A stretch of 64,000 nucleotides of DNA from Pseudomonas aeruginosa PAO1 (GTDB lineage Bacteria; Pseudomonadota; Gammaproteobacteria; Pseudomonadales; Pseudomonadaceae). The translations under genes were made by a program, and so were the position numbers. Where the stretch lies: assembly GCF_000006765.1 (NCBI RefSeq), contig NC_002516.2. One strand, written 5' to 3'. Shown here in pieces: positions 1 to 64,000 of this stretch (position 1 is the stretch's first letter; every line of letters begins with the position of its first letter). The notes under the pieces were generated by a model. That model saw only the letters and a program-made list of their open reading frames with translations. It was not told the DNA's origin and made no database searches.

Positions 1-2490
<2,490 letters not shown>

Positions 2491-2543
2491 TCACGGACCC
2501 GGTGCGACCGGCCTTGACCAGCCGCACCGTCTAGCGTCACGTG

Positions 2544-5500
2544 TTATTCGGTTTCCAGTTCGATGTCGATGCCGAGCGAACGGATCTCTTTGATCAGAAC
2601 GTTGAAGGACTCGGGCATGCCGGCCTCCATGCGGTGATCGCCGTCCACGATGTTCTTGTACATCTTGGTCCGGCCGTTCACGTCGTCCGACTTGACCGTC
2701 AGCATTTCCTGCAGGGTGTACGCCGCGCCATAGGCTTCCAGCGCCCACACCTCCATCTCACCGAAGCGCTGACCACCGAACTGTGCCTTACCACCCAGCG
2801 GCTGCTGGGTAACCAGGCTGTACGAGCCGGTGGAACGGGCGTGCATCTTGTCGTCCACCAGGTGGTTCAGCTTGAGCATGTACATGTAGCCGACGGTGGT
2901 CGGACGCTCGAACTGGTTGCCGGTACGGCCGTCGAACAGACGCATCTGGCCGCTTTCCGGCAGGTCGGCCAGCTTCAGCATGGCCTTGATCTCGCGTTCC
3001 TTGGCGCCATCGAACACCGGGGTCGCCATCGGTACGCCACCGCGCAGGTTCTTGGCCAGCGCGAGGATCTCGTTGTCGCCCAGCTCGTCGAGGTTTTCCT
3101 CGCGACCGCCGATCTCGTTGTAGATCTCGTGCAGGAACTTACGCAGTTCGGCGACCTTGCGCTGCTCTTCGAGCATGCGGTTGATCTTCTCGCCCAGCCC
3201 CTTGGCCGCGAGGCCCAGGTGGGTTTCGAGGATCTGACCGACGTTCATACGCGACGGTACGCCCAGCGGGTTGAGGACGATGTCGACCGGGGTGCCGTTG
3301 GCATCGTGCGGCATGTCTTCCACCGGCATGATCACCGAGACCACACCCTTGTTACCGTGACGGCCGGCCATCTTGTCGCCCGGCTGGATGCGACGCTTGA
3401 TCGCCAGGTAGACCTTGACGATCTTCAGCACGCCCGGAGCCAGGTCGTCGCCCTGCTGCAGCTTGCGCTTCTTGTCCTCGAACTTGTCGTCCAGGAGCTG
3501 GCGACGATCGCTGATGTAGGCCTGGGCCTTCTCCAGCTGTTCGTTCAGGGCGTCGTCGGCCATGCGCAGCTTGAACCACTGGCCGCGCTCGAGACCGTCG
3601 AGGTAGTCGTCGGTGATCTCCGTGCCCTTCTTCAGCGCCGGGCCACCTTCAGCCTTGGCACCGACCAGGGCGGCACGCAGACGCTCGAAGGTCGCGCCTT
3701 CGACGATGCGGAACTCTTCGTTCAGGTCCTTGCGGATCTGGTCGAGTTGCATCTTCTCGATGGACAGCGCGCGGGAATCGCGCTCGACGCCGTCGCGGGT
3801 GAAGACCTGAACGTCGATGACGGTACCCTTGGTGCCGGTCGGCACACGCAGGGAGGTGTCCTTCACGTCGGACGCCTTCTCACCGAAGATCGCGCGCAGC
3901 AGCTTCTCTTCCGGAGTCAGCTGGGTCTCGCCTTTCGGAGTGACCTTGCCGACCAGGATGTCGCCGGCCTGCACTTCGGCGCCGACGTAGACGATACCGG
4001 CTTCGTCCAGCTTGTTCAGCGCGGCCTCGCCCACGTTCGGGATGTCCGCGGTGATTTCCTCTGGGCCGAGCTTGGTGTCACGAGCGACGCAGGTCAGTTC
4101 CTGGATGTGGATCGTGGTGAAACGATCTTCCTGGACCACGCGCTCGGACAGGCAGATGGAGTCTTCGAAGTTGAAGCCGTTCCAGGGCATGAACGCTACG
4201 CGCATGTTCTGGCCCAGGGCCAGTTCGCCCATGTCGGTGGACGGACCGTCGGCCAGGATGTCGCCGCGCGCGACCACGTCACCCTTGCTCACCAGCGGAC
4301 GCTGGTTGATGCAGGTGTTCTGGTTGGAACGAGTGTACTTGGTCAGGTTGTAGATGTCGACACCCGCTTCGCCGGTCTCGACTTCGTCATCCGCCACGCG
4401 AACCACGACACGGCTGGCATCGACCGAGTCGATCACACCGCCACGGCGAGCCACGACGCAGACGCCGGAGTCGCGCGCCACGTTGCGCTCCATGCCGGTA
4501 CCCACCAGCGGCTTGTCGGCACGCAGGGTCGGCACGGCCTGACGCTGCATGTTCGAGCCCATGAGTGCGCGGTTGGCGTCATCGTGCTCGAGGAACGGAA
4601 TCAGCGAGGCAGCGACGGAAACGACCTGCTTCGGCGACACGTCCATCAGGGTCACGTCTTCCGGCGCCTTCACGGTGAATTCGTTCAGGTGACGCACGGC
4701 CACCAGCTCGTCCACCAGTTGACCCTTCTCGTTGAGGGTCGCCGAAGCCTGGGCGATGACGTGGTCGGCTTCTTCGATCGCCGACAGGAACACGATCTCG
4801 TCGGTTACCAGGCTGTCCTTGACCACGCGGTACGGGCTCTCGAGGAAGCCGTACTTGTTGGTGCGGGCGTAGGTCGCCAGGGAGTTGATCAGACCGATGT
4901 TCGGACCTTCAGGGGTTTCGATCGGGCACACGCGGCCGTAGTGGGTCGGGTGTACGTCACGAACCTCGAAGCCCGCACGCTCACGGGTCAGACCGCCCGG
5001 GCCGAGCGCGGAGACGCGGCGCTTGTGGGTGATCTCGGAAAGCGGGTTGTTCTGGTCCATGAACTGCGACAGCTGGCTCGAACCGAAGAACTCCTTGATC
5101 GCGGCAGCCACCGGCTTGGCGTTGATCAGGTCTTGCGGCATCAGGCCTTCGCTTTCGGCCATGGACAGGCGTTCCTTGACCGCGCGCTCGACACGCACCA
5201 GGCCCACGCGGAACTGGTTCTCGGCCATTTCGCCGACGCAACGGACACGACGGTTGCCCAGGTGGTCGATGTCATCGACGATGCCCTTGCCGTTACGGAT
5301 GTCGACGAGGGTCTTGAGCACATCGATGATGTCTTCCTTGCTCAGGACGCCCGGACCTTCGATCTCGGTACGACCGATACGGCGGTTGAACTTCATCCGG
5401 CCTACGGCCGACAGGTCGTAACGCTCGGCGCTGAAGAACAGGTTGCCGAACAGGGTCTCGGCAGCTTCCTTGGTCGGCGGCTCGCCCGGACGCATCATCC

Positions 5501-6617
5501 GGTAGATCTCGACCAGGGCTTCCAGCTGGTTGCTGGTGTTGTCGATCTTCAGGGTGTCGGAGATGAACGGACCGCAGTCGATGTCGTTGGTGTACAGGGT
5601 CTCGATGCGCACGACCTGGGCCTTGGCCACCTTGGCCAGGAGGTCGAGGGTCAGCTCGGTGTTGCACTCGGCGATGATCTCGCCGGTAGCCGGATGCACG
5701 ATCGCCTTGGCGATGGTACGGCCGATCAGGTAGTCGAACGGCACTTCCAGCTGGCTCACGCCAGCCTTTTCCAGCTGGTTGATGTGGCGGGCAGTGATAC
5801 GACGCCCCTGCTCCACGATCACCTTGCCGCTGCCATCCTTGATGTCGATGCTCGCGACTTCACCGCGCAGGCGCTGCGGGACCAGTTCCAGGTTCAGGGT
5901 CTCGCCCTTGATGTGGAAGACGTTGGTCGCGTAGAAGGCGTTGAGGATCTCTTCCGTGCTGTAGCCGAGCGCGCGCAGCAGTACCGAGGCCGGCAGCTTG
6001 CGGCGACGGTCGATACGGACGAACACGCAGTCCTTCGGATCGAACTCGAAGTCCAGCCAGGAACCGCGGTAAGGAATGATCCGCGCGGAGTACAGCAGCT
6101 TGCCGGAGCTGTGGGTCTTGCCACGGTCGTGGTCGAAGAACACGCCCGGGGAACGGTGCAGCTGGGAGACGATGACACGCTCGGTACCGTTGATGATGAA
6201 GGTACCGTTCTCGGTCATCAGGGGGATTTCCCCCATGTAGACTTCTTGTTCCTTGATGTCCTTGATCGCCTTGTTCGACGACTCGCGGTCGAAGATGATC
6301 AGGCGAACTTTCACGCGCAGCGGTACGGCGAAGGTCACGCCGCGCAGCACGCACTCCTTGACATCGAATGCCGGCTCACCCAGACGGTAGCCGACGTATT
6401 CCAGGGCAGCATTGCCGGAATAGCTGATAATCGGGAAAACGGACTTGAAGGCCGCGTGCAGACCGACATCGCGGAACTGCTCCTTGGTTGCGCCAGCCTG
6501 CAGGAATTCGCGATAGGAATCCAGCTGGATGGCCAGCAAATACGGCACATCCATGACGTCCGGCAACTTGCTAAAGTCCTTGCGGATACGTTTTTTCTCA
6601 GTGTATGAGTAAGCCAT
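2544..6617 (-). CDS. rpoB: RNA polymerase beta subunit
   Basis: 1357 aa; [15 protein letters not shown] start, Rif cluster [33 protein letters not shown]. Confidence 0.99.
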
Positions 6618-6763
6618 CAGCGTTCCCCAGCTTGGTCACCTGCTTGTTTGGCGTCTCCGACGGGAGCAGCCGGAAAATCTTGCAGACCCCTTGGCCTGCA
6701 TTGCCCACTCGGGGCACTTTCACGTCTTGGGTGGAACGCCCGAGGCGAGTCCACCCAGAACGG

Positions 6764-6792
6764 AAAAAGGCCGGTGGCAAAAGCCACCAGCC
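6764..6792 (-). terminator. Intrinsic terminator/attenuator between rplL and rpoB
   Basis: Minus strand GGCTGGTGGC-TTTT-GCCACCGGCC-TTTTT. A second stem (TGGGTGGA...TCCACCCA) lies at ~6728-6757. Confidence 0.8.
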
Positions 6793-6838
6793 ATCAGCCT
6801 TTCGCTTGACGCTCGGGCTGTAGACGCAAGGTCGTCGC

Positions 6839-7207
6839 TTACTTGAGCTCGACTTTGGCGCCTGCTTCTTCCAGGGCTTTCTTGGCGGCTTCGGCTTCTT
6901 CTTTCGAAGCGCCTTCCTTCACCACGCCCGGAGCGCCGTCTACGACGGCCTTGGCTTCTTTCAGACCCAGACCGGTCAGTTCGCGAACGACCTTGATCAC
7001 GTTCACTTTCTTGTCGCCAGCTTCGGCCAGGACGATGGTGAACTCGGTCTGCTCTTCGGCAGCGGCAGCAGCCGGGCCAGCAGCGGCAACGGTAGCGGCA
7101 GCAGCGGTAACGCCGAACTTCTCTTCCATCGCCTTGATCAGTTCGACCACTTGCATGACGGACATTTCGGATACGGCGTTGATGATGTCTTCGTTGGTCA
7201 GAGCCAT
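6839..7207 (-). CDS. rplL: 50S ribosomal protein L7/L12
   Basis: 122 aa with an Ala-rich hinge and [20 protein letters not shown]. Confidence 0.99.
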
Positions 7208-7285
7208 GACTCTAATTCCTGTATTGGGGGACGGCCTGCGGCCATCGTATTAAACAAATAAGATTGAAAGCGCTTGCGAGCCGAC

Positions 7286-7786
7286 TTAGGCGGCAGCAGC
7301 TTCTTTCTGGTCGCGAATGGCCGCCAGAGTACGAGCCAGCTTGCTGGTAGCGCCTTGAATCACGCTCATCAGCTGCGATACGGCTTCGTCGTAGGTCGGC
7401 AGGCTTGCCAGTACGTCGATCTGATTGGCTGCGAGGAACTGACCCTCGAAGGCAGCCGCCTTGATCTCGAACTTGTCCTGACCCTTGGCGAACTCACGGA
7501 AGATACGAGCGGCAGCGCCCGGATGTTCGTTGGAGAAAGCGATCAGGGTCGGGCCTTTGAACACGTCGTTGAGCACGTCGAACTGGGTGCCTTCAACGGC
7601 GCGCTTGAGCAGGGTGTTACGTACGACTTTCACGTACACACCAGCTTCGCGGGCCTCTTTACGGAGTCCGGTCATGGCGCCTACGGTCACGCCACGGGCA
7701 TCGGCCACGACAGCGGACAGGGCAGCTTTGGCAGCCTCGTTGACTTCAGCGACGATGGCCTTCTTGTCTTCGAGTTTAATTGCCAC
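7286..7786 (-). CDS. rplJ: 50S ribosomal protein L10
   Basis: 166 aa, GTG start, [11 protein letters not shown] motif. Confidence 0.99.
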
Positions 7787-7984
7787 GGGTTTACTCCTGG
7801 ATGTTACCGTTTCGTCCAGCCGGGGCCGGACGTCGTTTTGGTGTCTGATTCGGTAACCGAATCGGGAGCACCATCTGCGTAGGCTTGTGGTTTAAGGCTT
7901 GCGCCACCTACGGTCTTGGATAGCCCCCGCCAGGCAGGGACCCCAATACCTGTGCAGCGGGCAGAACCCGCTGCACGATTTCAC
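7787..7984 (-). promoter_or_regulatory. rplJ (L10) leader, autogenous control RNA
   Basis: Minus strand CCAAGACCGTAGGTG...TTAA...CCTACGCAGATGGTG (~7871-7919) resembles the gammaproteobacterial L10 leader. There is also a perfect 10-bp stem at 7952-7976. Confidence 0.8.
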
Positions 7985-8680
7985 TTAGGCTTCCAGGGAA
8001 GCCAGGTCGATCTGCAGGCCCGGACCCATGGTGGTGCTCAGGGTCACGCGCTTGACGTACACGCCTTTCGACGAGGACGGCTTCAGGCGCTTCAGGTCGG
8101 CCAGCAGCGCTTCAACGTTCTGCTGCAGCTTGGCCGGCTCGAAATCGACCTTACCGACGGAGCTGTGGATGATGCCGTTCTTGTCGGTACGGAAACGTAC
8201 CTGACCAGCCTTGGCATTCTTCACGGCGGTAGCGACGTCCGGAGTCACGGTGCCGACTTTCGGGTTCGGCATCAGACCACGCGGGCCGAGGATCTGGCCC
8301 AGCTGACCGACGACACGCATGGCATCCGGGGAAGCGATGACGACGTCGTAGTTCAGGTCGCCGCCTTTCATTTCGGCAGCCAGCTCGTCCATACCCACCT
8401 TGTCGGCGCCGGCAGCCAGAGCGGCTTCGGCAGCCGGACCTTGGGTGAAGACGGCAACGCGGACGCTCTTGCCGGTGCCGTTCGGCAGGACGGTGGCGCC
8501 ACGAACGACCTGGTCGGATTTACGCGGATCGACGCCGAGGTTCACGGCAACGTCCACGGACTCCTTGAACTTGATGGTGGACAGCTCGGCCAGCAGCTTG
8601 GCGGCCTCTTCGAAGCTGTACTGCTTGCCGGCAACTACTTTCTCGGCAATCGCCTTCTGGCGCTTGGTCAGCTTAGCCAT
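7985..8680 (-). CDS. rplA: 50S ribosomal protein L1
   Basis: 231 aa, [13 protein letters not shown]; start overlaps the rplK stop (TAATG). Confidence 0.99.
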
Positions 8681-9111
8681 TACACACCCTCCACGTTCAG
8701 GCCCATGCTGCGCGCGGAGCCAGCGATGGTACGTACAGCAGCGTCCAGATCAGCAGCGGTCAGGTCAGCCTGCTTGGTCTTGGCGATCTCTTCCAGCTGG
8801 GCACGGGTAACGGTACCGACTTTCTGGGAGTTCGGACGAGCGGAGCCGCTGGTGATGCCAGCTGCTTTTTTCAGCAGGACGGCAGCCGGGGTGCTCTTGG
8901 TTTCGAAGGTGAAGCTACGGTCGCTGTAAACGGTGATGATCACAGGAGTCGGCAGGCCCGGCTCTTGGCCTTGGGTCTTGGCGTTGAACGCCTTGCAGAA
9001 TTCCATGATGTTCACGCCGTGCTGACCCAGGGCAGGGCCGACCGGCGGCGACGGGTTGGCCTGACCGGCCTTTACTTGCAGCTTGATATAAGCCTGGATT
9101 TTCTTAGCCAT
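8680..9111 (-). CDS. rplK: 50S ribosomal protein L11
   Basis: 143 aa, [23 protein letters not shown]. Confidence 0.99.
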
Positions 9112-9119
9112 TTGCTACT

Positions 9120-9153
9120 CCAAATTCGGGTACAAGCGCCTGAAGGCTCCCCG
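9120..9153 (-). promoter_or_regulatory. L1-binding site in the rplK leader
   Basis: Minus strand CGGGGAGCCTTCAGGCGCTTGTACCCG next to the SD resembles the L11-operon L1 target. Confidence 0.7.
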
Positions 9154-9182
9154 GTTGCTTTCGCGTTTATCCCAGTGACGAC

Positions 9183-9210
9183 AAAACCCCGCAGCCTTGG
9201 GCTGCGGGGT
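9183..9210 (-). terminator. Intrinsic terminator after nusG
   Basis: Minus strand ACCCCGCAGCC-CAA-GGCTGCGGGGT followed by TTTG. Confidence 0.75.
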
Positions 9211-9227
9211 GAGGGATGCGTTTTCAG

Positions 9228-9761
9228 TTAGACCTTTTCGACCTGACTGAACTCCAGCTCCACCGGGGTAGAGCGGCCAAAGATGAGCACGGCCACTTGG
9301 ATCCGGCTCTTCTCGTAGTTAACTTCTTCGACGACACCATTGAAGTCGGCGAAAGGACCATCGATGACACGAACGGTCTCGCCCGGCTCGAACAGGGTCT
9401 TCGGCTTGGGCTTGTCGCCGCTATCGGCCACGCGACGCAGGATTGCATCAGCCTCACGATCGGTGATCGGAGCCGGCTTGTCGGCAGTCCCGCCGATGAA
9501 GCCCATGACACGCGGGGTATCCTTCACCAGGTGCCAGGTACCTTCGTTCATTTCCATCTGAACCAGCACATAGCCAGGGAAGAATTTGCGCTCGCTCTTG
9601 CGCTTCTGGCCGTTCCGCATCTCCACCACTTCTTCGGTGGGAACCAGAATCTCGCCGAACTCTTCTTCCATGCCAGCAAGCTTGACACGCTCGATCAGCG
9701 AGCGCATGACATGCTTCTCGTAGCCCGAGTATGCATGCACAACGTACCAACGCTTAGCCAC
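9228..9761 (-). CDS. nusG: Transcription termination/antitermination factor NusG
   Basis: 177 aa; [24 protein letters not shown] motif [11 protein letters not shown]. Confidence 0.99.
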
Positions 9762-9770
9762 GGCGCACCC

Positions 9771-10139
9771 TTAACCTACAATCATGGAAACCAACCAACC
9801 CAGCAGGGAATCGAGCCCCCACAGCAGCAGCGCCATTACCAGCACTACCGCGACCACGATCAGCGTGGTCTGAGTTGTTTCTTGACGACTCGGCCATACG
9901 ACCTTGCGAATCTCGACGCGCGCTTCCTTAGCAAGACTAAAGAAGGCCTGCCCCTTGGCCGTTTGCAGAGCCAGGAAAGCAGCGATCACCGCCAGAACGA
10001 GAATACCGAGAACGCGATACAGGATTGGTTGAGCCGAAAAGTACTGATTGCCCACAACGGCAACCACAACCAGAACGGCAACCAAGAGCCATTTCAAGAG
10101 ATCAAAACGTGATTCTTTGGCTTCTGCCTTGGCATTCAT
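9771..10139 (-). CDS. secE: Preprotein translocase subunit SecE (3 TM)
   Basis: 122 aa, EIRKVVWPSRQET motif. Confidence 0.98.
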   Translation of the reverse strand: MNAKAEAKESRFDLLKWLLVAVLVVVAVVGNQYFSAQPILYRVLGILVLAVIAAFLALQTAKGQAFFSLAKEARVEIRKVVWPSRQETTQTTLIVVAVVLVMALLLWGLDSLLGWLVSMIVG

Positions 10140-10156
10140 CTGTTAGGAATCTCGTG

Positions 10157-10188
10157 AAGAAAAGCCAGATTTACTTGGGAAATCTGGC
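10157..10188 (-). terminator. Terminator-like hairpin overlapping the tRNA-Trp 3' end
   Basis: Minus strand GCCAGATTT-CCCAAGT-AAATCTGGC-TTTTCTT. Confidence 0.65.
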
Positions 10189-10260
10189 AGGCCAGGAGGG
10201 AATCGAACCCCCAACCTGCGGTTTTGGAGACCGCCGCTCTGCCAATTGAGCTACTGGCCT
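10185..10260 (-). tRNA. trpT: tRNA-Trp (CCA)
   Basis: 76-nt cloverleaf AGGCCAGTAGCTCAATTGG...CTCCAAA...GGTTCGATT...GCCA. Confidence 0.98.
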
Positions 10261-10265
10261 GAAGC

Positions 10266-10295
10266 AAAATCAGGCCGACCATTATGCCGGCCTGA
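10266..10295 (-). terminator. Terminator after tufB
   Basis: Minus strand TCAGGCCG-(10-nt loop)-CGGCCTGA-TTTT. Confidence 0.6.
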
Positions 10296-10309
10296 GAGGG
10301 GAAGATCAA
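10281..10309 (-). promoter_or_regulatory. sigma70 promoter for tRNA-Trp-secE-nusG
   Basis: -35 TTGATC (10304-10309), 17-bp spacer, -10 CATAAT (10281-10286). Confidence 0.7.
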
Positions 10310-10315
10310 CCGATA

Positions 10316-11509
10316 TTATTCGATGATCTTGGCAACCACGCCGGCGCCAACGGTACGGCCGCCTTCGCGGATCGCGAAGCGCAGGCCATCTTCCATGGCG
10401 ATCGGAGCGATCAGGGTGACAACCATCTTGATGTTGTCGCCCGGCATTACCATCTCTACGCCTTCCGGCAGTTCGCAGTTACCGGTCACGTCGGTGGTAC
10501 GGAAGTAGAACTGCGGACGGTAGCCCTTGAAGAACGGGGTGTGACGACCACCTTCTTCCTTGGACAGCACGTACACTTCGCACTCGAACTTGGTGTGCGG
10601 CTTGATGGTGCCCGGCTTGGCCAGAACCTGGCCACGCTCTACGTCTTCACGCTTGGTGCCACGCAGCAGGATACCAACGTTCTCACCAGCACGACCTTCG
10701 TCGAGCAGCTTGCGGAACATTTCAACGCCGGTGCAGGTAGTCTTGGTGGTCGCCTTGATGCCGACGATTTCCACTTCTTCCTGGACCTTGATGATGCCGC
10801 GCTCTACACGACCGGTTACCACGGTACCGCGGCCGGAGATCGAGAACACGTCTTCGATCGGCATCAGGAACGGCTGGTCGATGGCACGAACCGGCTCCGG
10901 AATGTAGGAGTCCAGGGTCTCTACCAGCTTCTGCACGGCGCTTACGCCGATGCCGTTGTCATCCTTGCCTTCCAGCGCCATCAGCGCGGAACCGATGATG
11001 ATCGGAGTGTCGTCGCCCGGGAAGTCGTAGGTGTTCAGCAGATCGCGAACTTCCATCTCGACCAGTTCCAGCAGCTCGGCGTCGTCGACCATGTCGGCCT
11101 TGTTCAGGAACACGACGATGTAGGGAACGCCTACCTGGCGGGACAGCAGGATGTGCTCGCGGGTCTGCGGCATGGGGCCGTCGGCAGCCGAGCAAACCAG
11201 GATCGCGCCGTCCATCTGGGCAGCACCGGTGATCATGTTCTTCACGTAGTCGGCGTGACCGGGGCAGTCAACGTGGGCGTAGTGACGAACAGCGGAATCG
11301 TATTCAACGTGCGAGGTGTTGATGGTGATACCGCGGGCCTTTTCTTCCGGCGCGTTGTCGATCTGATCGAAAGCACGAGCGGAACCACCCCAGGTGTCGG
11401 AGCAGACCTTGGTCAGTGCAGCGGTCAGAGTGGTCTTGCCATGGTCAACGTGACCGATGGTGCCGACGTTGACGTGCGGCTTGTTCCGTTCAAATTTTTC
11501 TTTAGCCAT
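10316..11509 (-). CDS. tufB: Elongation factor Tu
   Basis: 397 aa from [26 protein letters not shown]; downstream of a tRNA cluster, which is the tufB position. Confidence 0.99.
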
Positions 11510-11553
11510 GGAGACCATCCCCTTCAAGGAATTGAGCGGATCACGCTACCATT

Positions 11554-11584
11554 AGAACAAGGGCAGATATTTTCATATCTGCCC
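11554..11584 (-). terminator. Terminator-like attenuator between tRNA-Thr and tufB
   Basis: Minus strand GGGCAGATAT-GAAA-ATATCTGCCC-TTGTTCT. Confidence 0.6.
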
Positions 11585-11593
11585 CTGGATAAA

Positions 11594-11669
11594 TGGAGCT
11601 CATGAGCGGATTTGAACCGCTGACCTCACCCTTACCAAGGGTGTGCTCTACCAACTGAGCTACATGAGC
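11594..11669 (-). tRNA. thrT: tRNA-Thr (GGT)
   Basis: 76-nt cloverleaf, loop TTGGTAA, encoded CCA. Confidence 0.98.
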
Positions 11670-11688
11670 GAAACACAAGCAACTTGAC

Positions 11689-11762
<74 letters not shown>

Positions 11763-11788
11763 GGAGCCCGAAGCTCACGCTTTTAAAC

Positions 11789-11873
11789 TGGTGGAGGGAG
11801 AAGGATTCGAACCTTCGAAGTCTATGACGTCAGATTTACAGTCTGATCCCTTTGGCCACTCGGGAATCCCTCC
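11789..11873 (-). tRNA. tyrU: tRNA-Tyr (GTA)
   Basis: 85-nt cloverleaf with long variable arm, loop CTGTAAA, encoded CCA. Confidence 0.98.
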
Positions 11874-11888
11874 AAACTGGTGGGCGGC

Positions 11889-11917
11889 ATTCTCTACGTC
11901 TGCCACCTTGCTGTCAA
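11889..11917 (-). promoter_or_regulatory. Proximal sigma70 promoter of the tRNA-tufB operon
   Basis: TTGACA-17-GAGAAT with GC-rich discriminator GCCGCCC. Confidence 0.75.
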
Positions 11918-12005
11918 GAGTTTTCTCTTAAAAAACCTGAACTTAGGTTTCAACAGCAACTTCATGGTAGGAGTCTTTCAGCCTTCCCCCTGCGAAGCGG
12001 GCGCC

Positions 12006-12034
12006 ATTCTATGCAAACCATCAGGGGGATGCAA
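12006..12034 (-). promoter_or_regulatory. Distal sigma70 promoter of the tRNA-tufB operon
   Basis: TTGCAT-17-TAGAAT, discriminator GGCGC; the -35 lies inside the 3' end of the SPOR gene. Confidence 0.7.
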
Positions 12035-12725
12035 CACCTTTGCACGACATTATTTGATGCTGCAATCCCTTGAAGTCCCGAGCCAGCTCCTGGAGCAGTT
12101 GCTCATCCACCAGGCGCCGGCTGCCGGGGGCCACCCTTACCCAGAAATCACGCTGCCCGCGGGGCAATTCCTTCAGCTCCGCCTCGTAACCTGCCGTCTT
12201 GAGACGCACCTGCGCACTTTCAGCCGAATCCCGCGCGGAAAACATCCCCAAAGAAATGCCATTGGCCAGCACTCCCTCGCCAATCAGGTAGCTGTCGATA
12301 TTGCGCGCCTGAAGCTCCTTCAACTGACGAAGCGCAGCCTCCCGCGAGGCTAGCGGAGGAAGATAGACCCAGTAATCGACGCTCATCTCCCCACGGGCCT
12401 CGACCTCCGCCTCGATATCCAGGCCCAGCAGGCGCTGCCGCAACCTTCGGGCATCCGCCTCCTCACCGCCTCCGCCAAGATAGAGACAGGCCGACTCGGA
12501 TGCGATCGACTCTTCGGCAGCCGGAGGCACACTCGGCGCCGGCACCTGCGATCCCGAGCGCGCCCTGGAAGCAAGGTTGCTCTCGGCCAACAGCAGAATG
12601 TTCTTCTGCCCATCCTTATAGAGTTCCAGCGGTGCGATTTCCTTGGCCCGTAGCGGGGATTGCTGCTGGTGCCAGACGTAGTAGAAGACGTTCAGGGCCA
12701 GGAGAAACAGGAAGAACCAGCGCAT
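12021..12725 (-). CDS. Membrane-anchored SPOR-domain-like protein (PA4278)
   Basis: Start MRWFFLFLLALNVFYYVW with SD GAGG; N-terminal TM, Pro/Ser linker, SPOR-like beta-alpha repeats. Confidence 0.8.
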   Translation of the reverse strand: MRWFFLFLLALNVFYYVWHQQQSPLRAKEIAPLELYKDGQKNILLLAESNLASRARSGSQVPAPSVPPAAEESIASESACLYLGGGGEEADARRLRQRLLGLDIEAEVEARGEMSVDYWVYLPPLASREAALRQLKELQARNIDSYLIGEGVLANGISLGMFSARDSAESAQVRLKTAGYEAELKELPRGQRDFWVRVAPGSRRLVDEQLLQELARDFKGLQHQIMSCKGVASP

Positions 12726-12733
12726 AGATCCTC

Positions 12734-13480
12734 TCACTCAATCGGGCAAGCCAGTGCCAGCCCTACGAAAACCAGGTCCGGCATGATCCGGGCGCCAGCC
12801 AGTTCGTCGCGAACCAGTTCGGCATCCCCACCCGTCAGGAATATTTCACAATCCGGACCGAGCAGCTCGCACGCCATGGCGTACTGCTCACGAACGAACC
12901 CCCTGAGCATGAGCAGACAACCCCGCTCAACCGCCTCGGCCGTGGCCTGCCCTGGCTGGAGACTGGCAAGCGCCCGCCGGGCCTCTGCATCGTCGTAGCG
13001 GATACGTCGGGTATGGGTGCGCAACTGGCTTCTCATCAGGGTCATGCCCGGGCATATGTAGCCCCCCAGATGCACTCCATCCGCCGCGACCAGGTCAGAG
13101 GTGACCGCGGTCCCCAGATCAATGACCAGGCAGGCCTTCTTAGCCAGGTGATGAGCCGCGACGAGGGCCAGCCAGCGGTCGAGCCCCAGGCGCTGGTAAT
13201 CGAGATAGCCGTTGCGCACACCCGCCAACTGCTTGCCGGATGATGCAACCAGCGCCGAAACCGGGAACAGCTGCTCCAACCGTGCGACCAGTTGCGAGGT
13301 TTCCTGCTCGCTGCGAACGCTCACCAGGCGACAGGCTCGCACTGGCAGCGCTTGCTGCGACGTTAACTGTTCGACCAGGGCATCATCGGACTCCGCAAGG
13401 CCACCGGCGACCGACCGCGCCGCCCCCTCGATGACCCGCCACTTGATCAGCGAGTTTCCACAGTCGAGCTCAAGAATCAT
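12734..13480 (-). CDS. coaX: Type III pantothenate kinase
   Basis: [38 protein letters not shown] motifs. Confidence 0.95.
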
Positions 13481-14415
13481 TGACGCAACCTCAAACTAAG
13501 CTCCCCTCCACTGAACCCCTGCTCCACGCCATCCACCTCAAGACGCAGCGCTCCTCGGCTATCGACACCCAGCACACGACCCTCGATGGAACTCAGGGCA
13601 GTCGAGAGAATGACCTGGGCACCCTGCCAGAGATTGCAGGACTCCCACTCCTCGCGACTTGCAGCAAAGCCTTCGCGCGAATGCCTATCGAGATAATCAG
13701 CCAGCTGCCGATTGAGAGCAGAAAGCAGCCGCGAACGATCCACCAGCTCCCCCAGCGCTTCGCGCAGGGAGGTCCAAGGCTGACCGATATCAGTGGCGGT
13801 CTTCATGTTGACGTTGATCCCTATGCCGATAACGACATGACACAGATCCGCGGGGTCGCCACTCAGCTCCAGGAGAATTCCGGCGATCTTCTTGCCTCCC
13901 TGCAGAAGGTCGTTCGGCCACTTCAACCCGGTGTCCTGGACGCCCAAAGACTCCAGGGCCCGGAGCACCGCGAGACCGACAACCAGGCTCAACCCTTCGA
14001 GCTCCCGAGCGCCCCCCCTGACAGTAATGGCCAGAGAATAATAGAGGTTCTCTCCGTAGGGACTGACCCAGGCTCGCCCGCGACGTCCACGCCCGGCAGT
14101 CTGCTGCTCGGCGACGATAACGAAAGGCGTCGAGGCTCCAGCCGCGAGCCTGCGCATGGCCTCGCTATTGGTCGAATCGACGGTGGGCATGATCTCGACA
14201 GGCCAGAGGCTGTCGATCTTCCGCGGATCCAGGAGACTGAGGGGACTCGCCAGGCGGTAACCCCGGCCACGCACCTTGTGGAACTGCAGGCCATGTTCAG
14301 CCTCCAGGTGCTGCAAGCGTTTCCAGACTGCACTGCGACTGATGCCCAGTACCGCCCCCAACTCCTCACCGGAGTGGAATCGCCCGTCTTGAAGTAGTTT
14401 CAGCAAGGTCTGCAT
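13477..14415 (-). CDS. birA: Bifunctional biotin ligase/repressor
   Basis: N-terminal HTH ([18 protein letters not shown]), [20 protein letters not shown]. Confidence 0.97.
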
Positions 14416-14535
14416 AGACGCCCCACACTAGCCAGGCACGCATCATATAGAGGCACTTGCGCTTTGCCTACGAAAAGCCCTGCCGTATAGCTGCCTTTTC
14501 CCTGGATTTTCGCAGACTTTTCCGCACGCAAAAGC

Positions 14536-14567
14536 AAAACCCCTGGTCATCGCTGACCAGGGGTTTT
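14536..14567 (-). terminator. rrn operon terminator
   Basis: AAAACCCCTGGTCA-N4-TGACCAGGGGTTTT followed on the minus strand by GCTTTT. Confidence 0.85.
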
Positions 14568-14574
14568 GGGATAG

Positions 14575-14694
14575 GAGCTTGACGATGACCTACTCTCACA
14601 TGGGGAGACCCCACACTACCATCGGCGATGCGTCGTTTCACTTCTGAGTTCGGGAAGGGATCAGGTGGTTCCAACGCTCTATGATCGTCAAGCA
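14575..14694 (-). rRNA. rrf: 5S rRNA
   Basis: TGCTTGACGATCATAGAGCG...CCGAACTCAGAAGTGAAA...GATGGTAGTGTGGGGTCTCCCCATGTGAGAGTAGG; ends approximate. Confidence 0.98.
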
Positions 14695-14836
14695 ATTCGG
14701 TTGGATATCCGTTCGCTTGGGCTTACGTCTATCCGGATTCAGGTATGTGATTTCAAGGTGTTTTGCGGTTCATGCGAACTTTCGGTTCGTCGACTTCACC
14801 TTACAACACACAATCGTCAGATTGTTTGGGTGTTAT

Positions 14837-17725
<2,889 letters not shown>

Positions 17726-17951
17726 ATATAACCCCAAGCAATCTGGTTATACTGTGAAGACGACATTCGCCGAAAATTCGCGCTTGAACTCGCAAATTTT
17801 ACCTTGACTTGAATGATCACCAGTGAAAGAGATCATTCAGTCTTACTTCTATCACATACCCGAATTTTTAAAGAACAGTTCTGGTGCAAAGACCAGAAAT
17901 CAATGTTCATTCACGAACATTCATTTCTGAGCTTTCGACGATTGTTTTAGA

Positions 17952-18027
17952 TGGTGGAGCCAAGGAGGATCGAACTCCTGACCTCCTGCGTGCAAAGCAG
18001 GCGCTCTCCCAGCTGAGCTATGGCCCC
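17952..18027 (-). tRNA. tRNA-Ala (TGC) in the rrn spacer
   Basis: 76-nt cloverleaf GGGGCCATAGCTCAGCTGGG...TTGCA...CCA. Confidence 0.98.
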
Positions 18028-18055
18028 GTATCGGATCACGCAGCACACCAACAAT

Positions 18056-18132
<77 letters not shown>

Positions 18133-18195
18133 AATCGTCTAACCAGTGAATCAAGCAATTCGTGTGGGAGCTTATGAAGAAGCTGAGATCTTCGA

Positions 18196-19731
<1,536 letters not shown>

Positions 19732-19895
19732 CAATACTGCTTGGGTTTTGAGAAAACCCTAAACTTGGCTCAGCAATCGCATTCTCTTAAAAAGAGATAA
19801 AACTCTCGAATTCACGAGTGTTACTTGCGTTGCTGATAATCTTGCGATCACCAGTCTTACATCACAAGCACCCACACGAATTGCTTGATTCGACT

Positions 19896-19907
19896 TGTTA
19901 AAGAGCA
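19896..19907 (-). promoter_or_regulatory. rrn leader boxA antiterminator
   Basis: TGCTCTTTAACA. A spacer boxA (TGTTCTTTAAAA) is at 17866-17877. The 16S processing stem arms are ~19871-19888 and 18151-18168. Confidence 0.9.
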
Positions 19908-19942
19908 GTTGGTCAAGGCTTTCGTCTCAACCGAGGCCGCGC

Positions 19943-19970
19943 ATTCTACAGCAACCTCTCGTTCCGTCAA
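19943..19970 (-). promoter_or_regulatory. rrn promoter (proximal)
   Basis: TTGACG-16-TAGAAT, discriminator GCGCGGCC, A/T-rich UP-like tract upstream. Confidence 0.85.
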
Positions 19971-20049
19971 GCGTTATTTTCGAAAATTTTCTTTTCTACT
20001 CAACCGCTTGCGCCGACCTTCAAACCATCTTCCGATCAGCGGGAGGCGC

Positions 20050-20077
20050 ATTCTACAGCGTTCAAATTCGCTGTCAA
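20050..20077 (-). promoter_or_regulatory. rrn promoter (middle)
   Basis: TTGACA-16-TAGAAT, discriminator GCGCCTCC. Confidence 0.85.
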
Positions 20078-20227
20078 GCACCTCGATGAAGCTTCGTTTC
20101 GAGCCCCTTTCGGGACCGAACCGCTGCGGCGAACAACCTGCCGGAGCGCTTCACCACTCCTGGGAGAGAATCCGTAAATCCTTGATTTTCAAGCATTTAC
20201 TCTTCGTCGTCGCCGGGAGTGGTGCGC

Positions 20228-20255
20228 ATTATAGGGAGATAGAAACTGGCGTCAA
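20228..20255 (-). promoter_or_regulatory. rrn promoter (distal)
   Basis: TTGACG-16-TATAAT, discriminator GCGCACCA, A/T-rich tract upstream. Confidence 0.85.
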
Positions 20256-20403
20256 CACTTATTTGAAAGTTTTTAACCCAAAGGTCAGGAAGCCCAGAGG
20301 ACGCCCCATTCCTCCTTTATAGGCTGGCTTGCCCCGCCCTCTCCTTCTGTTGCCTCATATAAGGAATGCGAGCCACGGCTCCGCCGCTTTCGACGAGTGT
20401 TCC

Positions 20404-21633
20404 ATGCGCCTCATACATACCTCCGACTGGCACCTGGGCCAGACCCTGCACGGCCAGGACCGCGATCATGAGCATGCGCGCTTCCTCGACTGGCTGCTGC
20501 GCCAGCTGGAAGAGCAGCGCGCCGATGTCCTGCTGATCGCGGGCGATATCTTCGACACGATCAATCCACCGCTCAAAGCCCAGGAGCGCCTCTACGACTT
20601 CATCGTCAGCGCCCATCGACGGCTGCCGCGGCTGGAGATCGTGATGATCGCAGGCAACCACGACTCCGGCGCGCGCATCGAACTGCCCGCTCCGCTGATG
20701 AAACGACTGAACGCCCATGCCATCGGCCGAATCGGCTGGATAGACGAAAGCCTCGATAGCGATCGCCTGCTGCTGCCCCTGCACGACGCGGATGGCCAGG
20801 TCGCCGCCTGGTGCCTGGCCCTGCCCTTCCTGCGTCCCGCCGAAGTCACCGGAGGCGGGCTCGGCGACGATTACCTGGCCGGTATCCGCCAGGTGCACGA
20901 ACGCCTGGTTGCCGCCGCGCACGCCCGTCGCACGCCGGGACAGGCACTGGTCGCCGTCAGCCACGCACACATGGCCGGCGGCTCGGTTTCCGAAGACTCC
21001 GAGCGAAACCTGATCATCGGCAACGTCGAAGCGCTGCCCGCCAGCCTGTTTCCGGAGCAGATCGCCTACGTAGCCCTCGGTCATCTGCACAAGCCACAGA
21101 AAGTCGCCGGACAGGAGCGCATTCGCTATAGCGGCTCGCCGCTGCCGCTGTCCTTCGCCGAAGTGAACTATCGCCACCAGGTCCTCCTCGTCACCCTGGA
21201 AGGTGAGCGCCTGAAGGATGTACAGAGTCTTCCGGTGCCACGCGCGGTGGAACTGTTGCGCATCGGCCCCGCGCCTCTTGGCGAGGTGCTCGATCGAATC
21301 GGCGAACTGGCCGAGGCCGACCTGCTGAACGAACAGCGGCCCTGGCTGGAAGTCCGCGTCATGCTGGATCAGCCGCAACCGGACCTGCGCCAGCAGGTCG
21401 AGAGCGCCCTGCTGGGCAAGGCTTGCCGTCTGGTGCGCATCGCCAGCGAGTACCAGCGCCGCGACGAAGAGCAGGCGCCGCTGCTCGGGCTCGACCAACT
21501 CAACCCCCAGGAACTGTTCAGCCGCGCCTGGGAAAGCGCCTATGGCTCCGGCCCGGATGCGCAGGCGCTGGATGACTTCGCCAGCCTGCTGCAAAGCGTC
21601 GAACTGGCCACCGAAGAGCCCCCGGGGAAATAA
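20404..21633 (+). CDS. sbcD: SbcD nuclease (Mre11 family)
   Basis: Start MRLIHTSDWHLG; AGDIFD, AGNHDS, ALGHLH, YSGSP motifs. Confidence 0.96.
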   Translation: MRLIHTSDWHLGQTLHGQDRDHEHARFLDWLLRQLEEQRADVLLIAGDIFDTINPPLKAQERLYDFIVSAHRRLPRLEIVMIAGNHDSGARIELPAPLMKRLNAHAIGRIGWIDESLDSDRLLLPLHDADGQVAAWCLALPFLRPAEVTGGGLGDDYLAGIRQVHERLVAAAHARRTPGQALVAVSHAHMAGGSVSEDSERNLIIGNVEALPASLFPEQIAYVALGHLHKPQKVAGQERIRYSGSPLPLSFAEVNYRHQVLLVTLEGERLKDVQSLPVPRAVELLRIGPAPLGEVLDRIGELAEADLLNEQRPWLEVRVMLDQPQPDLRQQVESALLGKACRLVRIASEYQRRDEEQAPLLGLDQLNPQELFSRAWESAYGSGPDAQALDDFASLLQSVELATEEPPGK

Positions 21634-21641
21634 GCCGTTCC

Positions 21642-24600
21642 ATGAAGATTCTCGCCATCCGCCTGAAGAACCTCGCCTCCCTCGCTGGCGAGCAGGAAAT
21701 CGACTTCACCCGCGAACCGCTGTCCAGCGCCGGCCTGTTCGCCATCACCGGTCCGACCGGCGCCGGCAAGAGCACCGTGCTGGACGCCCTGTGCCTGGCC
21801 CTGTTCGGCAGCACGCCGCGGCTGGAAAGCACTTCGGCCAGCAGCAAGGTTCCCGATGGCCGGAACGAGCTGTCCAGCAACGACGAACGCAACCTGCTGC
21901 GCCGCGGTTGCGCCAGCGGCTACGCCGAAGTGGATTTCGTCGGCATCGACGGCCACCGCTATCGCGCCCGCTGGGAAACCCGGCGCTCCCGGGACAAGGC
22001 GGACGGCGCCTTGCAAAAGAGCCAGCAGAGCCTCCAGGACCTGGAGACCCAGCAAATGCTGGCAGCGAACAAGAAAAGCGAGTTCCGCGAACAGCTGGAG
22101 CAGAAGCTCGGCCTCAATTTCGCCCAGTTCACTCGCGCCGTGCTGCTGGCCCAGAGCGAATTCAGCGCCTTCCTCAAGGCCAGCGACAACGACCGCGGCG
22201 CATTGCTGGAGAAACTCACCGACACCGGCCTGTACAGCCAATTGAGCAAAGCCGCCTATCAGCGCGCCAGCCAGGCCGACGAGCAGCGCAAGCAACTCGA
22301 GCAACGCCTGGAAGGCAGCCTGCCCCTGGCCGAGCAGGCCCGGGCCGGGCTCGAGGCGGCGCTGGAATCCCACGCCCAGGCGCGTCTCCAGGAGCAACAG
22401 GCACTGCAACGTCTGGAAGGCCAGCAACAATGGTTCACCGAGGAGCAGCGGCTGCTGCAATCCTGCGAGCACGCACAAGGCCAACTGGCCGAGGCCAGGC
22501 AGGCCTGGGACGCCCTGGCGACGGAGCGGGAAACCCTGCAATGGCTGGAGCGCCTGGCTCCGGTTCGCGGACTGATCGAACGCCTGAAGCAACTCGAGCA
22601 GGAACTCCGGCACTCCGAGCAGCAGCAGCGGCAGCGCACCGAGCAGCAAGCCGCGGGCACCGAGCGCTTGCAAGGATTGCAGGCCCGCTTGCAGGAGGCG
22701 CGCGAGCGCCAGGCCCAGGCCGACAACCATCTGCGTCAGGCCCAGGCGCCGTTGCGCGAGGCTTTCCAGCTGGAGAGCGAGGCCAGGCGCCTGGAGCGAA
22801 CGCTGGCCGAGCGACAGGAACTCCATCGGCAATCGAACCAGCGCCACGCCCAGCAAAGCGACGCCGCTCGGCAACTGGATATGGAGCAGCAGCGCCATGT
22901 CGCGGAACAGGCGCAACTGCAGGCGGCATTGCGCGACAGCCAGGCTCTCGCCGCGCTCGGCGACGCCTGGGTGACCCACCAGGGCCAGCTCGCCACCTTC
23001 GTGCAACGTCGCCAGCGCGCGCTCGAAAGCCAGGCGCAGCTCCCCGAGCTGGAAAAATCCCTGGCCCACGCCGGGGAACCGCTCGAACGCTTGCAGGCGC
23101 AATGGACCGCCCTCCATGGCAGCGAGCCGGACGACCTGGCGGCACGCCTGGTCGAATTGCGCCGGCAGACCGATAGCCTGGAACGACAACAAGCGCTCCA
23201 CAAGGAATGGCAACAGGTCCTCGACCAACGCGCCGGTCTGGCTCGACGCCTGGGCGAACTCGACCAGCGTATGGTCGAGCAGGAGCAGGCATTGCTCGAC
23301 CTGAAACGACAAGGCAGCCAATGCGCCGAGGAGGTGAAGGCGGCGGAGCAGGCCCTGCAGGTCACCCGCGAGTTGCTCCAGCGCCAACGTCTGGCCCGCA
23401 GCGCCAGCGTCGAGCAACTGCGCGCCGGCCTGGTGGACGGCGAGGCCTGCCCGGTCTGCGGCAGCCAGGAGCATCCCTATCACCATTCCGAGCAACTGCT
23501 CGCCGCCCTCGGTGAACACGACGACCAGGAGCAGGTCCGCGCCGAGCAGTCCCTCGAGCGGCTGCGACAGACCCTGGTCGGTCTGCGCGAGGGCTATTCC
23601 AGCCAGCGGGAAAGACTCAACCAGAGTCGCCAGGAGCAGCAGGAACTGACTGGCCAACTGGCCGCGCTCGATCGGCAACTGGACCAATGGACGCTGCCGG
23701 AAGAACTGCGACTCCTGCAGCCGTCCGCGCAGTTGGAGTGGCTGGCACAACGCCTGGACGACCTGGCAGGGCAGCGCCAGCAGTGCCAACGAGACTTCGA
23801 CCGGCTGATCGCCCGCCAGCGCCAGACCCAGCAATTGCAGCAGGAACTGCGGGCCGCCGAGACGATCCTGCAACAGCGCCAGCAGGCGCTGACGGAACAA
23901 CGGCAGCGCTACGAACATTTGCAGCAGCAGGTCGAGGAGGACAGCCAGCAATTGCGTCCATTGCTCTCCGACGAGCACTGGCAGCGCTGGCAGGCAGATC
24001 CGCTGCGGACTTTCCAGGCACTCGGCGAGTCCATCGAGCAACGCCGGCAGCAACAGGCGCGGCTTCAGCAGATCGAACAGCGTCTGCAGGAGCTCAAGCA
24101 GCGCTGCGATGAATCGAGCTGGCAACTGAAGCAAAGCGACGAGCAACGCAACGAAGCCCGTCAGGCAGAGGAAAGGGCCCAGGCGGAACTCGCCGAACTG
24201 AACGGACGCCTCGGCGCTCACCTGGGCCAGCACGCCTGCGCCCAGGACTGGCAGCTATCGCTGGAGCACGCCGCGCAAGCGGCGCAGAGCGCCGTCGAGA
24301 CGCTCCAGGCGCCCCTGGATTCGCTGCGCGAGGAACAACTGCGACTCGCCGAAGCCCTGGAACACCTGCAGCAGCAACGGCAGCGCCAACAGGATGAGTT
24401 CCAGCGCCTTCAGGCCGACTGGCAGGCCTGGCGCGAACGCCAGGACAACCTCGACGACAGCCGCCTCGACGCCCTGCTCGGCCTTTCCGAGGAACAGGCG
24501 ACGCAATGGCGGGAGCAATTGCAGCGACTGCAAGAGGAGATCACCCGCCAGCAGACACTGGAAGCAGAGCGCCAGGCGCAACTGCTCCAGCATCGCCGGC

Positions 24601-25277
24601 AGCGGCCGGAAACCGACCGCGAGGCGCTGGAAGACAACCTGCGGCAACAGCGCGAACGCCTGGCCGCCAGCGAACAGGCCTACCTGGAGACCTACAGCCA
24701 GTTGCAGGCCGACAACCAGCGCCGCGAGCAGAGCCAGGCGCTGCTTGCCGAACTGGAGCGAGCCCGCGCCGAGTTCCGCAGATGGGGCCGCCTGAACGAA
24801 CTGATCGGTTCGTCCAGCGGCGACAAGTTCCGCCGCATCGCCCAGGGCTACAACCTCGACCTGCTGGTGCAGCACAGCAACGTGCAGTTGCGCCAGTTGG
24901 CGCGGCGCTACCGCCTGCAGCGCGGCGGCAGCGAACTGGGCCTGCTGGTGGTGGACACCGAGATGGGCGACGAACTGCGCTCGGTGTATTCGCTCTCCGG
25001 CGGCGAGACCTTCCTGATTTCCCTGGCCCTGGCGCTCGGCCTGGCCTCGATGGCATCGAGCAAGCTGCGCATCGAGTCGCTGTTCATCGACGAAGGCTTC
25101 GGCAGCCTCGACCCGGAATCCCTGCAACTGGCGATGGATGCCCTGGACAACCTGCAGGCCCAGGGACGCAAGGTGGCGGTGATTTCCCACGTCCAGGAAA
25201 TGCACGAACGGATCCCGGTCCAGGTGCGGGTCCAGCGCGAGGGCAACGGCATGAGCAGCCTGAAGGTGGTCGGCTGA
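21642..25277 (+). CDS. sbcC: SbcC SMC-type ATPase (Rad50 family)
   Basis: Walker A GPTGAGKS, long Gln/Glu coiled coil, Zn hook CPVCG, LSGGETF, FIDEGFGSLD. Confidence 0.96.
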   Translation: MKILAIRLKNLASLAGEQEIDFTREPLSSAGLFAITGPTGAGKSTVLDALCLALFGSTPRLESTSASSKVPDGRNELSSNDERNLLRRGCASGYAEVDFVGIDGHRYRARWETRRSRDKADGALQKSQQSLQDLETQQMLAANKKSEFREQLEQKLGLNFAQFTRAVLLAQSEFSAFLKASDNDRGALLEKLTDTGLYSQLSKAAYQRASQADEQRKQLEQRLEGSLPLAEQARAGLEAALESHAQARLQEQQALQRLEGQQQWFTEEQRLLQSCEHAQGQLAEARQAWDALATERETLQWLERLAPVRGLIERLKQLEQELRHSEQQQRQRTEQQAAGTERLQGLQARLQEARERQAQADNHLRQAQAPLREAFQLESEARRLERTLAERQELHRQSNQRHAQQSDAARQLDMEQQRHVAEQAQLQAALRDSQALAALGDAWVTHQGQLATFVQRRQRALESQAQLPELEKSLAHAGEPLERLQAQWTALHGSEPDDLAARLVELRRQTDSLERQQALHKEWQQVLDQRAGLARRLGELDQRMVEQEQALLDLKRQGSQCAEEVKAAEQALQVTRELLQRQRLARSASVEQLRAGLVDGEACPVCGSQEHPYHHSEQLLAALGEHDDQEQVRAEQSLERLRQTLVGLREGYSSQRERLNQSRQEQQELTGQLAALDRQLDQWTLPEELRLLQPSAQLEWLAQRLDDLAGQRQQCQRDFDRLIARQRQTQQLQQELRAAETILQQRQQALTEQRQRYEHLQQQVEEDSQQLRPLLSDEHWQRWQADPLRTFQALGESIEQRRQQQARLQQIEQRLQELKQRCDESSWQLKQSDEQRNEARQAEERAQAELAELNGRLGAHLGQHACAQDWQLSLEHAAQAAQSAVETLQAPLDSLREEQLRLAEALEHLQQQRQRQQDEFQRLQADWQAWRERQDNLDDSRLDALLGLSEEQATQWREQLQRLQEEITRQQTLEAERQAQLLQHRRQRPETDREALEDNLRQQRERLAASEQAYLETYSQLQADNQRREQSQALLAELERARAEFRRWGRLNELIGSSSGDKFRRIAQGYNLDLLVQHSNVQLRQLARRYRLQRGGSELGLLVVDTEMGDELRSVYSLSGGETFLISLALALGLASMASSKLRIESLFIDEGFGSLDPESLQLAMDALDNLQAQGRKVAVISHVQEMHERIPVQVRVQREGNGMSSLKVVG

Positions 25278-25298
25278 GCCGACCGCCCAGGCGGCACG

Positions 25299-27464
25299 TC
25301 AGAACGGCAGCTCGGTCTGTTCACCCGGAGCATGCGGCGGCTGCTCTTCCCTTTCCGGCCGCAGATGCAGCATCAGCCCGCTGAGCCGGCGCACCTTGCG
25401 CCGCACTGCTTCCTCGAACACCCCGGGCAGGCTTTCCACCAGGCTGAACCAGTCGCGGGCGCGGGTGATACCGGTGTACACCAGCTCCTTGGTCAGCACC
25501 GGGTTCAGCGCGTCCGGCAGGACCAGCGCGGTATGGGCGAACTCCGAACCCTGCGACTTGTGCACGGTCATGGCGAACACGGTGTCCACCTCGACCAGGC
25601 GGCTCGGCAGGACGAAGCGCACGCCGCCGCTACCGTCGTTGCGCGGGAAGGCCACGCGCAGCGCGAAGCGCAGGCTGCCGTCGTCGTTGCGCTCGGGCAG
25701 GCGCAGGGCGATGCCGATATCGCCGTTCATCAGCCCCAGGCTGTAGTCGTTGCGCGTCACCAGTACCGGCCGCCCCTCGTACCAGCCGTGATCGGCCTCG
25801 ATCAGGCCAAGGCGCAGCAGTTCTGCCGCTACCCGCTGGTTCAGTCCTTCCACGCCCCATGGGCCGCGGCGCAGCGCGCAGAGCAGGCGGAAGGCGTCGA
25901 AAGCCGTCAGTACCGACTGCGCCCAGCGCTCCCAGGCGCCATCCTCCAGCGCCAGTCCGGCGGCCGGGCGGCCCTCGGCCAGGCGTTGCAGGTAGTGCCG
26001 GTAGCCGTACGGCGTGCCCGGCGCCTGCGGATGACCGTCGACGAACAGCCGGGCGAAGGCTGCATCGCGCTCCCCGCGCAGGCGCAGGTCGAAGAGGTCG
26101 GCGGGCGGACTGTCCAGCAGCGCGCGCGCGTCGCCGGCCTGTTGCCGGTTGACCAACCGCGCCAGGCGCCCGATCCCGCTGCTCGCGCCGAAGCGCCGGG
26201 AATGCCGCAGCATGACGGTCTGTTGCGCCAGCGGATGCGCCTGCGACGAACCTTCGCGCAAGCCCTGCCAGGTTTCGCCGCTGACCCGCTGCAACCAGGC
26301 GCGGGTCTCGGCGCTGTACCAGCCCTCCTCGGCATCCCGGCAGAGATCGCCGAGCACCGCGCCGGCCTCTACCGAGGCCAACTGGTCCTTGTCGCCGAGC
26401 AGGATCAGGCGCGCCTGCGGCGGTAGCGCATCGAGCAGGCTGGCCATCATTTCCAGGTCGATCATCGAGGCCTCGTCCACCACCAGCACGTCCAGCGCCA
26501 AAGGGTTGTCCCGGTGGTGGCGGAAGTGCCGGGTATCCGGACGGCTGCCAAGCAGACGGTGCAGGGTAGTGACCTCGGCGGGGATCGCCTGCAACACGTC
26601 TTCCGCCAGCGGCAGGGCCCGGACCTGCTGGCCGATGGATTCGGAGAGACGCGCCGCGGCCTTGCCGGTGGGCGCCGCGAGGCGGATGCGCAGCGGCTGG
26701 CCGGCGGCTACCGCCGGTGCCTGGAGCAGACCGAGCAGGCGCACCACGGTGGTGGTCTTGCCGGTACCGGGACCGCCGGTGATCAGGCTGAAATAGCCGC
26801 GGGCCGCCAGGGCGCAGGCCAGCTTCTGCCAGTCGGTGACGCGCTGGCCGTCTTCCGTAGGCGCCTGCGCGAACAGCGCGGCCAGGCGCGGCGCCAGGTC
26901 GGCGGCCAGGGGCGCCTGCCGACCCAGGCGCTCGCGCAGGGCCAGGGCGATCTCCAGTTCGTGCCGCCAATAACGACGCAGGTAGAGACGCTGGGCGCAA
27001 AGCACCAGCGGCGAGGTCGCCGTCTCGCTCGGCTCGGGATCGCCTGGGCGCTCGTCGACCACCTCCACCAGCGGTGACGCCGCCAGGGCCTCGCGCCAGG
27101 CGTCGAGGCGCACGCCGTGCAGCAGTTGCGACGGCAACAGCACATCGCGGCCTTCGTCGCCTTCCGGCGGCAGCGACAGTGCCGCGTCGGGCGCGCCGAC
27201 GGTCGCCTCCAGGTCCAGGCAGACGTGACCGTGGCCCAGTTGGTGGCTGGTCAGCGCCGCCGCCAGCAGCACCCGGGGATCGGCCTGCGGCTGCAACTCG
27301 ACGAGGAAGGCGACGAACGCCCGGTCCAGCGCCCGTAGCCAGCCGCGCGCCACCCACAGGTCGAGCTGGCGCAGCAGGTCGTGGCGTGCCGCCAGCGGTT
27401 GCGCTACCTGGTCGTCGCGGCCATCGCGGACTTCGCCGGCCAGTTGCTTGAGGGTCGGATTCAT
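25299..27464 (-). CDS. recD: RecBCD subunit RecD
   Basis: GGPGTGKTT, LVVDEASM, AMTVHKSQGSEF, YTGITRA. Confidence 0.97.
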   Translation of the reverse strand: MNPTLKQLAGEVRDGRDDQVAQPLAARHDLLRQLDLWVARGWLRALDRAFVAFLVELQPQADPRVLLAAALTSHQLGHGHVCLDLEATVGAPDAALSLPPEGDEGRDVLLPSQLLHGVRLDAWREALAASPLVEVVDERPGDPEPSETATSPLVLCAQRLYLRRYWRHELEIALALRERLGRQAPLAADLAPRLAALFAQAPTEDGQRVTDWQKLACALAARGYFSLITGGPGTGKTTTVVRLLGLLQAPAVAAGQPLRIRLAAPTGKAAARLSESIGQQVRALPLAEDVLQAIPAEVTTLHRLLGSRPDTRHFRHHRDNPLALDVLVVDEASMIDLEMMASLLDALPPQARLILLGDKDQLASVEAGAVLGDLCRDAEEGWYSAETRAWLQRVSGETWQGLREGSSQAHPLAQQTVMLRHSRRFGASSGIGRLARLVNRQQAGDARALLDSPPADLFDLRLRGERDAAFARLFVDGHPQAPGTPYGYRHYLQRLAEGRPAAGLALEDGAWERWAQSVLTAFDAFRLLCALRRGPWGVEGLNQRVAAELLRLGLIEADHGWYEGRPVLVTRNDYSLGLMNGDIGIALRLPERNDDGSLRFALRVAFPRNDGSGGVRFVLPSRLVEVDTVFAMTVHKSQGSEFAHTALVLPDALNPVLTKELVYTGITRARDWFSLVESLPGVFEEAVRRKVRRLSGLMLHLRPEREEQPPHAPGEQTELPF

Positions 27465-30400
27465 CGCTCGGCTCCCGGCTGGCCGCTGAACAGCGCGTCC
27501 AGGCGTTCGATCAGTTCCCGCGGCGGGCGCTCGAAGTGCAGGCCCTGGGTCGCCGCGCGGGTGCCGCGGAGGAACAGGTACACGGCGCCGCCCATGTGGC
27601 GGTCGTAGTCGTAGTCGGGCAGGCGCGCCTTCAACTGCCGGTGCAGGGCCAGCAGGTACAACACGTACTGCAGGTCATAACGGTTCTCCAGCACCGCGGC
27701 GGTCATCGCTTCCGGGCTGTAGGCGCCATCGTCGGCGCCCAGCCAGTTGGACTTGTAGTCGGCCACGTAGAAACGCCCCTGGTGCTCGAAGACCAGGTCG
27801 ACGAAGCCCTTGAACATGCCGTTCAGCAGGGTCGGCGCCAGCGCCGGACGCGCCGCGCCGCCGAGGGTATGGCGCCGGACCAGGGCGTCGATCGCCTCGG
27901 CCTGGACCTGGTGGGTGGCGAACCAGAACTCCATTTCCACCTGGTAGGCGACCAGCCCGGCCAGGCTGGTTTCGCCACCGGGCCAGCGCAGCGGTTCGGC
28001 GAGATACTGCTCCAGCCACAGGTCGAGCGGTTCGGCCCAGTCCTTCCAGCCACGCAGATCGCAGCGTCGCGCGACCAGTTCGCGGCGCCGCTGGGCATCG
28101 GCGCGCGCCACATCGAAGCCTTCGCGGCCGGCCCATTCGAGCAGCCCGTGGAGGAAGGTGCCGGGAGCCGGTCCGCGCGGGAAGCGATGCAGGTCGTCGC
28201 GCATCTCGCTGGCGTGCGCGACCGGCGGCTGTTCGGCGGAACGGCCTTCTTCGTGGAAGGTGGCTTCCTCGGCGCTGATCGGCTCCTGCGATTCGTCGCT
28301 CTCCAACACCTCGTCATCGTCCAGCCCGGCGGAGGCCTGCAATTGCAGGCCGGAATAGCTGGCGACCCACCACTTCTCGCGGCTGCTGCGGCGGGTTTCG
28401 CGGGCCTGCCCAAGGCCCTGGCCGCGCCCTGCGACATAGCGTTCGGCGTCCGCCTCGGGGGCCGGCTCGACGACGATCTCCCGGCACTCGCCGCGCAACG
28501 CGGCGAGGCATTGTCCGAGGCCATCGCTGCCGATGGTCGCGCCGCCGGCAAGCAGGTAGCCCAGGGCCCCCTTGTGCAACTCCGGCGACTTGCTGTTGCT
28601 CGCCACCAGCGGCGCGATGCCCAGCCACACCGAATGGCGGGCGCGGGTCAGGGCCACGTAGAGCAGGCGCATGTCTTCGCCGAGGCGCTCGTCGTTGGCC
28701 TGCTCGTAGGCCCGCGCAGCCTGCTCCTTGCGCCGCGCCAGCTCGATGACCCGCCCTGCAGCGCCATCCTCGTGGAAACTCGCCGGCGCGCCGCTGTTGC
28801 CGTCCAGCTCCCTCCAGCTGCAGATGAAGGGCAGCAGCACCAAGGGGTATTCCAGCCCCTTGGACTTGTGGATGGTCACCACCTTGATCAGGTCGGCGTC
28901 GCTTTCCAGGCGGAGGATCTCTTCGCTCCCCGGACTCTGCACCTGCTCGGCCAGATGGCGGATCAGCGCGTGCTCACCGTCCAGTTCCACCGCCGCGCGC
29001 TGCAGCCACTCGGCCAGGTGCAGCAGGTTGGTCAGGCTGCGCTCGCCATCGGCATGCCGCAGCAGGCGCGCCGGCAGTTCGAAGTCGGCGAGCAGGCGCC
29101 GCAGCATCGGCAATACGCCCTGGGCCTGCCAGGACCGGCGATAGTCGCGGAAGCGCAGGACCATCCGTTCCCAGAACAGTTCGTCCTGGTTCAATCGTTC
29201 CAGGGTCGCCCAGTCCAGGTGCAGGCTGCGGGTAGCCAGGGCGACCCGCAGCAGCGCATCGGCGCCGGGGTCGGCGCAGGCACGCAGCCAATGCAGCAGG
29301 TCGGCGGCTTCCTGGCTGTCGAACACCGAGTCGCGGTCGGACAGGTAGACGCTGGCCAGTCGTCGCGCCGCCAACGCGCTGCGGATCGCCTCGGCCTCGG
29401 CGCGACCGCGGACGAGGATGGCAATATCCGCCGGGCGCAACGCCCGCCAGCCGCCCTGCTCGTCGGCGAAGCCGGCGCGGCCCAGGTCGGCCAGGCTCAG
29501 CCAGCGGCGGATGGCGCTGGCGCTGCGCTCGGCCATTTCCTGGCGATACGCCGCGGAGCCGAGCACGCCGGCTTCGACATCAAGGTTCCAGAACGTCATC
29601 GCTGGCGCCTCGGCACCGTCGATCAACAAACGTTCGGCGCGCCCCTGAGCGTCCACCGCATGGAACGGCACCGGGTTTTCCAGCCCCTCGCGGGCGAAAC
29701 GGAAGGCGCCGCGCGGATGCTCTTCGGCGAAGGCGAAGCAGCGGTTGGCGGCCGCCACCATGGCGGCGGTCGAGCGGAAGTTCTTGCCAAGGGTGTAATG
29801 CCGCCCGCGAGTGGCCTCGCGGGCGCGCAGGTAGGTATGGATGTCGGCACCGCGGAAGGCGTAGATCGCCTGCTTGGGGTCGCCGATCATGAACAGGCCG
29901 GTTTCCCGCGCCTGGGGCTCGTCGGGATCGGCGGCGATCCGGTAGATGCGCTCGAAGATCCGGTACTGCACCGGGTCGGTATCCTGGAACTCGTCGATCA
30001 GCGCCACCGGGAACTGCTCGCGGATCAATTGCGCCAGGCGCTCGCCACCAGGCCCCTGCAAGGCGCGGTCGAGGCGGCTGAGCAGGTCGTCGAAGCCGAT
30101 CTCGGCACGCCGCTGCTTCTCGATCTCCAGTTCGTGCCCGACTTCGCCCAACGCGTGCAACAACAGGTGGGGAGCGAGATCGGGACGCTCTTCCTGATGC
30201 GCGGCCCAGGCGTCGATGGCCCTTAGCGCGGCATGCTCGGGCGCCACGCGCTTGGCGGTGAGCTTGATCCGGGTCTGGCCGAACTTGCCCAGGTTGGCCG
30301 GCTGCTCGCCGCCCTCGCTCCAGTCCGCCAACGCTTGCAGCCAGGCGTCGAAGGTCTCGTCGCTGTCCTTGCCGCGATAGCTGTTGCCGTTCAGGTAGGG

Positions 30401-31198
30401 ACGCAGGTCGCGCAGCAGCGCTTCCAGTTCGACGCGCGCTGCGCGCCAGGCGGCGCGGGCCTGCGCGTCCAGTTGGTCGAGCTGGCGATACCAGTCGCCG
30501 CCCTGCTCCAGCAAGGCTGCCAGTGACTCGGGCGCACTCAGCGCCTGGTCGGCGTAGCGGAAGTCGGCGTCCTGCCGCGCCAGCAGCGGCTGCAAGGCCT
30601 TGCCCAGCGCCTCCGGCCCACTGTAGCAACTGGCCACGGCTTGCGCCGCCGGAGCCGTCAGGCCGTAGAAGTTGCGCCGCCAGTAGTCCCGCACCACTTC
30701 GGCGAGCAATTCGCTCTGGTCGGTTTCCAGGTTCTGGGTGAACAGGCTGCCGCTGTCGAAGGCGTGCTCGCGCAGCATCCGGTAGCACCAACTGTGGATG
30801 GTCGATACCGCGGCCTCGTCCATCCACTCCGCGGCCAGGCGCAGCAGGCGCGCGCAGCCCGGCCAGCGCTCGGTGGGATACTGCTGGCGCAACGCGACCA
30901 GCAGGCCGTCGTGGCGCTCCTGCGGCTCGGCGAAACAACGCGCCGCTTCGCCCAGGCGGCTGCGGATACGCTCGCGGAGTTCCTGGGTCGCCGCATCGGT
31001 GAAGGTCACCACGAGGATTTCCGGCGGGCTCAGCGGCCGGCCGAAAGCGTTCTCGCCGCCATGGTCGAGGACCAGGCGTACGTATAGCAGGGCGATGGTG
31101 AACGTCTTGCCGGTACCGGCGCTGGCCTCGATCAGGCGGCTGCCGTGCAACGGGAAGTCCAGCGGATCGAGGGCCACGGGCATCTGCTGCTGGCTCAT
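27461..31198 (-). CDS. recB: RecBCD subunit RecB
   Basis: ASAGTGKT, IDEFQDTD, VTIHKSKGLEY, nuclease motif GFVDLVF...ADYKSN. Confidence 0.98.
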   Translation of the reverse strand: MSQQQMPVALDPLDFPLHGSRLIEASAGTGKTFTIALLYVRLVLDHGGENAFGRPLSPPEILVVTFTDAATQELRERIRSRLGEAARCFAEPQERHDGLLVALRQQYPTERWPGCARLLRLAAEWMDEAAVSTIHSWCYRMLREHAFDSGSLFTQNLETDQSELLAEVVRDYWRRNFYGLTAPAAQAVASCYSGPEALGKALQPLLARQDADFRYADQALSAPESLAALLEQGGDWYRQLDQLDAQARAAWRAARVELEALLRDLRPYLNGNSYRGKDSDETFDAWLQALADWSEGGEQPANLGKFGQTRIKLTAKRVAPEHAALRAIDAWAAHQEERPDLAPHLLLHALGEVGHELEIEKQRRAEIGFDDLLSRLDRALQGPGGERLAQLIREQFPVALIDEFQDTDPVQYRIFERIYRIAADPDEPQARETGLFMIGDPKQAIYAFRGADIHTYLRAREATRGRHYTLGKNFRSTAAMVAAANRCFAFAEEHPRGAFRFAREGLENPVPFHAVDAQGRAERLLIDGAEAPAMTFWNLDVEAGVLGSAAYRQEMAERSASAIRRWLSLADLGRAGFADEQGGWRALRPADIAILVRGRAEAEAIRSALAARRLASVYLSDRDSVFDSQEAADLLHWLRACADPGADALLRVALATRSLHLDWATLERLNQDELFWERMVLRFRDYRRSWQAQGVLPMLRRLLADFELPARLLRHADGERSLTNLLHLAEWLQRAAVELDGEHALIRHLAEQVQSPGSEEILRLESDADLIKVVTIHKSKGLEYPLVLLPFICSWRELDGNSGAPASFHEDGAAGRVIELARRKEQAARAYEQANDERLGEDMRLLYVALTRARHSVWLGIAPLVASNSKSPELHKGALGYLLAGGATIGSDGLGQCLAALRGECREIVVEPAPEADAERYVAGRGQGLGQARETRRSSREKWWVASYSGLQLQASAGLDDDEVLESDESQEPISAEEATFHEEGRSAEQPPVAHASEMRDDLHRFPRGPAPGTFLHGLLEWAGREGFDVARADAQRRRELVARRCDLRGWKDWAEPLDLWLEQYLAEPLRWPGGETSLAGLVAYQVEMEFWFATHQVQAEAIDALVRRHTLGGAARPALAPTLLNGMFKGFVDLVFEHQGRFYVADYKSNWLGADDGAYSPEAMTAAVLENRYDLQYVLYLLALHRQLKARLPDYDYDRHMGGAVYLFLRGTRAATQGLHFERPPRELIERLDALFSGQPGAER

Positions 31199-34100
31199 GC
31201 CTGCTCCTCCGCGCCACGTCCCAGGGCAGCCAGCAGCGGCGCGTAGAGCTGCTCGGCCCAGTGCGCGAACTCACCGCTGGCGAGCAGCCGGTCGAAGTCC
31301 GGATAGACCCGAGCCAGCGCCGGCGAGGCGTCCACCTCGCCCCCCATGCCGAACCCTCCCTCGTAGCGCTTGCGCGCCTCGCGCATGGCTTTCTCGGGCT
31401 CTGCGGCGCCACCACTGGCGAGCCAGGCGAAAGCGGTCCGGCAGGCCAGCGGCAACGGCTGGCGCATGCCCTGGCGCCAGGCGTCGATCAACTGGTCGAG
31501 GTACTCGCTGGCACGCTCGCTCGGCAACGGCGGAATCTCCAGGGTGCCGGTCTGGCTCACCAGCACGCTGCTCACCGGCTGGCCTAGACGTTGCAGGGCG
31601 AGGTGCTGCAACCAGTGGCGTACCAGGCTGTGCCACTTGAAGCTGCGCCCCTCATGGAGCTTGCCGCTGAGCAATTGCAGGCGCGCCAGGCGCCCGGAAG
31701 CGTCGCGACGCAAGCCGCCGAGCCAGTCCTCCAGCTCCAGCCCGGACGGATGGCGATGGCGCAACTCCTGCTGCTGCTCGACCGCCTCCGGCCAGCGCTC
31801 GATTTCCTGGCGGTAGCGCCAGAGCAGGTCGGGCAGCGGTTGCAGCAAATGGCGCGCGGAGAACTCGCCGAACGCCGCCAGCGGCAGGCGACCCTGTCGC
31901 CGCAGTCGCTCGACCTGGGCCTGCAACTGCACCGGCAGGCCCTCGGCATCCCAGTCCCGCTCGACCCAGCGCTTCATGCGTTCGGTCAGCTCGAATTGCA
32001 GCTTCCAGTTGTCCAGCGCGTCCAGTTCGAAAGGCTCTTCGTCGTTGCCGGTCAATTGCTCGTCGTCGAAACGCACCTTGAGCCGCTGCTGGAAGAACGC
32101 ATTCACCGGGTTGGCGAGGAACTCCGCCAGCGCTCGCAGCCCCAGCGCGCCCTCCAGCTCCAGCGGCGGCAGGGGCGCTTCGGCGTCGGGAACGCCGATC
32201 TCGTCCTCGCGATGGACCTCGCGCCACTCGCGGGCGTAGGTGAACAGGCCATCGACGCCCTGCTCCGGCGCATCGTGAAAATACCGGCGGCTGAACGGCT
32301 GCAGCGGATGCTCCTGGGTCAGGGCACGCAGCAGCGCCTCGCCGTCGCCGTCCGGATCCAGGCGCCAGCCGGCCGCCAGGTGATCGCGCAACTGGCCGAT
32401 CAGCACCGAGGGCGGCCGCTCGCCATTGTCGCGGATACTCCGCCCCACCCAGCTCACGTAGAGTTGCTCGCGCGCCGAGAGCAGCGCCTCGAGCAGCAGG
32501 TAGCGGTCGTCCTCGCGCCGCGAGCGGTCGCCGGGGCGGTAGTCGTTGCGCATCAGGTCGAAATCCAGCGGCGACTGCTGGCGGGGGTAGTCGCCATCGT
32601 TCATGCCAAGCAGGCAGACCAGCCGGAACGGGATCGCGCGCATCGGCATCAACGTGCAGAAACTCACCGCGCCAGCCAGGAAGCGCTGGTTCAGGCCGCC
32701 CTGGTCCAGGCCGCCGAGCCAGGCCTCGCGTATCACGCTGATCGGTAGCGGCTCGGCGAAGGCCGCACAAGCGCAGTGTTCCTGCCAGCGCTCGAGCAAT
32801 TGCAGGAGCTGGGTGAGAAGCAGTTCGTCGCGCTCGTCGTGGGCCTCGAAGAACACCGTGAGCAGGGCTTGCAGGCGCTCGCCCCACTGCGCCGGGGTGG
32901 CCGGTTCGGCCAGCTCGGCGTAGGCCACCTCGAGGCGCTCCAGCAGCACAGCCAGCGGGCCTGCCAGGGCGGCGTCCAGACCACCGACCTCATCGTAGGG
33001 CTGGATGCCTTGCAGGGCCGCGCCTTCGCCGACCGCGTAGCCGAGCAGCATGCGCCGCAGACCGAAGCGCCAACTGTTGCCCTCCAGTCCCGCTGGCAGG
33101 CCGAGACGCTCGCGCTGCGCGGCATCCAGCCCCCAGCGCACGCCGGCGCCTTCGATCCAGCGGTGCAGGGTCGCCAGGTCGGCCTCGTCGACGCCGAAAC
33201 GCCGGCGCAATGCCGGGACGTCCAGCAGGTCGAGGATCTCGCTCACGGCGAAACGGCTGTCGGGCAGTTTCAGCAGATGCTCCAGGGCGATCAGCAGCGG
33301 CTCGCGACCGCGCTGTCCCTGGTCGGCCAGGGTATAGGGAATGAAGCGCTGGTCGTCGCGCGGCACCTGGCCGAACACCGCCTCGATGTGCGGCGCGTAG
33401 GCGTTGATGTCGGGGACCATGACGATCACGTCGCGCGGCTTCAGGCTCGGATCGGCGTTGAAGCGGGCGAGCAACTGGTCGTGGAGGATCTCCACTTCGC
33501 GCTGCGCGCTGTGGGCCACATGGAAGCGGATCGAGGCGTCGCTCCGCGGCGCCACCGGCGGCCAGTGCTCGCGGGTTTCCGCCAACGGGCGCAGTTCGAG
33601 GATATCGTCCTGCAACTGGCCGAGCAGCCCGTGCGGGGTCTCCTCGCTGAACAGGTCGATGCGCCCGCCGTTGACCTCGCCGAACAGGTTCCGATAGCTG
33701 TCCGGGTCGTCGTAGCTGTCGAGCAGGTTGATGTAGTCGCGGCCCTGCTTGCCCCAGGCCGCCAGCAACGGCTGGGCATGCTGGTGCTGGCGGTCCTCGT
33801 CGAGGTCGGCGGGGACGCCGGCGCGGCGCTGCTGGCGGCGGTACTCGTGGCGCAACAGGTCCTTGTCGGCGACGATGTCGGCCCAGTGGTGGCGACAGGG
33901 GTTGTGCACGCAGAGCAGCACCTGGCTGAACCTGGCCAGGGCGGCCAGCGCCTCGAGGGTCTGCGCCGGCATCGAGGAAATCCCGAACACCACCACTCGT
34001 CGCGGCAACGCGCGCGGCGCCGCGCTGGCGGAGCGCAGCGCCTCGATGAAGCGCCGGTGCACGCCGGAGCGGCTGCGGGCCAGGCTATCGGCACCGACGT

Positions 34101-34710
34101 CGGCGAGCAGCGCGCGCCACAATTCGGCCTGCCAGCGCTCGTCGGCACCGAGCGGGCGCGCCTGCCCGTTCGCCGTGCGCAACTGGTCGCGGCCCTGGCT
34201 CCAGTCGTCGAGCCAGTCGCCGCGATAGACCTGGTACTGGTCGAACAGGTCGGCCAGGCGCTCGGCCAGTTGATGACGCTTGCGCAGGTCGGCATCGTCG
34301 GCGAGGAAACGTTGCAGGGTGCGGAACTCGGGACGCTCCAGCAATCCGGGAAGCAGACGCATCAGGCGCCAGGTCAGCGGCGCCTTGTCCAGTTCGGAAA
34401 CCTCGGGAATGCTTTCGCGGCCCAGCACCGCGCGATAGGCCTGCCAGAGGAACTGCGCCGGCAACTGCACCTCCAGCGCCGCGGCGATGCCGCCACCGCC
34501 GCCGCCGTCCTCGCGGGGATCTTCGGCCAATGCCAGCTTCAACCATTGGGCGATGCCGTTGCTGTGCACCAGGACCCGCTCGCTTTCCAGCGGCGCCAGC
34601 GGATAGCGGCGCATCCAGGAAACGGCGAGGTCGCGCAGGTCGTCCAGGCGATTGCCGTGGACGATCATGAATCCGGGCGTGAGAGCGGTGGTTCCCAAGG
34701 GTTCTGGCAT
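31195..34710 (-). CDS. recC: RecBCD subunit RecC
   Basis: HGNRLDDL, FDQYQVYR, FCTLMPMRAIPF; ATGA overlap with recB. Confidence 0.97.
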   Translation of the reverse strand: MPEPLGTTALTPGFMIVHGNRLDDLRDLAVSWMRRYPLAPLESERVLVHSNGIAQWLKLALAEDPREDGGGGGGIAAALEVQLPAQFLWQAYRAVLGRESIPEVSELDKAPLTWRLMRLLPGLLERPEFRTLQRFLADDADLRKRHQLAERLADLFDQYQVYRGDWLDDWSQGRDQLRTANGQARPLGADERWQAELWRALLADVGADSLARSRSGVHRRFIEALRSASAAPRALPRRVVVFGISSMPAQTLEALAALARFSQVLLCVHNPCRHHWADIVADKDLLRHEYRRQQRRAGVPADLDEDRQHQHAQPLLAAWGKQGRDYINLLDSYDDPDSYRNLFGEVNGGRIDLFSEETPHGLLGQLQDDILELRPLAETREHWPPVAPRSDASIRFHVAHSAQREVEILHDQLLARFNADPSLKPRDVIVMVPDINAYAPHIEAVFGQVPRDDQRFIPYTLADQGQRGREPLLIALEHLLKLPDSRFAVSEILDLLDVPALRRRFGVDEADLATLHRWIEGAGVRWGLDAAQRERLGLPAGLEGNSWRFGLRRMLLGYAVGEGAALQGIQPYDEVGGLDAALAGPLAVLLERLEVAYAELAEPATPAQWGERLQALLTVFFEAHDERDELLLTQLLQLLERWQEHCACAAFAEPLPISVIREAWLGGLDQGGLNQRFLAGAVSFCTLMPMRAIPFRLVCLLGMNDGDYPRQQSPLDFDLMRNDYRPGDRSRREDDRYLLLEALLSAREQLYVSWVGRSIRDNGERPPSVLIGQLRDHLAAGWRLDPDGDGEALLRALTQEHPLQPFSRRYFHDAPEQGVDGLFTYAREWREVHREDEIGVPDAEAPLPPLELEGALGLRALAEFLANPVNAFFQQRLKVRFDDEQLTGNDEEPFELDALDNWKLQFELTERMKRWVERDWDAEGLPVQLQAQVERLRRQGRLPLAAFGEFSARHLLQPLPDLLWRYRQEIERWPEAVEQQQELRHRHPSGLELEDWLGGLRRDASGRLARLQLLSGKLHEGRSFKWHSLVRHWLQHLALQRLGQPVSSVLVSQTGTLEIPPLPSERASEYLDQLIDAWRQGMRQPLPLACRTAFAWLASGGAAEPEKAMREARKRYEGGFGMGGEVDASPALARVYPDFDRLLASGEFAHWAEQLYAPLLAALGRGAEEQA

Positions 34711-34750
34711 CGGTACGGCTATTCCTGGCGCAAGGCTCTGGCGAAAGAGG

Positions 34751-35434
34751 TCAGGATCGGGCGGCGACGAAGCGTCGTTCCAGTTCGAGGCTGTCGGCCA
34801 TGCGGAAATCGCTCCAGCGCTCGCTCAGGCCGAGATGGCTGTCCGCCTGGCAATCCGGGGCACTGGCGCAACGGCGGGTGAAGGTGTTGACCACCTCGAC
34901 CATCTCCTCGCGCTCGGCGCCGACCAGCAGCGCCGCGTGCGCCAGCACCACCGGCCGGCCGGCGCCGTTGCGCCGCCAGCGTTGCGCGGTCCCGGCGAGC
35001 TTGCGCCCATCCAGGGTGACATTGTAGCGGCCGTCGCAGAAGGAACCGGCCACGGCGCCCACGCCGGCGTCCAGGCCGCGCTCGCGGAGCCAGTCGCAGA
35101 TCGGCTGGCACAGCCGCAGGTAGGCGGTTTCGATACGGGTCTGCTCGTTGTCGCCGGGCCCCAGCGCATAGGACAGGGCGATGTTCAGCACGCCCGGCGA
35201 TTGCGGCACCGGCTCGCCGCCGGTATCGCGCAGCAGCACCGGCCAGCCGCGTTCGGCGACCGCTGCGCTGGCCGGCGCGAATCCTTCCAGGCGCTCCATC
35301 CGGCGCGGCATGACCAGCGCCCGATCGCAGGGCTGCCAGAGCAACAGGCCATGCTCGCGGGCACCGCCACACACCTCGTCGAGCAGGGCGCGCTCGGCGT
35401 CCAGCCCATCCTGCACGGAAAACACTTCGACCAC
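34751..35434 (-). CDS. LplA/LipL-family protein (PA4286)
   Basis: Probable GTG start at 35434 after GAGGA; RDTGGEPV...GVLNIAL and GSFCDGRYN...GRKLAGTAQR. Confidence 0.8.
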   Translation of the reverse strand: MVEVFSVQDGLDAERALLDEVCGGAREHGLLLWQPCDRALVMPRRMERLEGFAPASAAVAERGWPVLLRDTGGEPVPQSPGVLNIALSYALGPGDNEQTRIETAYLRLCQPICDWLRERGLDAGVGAVAGSFCDGRYNVTLDGRKLAGTAQRWRRNGAGRPVVLAHAALLVGAEREEMVEVVNTFTRRCASAPDCQADSHLGLSERWSDFRMADSLELERRFVAARS

Positions 35435-35546
35435 GATTCTTCCTCTTCCAGGCTGGCACGGCTCGGCTCCCACGCGGGGAGCGCTGCCTATGATAGCCAG
35501 TGGCGGCGCCTCCGTGCGCCGTAATCGCGAGGAAGTTGCCGGGAAA

Positions 35547-36437
35547 TCAGCAGGTTGCCGAACGCAGACGGGCCGGGCGGCGCTGCCAGAACTCGGCCAG
35601 CAGGACCCCGGCCAGGGTCAGCGCGCCGCCGACCAGGTGATGGACGGTCAGGCGCTCGCCGAGCACCAGGGTGGCGATGCAGGCGGTGATGATCGGCAGC
35701 AGGTTGAAGAACAGGGCCATCCGGCTCGGCCCGAGACGGGCGACACCGTGCATCCAGGCCAGCGCGGCGACGATCGAGGCGAACAGCGCGGCGTACAGCA
35801 CCAGCGGCAGGTTGGCGGCGTTCAGGCCGGTGCGCGGCGACAGCAGGTACAGCGGCAGCAGGGCGAGGATCGCCACCAGCACCTGCAGGTAGAGCAGTTG
35901 CATGGCCGGCAGCTTCAGGCTCCATTTCTTCAGCAGCACGCTGTACACCGCATAGGCCAGGGTGGCGACGATCATCATCGCGTCGCCGAGATTCACTCCA
36001 TGCTCCAGCAAAGCGCCGAGATGGCCCTGGGAGATCACCAGCACCACGCCGGCCAGCGACACCAGCGCGCCGAGCAGCGCCCCGGCGTTCAGCCGGTGGG
36101 CCAGGATGCTGCTGGCCAGGCCCAGCGACATCAGGGGCATCAGCGACAGGATGATGCCCATGTTGGTGGCGCTGGTCAGCGCTGCCGCGTAGTAGGCCAG
36201 GCTCTGGTAGACGGCCATGCCGAGCAGGCCGAGGACCACGAACTTGCCGAGGTTGGCGAGGATGTAGCGGCGGTTGCGCAGCACCGGGCCGAGCATGAAG
36301 GGCGTCAGCGCCAGGCCGACCAGCAGCCAGCGGAAGAAACCGATCTCGGCGGGCTGGATGATCCCCACGGCGAGCTTGTTGACGACGGTGTTGCCGGCCC
36401 AGATGAACACGGCCAGCAGGGGAAACAGGTATTGCAT
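35547..36437 (-). CDS. EamA/DMT-family exporter (PA4287)
   Basis: 296 aa from MQYLFPLLAVFIWAGN; about 10 hydrophobic segments in two repeats. Confidence 0.88.
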   Translation of the reverse strand: MQYLFPLLAVFIWAGNTVVNKLAVGIIQPAEIGFFRWLLVGLALTPFMLGPVLRNRRYILANLGKFVVLGLLGMAVYQSLAYYAAALTSATNMGIILSLMPLMSLGLASSILAHRLNAGALLGALVSLAGVVLVISQGHLGALLEHGVNLGDAMMIVATLAYAVYSVLLKKWSLKLPAMQLLYLQVLVAILALLPLYLLSPRTGLNAANLPLVLYAALFASIVAALAWMHGVARLGPSRMALFFNLLPIITACIATLVLGERLTVHHLVGGALTLAGVLLAEFWQRRPARLRSATC

Positions 36438-36537
36438 GGGAGGTTCCGCACTATGAAAAAGGAATACGCGGCCATTCTGAGCCAGTCCGAATACAGACGT
36501 ATAATGAATTCCAGACAAACCACCCGTAGGTTCGGAC

Positions 36538-37341
36538 ATGTCGACCACCACCTTGCTGCGCCTTCCCGATCTCCAGGGGCAGTCTTTCGACGTCTATTTC
36601 CGCTATGACGAGTTCGGCGCCGACACCCATTCGCCGCCGCACACCCACGCCTGGGGCCAGCTCAACTATGCAGCCCATGGCGTGATGCAGCTGGAGATCG
36701 ACGGCCAGCGCTTCCTCTCGCCTCCGCAATACGCGGTATGGATACCACCGGAGCGGGTGCACAGCTGCTACAACAGCCAGGCCATCGTCTACCGCTCGCT
36801 GTACCTCTCCGCCGAACTGTCACGACGCCTGCCGGCGACACCTTGCACCCTGGCGATCAGCGCGATCCTCAAGGCGATCCTCTCGGACTTCGCCGAGCGC
36901 GGGGTCAACCTGCCGACCTCGGCGCAGGACCTGCGCCTGGCCCGGGTCGTCATGGACCAGCTGGAATGCGCCCAGCCCCACGACGACTACCTGCCCTACG
37001 GCCGTACCCCGGCGCTGCGCGAGGTGCTCGACGCACTGCAGGCCGAGCCGGGCGACAACCGCTCGCTGGCGCAATGGGCGCAGCAGGTGCACAGCACCGA
37101 GCGAACCCTGGCCCGGCACTGCCAGCGCGAACTGGGCATGACCTTCGGCGAATGGCGCCAACGCCTGCGCTTCCTCGCGGCCATCGAGGCGCTGGAAGCC
37201 GGCAGGGGGATCCAGCAGATCGCCTTCGACCTCGGCTACAGCAGCCCCTCGGCGTTCATCTCGATGTTCCGCCGGCTGGCCGGCACCACACCGGAACAAT
37301 ACCGCCTGGCCAGCCGCGCCCAGGACATGCCGATGCTGTAA
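36538..37341 (+). CDS. AraC-family regulator, cupin + HTH, NimR/YeaM-like (PA4288)
   Basis: HTHAWGQL, PPQYAVWIP, C-terminal IAFDLGYSSPSAFISMFRR. Confidence 0.9.
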   Translation: MSTTTLLRLPDLQGQSFDVYFRYDEFGADTHSPPHTHAWGQLNYAAHGVMQLEIDGQRFLSPPQYAVWIPPERVHSCYNSQAIVYRSLYLSAELSRRLPATPCTLAISAILKAILSDFAERGVNLPTSAQDLRLARVVMDQLECAQPHDDYLPYGRTPALREVLDALQAEPGDNRSLAQWAQQVHSTERTLARHCQRELGMTFGEWRQRLRFLAAIEALEAGRGIQQIAFDLGYSSPSAFISMFRRLAGTTPEQYRLASRAQDMPML

Positions 37342-37395
37342 CCCGCCGTGCATGCGTTGCGGCTATGCTCGCAGCAGCCACCATCCGGAGTTCGC

Positions 37396-38601
37396 ATGCC
37401 AACCGCCAGCCGCCATCCCGACACCGCCCTCGCGGTGTTCCTCGCCTTCCTCAAGCTGGGCTGCAGCGCCTTCGGCGGGCCCATCGCCCACCTCGGCTAT
37501 TTCCGCGACGAGTTCGTCCGCCGCCGCGGCTGGCTGAGCGAAAGCAGCTACGCCGACCTGGTCGCCCTCTGCCAGTTCCTTCCCGGCCCCGCCAGCAGCC
37601 AGGTCGGCATGGCCCTCGGCCTGGCCCGCGCCGGCTATCCCGGCGCCCTCGCCGCCTGGCTCGGTTTCACCCTGCCCTCGGCGTTGCTACTGGTGCTCTT
37701 CGCTCTCGGCCTGGGACGCTGGGGCGCGCTGTTGCCCGAGGGCGTGCTGCATGGCCTGAAGATCGCCGCGGTGGCGGTGGTGGCCCAGGCGGTCTGGGGC
37801 ATGGGACGCAGCCTGTGCCCGGATCGCCCGCGCCTGACGCTGATGGCGCTGTCCTGCGCGAGCGTGCTGGCCTGGCCCACTGCCTGGACCCAAGTCGCGG
37901 TGATCGCCGGTGCCGGCCTGGCCGGCCTCGCCCTGTTGAAAACGGAAGCAGTGGAAGGCCACGAGCGGCTGCCGATCGACATTGGCTACCGCGGCGCGCT
38001 GCTGTTCCTCACCCTGTTCGCCGTGCTGCTGGTCTGCCTGCCGCTAGCCGCGCGCCTCTGGCCGGAACACTGGCTGCGCCTGCTCGATGCGTTCTACCGG
38101 GCTGGCTCGCTGGTATTCGGCGGTGGCCATGTGGTGCTGCCGCTGCTGCAGGCGGAAGTGGTACCCAAGGGCTGGGTCGACGGCGATACCTTCCTCGCCG
38201 GCTACGCGGCCGCCCAGGCGGTACCGGGCCCGCTCTTCACCTTCGCCGCGTTCCTCGGCGCAGCCTCGGGCCCGGCGCCGAACGGCTGGAGCGGCGCGCT
38301 GCTGTGCCTGCTGGCGATCTTCCTGCCGTCGTTCCTGCTGGTCGCCGGTGCCTTGCCATTCTGGGAACGCCTGCGCCACGAACGCCGGGTACGGGCAACG
38401 CTGGCCGGGGTCAACGCGGCGGTGGTCGGCCTGCTGCTGGCGGCGCTGTACCAGCCGCTCTGGACCGAAGGCATCCTGCGCCCGGCCGACTTCGCCCTGC
38501 TGCTCTTCGCCCTGCTGGCCCTGCTCGCCTGGAAGACGCCGCCCTGGCAAGTGGTGCTCGCCTGCGCCGTGGCCGGCGGCCTGATCGCCACAGCCGGCTA
38601 G
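37396..38601 (+). CDS. chrA: Long-chain chromate ion transporter (ChrA family, PA4289)
   Basis: ATG after GGAG; [30 protein letters not shown] in two repeats. Confidence 0.88.
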
Positions 38602-40214
38602 CCGTTCAAGGCCAGGCTCAGCCCCTGCGCCGTCGGCGCGGCCGCCTTGCCCGGCTCCGCGCCCTCCGGCCGGTAGCCGAGGCGCAGGCCGCCCCAGTGC
38701 TTGCCGTGGACGAAGATCGGCACCGAAAGATCGTGCATCAGCTCGCCGGTGTCACGGGTGTAGGTCTGTAGCAACAGCGGCTGCTGGTGGCTGCCGCAGC
38801 GAATCCCGGTGCGGTCGTTGAACAGGCGCTTGCTGCGGCTGCGCAACGCGTCCGTCTGCGGGTCGCCGCTGGGCGGATGGGCGAAGGCGCGATTGTGGGT
38901 GGGCACGTAGCCTTCGGGGGTACAGGCGATGGCGAATACCAGGTTGCGGTTGCGCTCCAGCAACTGCTCCTGGATGCCCGGCAGGACCTGGTCGGTGTAG
39001 CTGTCGAAGCGGGTCCGGTACTTGGTCGGCTGGGTATTGGGCAACGGCTGGTAGCTGCGGTCGAACAGGTCGTCGAGGTCGATGCGCCCGCTGCGCACGT
39101 CCTCCTCGAAGCGAGCGGCGATAGCCGCCGCGCCCTCCCGGGCGAGGTCGTAGACCGACTGGTGGTAGGCGTCCAGGCTGACCTCGGCGAGGCGCTCGCT
39201 GATCACCTCGGCCTGGTTCTCCAACTGGCTGGCAGCTTCGCCGAGGCGCAGGGTCTGTTCCTCGCTGGCGCTGAGGTCGCCGCGCACCTGCTCGACCGCG
39301 GCGAACAGGCTGGCGAGTTGGCTGCGGTTGATCTCGGCGCCCTGGGCGATCTCGGTAATCTGGCTTTCCACCCCGGCCGCCAGTTCGGCAATGCCTTCCA
39401 GTTGCCGACCGGTCAGCTCGACCTGGCCGACCCCTTCCCCCAACTCTTCGGAAAGCTGGCGGATCTGCTCGACCACCTCGCTGGTCTGGCGCTGGATCTC
39501 GGCGACCATCTGGCCGACTTCCTCGGTGGCCTCGGCGGTACGTCCGGCCAGGCCGCGCACCTCTTCGGCAACCACCGCGAAGCCGCGCCCATGCTCGCCG
39601 GCGCGGGCCGCCTCGATGGCCGCGTTGAGGGCCAGCAGGTTGGTCTGGCTGGCGATGCCCTGGATCACCAGGGTGACCCGCTGGATGTCCTCGCTGCGCT
39701 GGTTCAGCGCCTCGATCGCCTCGCGGCTGGCGCCCATCCGCTCGCTGAGCCGATGCATGCGCTCGATGGTCGAGGCCAGCAGCACCTGGCCTTCGTCGCT
39801 GCCGGCGCGCGCCCGGGTGGCGGCGTCCATGGCCTGGCGCGCCAGATTGGAGGTGGCGCGCTCGGTGTGGATCATCACTTCGGCGCTGCCGACGATCTGT
39901 TCGGCGGCGTCGAGCTGGGATTGCAGCTTCTCCGCCAGGCGCTTCACCGAGAACGCCACGCCGGCGGCCGACAAGGCGTTCTGGCTGGTGTTATGGGACA
40001 GGTCGCGAGCCAGCCGGGCGATGTCGGGCTCGCCGACGGTCGCCACCGCCGTGCGGTTGCCGGGAAGCAGCCAGGGCAACCAGAGCAGCGCCACGCCGAG
40101 CGGCAGGGCCAGGTACAGCGGCAGCCAGCCATGCCGGGCGCCGACCAGCAGGAGAACCAGGGCCAGGCTCTGCAACAGGCAGACGAAGAGGATGCGGGAA
40201 CGAGCGGGCTGCAT
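38598..40214 (-). CDS. Methyl-accepting chemotaxis protein with C-terminal extra domain (PA4290)
   Basis: N-terminal hydrophobic hairpin; [27 protein letters not shown]; ~170-aa tail after the signalling domain. Confidence 0.9.
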
Positions 40215-40501
40215 GAGTAAATCTCCGGCCTCCGGGGCGTTGCGTCATGACCCTGGGGTCGGACGGGCGACGGCGGGGCTTCTTTATTTGACTTGTAGTC
40301 CGGTTTGTAGCCCGCCCCCGGAAGCGCCGCCATCGTTCCTTAGTGGTATGGCCAATGGCTGGCATTCGACTAGCGCAGGCCGCGACGAAAGGCGGAGAAC
40401 ACCCCGGACGCGTCGGCCAGGCCTTGATCCATGGGGGCTTCGCCGCATTTCCAGGGGTCGCTCGAAGAATTTCCGTCCTGCCGTCCGTCGGCCGACACCG
40501 T

Positions 40502-40529
40502 ATGACAAGCCCGGAGCCCACGTTATAAT
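40502..40529 (+). promoter_or_regulatory. sigma70-type promoter for the small ORF at 40648
   Basis: ATGACA-16-TATAAT. Confidence 0.55.
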
Positions 40530-40647
40530 TCCGCGCCCATTTACAGCCGGTAGCGGTCGACTAGACTCCCAACCGGCGCTGGCCGGACCCCGCTTCCGCC
40601 CAGCCTGGTCGCTATCGGGCCCGCTCTTTTTGGACTCAGGACCACCC

Positions 40648-40899
40648 GTGACGAAAGACGAATTGCGTGCCGCGCTGGCGCGCGAGGAACAGCGTTACAA
40701 GGACGTGTACGGCGGCGAAGTGACGCTTTATGCCGCCCAGCCGGAACCCGACCGCAAGCCCTGGCGCAAACGCCCAACCGTTCAGGAGCAGGCGTTCGAC
40801 AGAGAACTGCAGAAGATCGAAGAAGAGCGTCTCAAGGCCGGGCAGGAAGCAGCGAACCCCATTCCATTTACCTCCAACCGACAGGAGAGCGACGGATAA
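40648..40899 (+). CDS. Small charged conserved protein, 83 aa (core of PA4291)
   Basis: GTG after AGGA; MTKDELRAALAREEQRYKDVYGGEVTLY...; protein-like composition, unlike the upstream part of the 523-aa track ORF. Confidence 0.7.
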   Translation: MTKDELRAALAREEQRYKDVYGGEVTLYAAQPEPDRKPWRKRPTVQEQAFDRELQKIEEERLKAGQEAANPIPFTSNRQESDG

Positions 40900-41042
40900 C
40901 GAAGCGTTTCAATCTGTTTCGTTTTTCCCGCAAAGCCCGATGCGACGGGGCGTTGCCCGCGACAATGGCAACCTTCCGGAGTTCCAGACGGATAAAAACG
41001 CATCTGGCATAATCGCCGCCCCGTCTCTGACCGGTTTCTCAC

Positions 41043-42512
41043 ATGTTCGATCTTTTCAGCGGGCTCGATGCCTGGGTGGGTATCAGCCTGGTGCTGGCCC
41101 TGGCCTTCGTCCTCACCTTCGAGTTCATCAACGGCTTCCACGACACTGCCAACGCGGTGGCCACCGTCATCTACACCAAAGCGATGTCCCCCTACCGGGC
41201 GGTGATGCTCTCCGGTGTGTTCAACTTCCTCGGCGTGCTGCTCGGCGGTGTCGGTGTAGCCTACGCCATCGTTCACCTGCTGCCGGTGGAGCTGCTGATC
41301 AACGTGAACACCGGCCATGGTCTGGCGATGGTCTTCTCCCTGCTCGCCGCCGCCATCGCCTGGAACCTCGGCACCTGGTACTTCGGCATCCCGGCCTCCA
41401 GCTCGCACACCCTGATCGGCTCGATCCTCGGCGTCGGCCTGGCCAATGCGCTGATCACCGACGTGCCGCTGGCCGAAGGGATCAACTGGCAGAAGGCGAT
41501 CGACATCGGCCTGTCGCTGATCTTCTCGCCGCTGGCCGGCTTCATGGTCGCCGCGTTGGTCCTGCTCGGACTGAAATGGTGGCGTCCGCTGTCGAAGATG
41601 CACAAAACCCCGGAAACCCGTCGCGAACTCGACGAGAAGAAGCACCCGCCGTTCTGGAACCGCCTGGTGCTGGTGCTTTCCGCCATGGCGGTAAGCTTCG
41701 TCCATGGCTCCAACGACGGCCAGAAGGGTATCGGCCTGATCATGCTGGTACTGATCGGCATCGTCCCGGCCAAGTTCGTCCTCGACCTGAACAGCACCAC
41801 CTACCAGATCGAGCGCACCCGCGACGCCGCCCTGCACCTCAGTCAGTTCTACCAGCGCCACACCGATACCCTCGGCGACATGCTGGCCCTGGGCAAGAGC
41901 AATGGCAGCGAGATGCCGCAGTTCTACCGCTGCGATCCGAAACAGACCGAGCCGACCATCAACGCGCTGCTCCGCGACCTGCGCGGCGTGCCCAGCTACA
42001 ACGACCTGGACGCCGACGAGCGCGTGCAGGTGCGTCGCTACCTGCTGTGCCTGGACGACACCGCGAAGAAGGTCGGCAAGCTGTCCGACCTGCCGGCGCG
42101 GGAGAAGGCCGACCTCGAGAAGCTACGCAAGGACCTGACCGCGACCACCGAATACGCGCCGTTCTGGGTCATCATCGCGGTGGCCCTGGCTCTCGGCATC
42201 GGCACCATGGTCGGCTGGAAGCGCGTAGTGCTCACCGTCGGCGAGAAGATCGGCAAGCAGGGCATGACCTACGCCCAGGGCATGAGCGCGCAGATCACCG
42301 CCGCCGCCGCCATCGGCATGGCCAACATCTACAGCCTGCCGGTGTCCACCACCCATGTACTGTCCTCCGGCGTGGCCGGGACCATGGTGGCGAACAAAAG
42401 CGGCCTGCACGGCGGCACCGTGCGCAACATCCTGATGGCCTGGGTGCTCACCCTGCCGACTTCGATGGCGCTGTCCGCCGGCCTGTTCTGGCTGGCCTCG
42501 CAATTCATCTGA
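41043..42512 (+). CDS. PiT-family inorganic phosphate transporter (PA4292)
   Basis: GFHDTANAVAT and HGSNDGQKGIG signature motifs, PVSTTH. Confidence 0.93.
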   Translation: MFDLFSGLDAWVGISLVLALAFVLTFEFINGFHDTANAVATVIYTKAMSPYRAVMLSGVFNFLGVLLGGVGVAYAIVHLLPVELLINVNTGHGLAMVFSLLAAAIAWNLGTWYFGIPASSSHTLIGSILGVGLANALITDVPLAEGINWQKAIDIGLSLIFSPLAGFMVAALVLLGLKWWRPLSKMHKTPETRRELDEKKHPPFWNRLVLVLSAMAVSFVHGSNDGQKGIGLIMLVLIGIVPAKFVLDLNSTTYQIERTRDAALHLSQFYQRHTDTLGDMLALGKSNGSEMPQFYRCDPKQTEPTINALLRDLRGVPSYNDLDADERVQVRRYLLCLDDTAKKVGKLSDLPAREKADLEKLRKDLTATTEYAPFWVIIAVALALGIGTMVGWKRVVLTVGEKIGKQGMTYAQGMSAQITAAAAIGMANIYSLPVSTTHVLSSGVAGTMVANKSGLHGGTVRNILMAWVLTLPTSMALSAGLFWLASQFI

Positions 42513-42528
42513 GCCGCCTCGCCGGTTG

Positions 42529-42561
42529 AAAAAACGCCTGCTTGTCCGCAGGCGTTTTTTT
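42529..42561. terminator. Bidirectional terminator between PiT and pprA
   Basis: AAAAAACGCCTGC-N6-GCAGGCGTTTTTTT. Confidence 0.9.
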
Positions 42562-42579
42562 GCCGCGCTCCCACCGACG

Positions 42580-45348
42580 TCATCCGCCCGCCTCGGCGGG
42601 CGCCGCCAGCGGCAAGCGAACCACGAACAACGCACCCTCCCCCTGGTTGGCCGCCGTCAGGCTACCGCCCATGTTGCGCACCAGATCGTGGCTGACCGAG
42701 AGACCCAGGCCGGTACCCTTGCCCTCCGCCTTGGTGGTGAAGAAGGGTTCGAATATCCGCTCCAGCAGGAGCGGTTCTATCCCGCCGCCGTTGTCGTGCA
42801 CGTGCAATTCGACCCAGCCCGGTTCGCGGCAGGCCACCTGCTCCAGGCGAACGCGCCGGCTGGCCAGGCCGGGATTGCCGAGCAGGGCATCGCGGGCGTT
42901 GGCGAGCAGGTTGATGATCACCTGCTCCAACTGGTCCGCCTGCCCTCGCACCACCATCCGCTGCGTCGGCGCCGGGCACTCTACCTCGATGGCGTGCTGA
43001 CGCAGCCCCTCGCCGAGCAGGCCCAGGGCGCCTTCGAAGGCGGCATAGGGGTCGAACGGCAGCGCCTCCAGCGCCGACTTGCGGCTGAACACGCCGAGGT
43101 GACTGACCAGGCGGTCGACGCGCAGGACCTGGGCATCCATGCGCTCCAGTTTCTCGCCCAGGTAGTCGCCGTCGAGGCCGACGCTGTTCATCCGCTGGCG
43201 CATGTTGAACAGGGTCATGCGCAGCACGTGCAGCGGCTGCTTCACCTCGTGGGCGAGGCCGCTGACCATCTCCCCCAGGCTGGCCATCTTGGCGCCTTGC
43301 GCCAGTTGCTGCTGGGCCCGACGCACCGGCGTGTTGTCGCGTCCCACCGCCTGTACCTCGCACAATTCGCCCCGGGCGTCGAACAACGGTCGCTCGGCCC
43401 ACACCAGCCAGAGAAAACGTTGCCCCGGCAGGTTGAAGCGCAGTTCCGGCACCTCGCTGGCGCCCTCCCGCGGCGAACCCAGCAGACGCGCGCGCAAGGC
43501 GCTGGCGTCTTCCGCCGCCAGCCACTCGTCGAGCCGGCGACCGACCAGGCGCTCCGGGCTGGTCGCGAGGCTATCGGCGAAGGTCCGGTTCACGTAGGTC
43601 AGCACCAGGTCGGCGGTATAGCGACAGATCAGCGCCGGCGAATCCTCCACCAGGACCCGGTAGCGTTCCTCGCTCTCGGCGATACGCTGTGCCGCCAGGT
43701 GCTGCTCGGTCACGTCCAGCCACAGGCCCACCGCCTCGCTGGGCAGGCCCTGGGCATCGCGCAGCAGCTTGGCTTCGTCGTAGAGCCAGTGCCAGTTGCC
43801 CTGGCCATCGGCGAGGCGATAGCGGGTCTTCACCCGGCCTTCGCGAAGCAGCTCGCGGCCGCGGGCGAAAAAGGCCTCCAGATCATCCGGATGCACCCGC
43901 TCGGCGAGCGCCTGCCAACTCTGTCCCTGCAGGTCGAGGCCGAGCAGGTTGCTCGCGCTTTCGCTGTAGAACTCCGGCACCAGGTGCCCCTGCTCGACCC
44001 GCTGGACATAGATCACCACCGGCGCACTGTCGATCAGGCTGCGCAACCGCGCGTGGGCCGCCTGTGCCCGTTCCTCCTGGCGCCGGCCTTCGCTGATGTC
44101 GAGCAGCACGCCGGACAGCCCCAGGGCACTGCCGCGTCCCAGCGGCCGGCCCTCGATGCGCAGCCAGCGGCGCTCGCCGCGGCTATCCGGCTGACGCAGG
44201 CAAAGGTCCTGGGCCAGCGCCTGGCCGCTGCGCAGGCTGGCACGCAGGCGCAGGCCGAGCTCGTCGGCGTCCGCCGGTTGCAGCAGGCCCTGCAGGTGTT
44301 CCAGCGGCACCCGACGATACTCGCCGGTCAACCCCAGGCTGTCGTGCAAGGCCGGCGCCAGTTCGAAGAGTTCCTGCTCCGCCCAGTAACGCCACCAGCC
44401 GCCGCCGATCATCTCCTGCAACAGCCCCAGCTTGCGCGAACTGTCGTGCTGCTCGTGGAGCTCGCAGCGGTCCGCCACCTGGTTCGCCAGCAGTTCCGCG
44501 AGGTATTGCCAGTCCTGCGGCGCGGGCCCCTGGGCGAGCTGCTCCAGCGACATCGGCCGGACCAGCAACGCCCCCAGGCGGCCACCGCGCATCGTCGCCG
44601 GCACCAGGTAGAGCGCGTCCTCGCCAATCTGCCGGAGCAGCGTCGAGGCGCCTTCGCCACGGCGTAGCAAGCGCGCGCCCGCCCCTTCACGCAGATCGTC
44701 GTCGGCGAGTTGCAGGGGCGGTCGCAGCAAACTGTCACTGCCAGGCCGCACATGACTGGCGAAGACCGTGCAGAAGCCCTTGCCGTCGCCCAGCAGCAGG
44801 GCGATAGCCTGCATCTGGAACGCGCCGGAGAGCGATTCGAGAATCTCCTGGACCGCCTCCGCCAGGTGCCCGTGGGAGACATGGCGCAGACGCGAAAGGA
44901 TCAGCTTGCCCAGGCTCAGGCTCTGCAACTGGTGCTGCTGGCTGTCGGACTGCCAGTTGAGGTCGGAGATGTCCATGCCCAACAGCAGCGAGCGTCCCAG
45001 GCCGTCGAGCGGCTGCATCGGCTGGAAACGACAGGTCAATGGCGCGGCGGCATCGCTGCGCAGCGTCAGGTCGAGACGCTCGCCCCGGCGCAGGCCGGCC
45101 AGCGTCGGGGCACCGGGGGCGCGCCGCTCCAGATACTCGGCGAAAGGCCGCGGCTGTTCGCCAAGCCCATGGGCGCACTGCAGACGATACGCCTGCCGCC
45201 CGCCGACCCGGATCACGCGGTCCTGTTCGTCCATCTCGAAGCACAGGTCCCAACTCCTCAGCGAAGCGCTCCAGAGGGCGGGGCCTTCCTGCGAAAAGGG
45301 TTCCGGCCTCTCGGCCTCGGCGGACGACGAGCGGGAAAATTCGAACAT
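42580..45348 (-). CDS. pprA: Sensor histidine kinase PprA
   Basis: GAF/PAS-like domains (RVHPDD, WLYDEA), H-box LAHEVKQPL, NLLANARDA, DNGGGI, GTGLGL. Confidence 0.93.
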   Translation of the reverse strand: MFEFSRSSSAEAERPEPFSQEGPALWSASLRSWDLCFEMDEQDRVIRVGGRQAYRLQCAHGLGEQPRPFAEYLERRAPGAPTLAGLRRGERLDLTLRSDAAAPLTCRFQPMQPLDGLGRSLLLGMDISDLNWQSDSQQHQLQSLSLGKLILSRLRHVSHGHLAEAVQEILESLSGAFQMQAIALLLGDGKGFCTVFASHVRPGSDSLLRPPLQLADDDLREGAGARLLRRGEGASTLLRQIGEDALYLVPATMRGGRLGALLVRPMSLEQLAQGPAPQDWQYLAELLANQVADRCELHEQHDSSRKLGLLQEMIGGGWWRYWAEQELFELAPALHDSLGLTGEYRRVPLEHLQGLLQPADADELGLRLRASLRSGQALAQDLCLRQPDSRGERRWLRIEGRPLGRGSALGLSGVLLDISEGRRQEERAQAAHARLRSLIDSAPVVIYVQRVEQGHLVPEFYSESASNLLGLDLQGQSWQALAERVHPDDLEAFFARGRELLREGRVKTRYRLADGQGNWHWLYDEAKLLRDAQGLPSEAVGLWLDVTEQHLAAQRIAESEERYRVLVEDSPALICRYTADLVLTYVNRTFADSLATSPERLVGRRLDEWLAAEDASALRARLLGSPREGASEVPELRFNLPGQRFLWLVWAERPLFDARGELCEVQAVGRDNTPVRRAQQQLAQGAKMASLGEMVSGLAHEVKQPLHVLRMTLFNMRQRMNSVGLDGDYLGEKLERMDAQVLRVDRLVSHLGVFSRKSALEALPFDPYAAFEGALGLLGEGLRQHAIEVECPAPTQRMVVRGQADQLEQVIINLLANARDALLGNPGLASRRVRLEQVACREPGWVELHVHDNGGGIEPLLLERIFEPFFTTKAEGKGTGLGLSVSHDLVRNMGGSLTAANQGEGALFVVRLPLAAPAEAGG

Positions 45349-45357
45349 GCGACCACC

Positions 45358-45864
45358 TCACAGCAACAGGTTGGCACTCGCCTTCAGCGTCTGCGGCAGG
45401 TTGGGAATCGCGCCGATGCCGGGGAAGCTCAGCACGGGGATGATCGCCTTGCCCGGATCGCCGTACGGGTACTGCACGCAGACCTCGATCCGCGACGTGG
45501 CGCTGACGTAGTCGGCGTACTGGCCATTACCGGCACAAGGCTGGAGGTTCGCTCGCCAGGCCGCCGGCATCCAGTCCAGGCGTGCGAGCAACTCGTCCCT
45601 GGCACGGGCTTCGGCGAGGCTCTCGTAGCCCGCATCGGAGGGATCGACAGCGATCGCCGCACGGGCCCCCACGGCAGCGGCATCGTTGAACGACTGCAGC
45701 ATGAGCAAAGGAATGCTGTAGCTGATCAGGCCGTAGACCAGCGCGAAAAACAGCAGGAAGATCGCTGTGAATTCGATGGCGACGGCGCCGTGCTGGCGTC
45801 GCCGGAAAGCTTTTCCGAGCATGAGCTGACATCCCCGATCCGCATCCTTAATACTAGTCGTCAT
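45358..45864 (-). CDS. tadF: TadE/TadF-like pseudopilin (PA4294); alternative start 45822
   Basis: Prepilin motif RQHG|AVAIEF followed by a hydrophobic helix. Confidence 0.85.
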   Translation of the reverse strand: MTTSIKDADRGCQLMLGKAFRRRQHGAVAIEFTAIFLLFFALVYGLISYSIPLLMLQSFNDAAAVGARAAIAVDPSDAGYESLAEARARDELLARLDWMPAAWRANLQPCAGNGQYADYVSATSRIEVCVQYPYGDPGKAIIPVLSFPGIGAIPNLPQTLKASANLLL

Positions 45865-45927
45865 TCGCTCCGCCAACGTTACTGAAAAGGTATTAATCCA
45901 GATGTCGAAAAAAGGCTGAAGAACAGG

Positions 45928-46410
45928 ATGGAGCAATTAGCACTGGCCTTGTGGGCAAGCGTTTGCGGATATCAGGACATCAAACGTTTGCGCGTCTCCA
46001 ACTGGCTTATCCTGGGCGGATTTCTTATTTCCTTTGTTTATTTATATGTGAAAGAGTCAAGCCTGACCGGCGCTACGGTTAATATGGCAATGACCGCACT
46101 TTTTATAGGCGTCTGCCTCAGCCTTCCCGGCTACCTTCTCGGCAGGCTCGGCGCTGCCGACGTCAAGTACCTGGCCGCACTGGGGCTGGCCAGCGACCCA
46201 CTTACGGTGCTCTATAGCCTGGCCTTCGGCTGCCTGCTGTGCATCGCGCTATTCATCCTCGTAAAGTTATTCAAACGTTCGGTAGAAAAGTCCGCAATGA
46301 ATGAAGAAGTTCGCCTTCGAAGGGCACCGTCAAAAAACAAGTCATTCCCTTTTATATTCGCCATGGGCGCCGGCCTTTTGGCACATCTGATTATCAATAA
46401 AATTATCTGA
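45928..46410 (+). CDS. fppA: Flp prepilin peptidase (short A24 family)
   Basis: 160 aa; catalytic-type aspartates in YQDIK and GAADVKY. Confidence 0.9.
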   Translation: MEQLALALWASVCGYQDIKRLRVSNWLILGGFLISFVYLYVKESSLTGATVNMAMTALFIGVCLSLPGYLLGRLGAADVKYLAALGLASDPLTVLYSLAFGCLLCIALFILVKLFKRSVEKSAMNEEVRLRRAPSKNKSFPFIFAMGAGLLAHLIINKII

Positions 46411-46439
46411 GCAAACTTGCGGAAAACCTCACTTAGCGA

Positions 46440-46460
46440 CTATATGCTTATGGCTAATAC
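46440..46460 (+). promoter_or_regulatory. pprB promoter: RpoS-like -10 plus PprB-box-like element
   Basis: CTATATG (46440-46446), then GGCTAATAC (46452-46460) over the expected +1; motif assignment is from recalled literature. Confidence 0.6.
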
Positions 46461-46531
46461 CATTCGGTATGGCTGCATTCCAATGCACGTCCCCTGTTAA
46501 AAAACAAAATAAGCAAATGGAGCGTATGACC

Positions 46532-47359
46532 ATGGACAAACCGGCCTCGCGGCATTTCAGCGTCTTGATCATCGATGATGAACCCCAGGTGACCTCGGAA
46601 CTCCGCGAACTGCTGGAAAACAGTGGCTACCGTTGCGTAACCAGCACCCACCGGGAGTCGGCGATCGCCAGCTTCCAGGCCGACCCGAACATCGGCCTGG
46701 TCATCTGCGACCTCTACCTGGGCCAGGACAACGGTATCCGCCTGATCGAGAGCCTCAAGGAAGTCGCCGGCAACGGCAGGTTCTTCGAATCGATCATCCT
46801 CACCGGTCACGATGGCCGCCAGGAAGTGATCGAGGCCATGCGGGTCGGCGCCGCCGACTACTACCAGAAACCGGTGGCGCCGCAGGAACTGCTGCATGGC
46901 CTCGAACGCCTGGAGAGCCGCCTGCACGAGCGCGTCCGCAGCCAGTTGAGCCTGAGCCACGTCAACCAGCGCCTGGAATACCTCGCCGAATCGCTGAACT
47001 CGATCTACCGCGACATCCACAAGATCAAGTACGAGGTACACGGCAACAGCCAGCCGAGCGCCCTCAGGAGCGAAGACAGCCAGCCGTCCGCGCCGCCGGC
47101 GCCGGTCGCGGAAAGCCAGGTGTCCCCGAGCAATCCGCTGTTCGGCAAGCTGTCGCCCCGCCAGCAGGCGGTGGCGCGGCTGGTGAGCAAGGGCCTGACC
47201 AACTACCAGATAGCCTACGAGCTGGGCATCACCGAGAACACGGTGAAGCTGTACGTCTCCCAGGTGCTGCGCCTGATGCATATGCACAACCGCACCCAGT
47301 TGGCGCTGGCCCTGTCGCCTGCGGCGATGCAGCAGGGCAGCGGAGCGGTGGTGCACTGA
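46532..47359 (+). CDS. pprB: Response regulator PprB (REC + LuxR HTH)
   Basis: IIDDEP, ICDLYL, YQKP; C-terminal LSPRQQAVARLVSKGLTNYQIAYELGITENTVK. Confidence 0.94.
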   Translation: MDKPASRHFSVLIIDDEPQVTSELRELLENSGYRCVTSTHRESAIASFQADPNIGLVICDLYLGQDNGIRLIESLKEVAGNGRFFESIILTGHDGRQEVIEAMRVGAADYYQKPVAPQELLHGLERLESRLHERVRSQLSLSHVNQRLEYLAESLNSIYRDIHKIKYEVHGNSQPSALRSEDSQPSAPPAPVAESQVSPSNPLFGKLSPRQQAVARLVSKGLTNYQIAYELGITENTVKLYVSQVLRLMHMHNRTQLALALSPAAMQQGSGAVVH

Positions 47360-47384
47360 CAGGCGCGATGGCCCGGCGGGCCTG

Positions 47385-49055
47385 CTAGATCAGCAGTTCC
47401 GCCCTGCCGACATCGACCTTCAGAATCTCCGCGTCGATGTATCCAAGTTGTACCCCCAGCAAGGGCAGGACCAGATTCAGGATCGGCGTCAGCAGCCCAT
47501 CGACCAGAGGTGCCACCACGGAATTCACGATGAGGTCGGTGAGCGCCGTCGAGCCGCACAGCAAAGGCAAGCACAGTCCGAGCACCACGGGATTGACGTT
47601 GATGCTGGTTTTCAGGGTACTGGCGAGAAAGCCGCTTTCCGGCAACCTGCGGCTCTGGACGAGATCGGAACCGTCGGCTTTCACGTTGAATCGCGTATCG
47701 CCCGAGCTGCCGGCGATCGAGGTATCGAGCTTGAGATCCAATCGCACCAAGCCGCCAAGCACCAGAATCGAGCCGACCTGATCGATGTTGGCCGGACTGC
47801 CGATCTTTATCGTCGCTCCGCTGCTTCTCCAACCGAAGTCCAACGCGGTATCCGGGCGGGTACAGGCCATGCTTTTCAGCCAGACGGCTCCCGACGCGCC
47901 TTCGATGGCCAGTTGCAGTTTCGTGGTGGCGAGAATGGACAGGAACCCGGAATCGATGTCCGCCGTAAGTCGTACCTGGGACTGGCGCACCTCCGTGCGC
48001 CAGGCACCGCTCTCATCCTGCCCTGGCGGCCCGGAGACGATCCTCTTCGGCTCTACGACCGTGAGCCGTGCATTGGCCAATCCGGGGATGCCCAGGTTCA
48101 CGGCGACCGCGGAATTCTTGTTGGCGACCTGGGCAACCGCCATGATGAGATCCAGCGCATTGATCGCCGTATCCAGCTGCGACATGCTGTTCACCTCGCC
48201 GGCGCTCAGCCCCAGCAGGTCTCCCAGTTTCAACGTGGCCGACTTTACCCCCACCAATTGCGCTCTCAGGGCCTCGACCGAGGCTACGCCGTTCTTCGCC
48301 AGGACGTTCACGCTGGCGGCGAGTACCTGCTGCAAGCCGACGTTGGTATTCAACAACTGTTCGATGGTCCCCAGGCTGGTATCGACCCCGATCAAGCCCA
48401 TTCCATCCGCGCCGAGAATGTCCAGCACACTGAGCTTCGCGTCGGCGATACCGTTGTAGGCCGCCGCCGAGAGATCGATGTGGGTGCCCAGCAATCCGCT
48501 CAGGATGGGGTTGAGCAACGCCGATTGGCCACTGTTCACGCTCGCCAGCCCCGTGCCTGCGGAAATCGTGGCGTTCGGCAGGCGTCGCGCCACGGCCTCT
48601 GCGCGGAGATCGACGTTGGCATTGCCGCCGCCGAACAGTCCCCCGAGGTTGGCGACCAGGCTGCCGGGAACGCTCTTGGTCACCTCGACATGCACCGCCT
48701 CGTTGGCGACAGCCGCGTTCGACGCGCTGGCTATGAAACTGCGCAGGCCGCCGGCACTCAGCACGCCGCCGACCTCCGCCGACAGGCTGGAGCCGGCGGC
48801 GTCCGCATCGAACCCGTTGAGCATCGCGCTGGCCTTGGCGAAAGACGTCGCCTGGGCAGAACTCTGGTCGCCGCACAAGGCTCCCTGGGAGGCACTCTCC
48901 AGCGCCGCCACGTCCGCCACTCGCTGCAGGTTGCGCTGCTCCAGGTAGAGCCGCCCGGTATCCACCACCAGCAACAGGCAGATCAAGGCCAGCAGCAGGG
49001 TGGTCGCCGCCAGGATGCCGATCGCCCCGCGCTGTCTTGCAGGCCATCCGTTCAT
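47385..49055 (-). CDS. tadG: TadG-like pilus-associated protein
   Basis: RQRG|AIGILAA N-terminus, Tad domain LQRVADVAAL, long Gly/Ala/Ser-rich body. Confidence 0.85.
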   Translation of the reverse strand: MNGWPARQRGAIGILAATTLLLALICLLLVVDTGRLYLEQRNLQRVADVAALESASQGALCGDQSSAQATSFAKASAMLNGFDADAAGSSLSAEVGGVLSAGGLRSFIASASNAAVANEAVHVEVTKSVPGSLVANLGGLFGGGNANVDLRAEAVARRLPNATISAGTGLASVNSGQSALLNPILSGLLGTHIDLSAAAYNGIADAKLSVLDILGADGMGLIGVDTSLGTIEQLLNTNVGLQQVLAASVNVLAKNGVASVEALRAQLVGVKSATLKLGDLLGLSAGEVNSMSQLDTAINALDLIMAVAQVANKNSAVAVNLGIPGLANARLTVVEPKRIVSGPPGQDESGAWRTEVRQSQVRLTADIDSGFLSILATTKLQLAIEGASGAVWLKSMACTRPDTALDFGWRSSGATIKIGSPANIDQVGSILVLGGLVRLDLKLDTSIAGSSGDTRFNVKADGSDLVQSRRLPESGFLASTLKTSINVNPVVLGLCLPLLCGSTALTDLIVNSVVAPLVDGLLTPILNLVLPLLGVQLGYIDAEILKVDVGRAELLI

Positions 49056-49079
49056 GCCCTGCCCCTCCGCCAGGAACCG

Positions 49080-49364
49080 TCAGTTCTTGCTCTCGCCGAA
49101 GCCGCGATCTTCCAGCAGGTACTCGGGAATCTCGTGCTCATAGCTTTTCAGGTAGCGCTGGTAGGCACGCTGGCGCTCGGCGGCGGTCGCGCTTTGCCGA
49201 ACCGGGCTGGCGGCCCGGCCGCTCGCCTGGATGGCCAGCCAGGCGCGGGTGGCGGTCTGCGGTTCGGCCGTCGCTGGCGCGGCAGGACGGACCGCCGGCG
49301 TGTCCGCGGCCCAGGCCGTGCCGGACAGGAGCAGCAAGACGCCGAACAGGATTCGCTCGTGCAT
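49080..49364 (-). CDS. Small exported protein, DUF3613-like (PA4298)
   Basis: Signal peptide ending AWA; AWLAIQASG...AYQRYLKSY. Confidence 0.75.
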   Translation of the reverse strand: MHERILFGVLLLLSGTAWAADTPAVRPAAPATAEPQTATRAWLAIQASGRAASPVRQSATAAERQRAYQRYLKSYEHEIPEYLLEDRGFGESKN

Positions 49365-49386
49365 GGTTCACCTCTCCGGCGCCGGC

Positions 49387-50124
49387 TCAGGGCGCCTCGT
49401 TGGCCATCGCGGTATGCATATTCGCCTCCGCCGGCAGTTCCGCCAGCGGGTCGTCGCTTGCCGGCGCCGCGCCGGGTGTCGGTACGGCACCCCAGCTGCG
49501 CGCCCGCGCCTCGGCCGCGCGGATGTCCCGGGCATCCAGCTGCAAACGCTCGATCAGGCGCTGCGCATCTTCCCGGTCGCCTTGCAGGTACAGCAGGCCG
49601 AGCAGGTTGGTCGCCGGCAGCTTGCCACCCTGCTGCAACTCCAGCGCAGTGATGAATTCGAAGCGCGCGCCGACACGGTCGCCGCGCTTGAGCAGGGCGA
49701 CCCCCAGGTCGTTGCGGAAGCGGCTCTCGGTCGGCCGCAGGCGCGCCGCCTCGCGCAGCTCGAGGACCGCCCGGGCGCTGTCGCCATTGCGCAGGGCGAG
49801 CAGGCCGAGGCCGTGGTGCGCCTCGGGTGCCTTGCAGGTTTCCAGCAGGGCCTGGTACTCGGCCCTGGCCCGCGGGTCGCCGATCCGGCGCAGGATCAGC
49901 GCCCTTTCCTCGCGCACGTCGAGCAACCCCGGCGGCATGCTTTCCAGGTTGGCCAGGGCCGCATGCAGGCGGCCCTCGCGGATCATGTCGCGGACCATGT
50001 TCATCTGCAGTTCCTGCTCCTGGCCGAGCTGCTGCGAACACTCCCGTGGGCCGTCCCGCCCCGGCAGCGCGGCGCAACCGCCGAGCAGGGCGGCGCACAG
50101 GCCGATGCCGATCAGTGCTTTCAT
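49387..50124 (-). CDS. tadD: TadD TPR lipoprotein (pilotin)
   Basis: C-terminal part of the track ORF; MKALIGIGLCAALLGG|C lipobox, TPR-like repeats. Confidence 0.9.
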   Translation of the reverse strand: MKALIGIGLCAALLGGCAALPGRDGPRECSQQLGQEQELQMNMVRDMIREGRLHAALANLESMPPGLLDVREERALILRRIGDPRARAEYQALLETCKAPEAHHGLGLLALRNGDSARAVLELREAARLRPTESRFRNDLGVALLKRGDRVGARFEFITALELQQGGKLPATNLLGLLYLQGDREDAQRLIERLQLDARDIRAAEARARSWGAVPTPGAAPASDDPLAELPAEANMHTAMANEAP

Positions 50125-51032
50125 CCCAGTCCTCCCAAGGCCTTGGTGATGGCAATGACGCCCGGACCGGCGAGGACGATCAGCAGCGCCGGGAACAGCA
50201 GCACCATCATCACCAGGCTCATCTTCGCCGACAGCTTGCCGATGCGTTCCTGCAAGGTGGTCAGGCGCCGGTCTTCGAACAGTTGCTTGAGCGTCAGCAG
50301 GGTGCTGCGCGCACTGCCGCCCTGGCGCAACATCTGCCGTAGCACGCCGCAGCAGTCGTTCAGCGGGTCCACCTGCAGGCGCCGGGCAAGCGCCTCCAGC
50401 TCTTCCGCCAGGTCGATGCCGTTGTCGGCACGGGTCAGCGCCAGGTCCAGCTCGCGGGCCAGTTGCGGGGTGATCCCGCGGCCTTCCAGGCAGACCACGC
50501 GCAGCGTCTGCTCCACGGTCAGGCCGGCGTCGAAGAGGATGCGGATCAGTTGCACGAACAGGATCATCTCGTCGGCGATCAGCGCCCGGCGCGCCTTGGC
50601 GAAGTGCTTGAGCACCTGCTTGGGCAGGAGGAAACCGATGCCGGCGGCGAACAGCAGCGGCACCGCGTAGGACGCCTCGCTCTCGGCGCGCAGCAGCTTG
50701 ACCAGCAAGACCAGGAGAACGAACAGCAGCGGCGTGAGGAACACCGAGATCAGGTACAGGGTCCGGTAGCGACTCTCGTGCCAGCCGGCCTGTTGCAGCA
50801 ACTGGCGGGCCTCGCTGTCCATCAGTTGCAGGCGCCGCACCCAGAAGCTGTCGTCCATCCGCTCGGTCATGCCGGCCAGCCACCTGGTCGAGCCGCCAGG
50901 GTTGGCCAGCGCTCCCAGGCGCCTCTCGATCAGGCGCTGCTCGCGGCTGCCGTTGCGCGCCTGGAGCAACAGCAACAAGGCACCGCCGACCGCCATCAGG
51001 AGCGCCGCGAAAATCAGCCACTGTGCCTGCAT
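50121..51032 (-). CDS. tadC: TadC inner-membrane platform protein
   Basis: ATG after GGAGG; T2SSF-like, ERIGKLSAKMSLVM. Confidence 0.9.
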   Translation of the reverse strand: MQAQWLIFAALLMAVGGALLLLLQARNGSREQRLIERRLGALANPGGSTRWLAGMTERMDDSFWVRRLQLMDSEARQLLQQAGWHESRYRTLYLISVFLTPLLFVLLVLLVKLLRAESEASYAVPLLFAAGIGFLLPKQVLKHFAKARRALIADEMILFVQLIRILFDAGLTVEQTLRVVCLEGRGITPQLARELDLALTRADNGIDLAEELEALARRLQVDPLNDCCGVLRQMLRQGGSARSTLLTLKQLFEDRRLTTLQERIGKLSAKMSLVMMVLLFPALLIVLAGPGVIAITKALGGLG

Positions 51033-51041
51033 GGCCACCTC

Positions 51042-51926
51042 CTAGACGCTCTTGAGCATGCGCCACAGCGCATAGCAGCCGAGCAGTTGCAGCCCGAGCG
51101 AGGCCAGCAGCAGGAAACGCCCGGTGCCGTCGGCCCACATGTTCAGCAGATAGCCCGGGTTGCTCGCCAGGATGTAGCCGCCCAGGGCGCTCGGCACGCC
51201 GGCCAGGACATAGGCGCTGATCCGTGTCTCGCCGGTCATCGCGTGCAACTGCCGGCTGAGCTTCTCGCGCTCGTGGATGAGCTTGACGATGCTGTCCAGC
51301 AGGTCGCTGGTATTGCCGCCATAACGGTGGTTGACCGAGACGCCCAGGGCGAGGATGCGCAGCTCCTCAACCTCGTAGAGTTCGGCGACTTCCTGCAACG
51401 CCTCCGGCAGGTGGATGCCGAGAAGCACGTGGTTGCGCGCCAGGGTGAAGATGTCGCGCAGCGGCTCCTCGGCATTCTCCACTGCCTGCATCAGCGCGTC
51501 GCCCAGCGTGCGCCCGGCGTGCAGGCTGCGCACCACCTGGTCGAGGAAACGCGGCATCTGCCGGATCATTCGCTTCAGGCGGCGCTGGTAGAGCATGCCC
51601 AGGGCGACGCGGCAGGACAGCGCCGCCAGTAGCAGGCCGCCTAGCGCGCCGATGGTGCCGAACAGGCCCAATCCGCTCCAGACCAGCAGCAGCGCGAGCA
51701 CTGCCGCCCCGAACAACCACGGGCGCGGGCGCTGGATACCGGCGCGACGCATCTGGCGAGCCAGCCAGTGACTGCTGCGCGGCCGCACCGCGACCGCCTC
51801 CTGGCGTCCCAGCAGCCGTTCAACCACCAGTTCGTTGCGCCCGGCGCGCCAGCCCATGAACGCCAGGGCCAGCGCGGCGAAAGCTAGCACGCCGCTGAAC
51901 AGCACCAGCAGTTGCGCGCCGTTCAC
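51042..51926 (-). CDS. tadB: TadB inner-membrane platform protein
   Basis: [28 protein letters not shown]. Confidence 0.9.
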
Positions 51927-53188
51927 AGCAGCGCCTGGCGGAATTTCTGCCCGACCGGCGCGGCCTGGCGGACGAACTGCCCGCTACCGCGCCGGTCGAG
52001 ACTGAACAGCGTATTGGTGACGTACACACCGTCGCGCACCTCCAGCACCTCCAGCACTTCGCTGATGCAACGCCGACCGCTGGCCAGGCGGGTGATCTGC
52101 ACCACCACGTCCAGCGCGGCGCAAATCATCAGGCGCAAGGTCTGCTCCGGCAGCCTGTTGCCGGTCAGGCCGACCAGCATCTCCATGCGCAGCAGCGAAT
52201 CCATCGCCGAGTTGGCGTGCACCGTGCTCATCGAGCCGTCGTGGCCGGTGTTCATCGCCTGCAGCACGTCGAGCACCTCGACGCCACGGATCTCGCCGAG
52301 GATGATCCGGTCCGGGCGCATCCGCAGGGCGTTGCGGATCAGGTCGCGGGCGGTCACCTCGCCGTAGCCCTCGGCGTTCGGCGGACGGGTCTCCAGGCGC
52401 ACCACGTGGTCGTGGCCGAGTTGCAGCTCGGCGGTGTCCTCGATGGTGACGATCCGCTCGCGTTCGTCGATGAAGCCGCTGATGACGTTGAGCAAGGTGG
52501 TCTTGCCGGTGCCGGTGCCGCCGCTGATGAGGATGTTGCAGCGGCGCGAGACCGCCTGGCGGAGGAACTCGAGCAAGGCTTCGTCGACGCTCTGGTAGGC
52601 CAGCAGGTCGGCACTGCGCAGCAGCTCCTGGCTGAACTTGCGGATCGAGATGCACGGCCCGTCCAGCGCCACCGGGGGAATGATCGCGTTGACCCGGCTG
52701 CCGTCCGGCAGGCGCGCGTCGACCATCGGGCTGGACTCGTCCAGGCGTCGGCCGAGGGGCGCGAGGATACGCTGGATCACCCGCAGCACATGGTGGTCGT
52801 CGATGAAGCGCAGGTCGCTCTGGTAGAGCCGCCCTTCCCGCTCGACGAACACCCGGCCCGGCCCGTTGACGAGGATTTCCGAGACGCCGGGATCGCGCAG
52901 GAGGATCTCCAGCGGGCCGAAGCCGGTGAGTTCGTCGACCACCTCTTCGGCCAGGCGGTCCAGTTCGTAGCGGGAGATCGCCAGTTGATGGCGCGAGCCG
53001 TATTCGCAGACCTTTTCCGAGACGTACTGGACCACGGCGGAGCGCGCGCCCTCCAGCAGGTTCATGCCGTCTTCGTCGATCTCGTCGATGATGTAGCGGT
53101 GCAGGCGCAGCTTCAGCGCCTGGATGTCCTGCTCCTGGCGGGAGTGGAAGGCACCGCCGTCAGGACGCGCGCCGAATCCCGTGCTCAT
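51923..53188 (-). CDS. tadA: TadA assembly ATPase (CpaF/VirB11-like)
   Basis: [37 protein letters not shown]. Confidence 0.96.
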
Positions 53189-54369
53189 AGCAGCGCCGCC
53201 TTGGCCCGGCCGAGCCAGGACAGCAGCGAACGGCGCTCGCCGCGTGTCACGCACAGGCTGTCCGCCAGTTGCCGCAGCTTAGCCGCCAATGGGTCGCGCG
53301 GCGCCACCTCGAACAGGCTCTTGCCGAGGTTCTTCGCGCGCAGGCGCGATTCCGGGGACAACGGCAGGACACCGAACAGATCGAGGTCGAACATCCGGCT
53401 CAGGGCCTGCTGGTCCGGCGCCACATTGGGCAGGTAGCGCTCGATCAGCAACTCGATGGAGGGCAACGGCAGGTTGCGCTCGCGCAGGCGGCGCAGGCGC
53501 TCCAGGCCCTTCTTGCAGGACGGCACGCTCTGGTCGACCATCCACAGCACGCGGTTGGCCTGCACCAGCAACTGGTTGCTCAGCTCGCCCTCGGGCAGCC
53601 CGGTGAGGTTGACCACCACATGGCTGAACGCCCCGCGCAGGTTGCCCAGCAACAGATAGAGTTCGGCGGTGGTGACTCGCTCCAGCACGCCGGGCTCGTC
53701 GGTCAGGCTGAGTATCCGCAGGCCGCTGTCGAGGCGGGTGAAGGCGCTGTCGATCAGGGTCTGGTCGAGGCGCCGCAGGTTGCGCAAGGCATCGCTGAAG
53801 GTGAAGGCCGAGTCCAGGCCGAGGATCGCCAGCGCCTCGCCGGTGGGCTGGCCGACGTCCAGCAGCAGGACCTGGTTCGGCGTCTGCTCCTGCAACGCCT
53901 TGGCCAGGTGCAAGGCGACGAAGGCGCCGTCGGCGTCCGGTCGGGCGCTGACCAGGGTCAGCAGCTCGCCCTGGCGCGCCGCGCTCACCGGCACGCTGGG
54001 CAGGCGTCCGCCGAGGCGCCGGATCAGCCCGGTCAGCTCGCTGGCGCGGGCGCCGTAGGTGATGAAGTCGCGCGCGCCGGCGCGCATCGCCGCCAGCACC
54101 AACTGGTTGTCCAGGCCGTCGCCGATGGCCACCACCGAGAGCATCGGCCGCGCCGATACCAATCCCTCGACCAGCGCGCCCTGGGACACCAGGTTGCTTT
54201 TGCCGAGGCTGATGAACAGCACCCCGGCGGCGGTGACGTCGAGCAGCGCCAGCAGCTCCTCCAGGCTGGCGCTGCCTGCCGGAACCACCTGGCCGGCGGA
54301 CGCCAGGCTGTTCTGCAACCAGTCGAGTTCGCCGGGATGCTGGGTCAGCGCCACGAAGTTCTGGTTCAT
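53185..54369 (-). CDS. tadZ: TadZ/CpaE localisation protein
   Basis: Atypical receiver domain (AMRAGARDF) plus MinD/ParA-like domain. Confidence 0.88.
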   Translation of the reverse strand: MNQNFVALTQHPGELDWLQNSLASAGQVVPAGSASLEELLALLDVTAAGVLFISLGKSNLVSQGALVEGLVSARPMLSVVAIGDGLDNQLVLAAMRAGARDFITYGARASELTGLIRRLGGRLPSVPVSAARQGELLTLVSARPDADGAFVALHLAKALQEQTPNQVLLLDVGQPTGEALAILGLDSAFTFSDALRNLRRLDQTLIDSAFTRLDSGLRILSLTDEPGVLERVTTAELYLLLGNLRGAFSHVVVNLTGLPEGELSNQLLVQANRVLWMVDQSVPSCKKGLERLRRLRERNLPLPSIELLIERYLPNVAPDQQALSRMFDLDLFGVLPLSPESRLRAKNLGKSLFEVAPRDPLAAKLRQLADSLCVTRGERRSLLSWLGRAKAALL

Positions 54370-54378
54370 GCGCGCCTC

Positions 54379-55629
54379 CTAATCCGACAGACCGGTGTCG
54401 TTCTGCTGGCCGTCGTACTCGCCGCGCTCGAGGAAGTACAGGCGCGAGAACCCCGGATCGTAGTGCCGCAGGCCCTCGCCGGGCAGGTCCGGCAACTGTG
54501 CGTCGGCGGCCAGCGGCTGGACCAGGTGCGGGGTGACGATCATCAGCAGCTCGCGGTCGTCCTTGTCCAGCTTGGTCGAGCGGAAGAACGCACCGAGGAT
54601 CGGGATGTCGCCCAGCCAGGGAAACTTGTCGACGTTGCTCACCGAGTTGCTGCTGGTCAGCCCGCTGATCACGAAGCTCTCGCCGTCGGCCAGCATCACG
54701 CTGGTGTCGGTGCGCCGGACGCGCAGTGCCGGCACCGCCACCCCGCCGCTCTGGATGCCGGCGCTGTAGTCCAGTTCGCTGACCTCCGGCGCCACCTTGA
54801 GAGCGATGCGGCGGTTGTTCATCACCGTCGGGGTGAGGGTCAGGCGGATGCCGAACTCCTTGTATTCGATGGTGACGTTGTCGTTGGTGCCGTTCGGCAC
54901 CGGGATCGGAAACTCGCCGCCGGCGAGGAACGACGCGCTCTGCCCGCTCATCGCCACCAGGCTCGGGCGCGCCAGGGTATAGGCGAAGCCGCTGCCCTCC
55001 AGGGCATTCATGAAGCTCAACCACTTGCCGCCGCCGAAGATCAGGTTGAATCCCGAGCTGCCGGTGCCGAAGGTGCCGCCCAGGCCGCTGCCGTCGGCAT
55101 TGACCTTGATGTCGCCGAGGCTGCCCGGCGCACCGAGCACCCAGAGGTTGCCGCCGCGGCGGACGAACGAGGTGCTGGCCTGCTTCAGCTTGCTGCGGCT
55201 GACCTCGACGAAGCGGATATCGGTCTGCACCTGGTTCGGCAGCTCCTCTGCGGCGCCGACGGTGAACGCTGGAGCACCGCGGGTATCGACGCTACCGCGT
55301 CCCTCGACCTCCACCAGGCTGCGCAACGGCTCGGGACTGCAGCCGGTCCAGATCAGCAGGCTGGTGGAGCCCTGTTCCTTACCGGTGACCAGGAAGCCGC
55401 GACGATCCAGCAACTGTACGTCGGCGATCTTCGGATCGCCGATGGCCAGCCGTTCGATCGGCACCGCCAGGCGCAGGTCACGCTGTTGTCCCTGGACGAC
55501 GTCGACCCGCGGCGCCTGCGCCAGCAACTCGATGCAGCCCTGCGGCAAAGCCAGTGCCGGCAGCGCCAACGCCACCCCCAGCAGCCCTCCCAGCCAGCGC
55601 GACACGCCTATCCCGGTGCTCCGATGCAT
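54379..55629 (-). CDS. rcpA: RcpA secretin
   Basis: Signal peptide, ASFLAGGEFPIP, YKEFGIRL, PWLGDIPILGAFF. Confidence 0.94.
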   Translation of the reverse strand: MHRSTGIGVSRWLGGLLGVALALPALALPQGCIELLAQAPRVDVVQGQQRDLRLAVPIERLAIGDPKIADVQLLDRRGFLVTGKEQGSTSLLIWTGCSPEPLRSLVEVEGRGSVDTRGAPAFTVGAAEELPNQVQTDIRFVEVSRSKLKQASTSFVRRGGNLWVLGAPGSLGDIKVNADGSGLGGTFGTGSSGFNLIFGGGKWLSFMNALEGSGFAYTLARPSLVAMSGQSASFLAGGEFPIPVPNGTNDNVTIEYKEFGIRLTLTPTVMNNRRIALKVAPEVSELDYSAGIQSGGVAVPALRVRRTDTSVMLADGESFVISGLTSSNSVSNVDKFPWLGDIPILGAFFRSTKLDKDDRELLMIVTPHLVQPLAADAQLPDLPGEGLRHYDPGFSRLYFLERGEYDGQQNDTGLSD

Positions 55630-55642
55630 ATGCCGGCTCCCC

Positions 55643-56554
55643 TCAAGGCGCTTCATGGGTCATGGCGCTGCCACGGTAGACCGTGACCCCGTTGGCCACC
55701 GGCACGCGCGGAGCCGCGCTGCGCACGCTCGGCGCCGTCGGTTTGCGGCGCTCCAGCAGTTGGTCGAGACTCAGCGCCGCGCTCGGCGCGCCCAGCGACG
55801 CTTGCAGCAGCGCGCCTTCCTGCTCCCTGCGGTAGAGTTCTTCGTCCTTGCTGCGGATGGCCAGGCGCAGCGAACCGGCCTGGCTCGCCAGCATCAGCCG
55901 CGCCACGCCGTCCTCCGGTACCGCCAGCACCGCGGTACGCGGCGGACGCGGGTCCTTTTCCTGGTTCGAGCGGTCCTGTCCATCGCTGCCCACGGCGATC
56001 CTCTCGCCGTAGGTCAGTACCCGGACGCCGGGCAACACCAGTTGCGCCAGCGGGGTCGATTCGCCGTCCCGCTCGTCACGCACGAAGAGCATCACGTCGA
56101 CATAGTCGCCGGGCAGGACGAAGCCGCCGCCGCCGACCACTTCGTCCACAGCGATCGCCATCGCCCGCTCGTCCGGACGGATGGTCCGGGCCAGCGGACC
56201 GCCGGGTTCGAGGGTCGCGGCGGAAAGAATGCTGCCGGCCGGCACCGCGACCCAGACCCGCTTGCCGAGCAACGCCTCGGGCCTGTCGTAGCTACCGACC
56301 GGTGCGGTCCGCAACAGCTCGACGCTCAGGTCGTCCCTGCCGATCACCGCCAGCGCCGGGAGATCGCGACTGGCCACCAGCACCGGCTTGCGTTCGAGCT
56401 TTTCCAGCGAAGCGTCCACCGTCGCCGAAGCCGGCGCCACGGATGGAGCGTGCGCGTTCGATGGCGCGCGGCCGATGGATACGCCGAGGTATCCGAGCAA
56501 CACCGCACCGAGCAGCAGCAGGCCGGCCAGGGCCATCAGCACCTTGCTATTCAT
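55643..56554 (-). CDS. rcpC: RcpC/CpaB assembly protein
   Basis: SAF domain, RAMAIAVDEVVGGGGFVLPGDYVDV. Confidence 0.92.
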   Translation of the reverse strand: MNSKVLMALAGLLLLGAVLLGYLGVSIGRAPSNAHAPSVAPASATVDASLEKLERKPVLVASRDLPALAVIGRDDLSVELLRTAPVGSYDRPEALLGKRVWVAVPAGSILSAATLEPGGPLARTIRPDERAMAIAVDEVVGGGGFVLPGDYVDVMLFVRDERDGESTPLAQLVLPGVRVLTYGERIAVGSDGQDRSNQEKDPRPPRTAVLAVPEDGVARLMLASQAGSLRLAIRSKDEELYRREQEGALLQASLGAPSAALSLDQLLERRKPTAPSVRSAAPRVPVANGVTVYRGSAMTHEAP

Positions 56555-56963
56555 GGGCAGACCCCTGCTATGCGTCCGGACAGGTCGATGAACGGAAAAT
56601 CACCGGCGATCGCCGATGATCGGAAAAGAAAAACGGGCGTCTCGCTGTCCGTGTCATGGCCATACTCCGGGACTGGCTTTCCATGGCAGGTACATTGGGG
56701 TTATCGACTGGCGACAGTCGTTATTCAAGAACCAAAGTTCATAACTTCGAACTTGCGACGATAGGCCTGAATCTAGACTCGGGATAATCAATGTCAATTT
56801 GTCATTAGATGTAGTCCAAGCCTTGTAACCCGCCATATAACCTTGCGACTAATCCACTCCTACTAATGCCATTTAGTTGTTGCAAAACGCCATCATCGGC
56901 CTAGCCTCAGCGTGGAGGCAGGGCTCTGTCTCGGTGATTGCCGCGTTCGAGGAGCAAACAAGA

Positions 56964-57182
56964 ATGAAGAACCTGACCCTGTTCGTGTATTGCAAAGTTC
57001 GCGCATTCCTGGCGGACGAAGAAGGGGCAAACGCCATCGAATACGCGGTTATCGCCGGTTTGATCGCGGTGGCTCTGATTGCCGTATTGAGTCCCACGGA
57101 CAGTGGTATCGTCGGCGGGCTGAAAGCCTTCTTCGACGGAGTCGGCGAAAAAGTCGGCGGGCTGGCTCCGACAGCGAACTGA
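56964..57182 (+). CDS. flp: Flp type IVb pilin
   Basis: 72 aa after GAGGAG; DEEG|ANAIEYAVIAGLIAV. Confidence 0.96.
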   Translation: MKNLTLFVYCKVRAFLADEEGANAIEYAVIAGLIAVALIAVLSPTDSGIVGGLKAFFDGVGEKVGGLAPTAN

Positions 57183-57208
57183 CGCGAGCGCTTTCCCGGT
57201 CGCTTCCC

Positions 57209-57247
57209 ATAGTGGCGCCATTTTCATGACGCCACTATTTTGCCTTT
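57209..57247 (+). terminator. Probable flp terminator
   Basis: ATAGTGGCG-N12-CGCCACTAT-TTTGCCTTT. Confidence 0.55.
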
Positions 57248-57371
57248 GTAATGGCACTGTGCTACAAAGCCTGCCGTTCAGGCGCTGGATCATGGCTTTC
57301 CCCCGCAAGCTCCCTACCTGGTGGCCTGGGCTCCCCGCCCTTCTTGAGGCTTTTGCCAGGACGCATCGCTC

Positions 57372-59270
57372 ATGCTTCGCTCGCTGTCGTTTGCCAAGAA
57401 AATCCTTCTCGCCGCCGCGCTGGTGGTAGTTTTCGCCTTCAGCTGCTTCATCCTCTACAACGATTACCGACAGCGCGAGGCCGTGCGCACGGACACGGAA
57501 AACTACCTCGGGGAAATCGGCACCCTGACCGCCAGCAACATCCAGAGCTGGCTGGAAGGCCGCATGCACCTGGTGGAAGGCCTGGCCTCGCAACTGGCGC
57601 TGCTCGACCAGCCCGACGAGGCGAATATCGCAAGGCAACTGGAACAGCCCGTCTTCAGCCGCAATTTCGCGTCGGTCTATCTTGGCGAGGCGGCCAGCGG
57701 CACCTTCACCATGCGCCCCTACGACGCCATGCCGGAAGGTTACGACCCACGTACCCGCGCCTGGTACAAGGACGCGCTGGCGGCCGACCGGCTGATCGTC
57801 ACCGAACCTTTCGTCGATGCCGGTACCGGCGAGCAGATCCTCGCCATGTCGCTGCCGGTGCGGCACGCCGGTCAACTGCTGGGCGTCGCCGCCGGCGACA
57901 TGAAGCTGGAGACCCTGACCGCGATCCTCAATTCCCTGAAGTTCGACGGTGCCGGCTACGCCTTCCTGGTCAGCGACGCCGGCAAGATCCTCCTCCACCC
58001 CGACTCCGGGCTGGTCCTGAAGACCCTCGCCGAAGCCTATCCCAAAGGCGCACCGAACATCGTCCCCGGGGTCCACGAGGTGGAACTCGACGGTAGCAGC
58101 CAGTTCGTTTCCTTCACCCCGGTGAAGGGACTGCCCGGCGTGACCTGGTACGTCGCCCTGGTCCTCGACCGCGACACCGCCTATTCGATGCTCAGCGAAT
58201 TCCGCACTTCGGCGATCGTCGCCACGCTAATCGCGGTGGTCGGCATCATGCTTCTCCTCGGCATGCTGATCCGCGTACTGATGCAACCGCTCACCGACAT
58301 GGGCCGCGCCATGCAGGACATCGCCCAGGGCGAAGGCGACCTGACCAAGCGCCTGAAGGTCACCAGCAACGATGAATTCGGTACGTTGGCCAATGCCTTC
58401 AACCGCTTCGTCGAGCGTATCCACGAATCGATCCGCGAGGTCGCCGGGACCGCTCGCCAACTGCACGATGTGGCGCAACTGGTGGTGAACGCCTCGAACT
58501 CCTCGATGGCCAACTCCGACGAGCAGTCCAACCGCACCAACAGCGTCGCAGCAGCGATCAACGAACTCGGCGCCGCCGCCCAGGAAATCGCCCGCAACGC
58601 CGCCGATGCCTCGCACCACGCCTCCGACGCCAACCACCAGGCCGAAGACGGCAAGCAGGTGGTCGAGCAGACCATCCGCGCGATGAACGAGCTTTCCGAG
58701 AAGATCAGCGCCTCCTGTGCCAACATCGAGGCCCTCAACAGCCGCACGGTGAACATCGGCCAGATCCTCGAAGTGATCAAGGGCATCTCCGAGCAGACCA
58801 ACCTGCTCGCCCTCAACGCCGCCATCGAAGCCGCGCGCGCCGGCGAGGCCGGACGCGGCTTCGCGGTGGTCGCCGACGAGGTGCGCAACCTGGCCCACCG
58901 TGCCCAGGAGTCGGCCCAGCAGATCCAGAAGATGATCGAAGAGCTGCAAGTCGGCGCCCGCGAGGCGGTGGCCACCATGACCGAAAGCCAGCGTTACAGC
59001 CTGGAGAGCGTGGAGATCGCCAACCGTGCCGGCGAACGCCTGGGTAGCGTGACCAGCCGGATCGGCGAGATCGACAGCATGAACCAGTCGGTGGCCACTG
59101 CCACCGAGGAACAGACCGCGGTGGTCGACTCGCTGAACATGGACATCACCGAGATCAACACCCTCAACCAGGAAGGCGTGGAGAACCTCCAGGCCACCCT
59201 GCGCGCCTGTGGCGAACTGGAAACCCAGGCCGGGCGCCTGCGGCACCTGGTGGACAGCTTCAAGATCTGA
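57372..59270 (+). CDS. pctC: Amino-acid/GABA chemoreceptor PctC
   Basis: TM-dCache ([13 protein letters not shown])-TM-HAMP-MA domain; identity inferred from gene order and motif variant. Confidence 0.9.
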
Positions 59271-59287
59271 GCCCGTCCGTCCCACAG

Positions 59288-59316
59288 GCCGGCTAACCGC
59301 GAAGCGGTTAGCCGGC
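59288..59316. repeat. REP-like perfect palindrome
   Basis: GCCGGCTAACCGC-GAA-GCGGTTAGCCGGC. Confidence 0.7.
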
Positions 59317-59329
59317 GATCATCCAGCCC

Positions 59330-59365
59330 CCATGAAAAAGGCGCCCGCGGGCGCCTTTTTCATGG
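59330..59365. terminator. Bidirectional terminator between pctC and the DUF853 gene
   Basis: CCATGAAAAAGGCGCCC-GC-GGGCGCCTTTTTCATGG. Confidence 0.9.
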
Positions 59366-59373
59366 CCTGGCGC

Positions 59374-60864
59374 TCAGCGCCGCTTCTTCCCGCCCATCAA
59401 CGAGCCGAGCAGGCCACGCACCAGCTCCCGGCTCAACTGGTTGGCCGCCTGGCGCATGGCGCTCTTCACCGTCGAATTGGACAGCAGGCTGCCGAGAATC
59501 TGCCCGGCCATGCCGCCGACGCCGGACGAGCTTTCCTGCTGAGCAGTCGCCTGGCCCTGGACCTCGGGTTTGGCGCCCGCCTTGTTCGCCAGCACCTCGT
59601 AGGCCGACTCGCGATCGATCGGCTGGTCGTAGCGACCCTTCAACGGCGACCGCTGGACCAGTTCAGCGCGCTCGCTGTCGCTCAGCGGGCCGATCCGCGA
59701 ATAGGGCGGCGCCACCGCGACGCGCTGGACCATGGCCGGCGTGCCCTTTTCCTCCAGGGTGCCGACCAACGCCTCGCCGATACCCAGTTCGGTCAGCACC
59801 CCCAGGGTGTCGAACGCCGGGTTCGGGCGGAAACCGTCGGCCACCGCGCGCAGCGATTTCTGCTCCTTGGCGGTGAAGGCGCGCAGGCCATGCTGGATAC
59901 GCAGGCCGAGCTGGGCCAGGACATCGTCCGGCAGGTCGCCCGGCGACTGGGTGACGAAGTACACCCCGACGCCTTTCGAGCGGATCAGCCGGACCACCTG
60001 TTCCAGGCGGTCGCGCAAGGCTTTCGGCGTGCCGTTGAACAGCAGGTGGGCCTCGTCGAAGAACAGTGCCAGCACCGGCTTGTCGGCATCGCCGCGCTCC
60101 GGCAGTTGCTCGAACAGCTCGGCCAACAGCCAGAGCAGGAAAGTCGCGTAGACCTTCGGCGCCTCGTGCACCAGGCGGCTGGCGTCGAGCAGGTGGATGC
60201 GCCCGCGCCCGTCCGGCTCGGGGCGGAGGATGTCTTCCAGTTGCAGGGCAGGCTCGCCGAAGAAGGCCTCGGCGCCCTGCTGCTCCAGAGTGGCCAGGCG
60301 GCGCAGCAGCGCCTGCCCGGAAGCGCCAGTGAACAGCGCCCGGTCCTCGCCAAGGATTTCCGGATTGTCCTTCAGATGGTTGAGCAGCGCCTTCAGGTCC
60401 TTCAGGTCGAGCAGCAGCAGGCCTTCCCGGTCGGCCACCTGGAAGGCGGCGAACAGCGCGGCCTGCTGGCTATCGGTCAACTCCAGGAGGTTGGCCAGCA
60501 GCAGCGGGCCCATCTCGCTGATGGTGGTGCGCAACGGGTGGCCGGTCTTCCCGGCGATGTCCCAGAGCGTGGTCGGGTAGGCCTTCGGCTGGTAGTTCAG
60601 CCACGGCATGCTGGCGATACGTTCGGCGACCTTGCCCTGCGGGTTGCCCGGCGCGGCGATGCCGCACAGGTCGCCCTTGATGTCGGCGGCGAACACCGCG
60701 ACACCGGCATCGCTGAAGGATTCGGCGAGGTGCTGCAAGGTCACCGTCTTGCCGGTACCGGTGGCGCCGGCGATCAATCCATGACGGTTGGCCAGGCGCC
60801 AGGCCTGTCCTACCGGCTGGCCATCGGGGCCAGCGCCGATCAACAACTCATTCGCTTGCGACAT
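59374..60864 (-). CDS. DUF853/HerA-like P-loop ATPase (YjgR family, PA4308)
   Basis: NRHGLIAGATGTGKTVTLQ, FFDEAHLLF, IRSKGVGVYFVTQSP. Confidence 0.88.
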   Translation of the reverse strand: MSQANELLIGAGPDGQPVGQAWRLANRHGLIAGATGTGKTVTLQHLAESFSDAGVAVFAADIKGDLCGIAAPGNPQGKVAERIASMPWLNYQPKAYPTTLWDIAGKTGHPLRTTISEMGPLLLANLLELTDSQQAALFAAFQVADREGLLLLDLKDLKALLNHLKDNPEILGEDRALFTGASGQALLRRLATLEQQGAEAFFGEPALQLEDILRPEPDGRGRIHLLDASRLVHEAPKVYATFLLWLLAELFEQLPERGDADKPVLALFFDEAHLLFNGTPKALRDRLEQVVRLIRSKGVGVYFVTQSPGDLPDDVLAQLGLRIQHGLRAFTAKEQKSLRAVADGFRPNPAFDTLGVLTELGIGEALVGTLEEKGTPAMVQRVAVAPPYSRIGPLSDSERAELVQRSPLKGRYDQPIDRESAYEVLANKAGAKPEVQGQATAQQESSSGVGGMAGQILGSLLSNSTVKSAMRQAANQLSRELVRGLLGSLMGGKKRR

Positions 60865-60881
60865 CCATTCATCCTCGGGAC

Positions 60882-60908
60882 TAAAGCTCCGGCACGCTGT
60901 GCCGACAG
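60882..60908 (+). promoter_or_regulatory. sigma28 (FliA) promoter, probably for pctA
   Basis: TAAAGCTC-N11-GCCGACAG. Confidence 0.7.
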
Positions 60909-61263
60909 TAAGGGAAAGCTCTTGTGCAACGGGGCTTCCAGCGGAACCCGCGTACCAATATGCGCGGGTTCCCGCGAAGGGCGTCGGGCCAGCGCATCGA
61001 CCCGATCTGGCCGTCCAGCTTCAGCGAAGACCTTCGGGCCTTGCTGAGACAGGAAAAATCGCCATCGTATCCGTATCACGCATTCTTCGGAGCCACCCAG
61101 GGAACCGTGGCTTCGTGGCACAAGGCCGTGCCTGGGTCGACGGACTACCCACCCGCGCGACCCGCCCGACGCTGCAAGGCGTACGGAAAGCCCCTGCGCC
61201 CGCGGAACGGTCGCAGGGGTCTGGTCAAAGACTGGCGCTACATACTCCTGGACGCAATACAAC

Positions 61264-63153
61264 ATGATCAAAAGTCTGAAGTTCAGCCACAAGATCCTCC
61301 TCGCGGCCTCCCTCGTGGTGTTCGCCGCTTTCGCACTGTTCACCCTCTACAACGATTACCTGCAGCGCAACGCGATCCGCGAGGACCTCGAAAGCTACCT
61401 GCGGGAAATGGGTGACGTGACTTCCAGCAACATTCAGAACTGGCTCGGCGGCCGTCTGCTGCTGGTCGAGCAGACCGCCCAGACCCTGGCCCGCGACCAC
61501 AGCCCGGAAACCGTCAGCGCCCTGCTCGAACAGCCGGCCCTGACCTCGACCTTCAGCTTCACCTACCTCGGCCAGCAGGACGGCGTCTTCACCATGCGTC
61601 CGGACAGCCCGATGCCGGCCGGCTACGATCCGCGCAGCCGGCCCTGGTACAAGGACGCCGTGGCGGCCGGCGGCCTGACCCTGACCGAACCCTACGTCGA
61701 CGCCGCCACCCAGGAATTGATCATCACCGCGGCGACACCGGTGAAGGCCGCTGGCAACACCCTCGGCGTGGTAGGCGGCGACCTCAGCCTGAAGACCCTG
61801 GTGCAGATCATCAATTCGCTGGACTTCAGCGGCATGGGCTACGCCTTCCTGGTCAGCGGCGACGGCAAGATCCTGGTGCACCCGGACAAAGAGCAGGTGA
61901 TGAAGACCCTGAGCGAGGTCTACCCGCAGAACACGCCGAAGATCGCCACCGGTTTCAGCGAGGCCGAATTGCACGGGCATACCCGCATCCTCGCCTTTAC
62001 CCCTATCAAGGGCCTGCCTTCGGTGACCTGGTACCTGGCGCTGTCCATCGACAAGGACAAGGCCTACGCCATGCTCAGCAAGTTCCGCGTCTCGGCCATC
62101 GCCGCCGCGCTGATCTCCATCGTCGCCATCCTGGTCCTGCTCGGCCTGCTGATCCGCCTGCTGATGCAGCCGCTGCACCTGATGGGCCGTGCCATGCAGG
62201 ACATCGCCCAGGGCGAGGGCGACCTGACCAAGCGCCTCGCCGTGACCAGCCGCGATGAATTCGGAGTGCTCGGCGATGCCTTCAACCAGTTCGTCGAGCG
62301 TATCCATCGCTCGATCCGGGAAGTCGCCGGGACCGCGCACAAACTGCACGACGTCTCGCAACTGGTGGTGAACGCCTCGAACTCTTCGATGGCCAACTCC
62401 GACGAGCAGTCCAACCGCACCAACAGCGTCGCCGCGGCGATCAACGAACTCGGCGCCGCCGCCCAGGAAATCGCCCGCAACGCCGCCGATGCCTCGCACC
62501 ATGCGTCCGACGCCAACCACCAGGCCGAGGACGGCAAACAGGTGGTCGAGCAGACCATCCGCGCGATGAACGAGCTTTCCGAGAAGATCAGCGCCTCCTG
62601 CGCCAACATCGAGGCCCTCAACAGCCGCACGGTGAACATCGGCCAGATCCTCGAAGTGATCAAGGGCATCTCCGAGCAGACCAACCTGCTCGCCCTCAAC
62701 GCCGCCATCGAAGCCGCGCGCGCCGGCGAGGCCGGACGCGGCTTCGCAGTGGTCGCCGACGAGGTGCGCAACCTGGCCCATCGCGCCCAGGAGTCGGCCC
62801 AGCAGATCCAGAAGATGATCGAAGAGCTGCAAGTCGGCGCCCGCGAGGCGGTGGCCACCATGACCGAGAGCCAGCGCTACAGCCTGGAGAGCGTGGAGAT
62901 CGCCAACCGTGCCGGCGAAAGCCTGAGCAGCGTGACCCGGCGGATCGGCGAGATCGACGGGATGAACCAGTCGGTGGCCACCGCCACCGAGGAGCAGACC
63001 GCGGTGGTCGACTCGCTGAACATGGACATCACCGAGATCAACACCCTCAACCAGGAAGGCGTGGAGAACCTCCAGGCCACCCTGCGCGCCTGTGGCGAGC
63101 TGGAAACCCAGGCCGGGCGCCTGCGCCAACTGGTGGACAGCTTCAAGATCTGA
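61264..63153 (+). CDS. pctA: Broad-range amino-acid chemoreceptor PctA
   Basis: dCache with [16 protein letters not shown]; HAMP; MA domain. Confidence 0.93.
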
Positions 63154-63180
63154 GACCGGCCGGTCTCGTCGCCGAACCGG

Positions 63181-63205
63181 CGGACAACCGCGATGCGGTT
63201 ATCCG
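63181..63205. repeat. REP-like palindrome (preceded by a 16-bp palindrome at 63152-63167)
   Basis: CGGACAACCGC-GAT-GCGGTTATCCG; GAGACCGGCCGGTCTC. Confidence 0.7.
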
Positions 63206-63215
63206 CCCTGCCGAC

Positions 63216-63241
63216 GAAAAGCGCCCACGGGCGCTTTTTTT
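63216..63241 (+). terminator. pctA terminator
   Basis: GAAAAGCGCCC-AC-GGGCGCTTTTTTT. Confidence 0.85.
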
Positions 63242-63284
63242 CGTTCTCCAGGTCGCATTCGGTGAAACCATTCATCCGTTGCGC

Positions 63285-63311
63285 TAAAGCTTCCGGACTT
63301 GCCGCCGACAG
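63285..63311 (+). promoter_or_regulatory. sigma28 (FliA) promoter of pctB
   Basis: TAAAGCTT-N11-GCCGACAG. Confidence 0.8.
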
Positions 63312-63389
63312 ACACGGCAAGCCTTGCAGTTGCGATCCAACTGGGGCTGTTCACGACAGCGCGCCCGCGCCTCCCGGATGCAAGAAACC

Positions 63390-64000
63390 ATGATCAAAAG
63401 TCTCAAGTTCAGCCACAAGATCCTGCTCGCCGCCGCGCTGGTGGTGATCGCGACCTTCTCCCTGTTCACCCTCTACAACGACTCCCTGCAGCGTGCCTCG
63501 ATCCGCGAGGACCTGGAGGACTACCTGCACGAAATGGGCGAGATCACCGCCAGCAACGTGCAGAACTGGCTGAGCGGGCGCATCCTGCTGATCGAGAACC
63601 TGGCCCAGACCCTGGCCCGCGACCACAGCCCGGAGACCACCCAGGCCCTGCTGGAACAGCCGCTGCTGGGCTCGACCTTCCTCTTCACCTACCTGGGGCA
63701 GACCGACGGCACCTACACCGCGCGTCCCACCAGCGACCTGCCGGCCGACTACGACCCGCGCCGCCGCCCCTGGTACAACGCCGCCACCAGCGCCGGCCAG
63801 ACCACCCTCACCGAACCCTACATGGAGCCGGCCATCCACGAGCTGGTACTGACCATCGCCAGCCCGGCGCGCCAGGGCGGCCAGCCATTCGGCGTGGTCG
63901 GCGGCGACCTCAGCCTGCAGACGGTGGTGAAGATCATCAACTCGCTGGACTTCGGCGGCATGGGCTACGCCTTCCTGGTCAGCGGCGACGGCAAGATCCT
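63390..64000 (+). CDS. pctB: Chemoreceptor PctB, 5' part (runs off the right edge; not in the ORF track)
   Basis: Manual translation [23 protein letters not shown]...YDPRRRPWY...PYME...GGD, open to the window end. Confidence 0.9.
   Translation, partial: MIKSLKFSHKILLAAALVVIATFSLFTLYNDSLQRASIREDLEDYLHEMGEITASNVQNWLSGRILLIENLAQTLARDHSPETTQALLEQPLLGSTFLFTYLGQTDGTYTARPTSDLPADYDPRRRPWYNAATSAGQTTLTEPYMEPAIHELVLTIASPARQGGQPFGVVGGDLSLQTVVKIINSLDFGGMGYAFLVSGDGKI

Follow-up and report, generated by a model that had tools for sequence, protein, structure and literature searches.

Lipoate assembly in Proteobacteria is usually described as the work of LipB and LipA, sometimes joined by LplA. LipM, the octanoyl-ACP:GcvH octanoyltransferase, is a single-domain relative of LplA that carries a catalytic cysteine and has no requirement for ATP. 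LipB is regarded as an all-purpose transferase in Proteobacteria, and a 2023 survey reported that these bacteria have LipB and never LipM, placed LipL in Firmicutes and Tenericutes, and raised the possibility of unknown amidotransferases (PMC10332631). In LipL of B. subtilis, C150 is reported to be indispensable both for catalysis and for formation of the acyl-enzyme intermediate (bioRxiv 10.1101/419234).

The window, a stretch of 64,000 nucleotides of Pseudomonas aeruginosa PAO1 DNA, contains a LipL-like gene, taken to be PAO1 locus tag PA4286, directly upstream of recC. The gene and the codons of its predicted catalytic pair are located as follows:

34751..35434, minus strand: coding sequence of the LipL-like protein, a putative single-domain acyltransferase (227 aa, PF21948 at 70 bits, AlphaFold pLDDT 96.3, dN/dS 0.13)
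35036..35038, minus strand: codon of Cys133, the predicted acyl-thioester nucleophile (the counterpart of Cys150 in the alignment to 2p5i; conserved in 90% or more of 84 family members)
35000..35002, minus strand: codon of Lys145, which is invariant in the family alignments and lies in the motif G-R-K-x-A-G-T-A-Q-R

The stop codon occupies 34751-34753 and the GTG start codon 35432-35434 on the minus strand, and the start is preceded at 35439-35449 by a ribosome-binding site, GGAAGAGGAAG. An alternative GTG at 35473 would lengthen the reading frame. We favor the start at 35434 because the DNA alignment of P. aeruginosa with P. paraeruginosa is well conserved from the ribosome-binding site on and is diverged and interrupted by an indel just upstream; in the protein alignment, homologs start within a few residues of the same position. 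Both motifs quoted in the first-pass annotation were found in the translated frame, and the cysteine codon it had placed at 35036-35038 is that of Cys133.

Pfam assigns residues 10-199 of 227 to PF21948 (LplA-B_cat, 70 bits against a cut-off of 27), and no second domain was found in the protein with Pfam. An AlphaFold model built on an alignment of 84 relatives has a pLDDT of 96.3 and a pTM of 0.92; because the model is confident along the whole 227-residue chain, there is no room for the C-terminal domain of LplA, which the first-pass annotation had rightly described as missing. Foldseek places 2p5i and 2p0l in the top ranks (E about 1e-15, best 9e-16, TM 0.74-0.78), followed by archaeal LplA, LipB, and bacterial LplA. 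The LipB structures 1w66 and 2qhs are matched at E about 1e-10, and LplA targets align over their N-terminal domain only. The same two LipL-type structures are recovered by sequence among solved structures (2p5i, which is BH3822, by phmmer at E 5.6e-10, and 2p0l at E 3.5e-6). A profile of 84 family members scores 102.7 bits on 2p5i, 80.4 bits on 2p0l, and 20-49 bits on LplA-type ligases, and no LipB chain matched this profile at E 0.01 or better. Agreement of this size with 2p5i by phmmer, profile, and Foldseek goes far beyond chance.

The best NCBIfam models are those of two GcvH-dependent transferases, NF053589 (48.4 bits for an equivalog cut-off of 400 bits) and NF047857, the LipL model (31.6 bits for a cut-off of 450 bits), that is, roughly a tenth of what an equivalog assignment takes. 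The LplA models reach 17-18 bits (TIGR00545, 17.3 bits for a cut-off of 280 bits). Since its scores fall so far under the equivalog cut-offs, the protein is not a LipL ortholog by any curated threshold. Identity to the LipL-type structures is about 18% in the Foldseek alignments and, with scores of about a tenth of the cut-offs, substrate and donor are therefore not transferable by homology.

In both pairwise and profile alignments, Cys133 falls on Cys150 of BH3822/2p5i and Lys145 on the second lysine of the K-K-F-A-G motif of 2p5i, and the aligned LplA-type chains have a gap or a residue other than cysteine in the Cys133 column. The correspondence of this cysteine with the catalytic cysteine of LipL, on which the first-pass annotation had staked its reading, is borne out. 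Among 84 aligned members, W33, R69, G72, G135, K145, G148, and A150 are invariant, and C133, D134, N138, T149, Q151, R152, and H166 are conserved in at least 90%; K145 is invariant in both family alignments (A1 and A2), and the protein of the window retains all residues that are invariant in the family. The LplA loop G-G-G-A-V-Y-H-D is replaced in it by T-G-G-E-P-V-P-Q-S-P-G. To judge from these alignments, the protein genuinely resembles LipL, down to the catalytic pair.

Like LipL (the lipoyl/octanoyl-[GcvH]:protein N-acyltransferase of B. subtilis and other Firmicutes; 2p5i and 2p0l), the protein consists of a single catalytic domain with no accessory domain, has a cysteine aligned with the catalytic Cys150 and a lysine 12 residues after it, and finds LipL-type entries as its best matches by sequence, profile, NCBIfam model, and fold. 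The family differs from LipL in its low identity (about 18% with Foldseek), in length (227-260 aa, with LipL at about 280), and in motifs of its own, namely P-Q-x-P-G after T-G-G and G-T-A-Q-R-W-R. It also occurs in Proteobacteria, whose genomes have LipB in place of LipM or LplJ, and acetoin-type E1/lipoyl carrier/E2 clusters accompany its genes, whereas LipL genes stand alone. Of the Firmicute-like relay put forward in the first-pass annotation, the fold, the lack of an accessory domain, the Cys/Lys pair, and the LipL-type best matches hold, but the protein is no LipL ortholog (48 and 32 bits against 400 and 450).

An exhaustive search of 1.84 billion representatives yielded 934 clusters at 50% identity with E 0.001 or better, 509 of them at 1e-10 or better. 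Family members are 215-290 aa long; named examples come from Pseudomonas, Roseobacter, Mesorhizobium, and Aquamicrobium, and plasmid or chromid copies occur in Salinivibrio, Vibrio, Cupriavidus, Caballeronia, Burkholderia, Phaeobacter, Paracoccus, and others. Databases name them 'lipoate--protein ligase family protein', 'lipoyl protein ligase domain-containing protein', or 'hypothetical protein', and occasionally give them the name of the LipL enzyme. The distribution is patchy: searches detected the gene in 44 of the 151 Pseudomonadaceae genomes that were sampled, in each of 14 genomes from the genus to which the window belongs, and in 2 of 301 genomes drawn evenly across the class, where a missing gene means one not found in the genomes searched rather than proof of absence. 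In the literature searched, which leaves out most subscription journals, we found no study of this family and no measured activity for any member. We rate the family as a distinct, uncharacterized proteobacterial subfamily of putative Cys-dependent lipoyl/octanoyl transferases.

To examine gene context, 80 Pseudomonadaceae loci were gathered with a 16-sequence alignment and their neighbors (RecC, EamA, and others) were searched over 6 kb on each side. In 19 of these loci (Stutzerimonas and others), the LipL-like gene comes directly after genes for E1 beta, a stand-alone lipoyl-domain protein of 81 aa, and the catalytic core of an E2, and it overlaps the preceding gene by 4 nt. Forty-six loci, from the fluorescens, putida, and syringae groups, have it between trpGDC and crp/vfr, and 10, from the nitroreducens and citronellolis group, between GGDEF and Na/H exchanger genes. 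The dehydrogenase context recurs in 4 of 9 distant proteobacterial genomes, where the gene lies after E1 beta and a lipoyl carrier of 79-109 aa, in most of them with E1 alpha upstream and the E2 core in between. It is found again in six of seven RefSeq-annotated plasmid contexts, in which the gene follows an acetoin-type dehydrogenase cluster. Plasmids of Phaeobacter, Roseibium, Paracoccus, and Gemmobacter carry E1 alpha, E1 beta, a lipoyl domain-containing protein, and an E2 subunit, then the family gene; an Aminobacter plasmid has this layout without an annotated E1 alpha; and in Paraburkholderia a classical acoX-acoA-acoB-acoC operon precedes the family gene. A GMC oxidoreductase or a sigma-54 regulator is often near the plasmid-borne clusters. 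The Salinivibrio copy is the sole orphan of the seven, and the Cupriavidus metallidurans CH34 megaplasmid record, which has no feature annotation, was left out of the count. This recurrent placement after a lipoyl carrier and an E2 core or AcoC points toward a role in the modification of lipoyl domains.

A maximum-likelihood tree was obtained by a quick, short search; its support values are SH-aLRT only, it contains some long branches, and it is rooted at the midpoint in place of an outgroup. In this tree, the E2-linked state is scattered, basal, and present on both sides of the root (six changes), and the trpC-crp, GGDEF, and recC contexts each form one clade. The lineage of the window sits on a long branch of its own (stem 0.52). 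Interpreted most simply, linkage to an acetoin-type dehydrogenase came first, and orphan copies, that of the window among them, arose by relocation.

We consider it moderately probable that the product of the LipL-like gene is a functional octanoyl/lipoyl transferase within the LplA/LipB superfamily, nearest to the LipL type, which would use Cys133/Lys145 chemistry and act in trans as an orphan. In the mechanism we propose, Cys133 would attack an octanoyl or lipoyl donor to give an acyl-thioester enzyme, Lys145 would assist, and the acyl group would be handed, with no need for ATP, to the lysine that is modified in an apo lipoyl domain. Most of the family is encoded right behind acetoin-type dehydrogenase genes (E1 alpha, E1 beta, and then a stand-alone lipoyl carrier of about 80 aa with an E2 core, or AcoC), so that its enzymes look like dedicated modifiers of those lipoyl domains for which the general LipB may be a poor match. 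In P. aeruginosa, the gene would have lost its linkage to the dehydrogenase, landed between an EamA transporter gene and recC, and come to act in trans on one or more of the cell's own lipoyl proteins (AcoC, other E2s, or GcvH). If true, the family would add a second, substrate-dedicated branch to proteobacterial lipoate assembly and would explain the cofactor supply of unusual stand-alone lipoyl carriers.

Host gene content was taken from the nearest genome, which shares 91% of words with the assembly of the window and has a copy of the LipL-like protein that is 100% identical. It has a true LipB (209 bits), with LipA (424 bits) encoded immediately behind it, and no other PF21948 protein was found there besides LipB and the LipL-like protein. 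LplA was not found in the nearest genome, nor in any of 14 genomes of the genus. The view that this organism relies on LipB and LipA, held in the first-pass annotation, agrees with this inventory. No GcvH-specific LipM or LplJ, after which a LipL would act, was found in this genome alongside LipB and LipA. It has four full-length E2 proteins and two ordinary GcvH proteins, together with a third GcvH-like protein beside a DsrE-like gene; a catalytic-core-only E2 or a split-E2 cluster was searched for in the nearest genome and none was found.

Two candidate partners were rejected. The third GcvH-like protein is present in 6 of 6 genomes of one genus in which the LipL-like gene is found in 0 of 6, and another genus shows the reverse, with the LipL-like gene in all 13 genomes and the GcvH-like protein in a single one. 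An 82-aa protein, the one small carrier of the nearest genome, was considered as the lipoyl carrier of a split E2; it has the biotinyl-type motif E-V-M-K-Q and lies beside a biotin carboxylase gene.

The likeliest targets of the orphan would be the cell's own lipoyl proteins, and AcoC in particular, because the family is associated with aco clusters. A complex predicted with GcvH had an ipSAE of 0.52, against 0.00 for the best of three controls; this score may reflect memory of the solved LplA-H-protein complex, would probably be reached in similar measure by any lipoyl domain, and lies in the range (0.60 or below) in which passes are more often wrong than right. In calibration, 51 of the 78 solved complexes reached that mark, as did 2 of the 108 mismatched pairs. 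The runs with GcvH share at least 98% of their contacts, with a pLDDT of 91 for the partner, and we draw on this prediction for no claim about the donor. Two features of the nearest genome speak against the explanation that we favor: it is without a split-E2 cluster for the orphan to serve, and LipB is already present, so that the need for a second enzyme is unaccounted for.

The database name 'lipoate--protein ligase family protein', together with the missing LplA of the nearest genome and of the genus, would suit an ATP-dependent lipoate/octanoate salvage ligase without an accessory domain that fills the gap left by LplA. The protein does share the catalytic-domain fold and the conserved lysine with LplA and LplJ. 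We nevertheless hold this explanation to be very improbable: the protein has neither a C-terminal accessory domain nor an LplB-like one (and no LplB-like gene was seen among its neighbors in the window), its adenylate loop is altered, it has a cysteine which ligases are without, and it scores 17 bits on TIGR00545 for the 280 required. The two genes are also not complementary in their distribution (44 of 151 Pseudomonadaceae genomes for the LipL-like gene and 7 of 151 for LplA, the latter in one genus only among those sampled), because most Pseudomonadaceae are without LplA whether or not they have the LipL-like gene, and replacement of LplA was discarded as an explanation of its presence.

A closer rival to the LipL-type transferase is a LipM/LipB-like octanoyl-ACP:protein octanoyltransferase that would pass octanoate from ACP straight onto particular lipoyl domains, in parallel to LipB. 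The fold and the Cys/Lys chemistry are common to LipM and LipB, and the P-Q-x-P-G loop after T-G-G is closer to the H-G-P-G-Q loop of LipB than to the loop of LipL. LipB resembles the protein further in superfamily (PF21948), size, and fold, 1w66 and 2qhs being good matches at E about 1e-10; LipM, compared by description, shares the single domain, the cysteine, and independence of ATP. A dedicated enzyme next to an E2 gene would, moreover, require no GcvH relay. However, the best sequence, profile, and NCBIfam matches are to GcvH-dependent transferases, no LipB chain is matched by the family profile at E 0.01 or better, and TIGR00214, the LipB model, finds in the nearest genome only the true LipB locus beside lipA at E 1e-5 or better, the LipL-like protein falling under its cut-off. 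Proteobacteria are reported never to have LipM (PMC10332631). On balance, we regard a LipM/LipB-like activity as unlikely.

For the LipL-type transferase that we prefer, the LipL-type similarity makes the more probable donor a lipoyl protein that already carries its modification, whether GcvH or a different lipoyl domain, in the manner of LipL; octanoyl-ACP is less probable. A dedicated enzyme whose gene neighbors that of an E2 could just as well draw octanoate from ACP, in the way of LipM and LipB. The sequence data are compatible with a LipL-like and a LipM-like donor alike. A more far-reaching proposal, which we put forward tentatively, is that the family is an undescribed proteobacterial lipoyl/octanoyl relay whose ancestral job was to charge the stand-alone carrier of split-E2, acetoin-type dehydrogenases; the family would then be the 'unknown amidotransferase' called for by surveys of lipoate assembly, and the orphan would allow LplA-independent transfer of lipoyl groups between proteins and perhaps also their capture from lipoylated peptides.

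The surroundings of the gene in the window comprise the recCBD genes on one side and a transporter gene on the other:

31195..34710, minus strand: recC, the first gene of recCBD (Exonuc_V_gamma 348 bits, RecC_C 172 bits)
27461..31198, minus strand: recB, with a 4-nt overlap with the end of recC (UvrD-helicase, UvrD_C, PDDEXK_1)
25299..27464, minus strand: recD, with a 4-nt overlap with the end of recB (RecD_N, AAA_19, AAA_30)
34711..34750, minus strand: spacer of 40 nt between the LipL-like gene and recC, without a terminator and nearly identical in P. paraeruginosa
35435..35546, minus strand: upstream spacer of 112 nt, with the ribosome-binding site (35439-35449) and a conserved block (35485-35502)
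35547..36551, minus strand: EamA-family transporter gene, a neighbor outside the system (EamA 135 bits)

An AraC-type regulator gene diverges from the EamA gene. On the other side, recC starts exactly 40 nt past the stop codon of the LipL-like gene and on the same strand, the spacing given in the first-pass annotation, which had drawn attention to the odd tie with RecBCD.

A function tied to RecBCD, or the acylation of a target other than a lipoyl domain, would accord with the shared strand, the 40-nt gap with no terminator, one RNA-library contig over the junction, and the retention of the arrangement in P. paraeruginosa. Against this, recC lies downstream of the LipL-like gene in only 1 of the 80 loci, from P. 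paraeruginosa, the window being the second case, and a search of the 1.5 kb ahead of recC in five further species of the genus found neither the LipL-like gene nor the EamA gene. Among the relatives examined, adjacency to recC is not a conserved operon feature; the recurrent context is instead a lipoyl carrier with an E2, and the protein shows nothing suggestive of DNA or nuclease binding. We therefore do not uphold the RecBCD tie as functionally meaningful and consider such a function very improbable. The adjacency is probably a lineage-specific accident of gene order, not a tie to DNA repair, and because it is limited to P. aeruginosa and its sister species, the LipL-like gene probably encodes a cofactor-attachment enzyme rather than a repair partner. 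For P. aeruginosa the gain is more modest than for the family at large: a conserved 'hypothetical' gene next to recC would receive a testable biochemical role, and a cofactor enzyme at the head of a DNA-repair operon would be a recent accident of gene order.

The gene could also be a decaying remnant without present function, left when an acetoin-type cluster was lost, as the lack of a linked E2 cluster in the genome and the long branch (stem 0.52) might suggest. However, the frame is intact with all invariant residues present, the copy in the nearest genome is 100% identical, and RNA-library contigs cover the gene. The comparison with P. paraeruginosa gives a dN/dS of 0.13 at a dS of 0.28, close to the value of recC (0.11); the figure for the EamA gene was set aside as unreliable, its two N-termini having been read in different frames. 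The LipL-like gene is under purifying selection, and of all the explanations considered we give that of a remnant the slightest chance.

Contigs from RNA libraries bear on how the gene is read. In library X23, which is of low depth, one contig extends from within recC past the 40-nt spacer as far as 35267, another goes up to 35436, and none lies on 35437-36628, leaving the upstream EamA gene bare; such contigs cannot prove a single transcript across the junction between the gene and recC. The deep libraries X1, X8, and X13 gave 19-kb contigs that are uninformative on transcript limits. No terminator-like site was found in the 40-nt spacer, and the folding of the RNA at this junction is weaker than that of shuffled sequence (z +1.92). 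No consensus sigma-70 promoter was found upstream of the gene; the block at 35485-35502 (18 nt, containing TATCAT) is conserved with P. paraeruginosa. The contig ends, the lack of a terminator, and the uncovered EamA gene fit a promoter in the 112-nt spacer with read-through. The gene's own promoter may lie within this spacer near the conserved TATCAT block, from which the gene is probably read with read-through into recCBD, and co-transcription with recCBD is plausible.

The split-E2 cluster, an acetoin-type dehydrogenase locus in which the LipL-like gene follows genes for a stand-alone lipoyl carrier and an E2 core, recurs in Alpha-, Beta- and Gammaproteobacteria, on chromosomes and plasmids. 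It comprises genes for E1 alpha, E1 beta, a free-standing lipoyl-domain protein of 77-109 aa, an E2 catalytic core that carries no lipoyl domain of its own, and the LipL-like protein. A gene for a GMC oxidoreductase is frequently present as well, as are those for a gluconate-2-dehydrogenase subunit-3-like protein and for a sigma-54 regulator. Representative loci, each in its own coordinates, are listed with the Stutzerimonas version.

Split-E2 clusters
L156 2962-8897, split-E2 cluster
L158 1426-5142, split-E2 cluster
L160 1516-5193, split-E2 cluster
L161 1389-7363, split-E2 cluster
L145 7993-11616, split-E2 cluster
L139 4897-10930, split-E2 cluster
L056 2919-6750, version of the cluster in Stutzerimonas stutzeri

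In the Stutzerimonas cluster, E1 beta is preceded by a zinc alcohol dehydrogenase gene, not by E1 alpha, and no E1 alpha gene was seen within 6 kb. Genes for a PQQ/cytochrome c alcohol dehydrogenase and an OprB porin lie downstream.

The following two loci, both encoding carrier proteins, are from G001, the genome nearest to that of the window.

Carrier loci of G001
L005 1082-1920 (about 5.42 Mb), third GcvH-like protein gene and DsrE-like gene
L147 3421-5891 (about 0.54 Mb), 82-aa biotinyl carrier gene and neighbours

The third GcvH-like protein (155 aa; PF01597, 85 bits) retains the lipoyl-lysine motif, and its gene is immediately preceded by that for a DsrE-like protein, an arrangement that brings to mind the lipoate-binding proteins known from sulfur oxidisers. 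The protein was detected in 37 of 151 Pseudomonadaceae genomes, across which its distribution does not track that of the LipL-like gene. The 82-aa protein at first resembled a stand-alone lipoyl carrier; this assignment was rejected on the basis of its biotinyl E-V-M-K-Q motif and the neighbouring biotin carboxylase gene, a LamB/YcsF-like gene forming the other flank, and it looks to be an ordinary biotinyl carrier.

Contigs from X23, a low-depth RNA library, cover recC and the LipL-like gene, with the edge of coverage at 35436, 2 nt upstream of the GTG start; none was found on the gene for the upstream EamA transporter, across window positions 35437-36628. The region beyond (36538-40214) holds an AraC-family regulator gene (by Pfam) divergent from the EamA gene and two ORFs identified from their translations, read by eye; no unusual feature was seen there on this basis.

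ORFs beyond the AraC-family gene
37348-38601, chromate-transporter-like ORF, after the AraC-family gene
38598-40214, minus strand, methyl-accepting chemotaxis protein ORF

Pseudomonas-type copies of the LipL-like gene also occur in a record labelled Pantoea sp. Cy-639 (L120) and a MAG labelled Lysobacter sp. (L062). The former has the complete trpD-trpC-gene-crp order, with proteins 91-93% identical to those of the chosen Pseudomonas reference, and falls within a Pseudomonas clade in the tree. Both records are probably mislabelled or contaminated.
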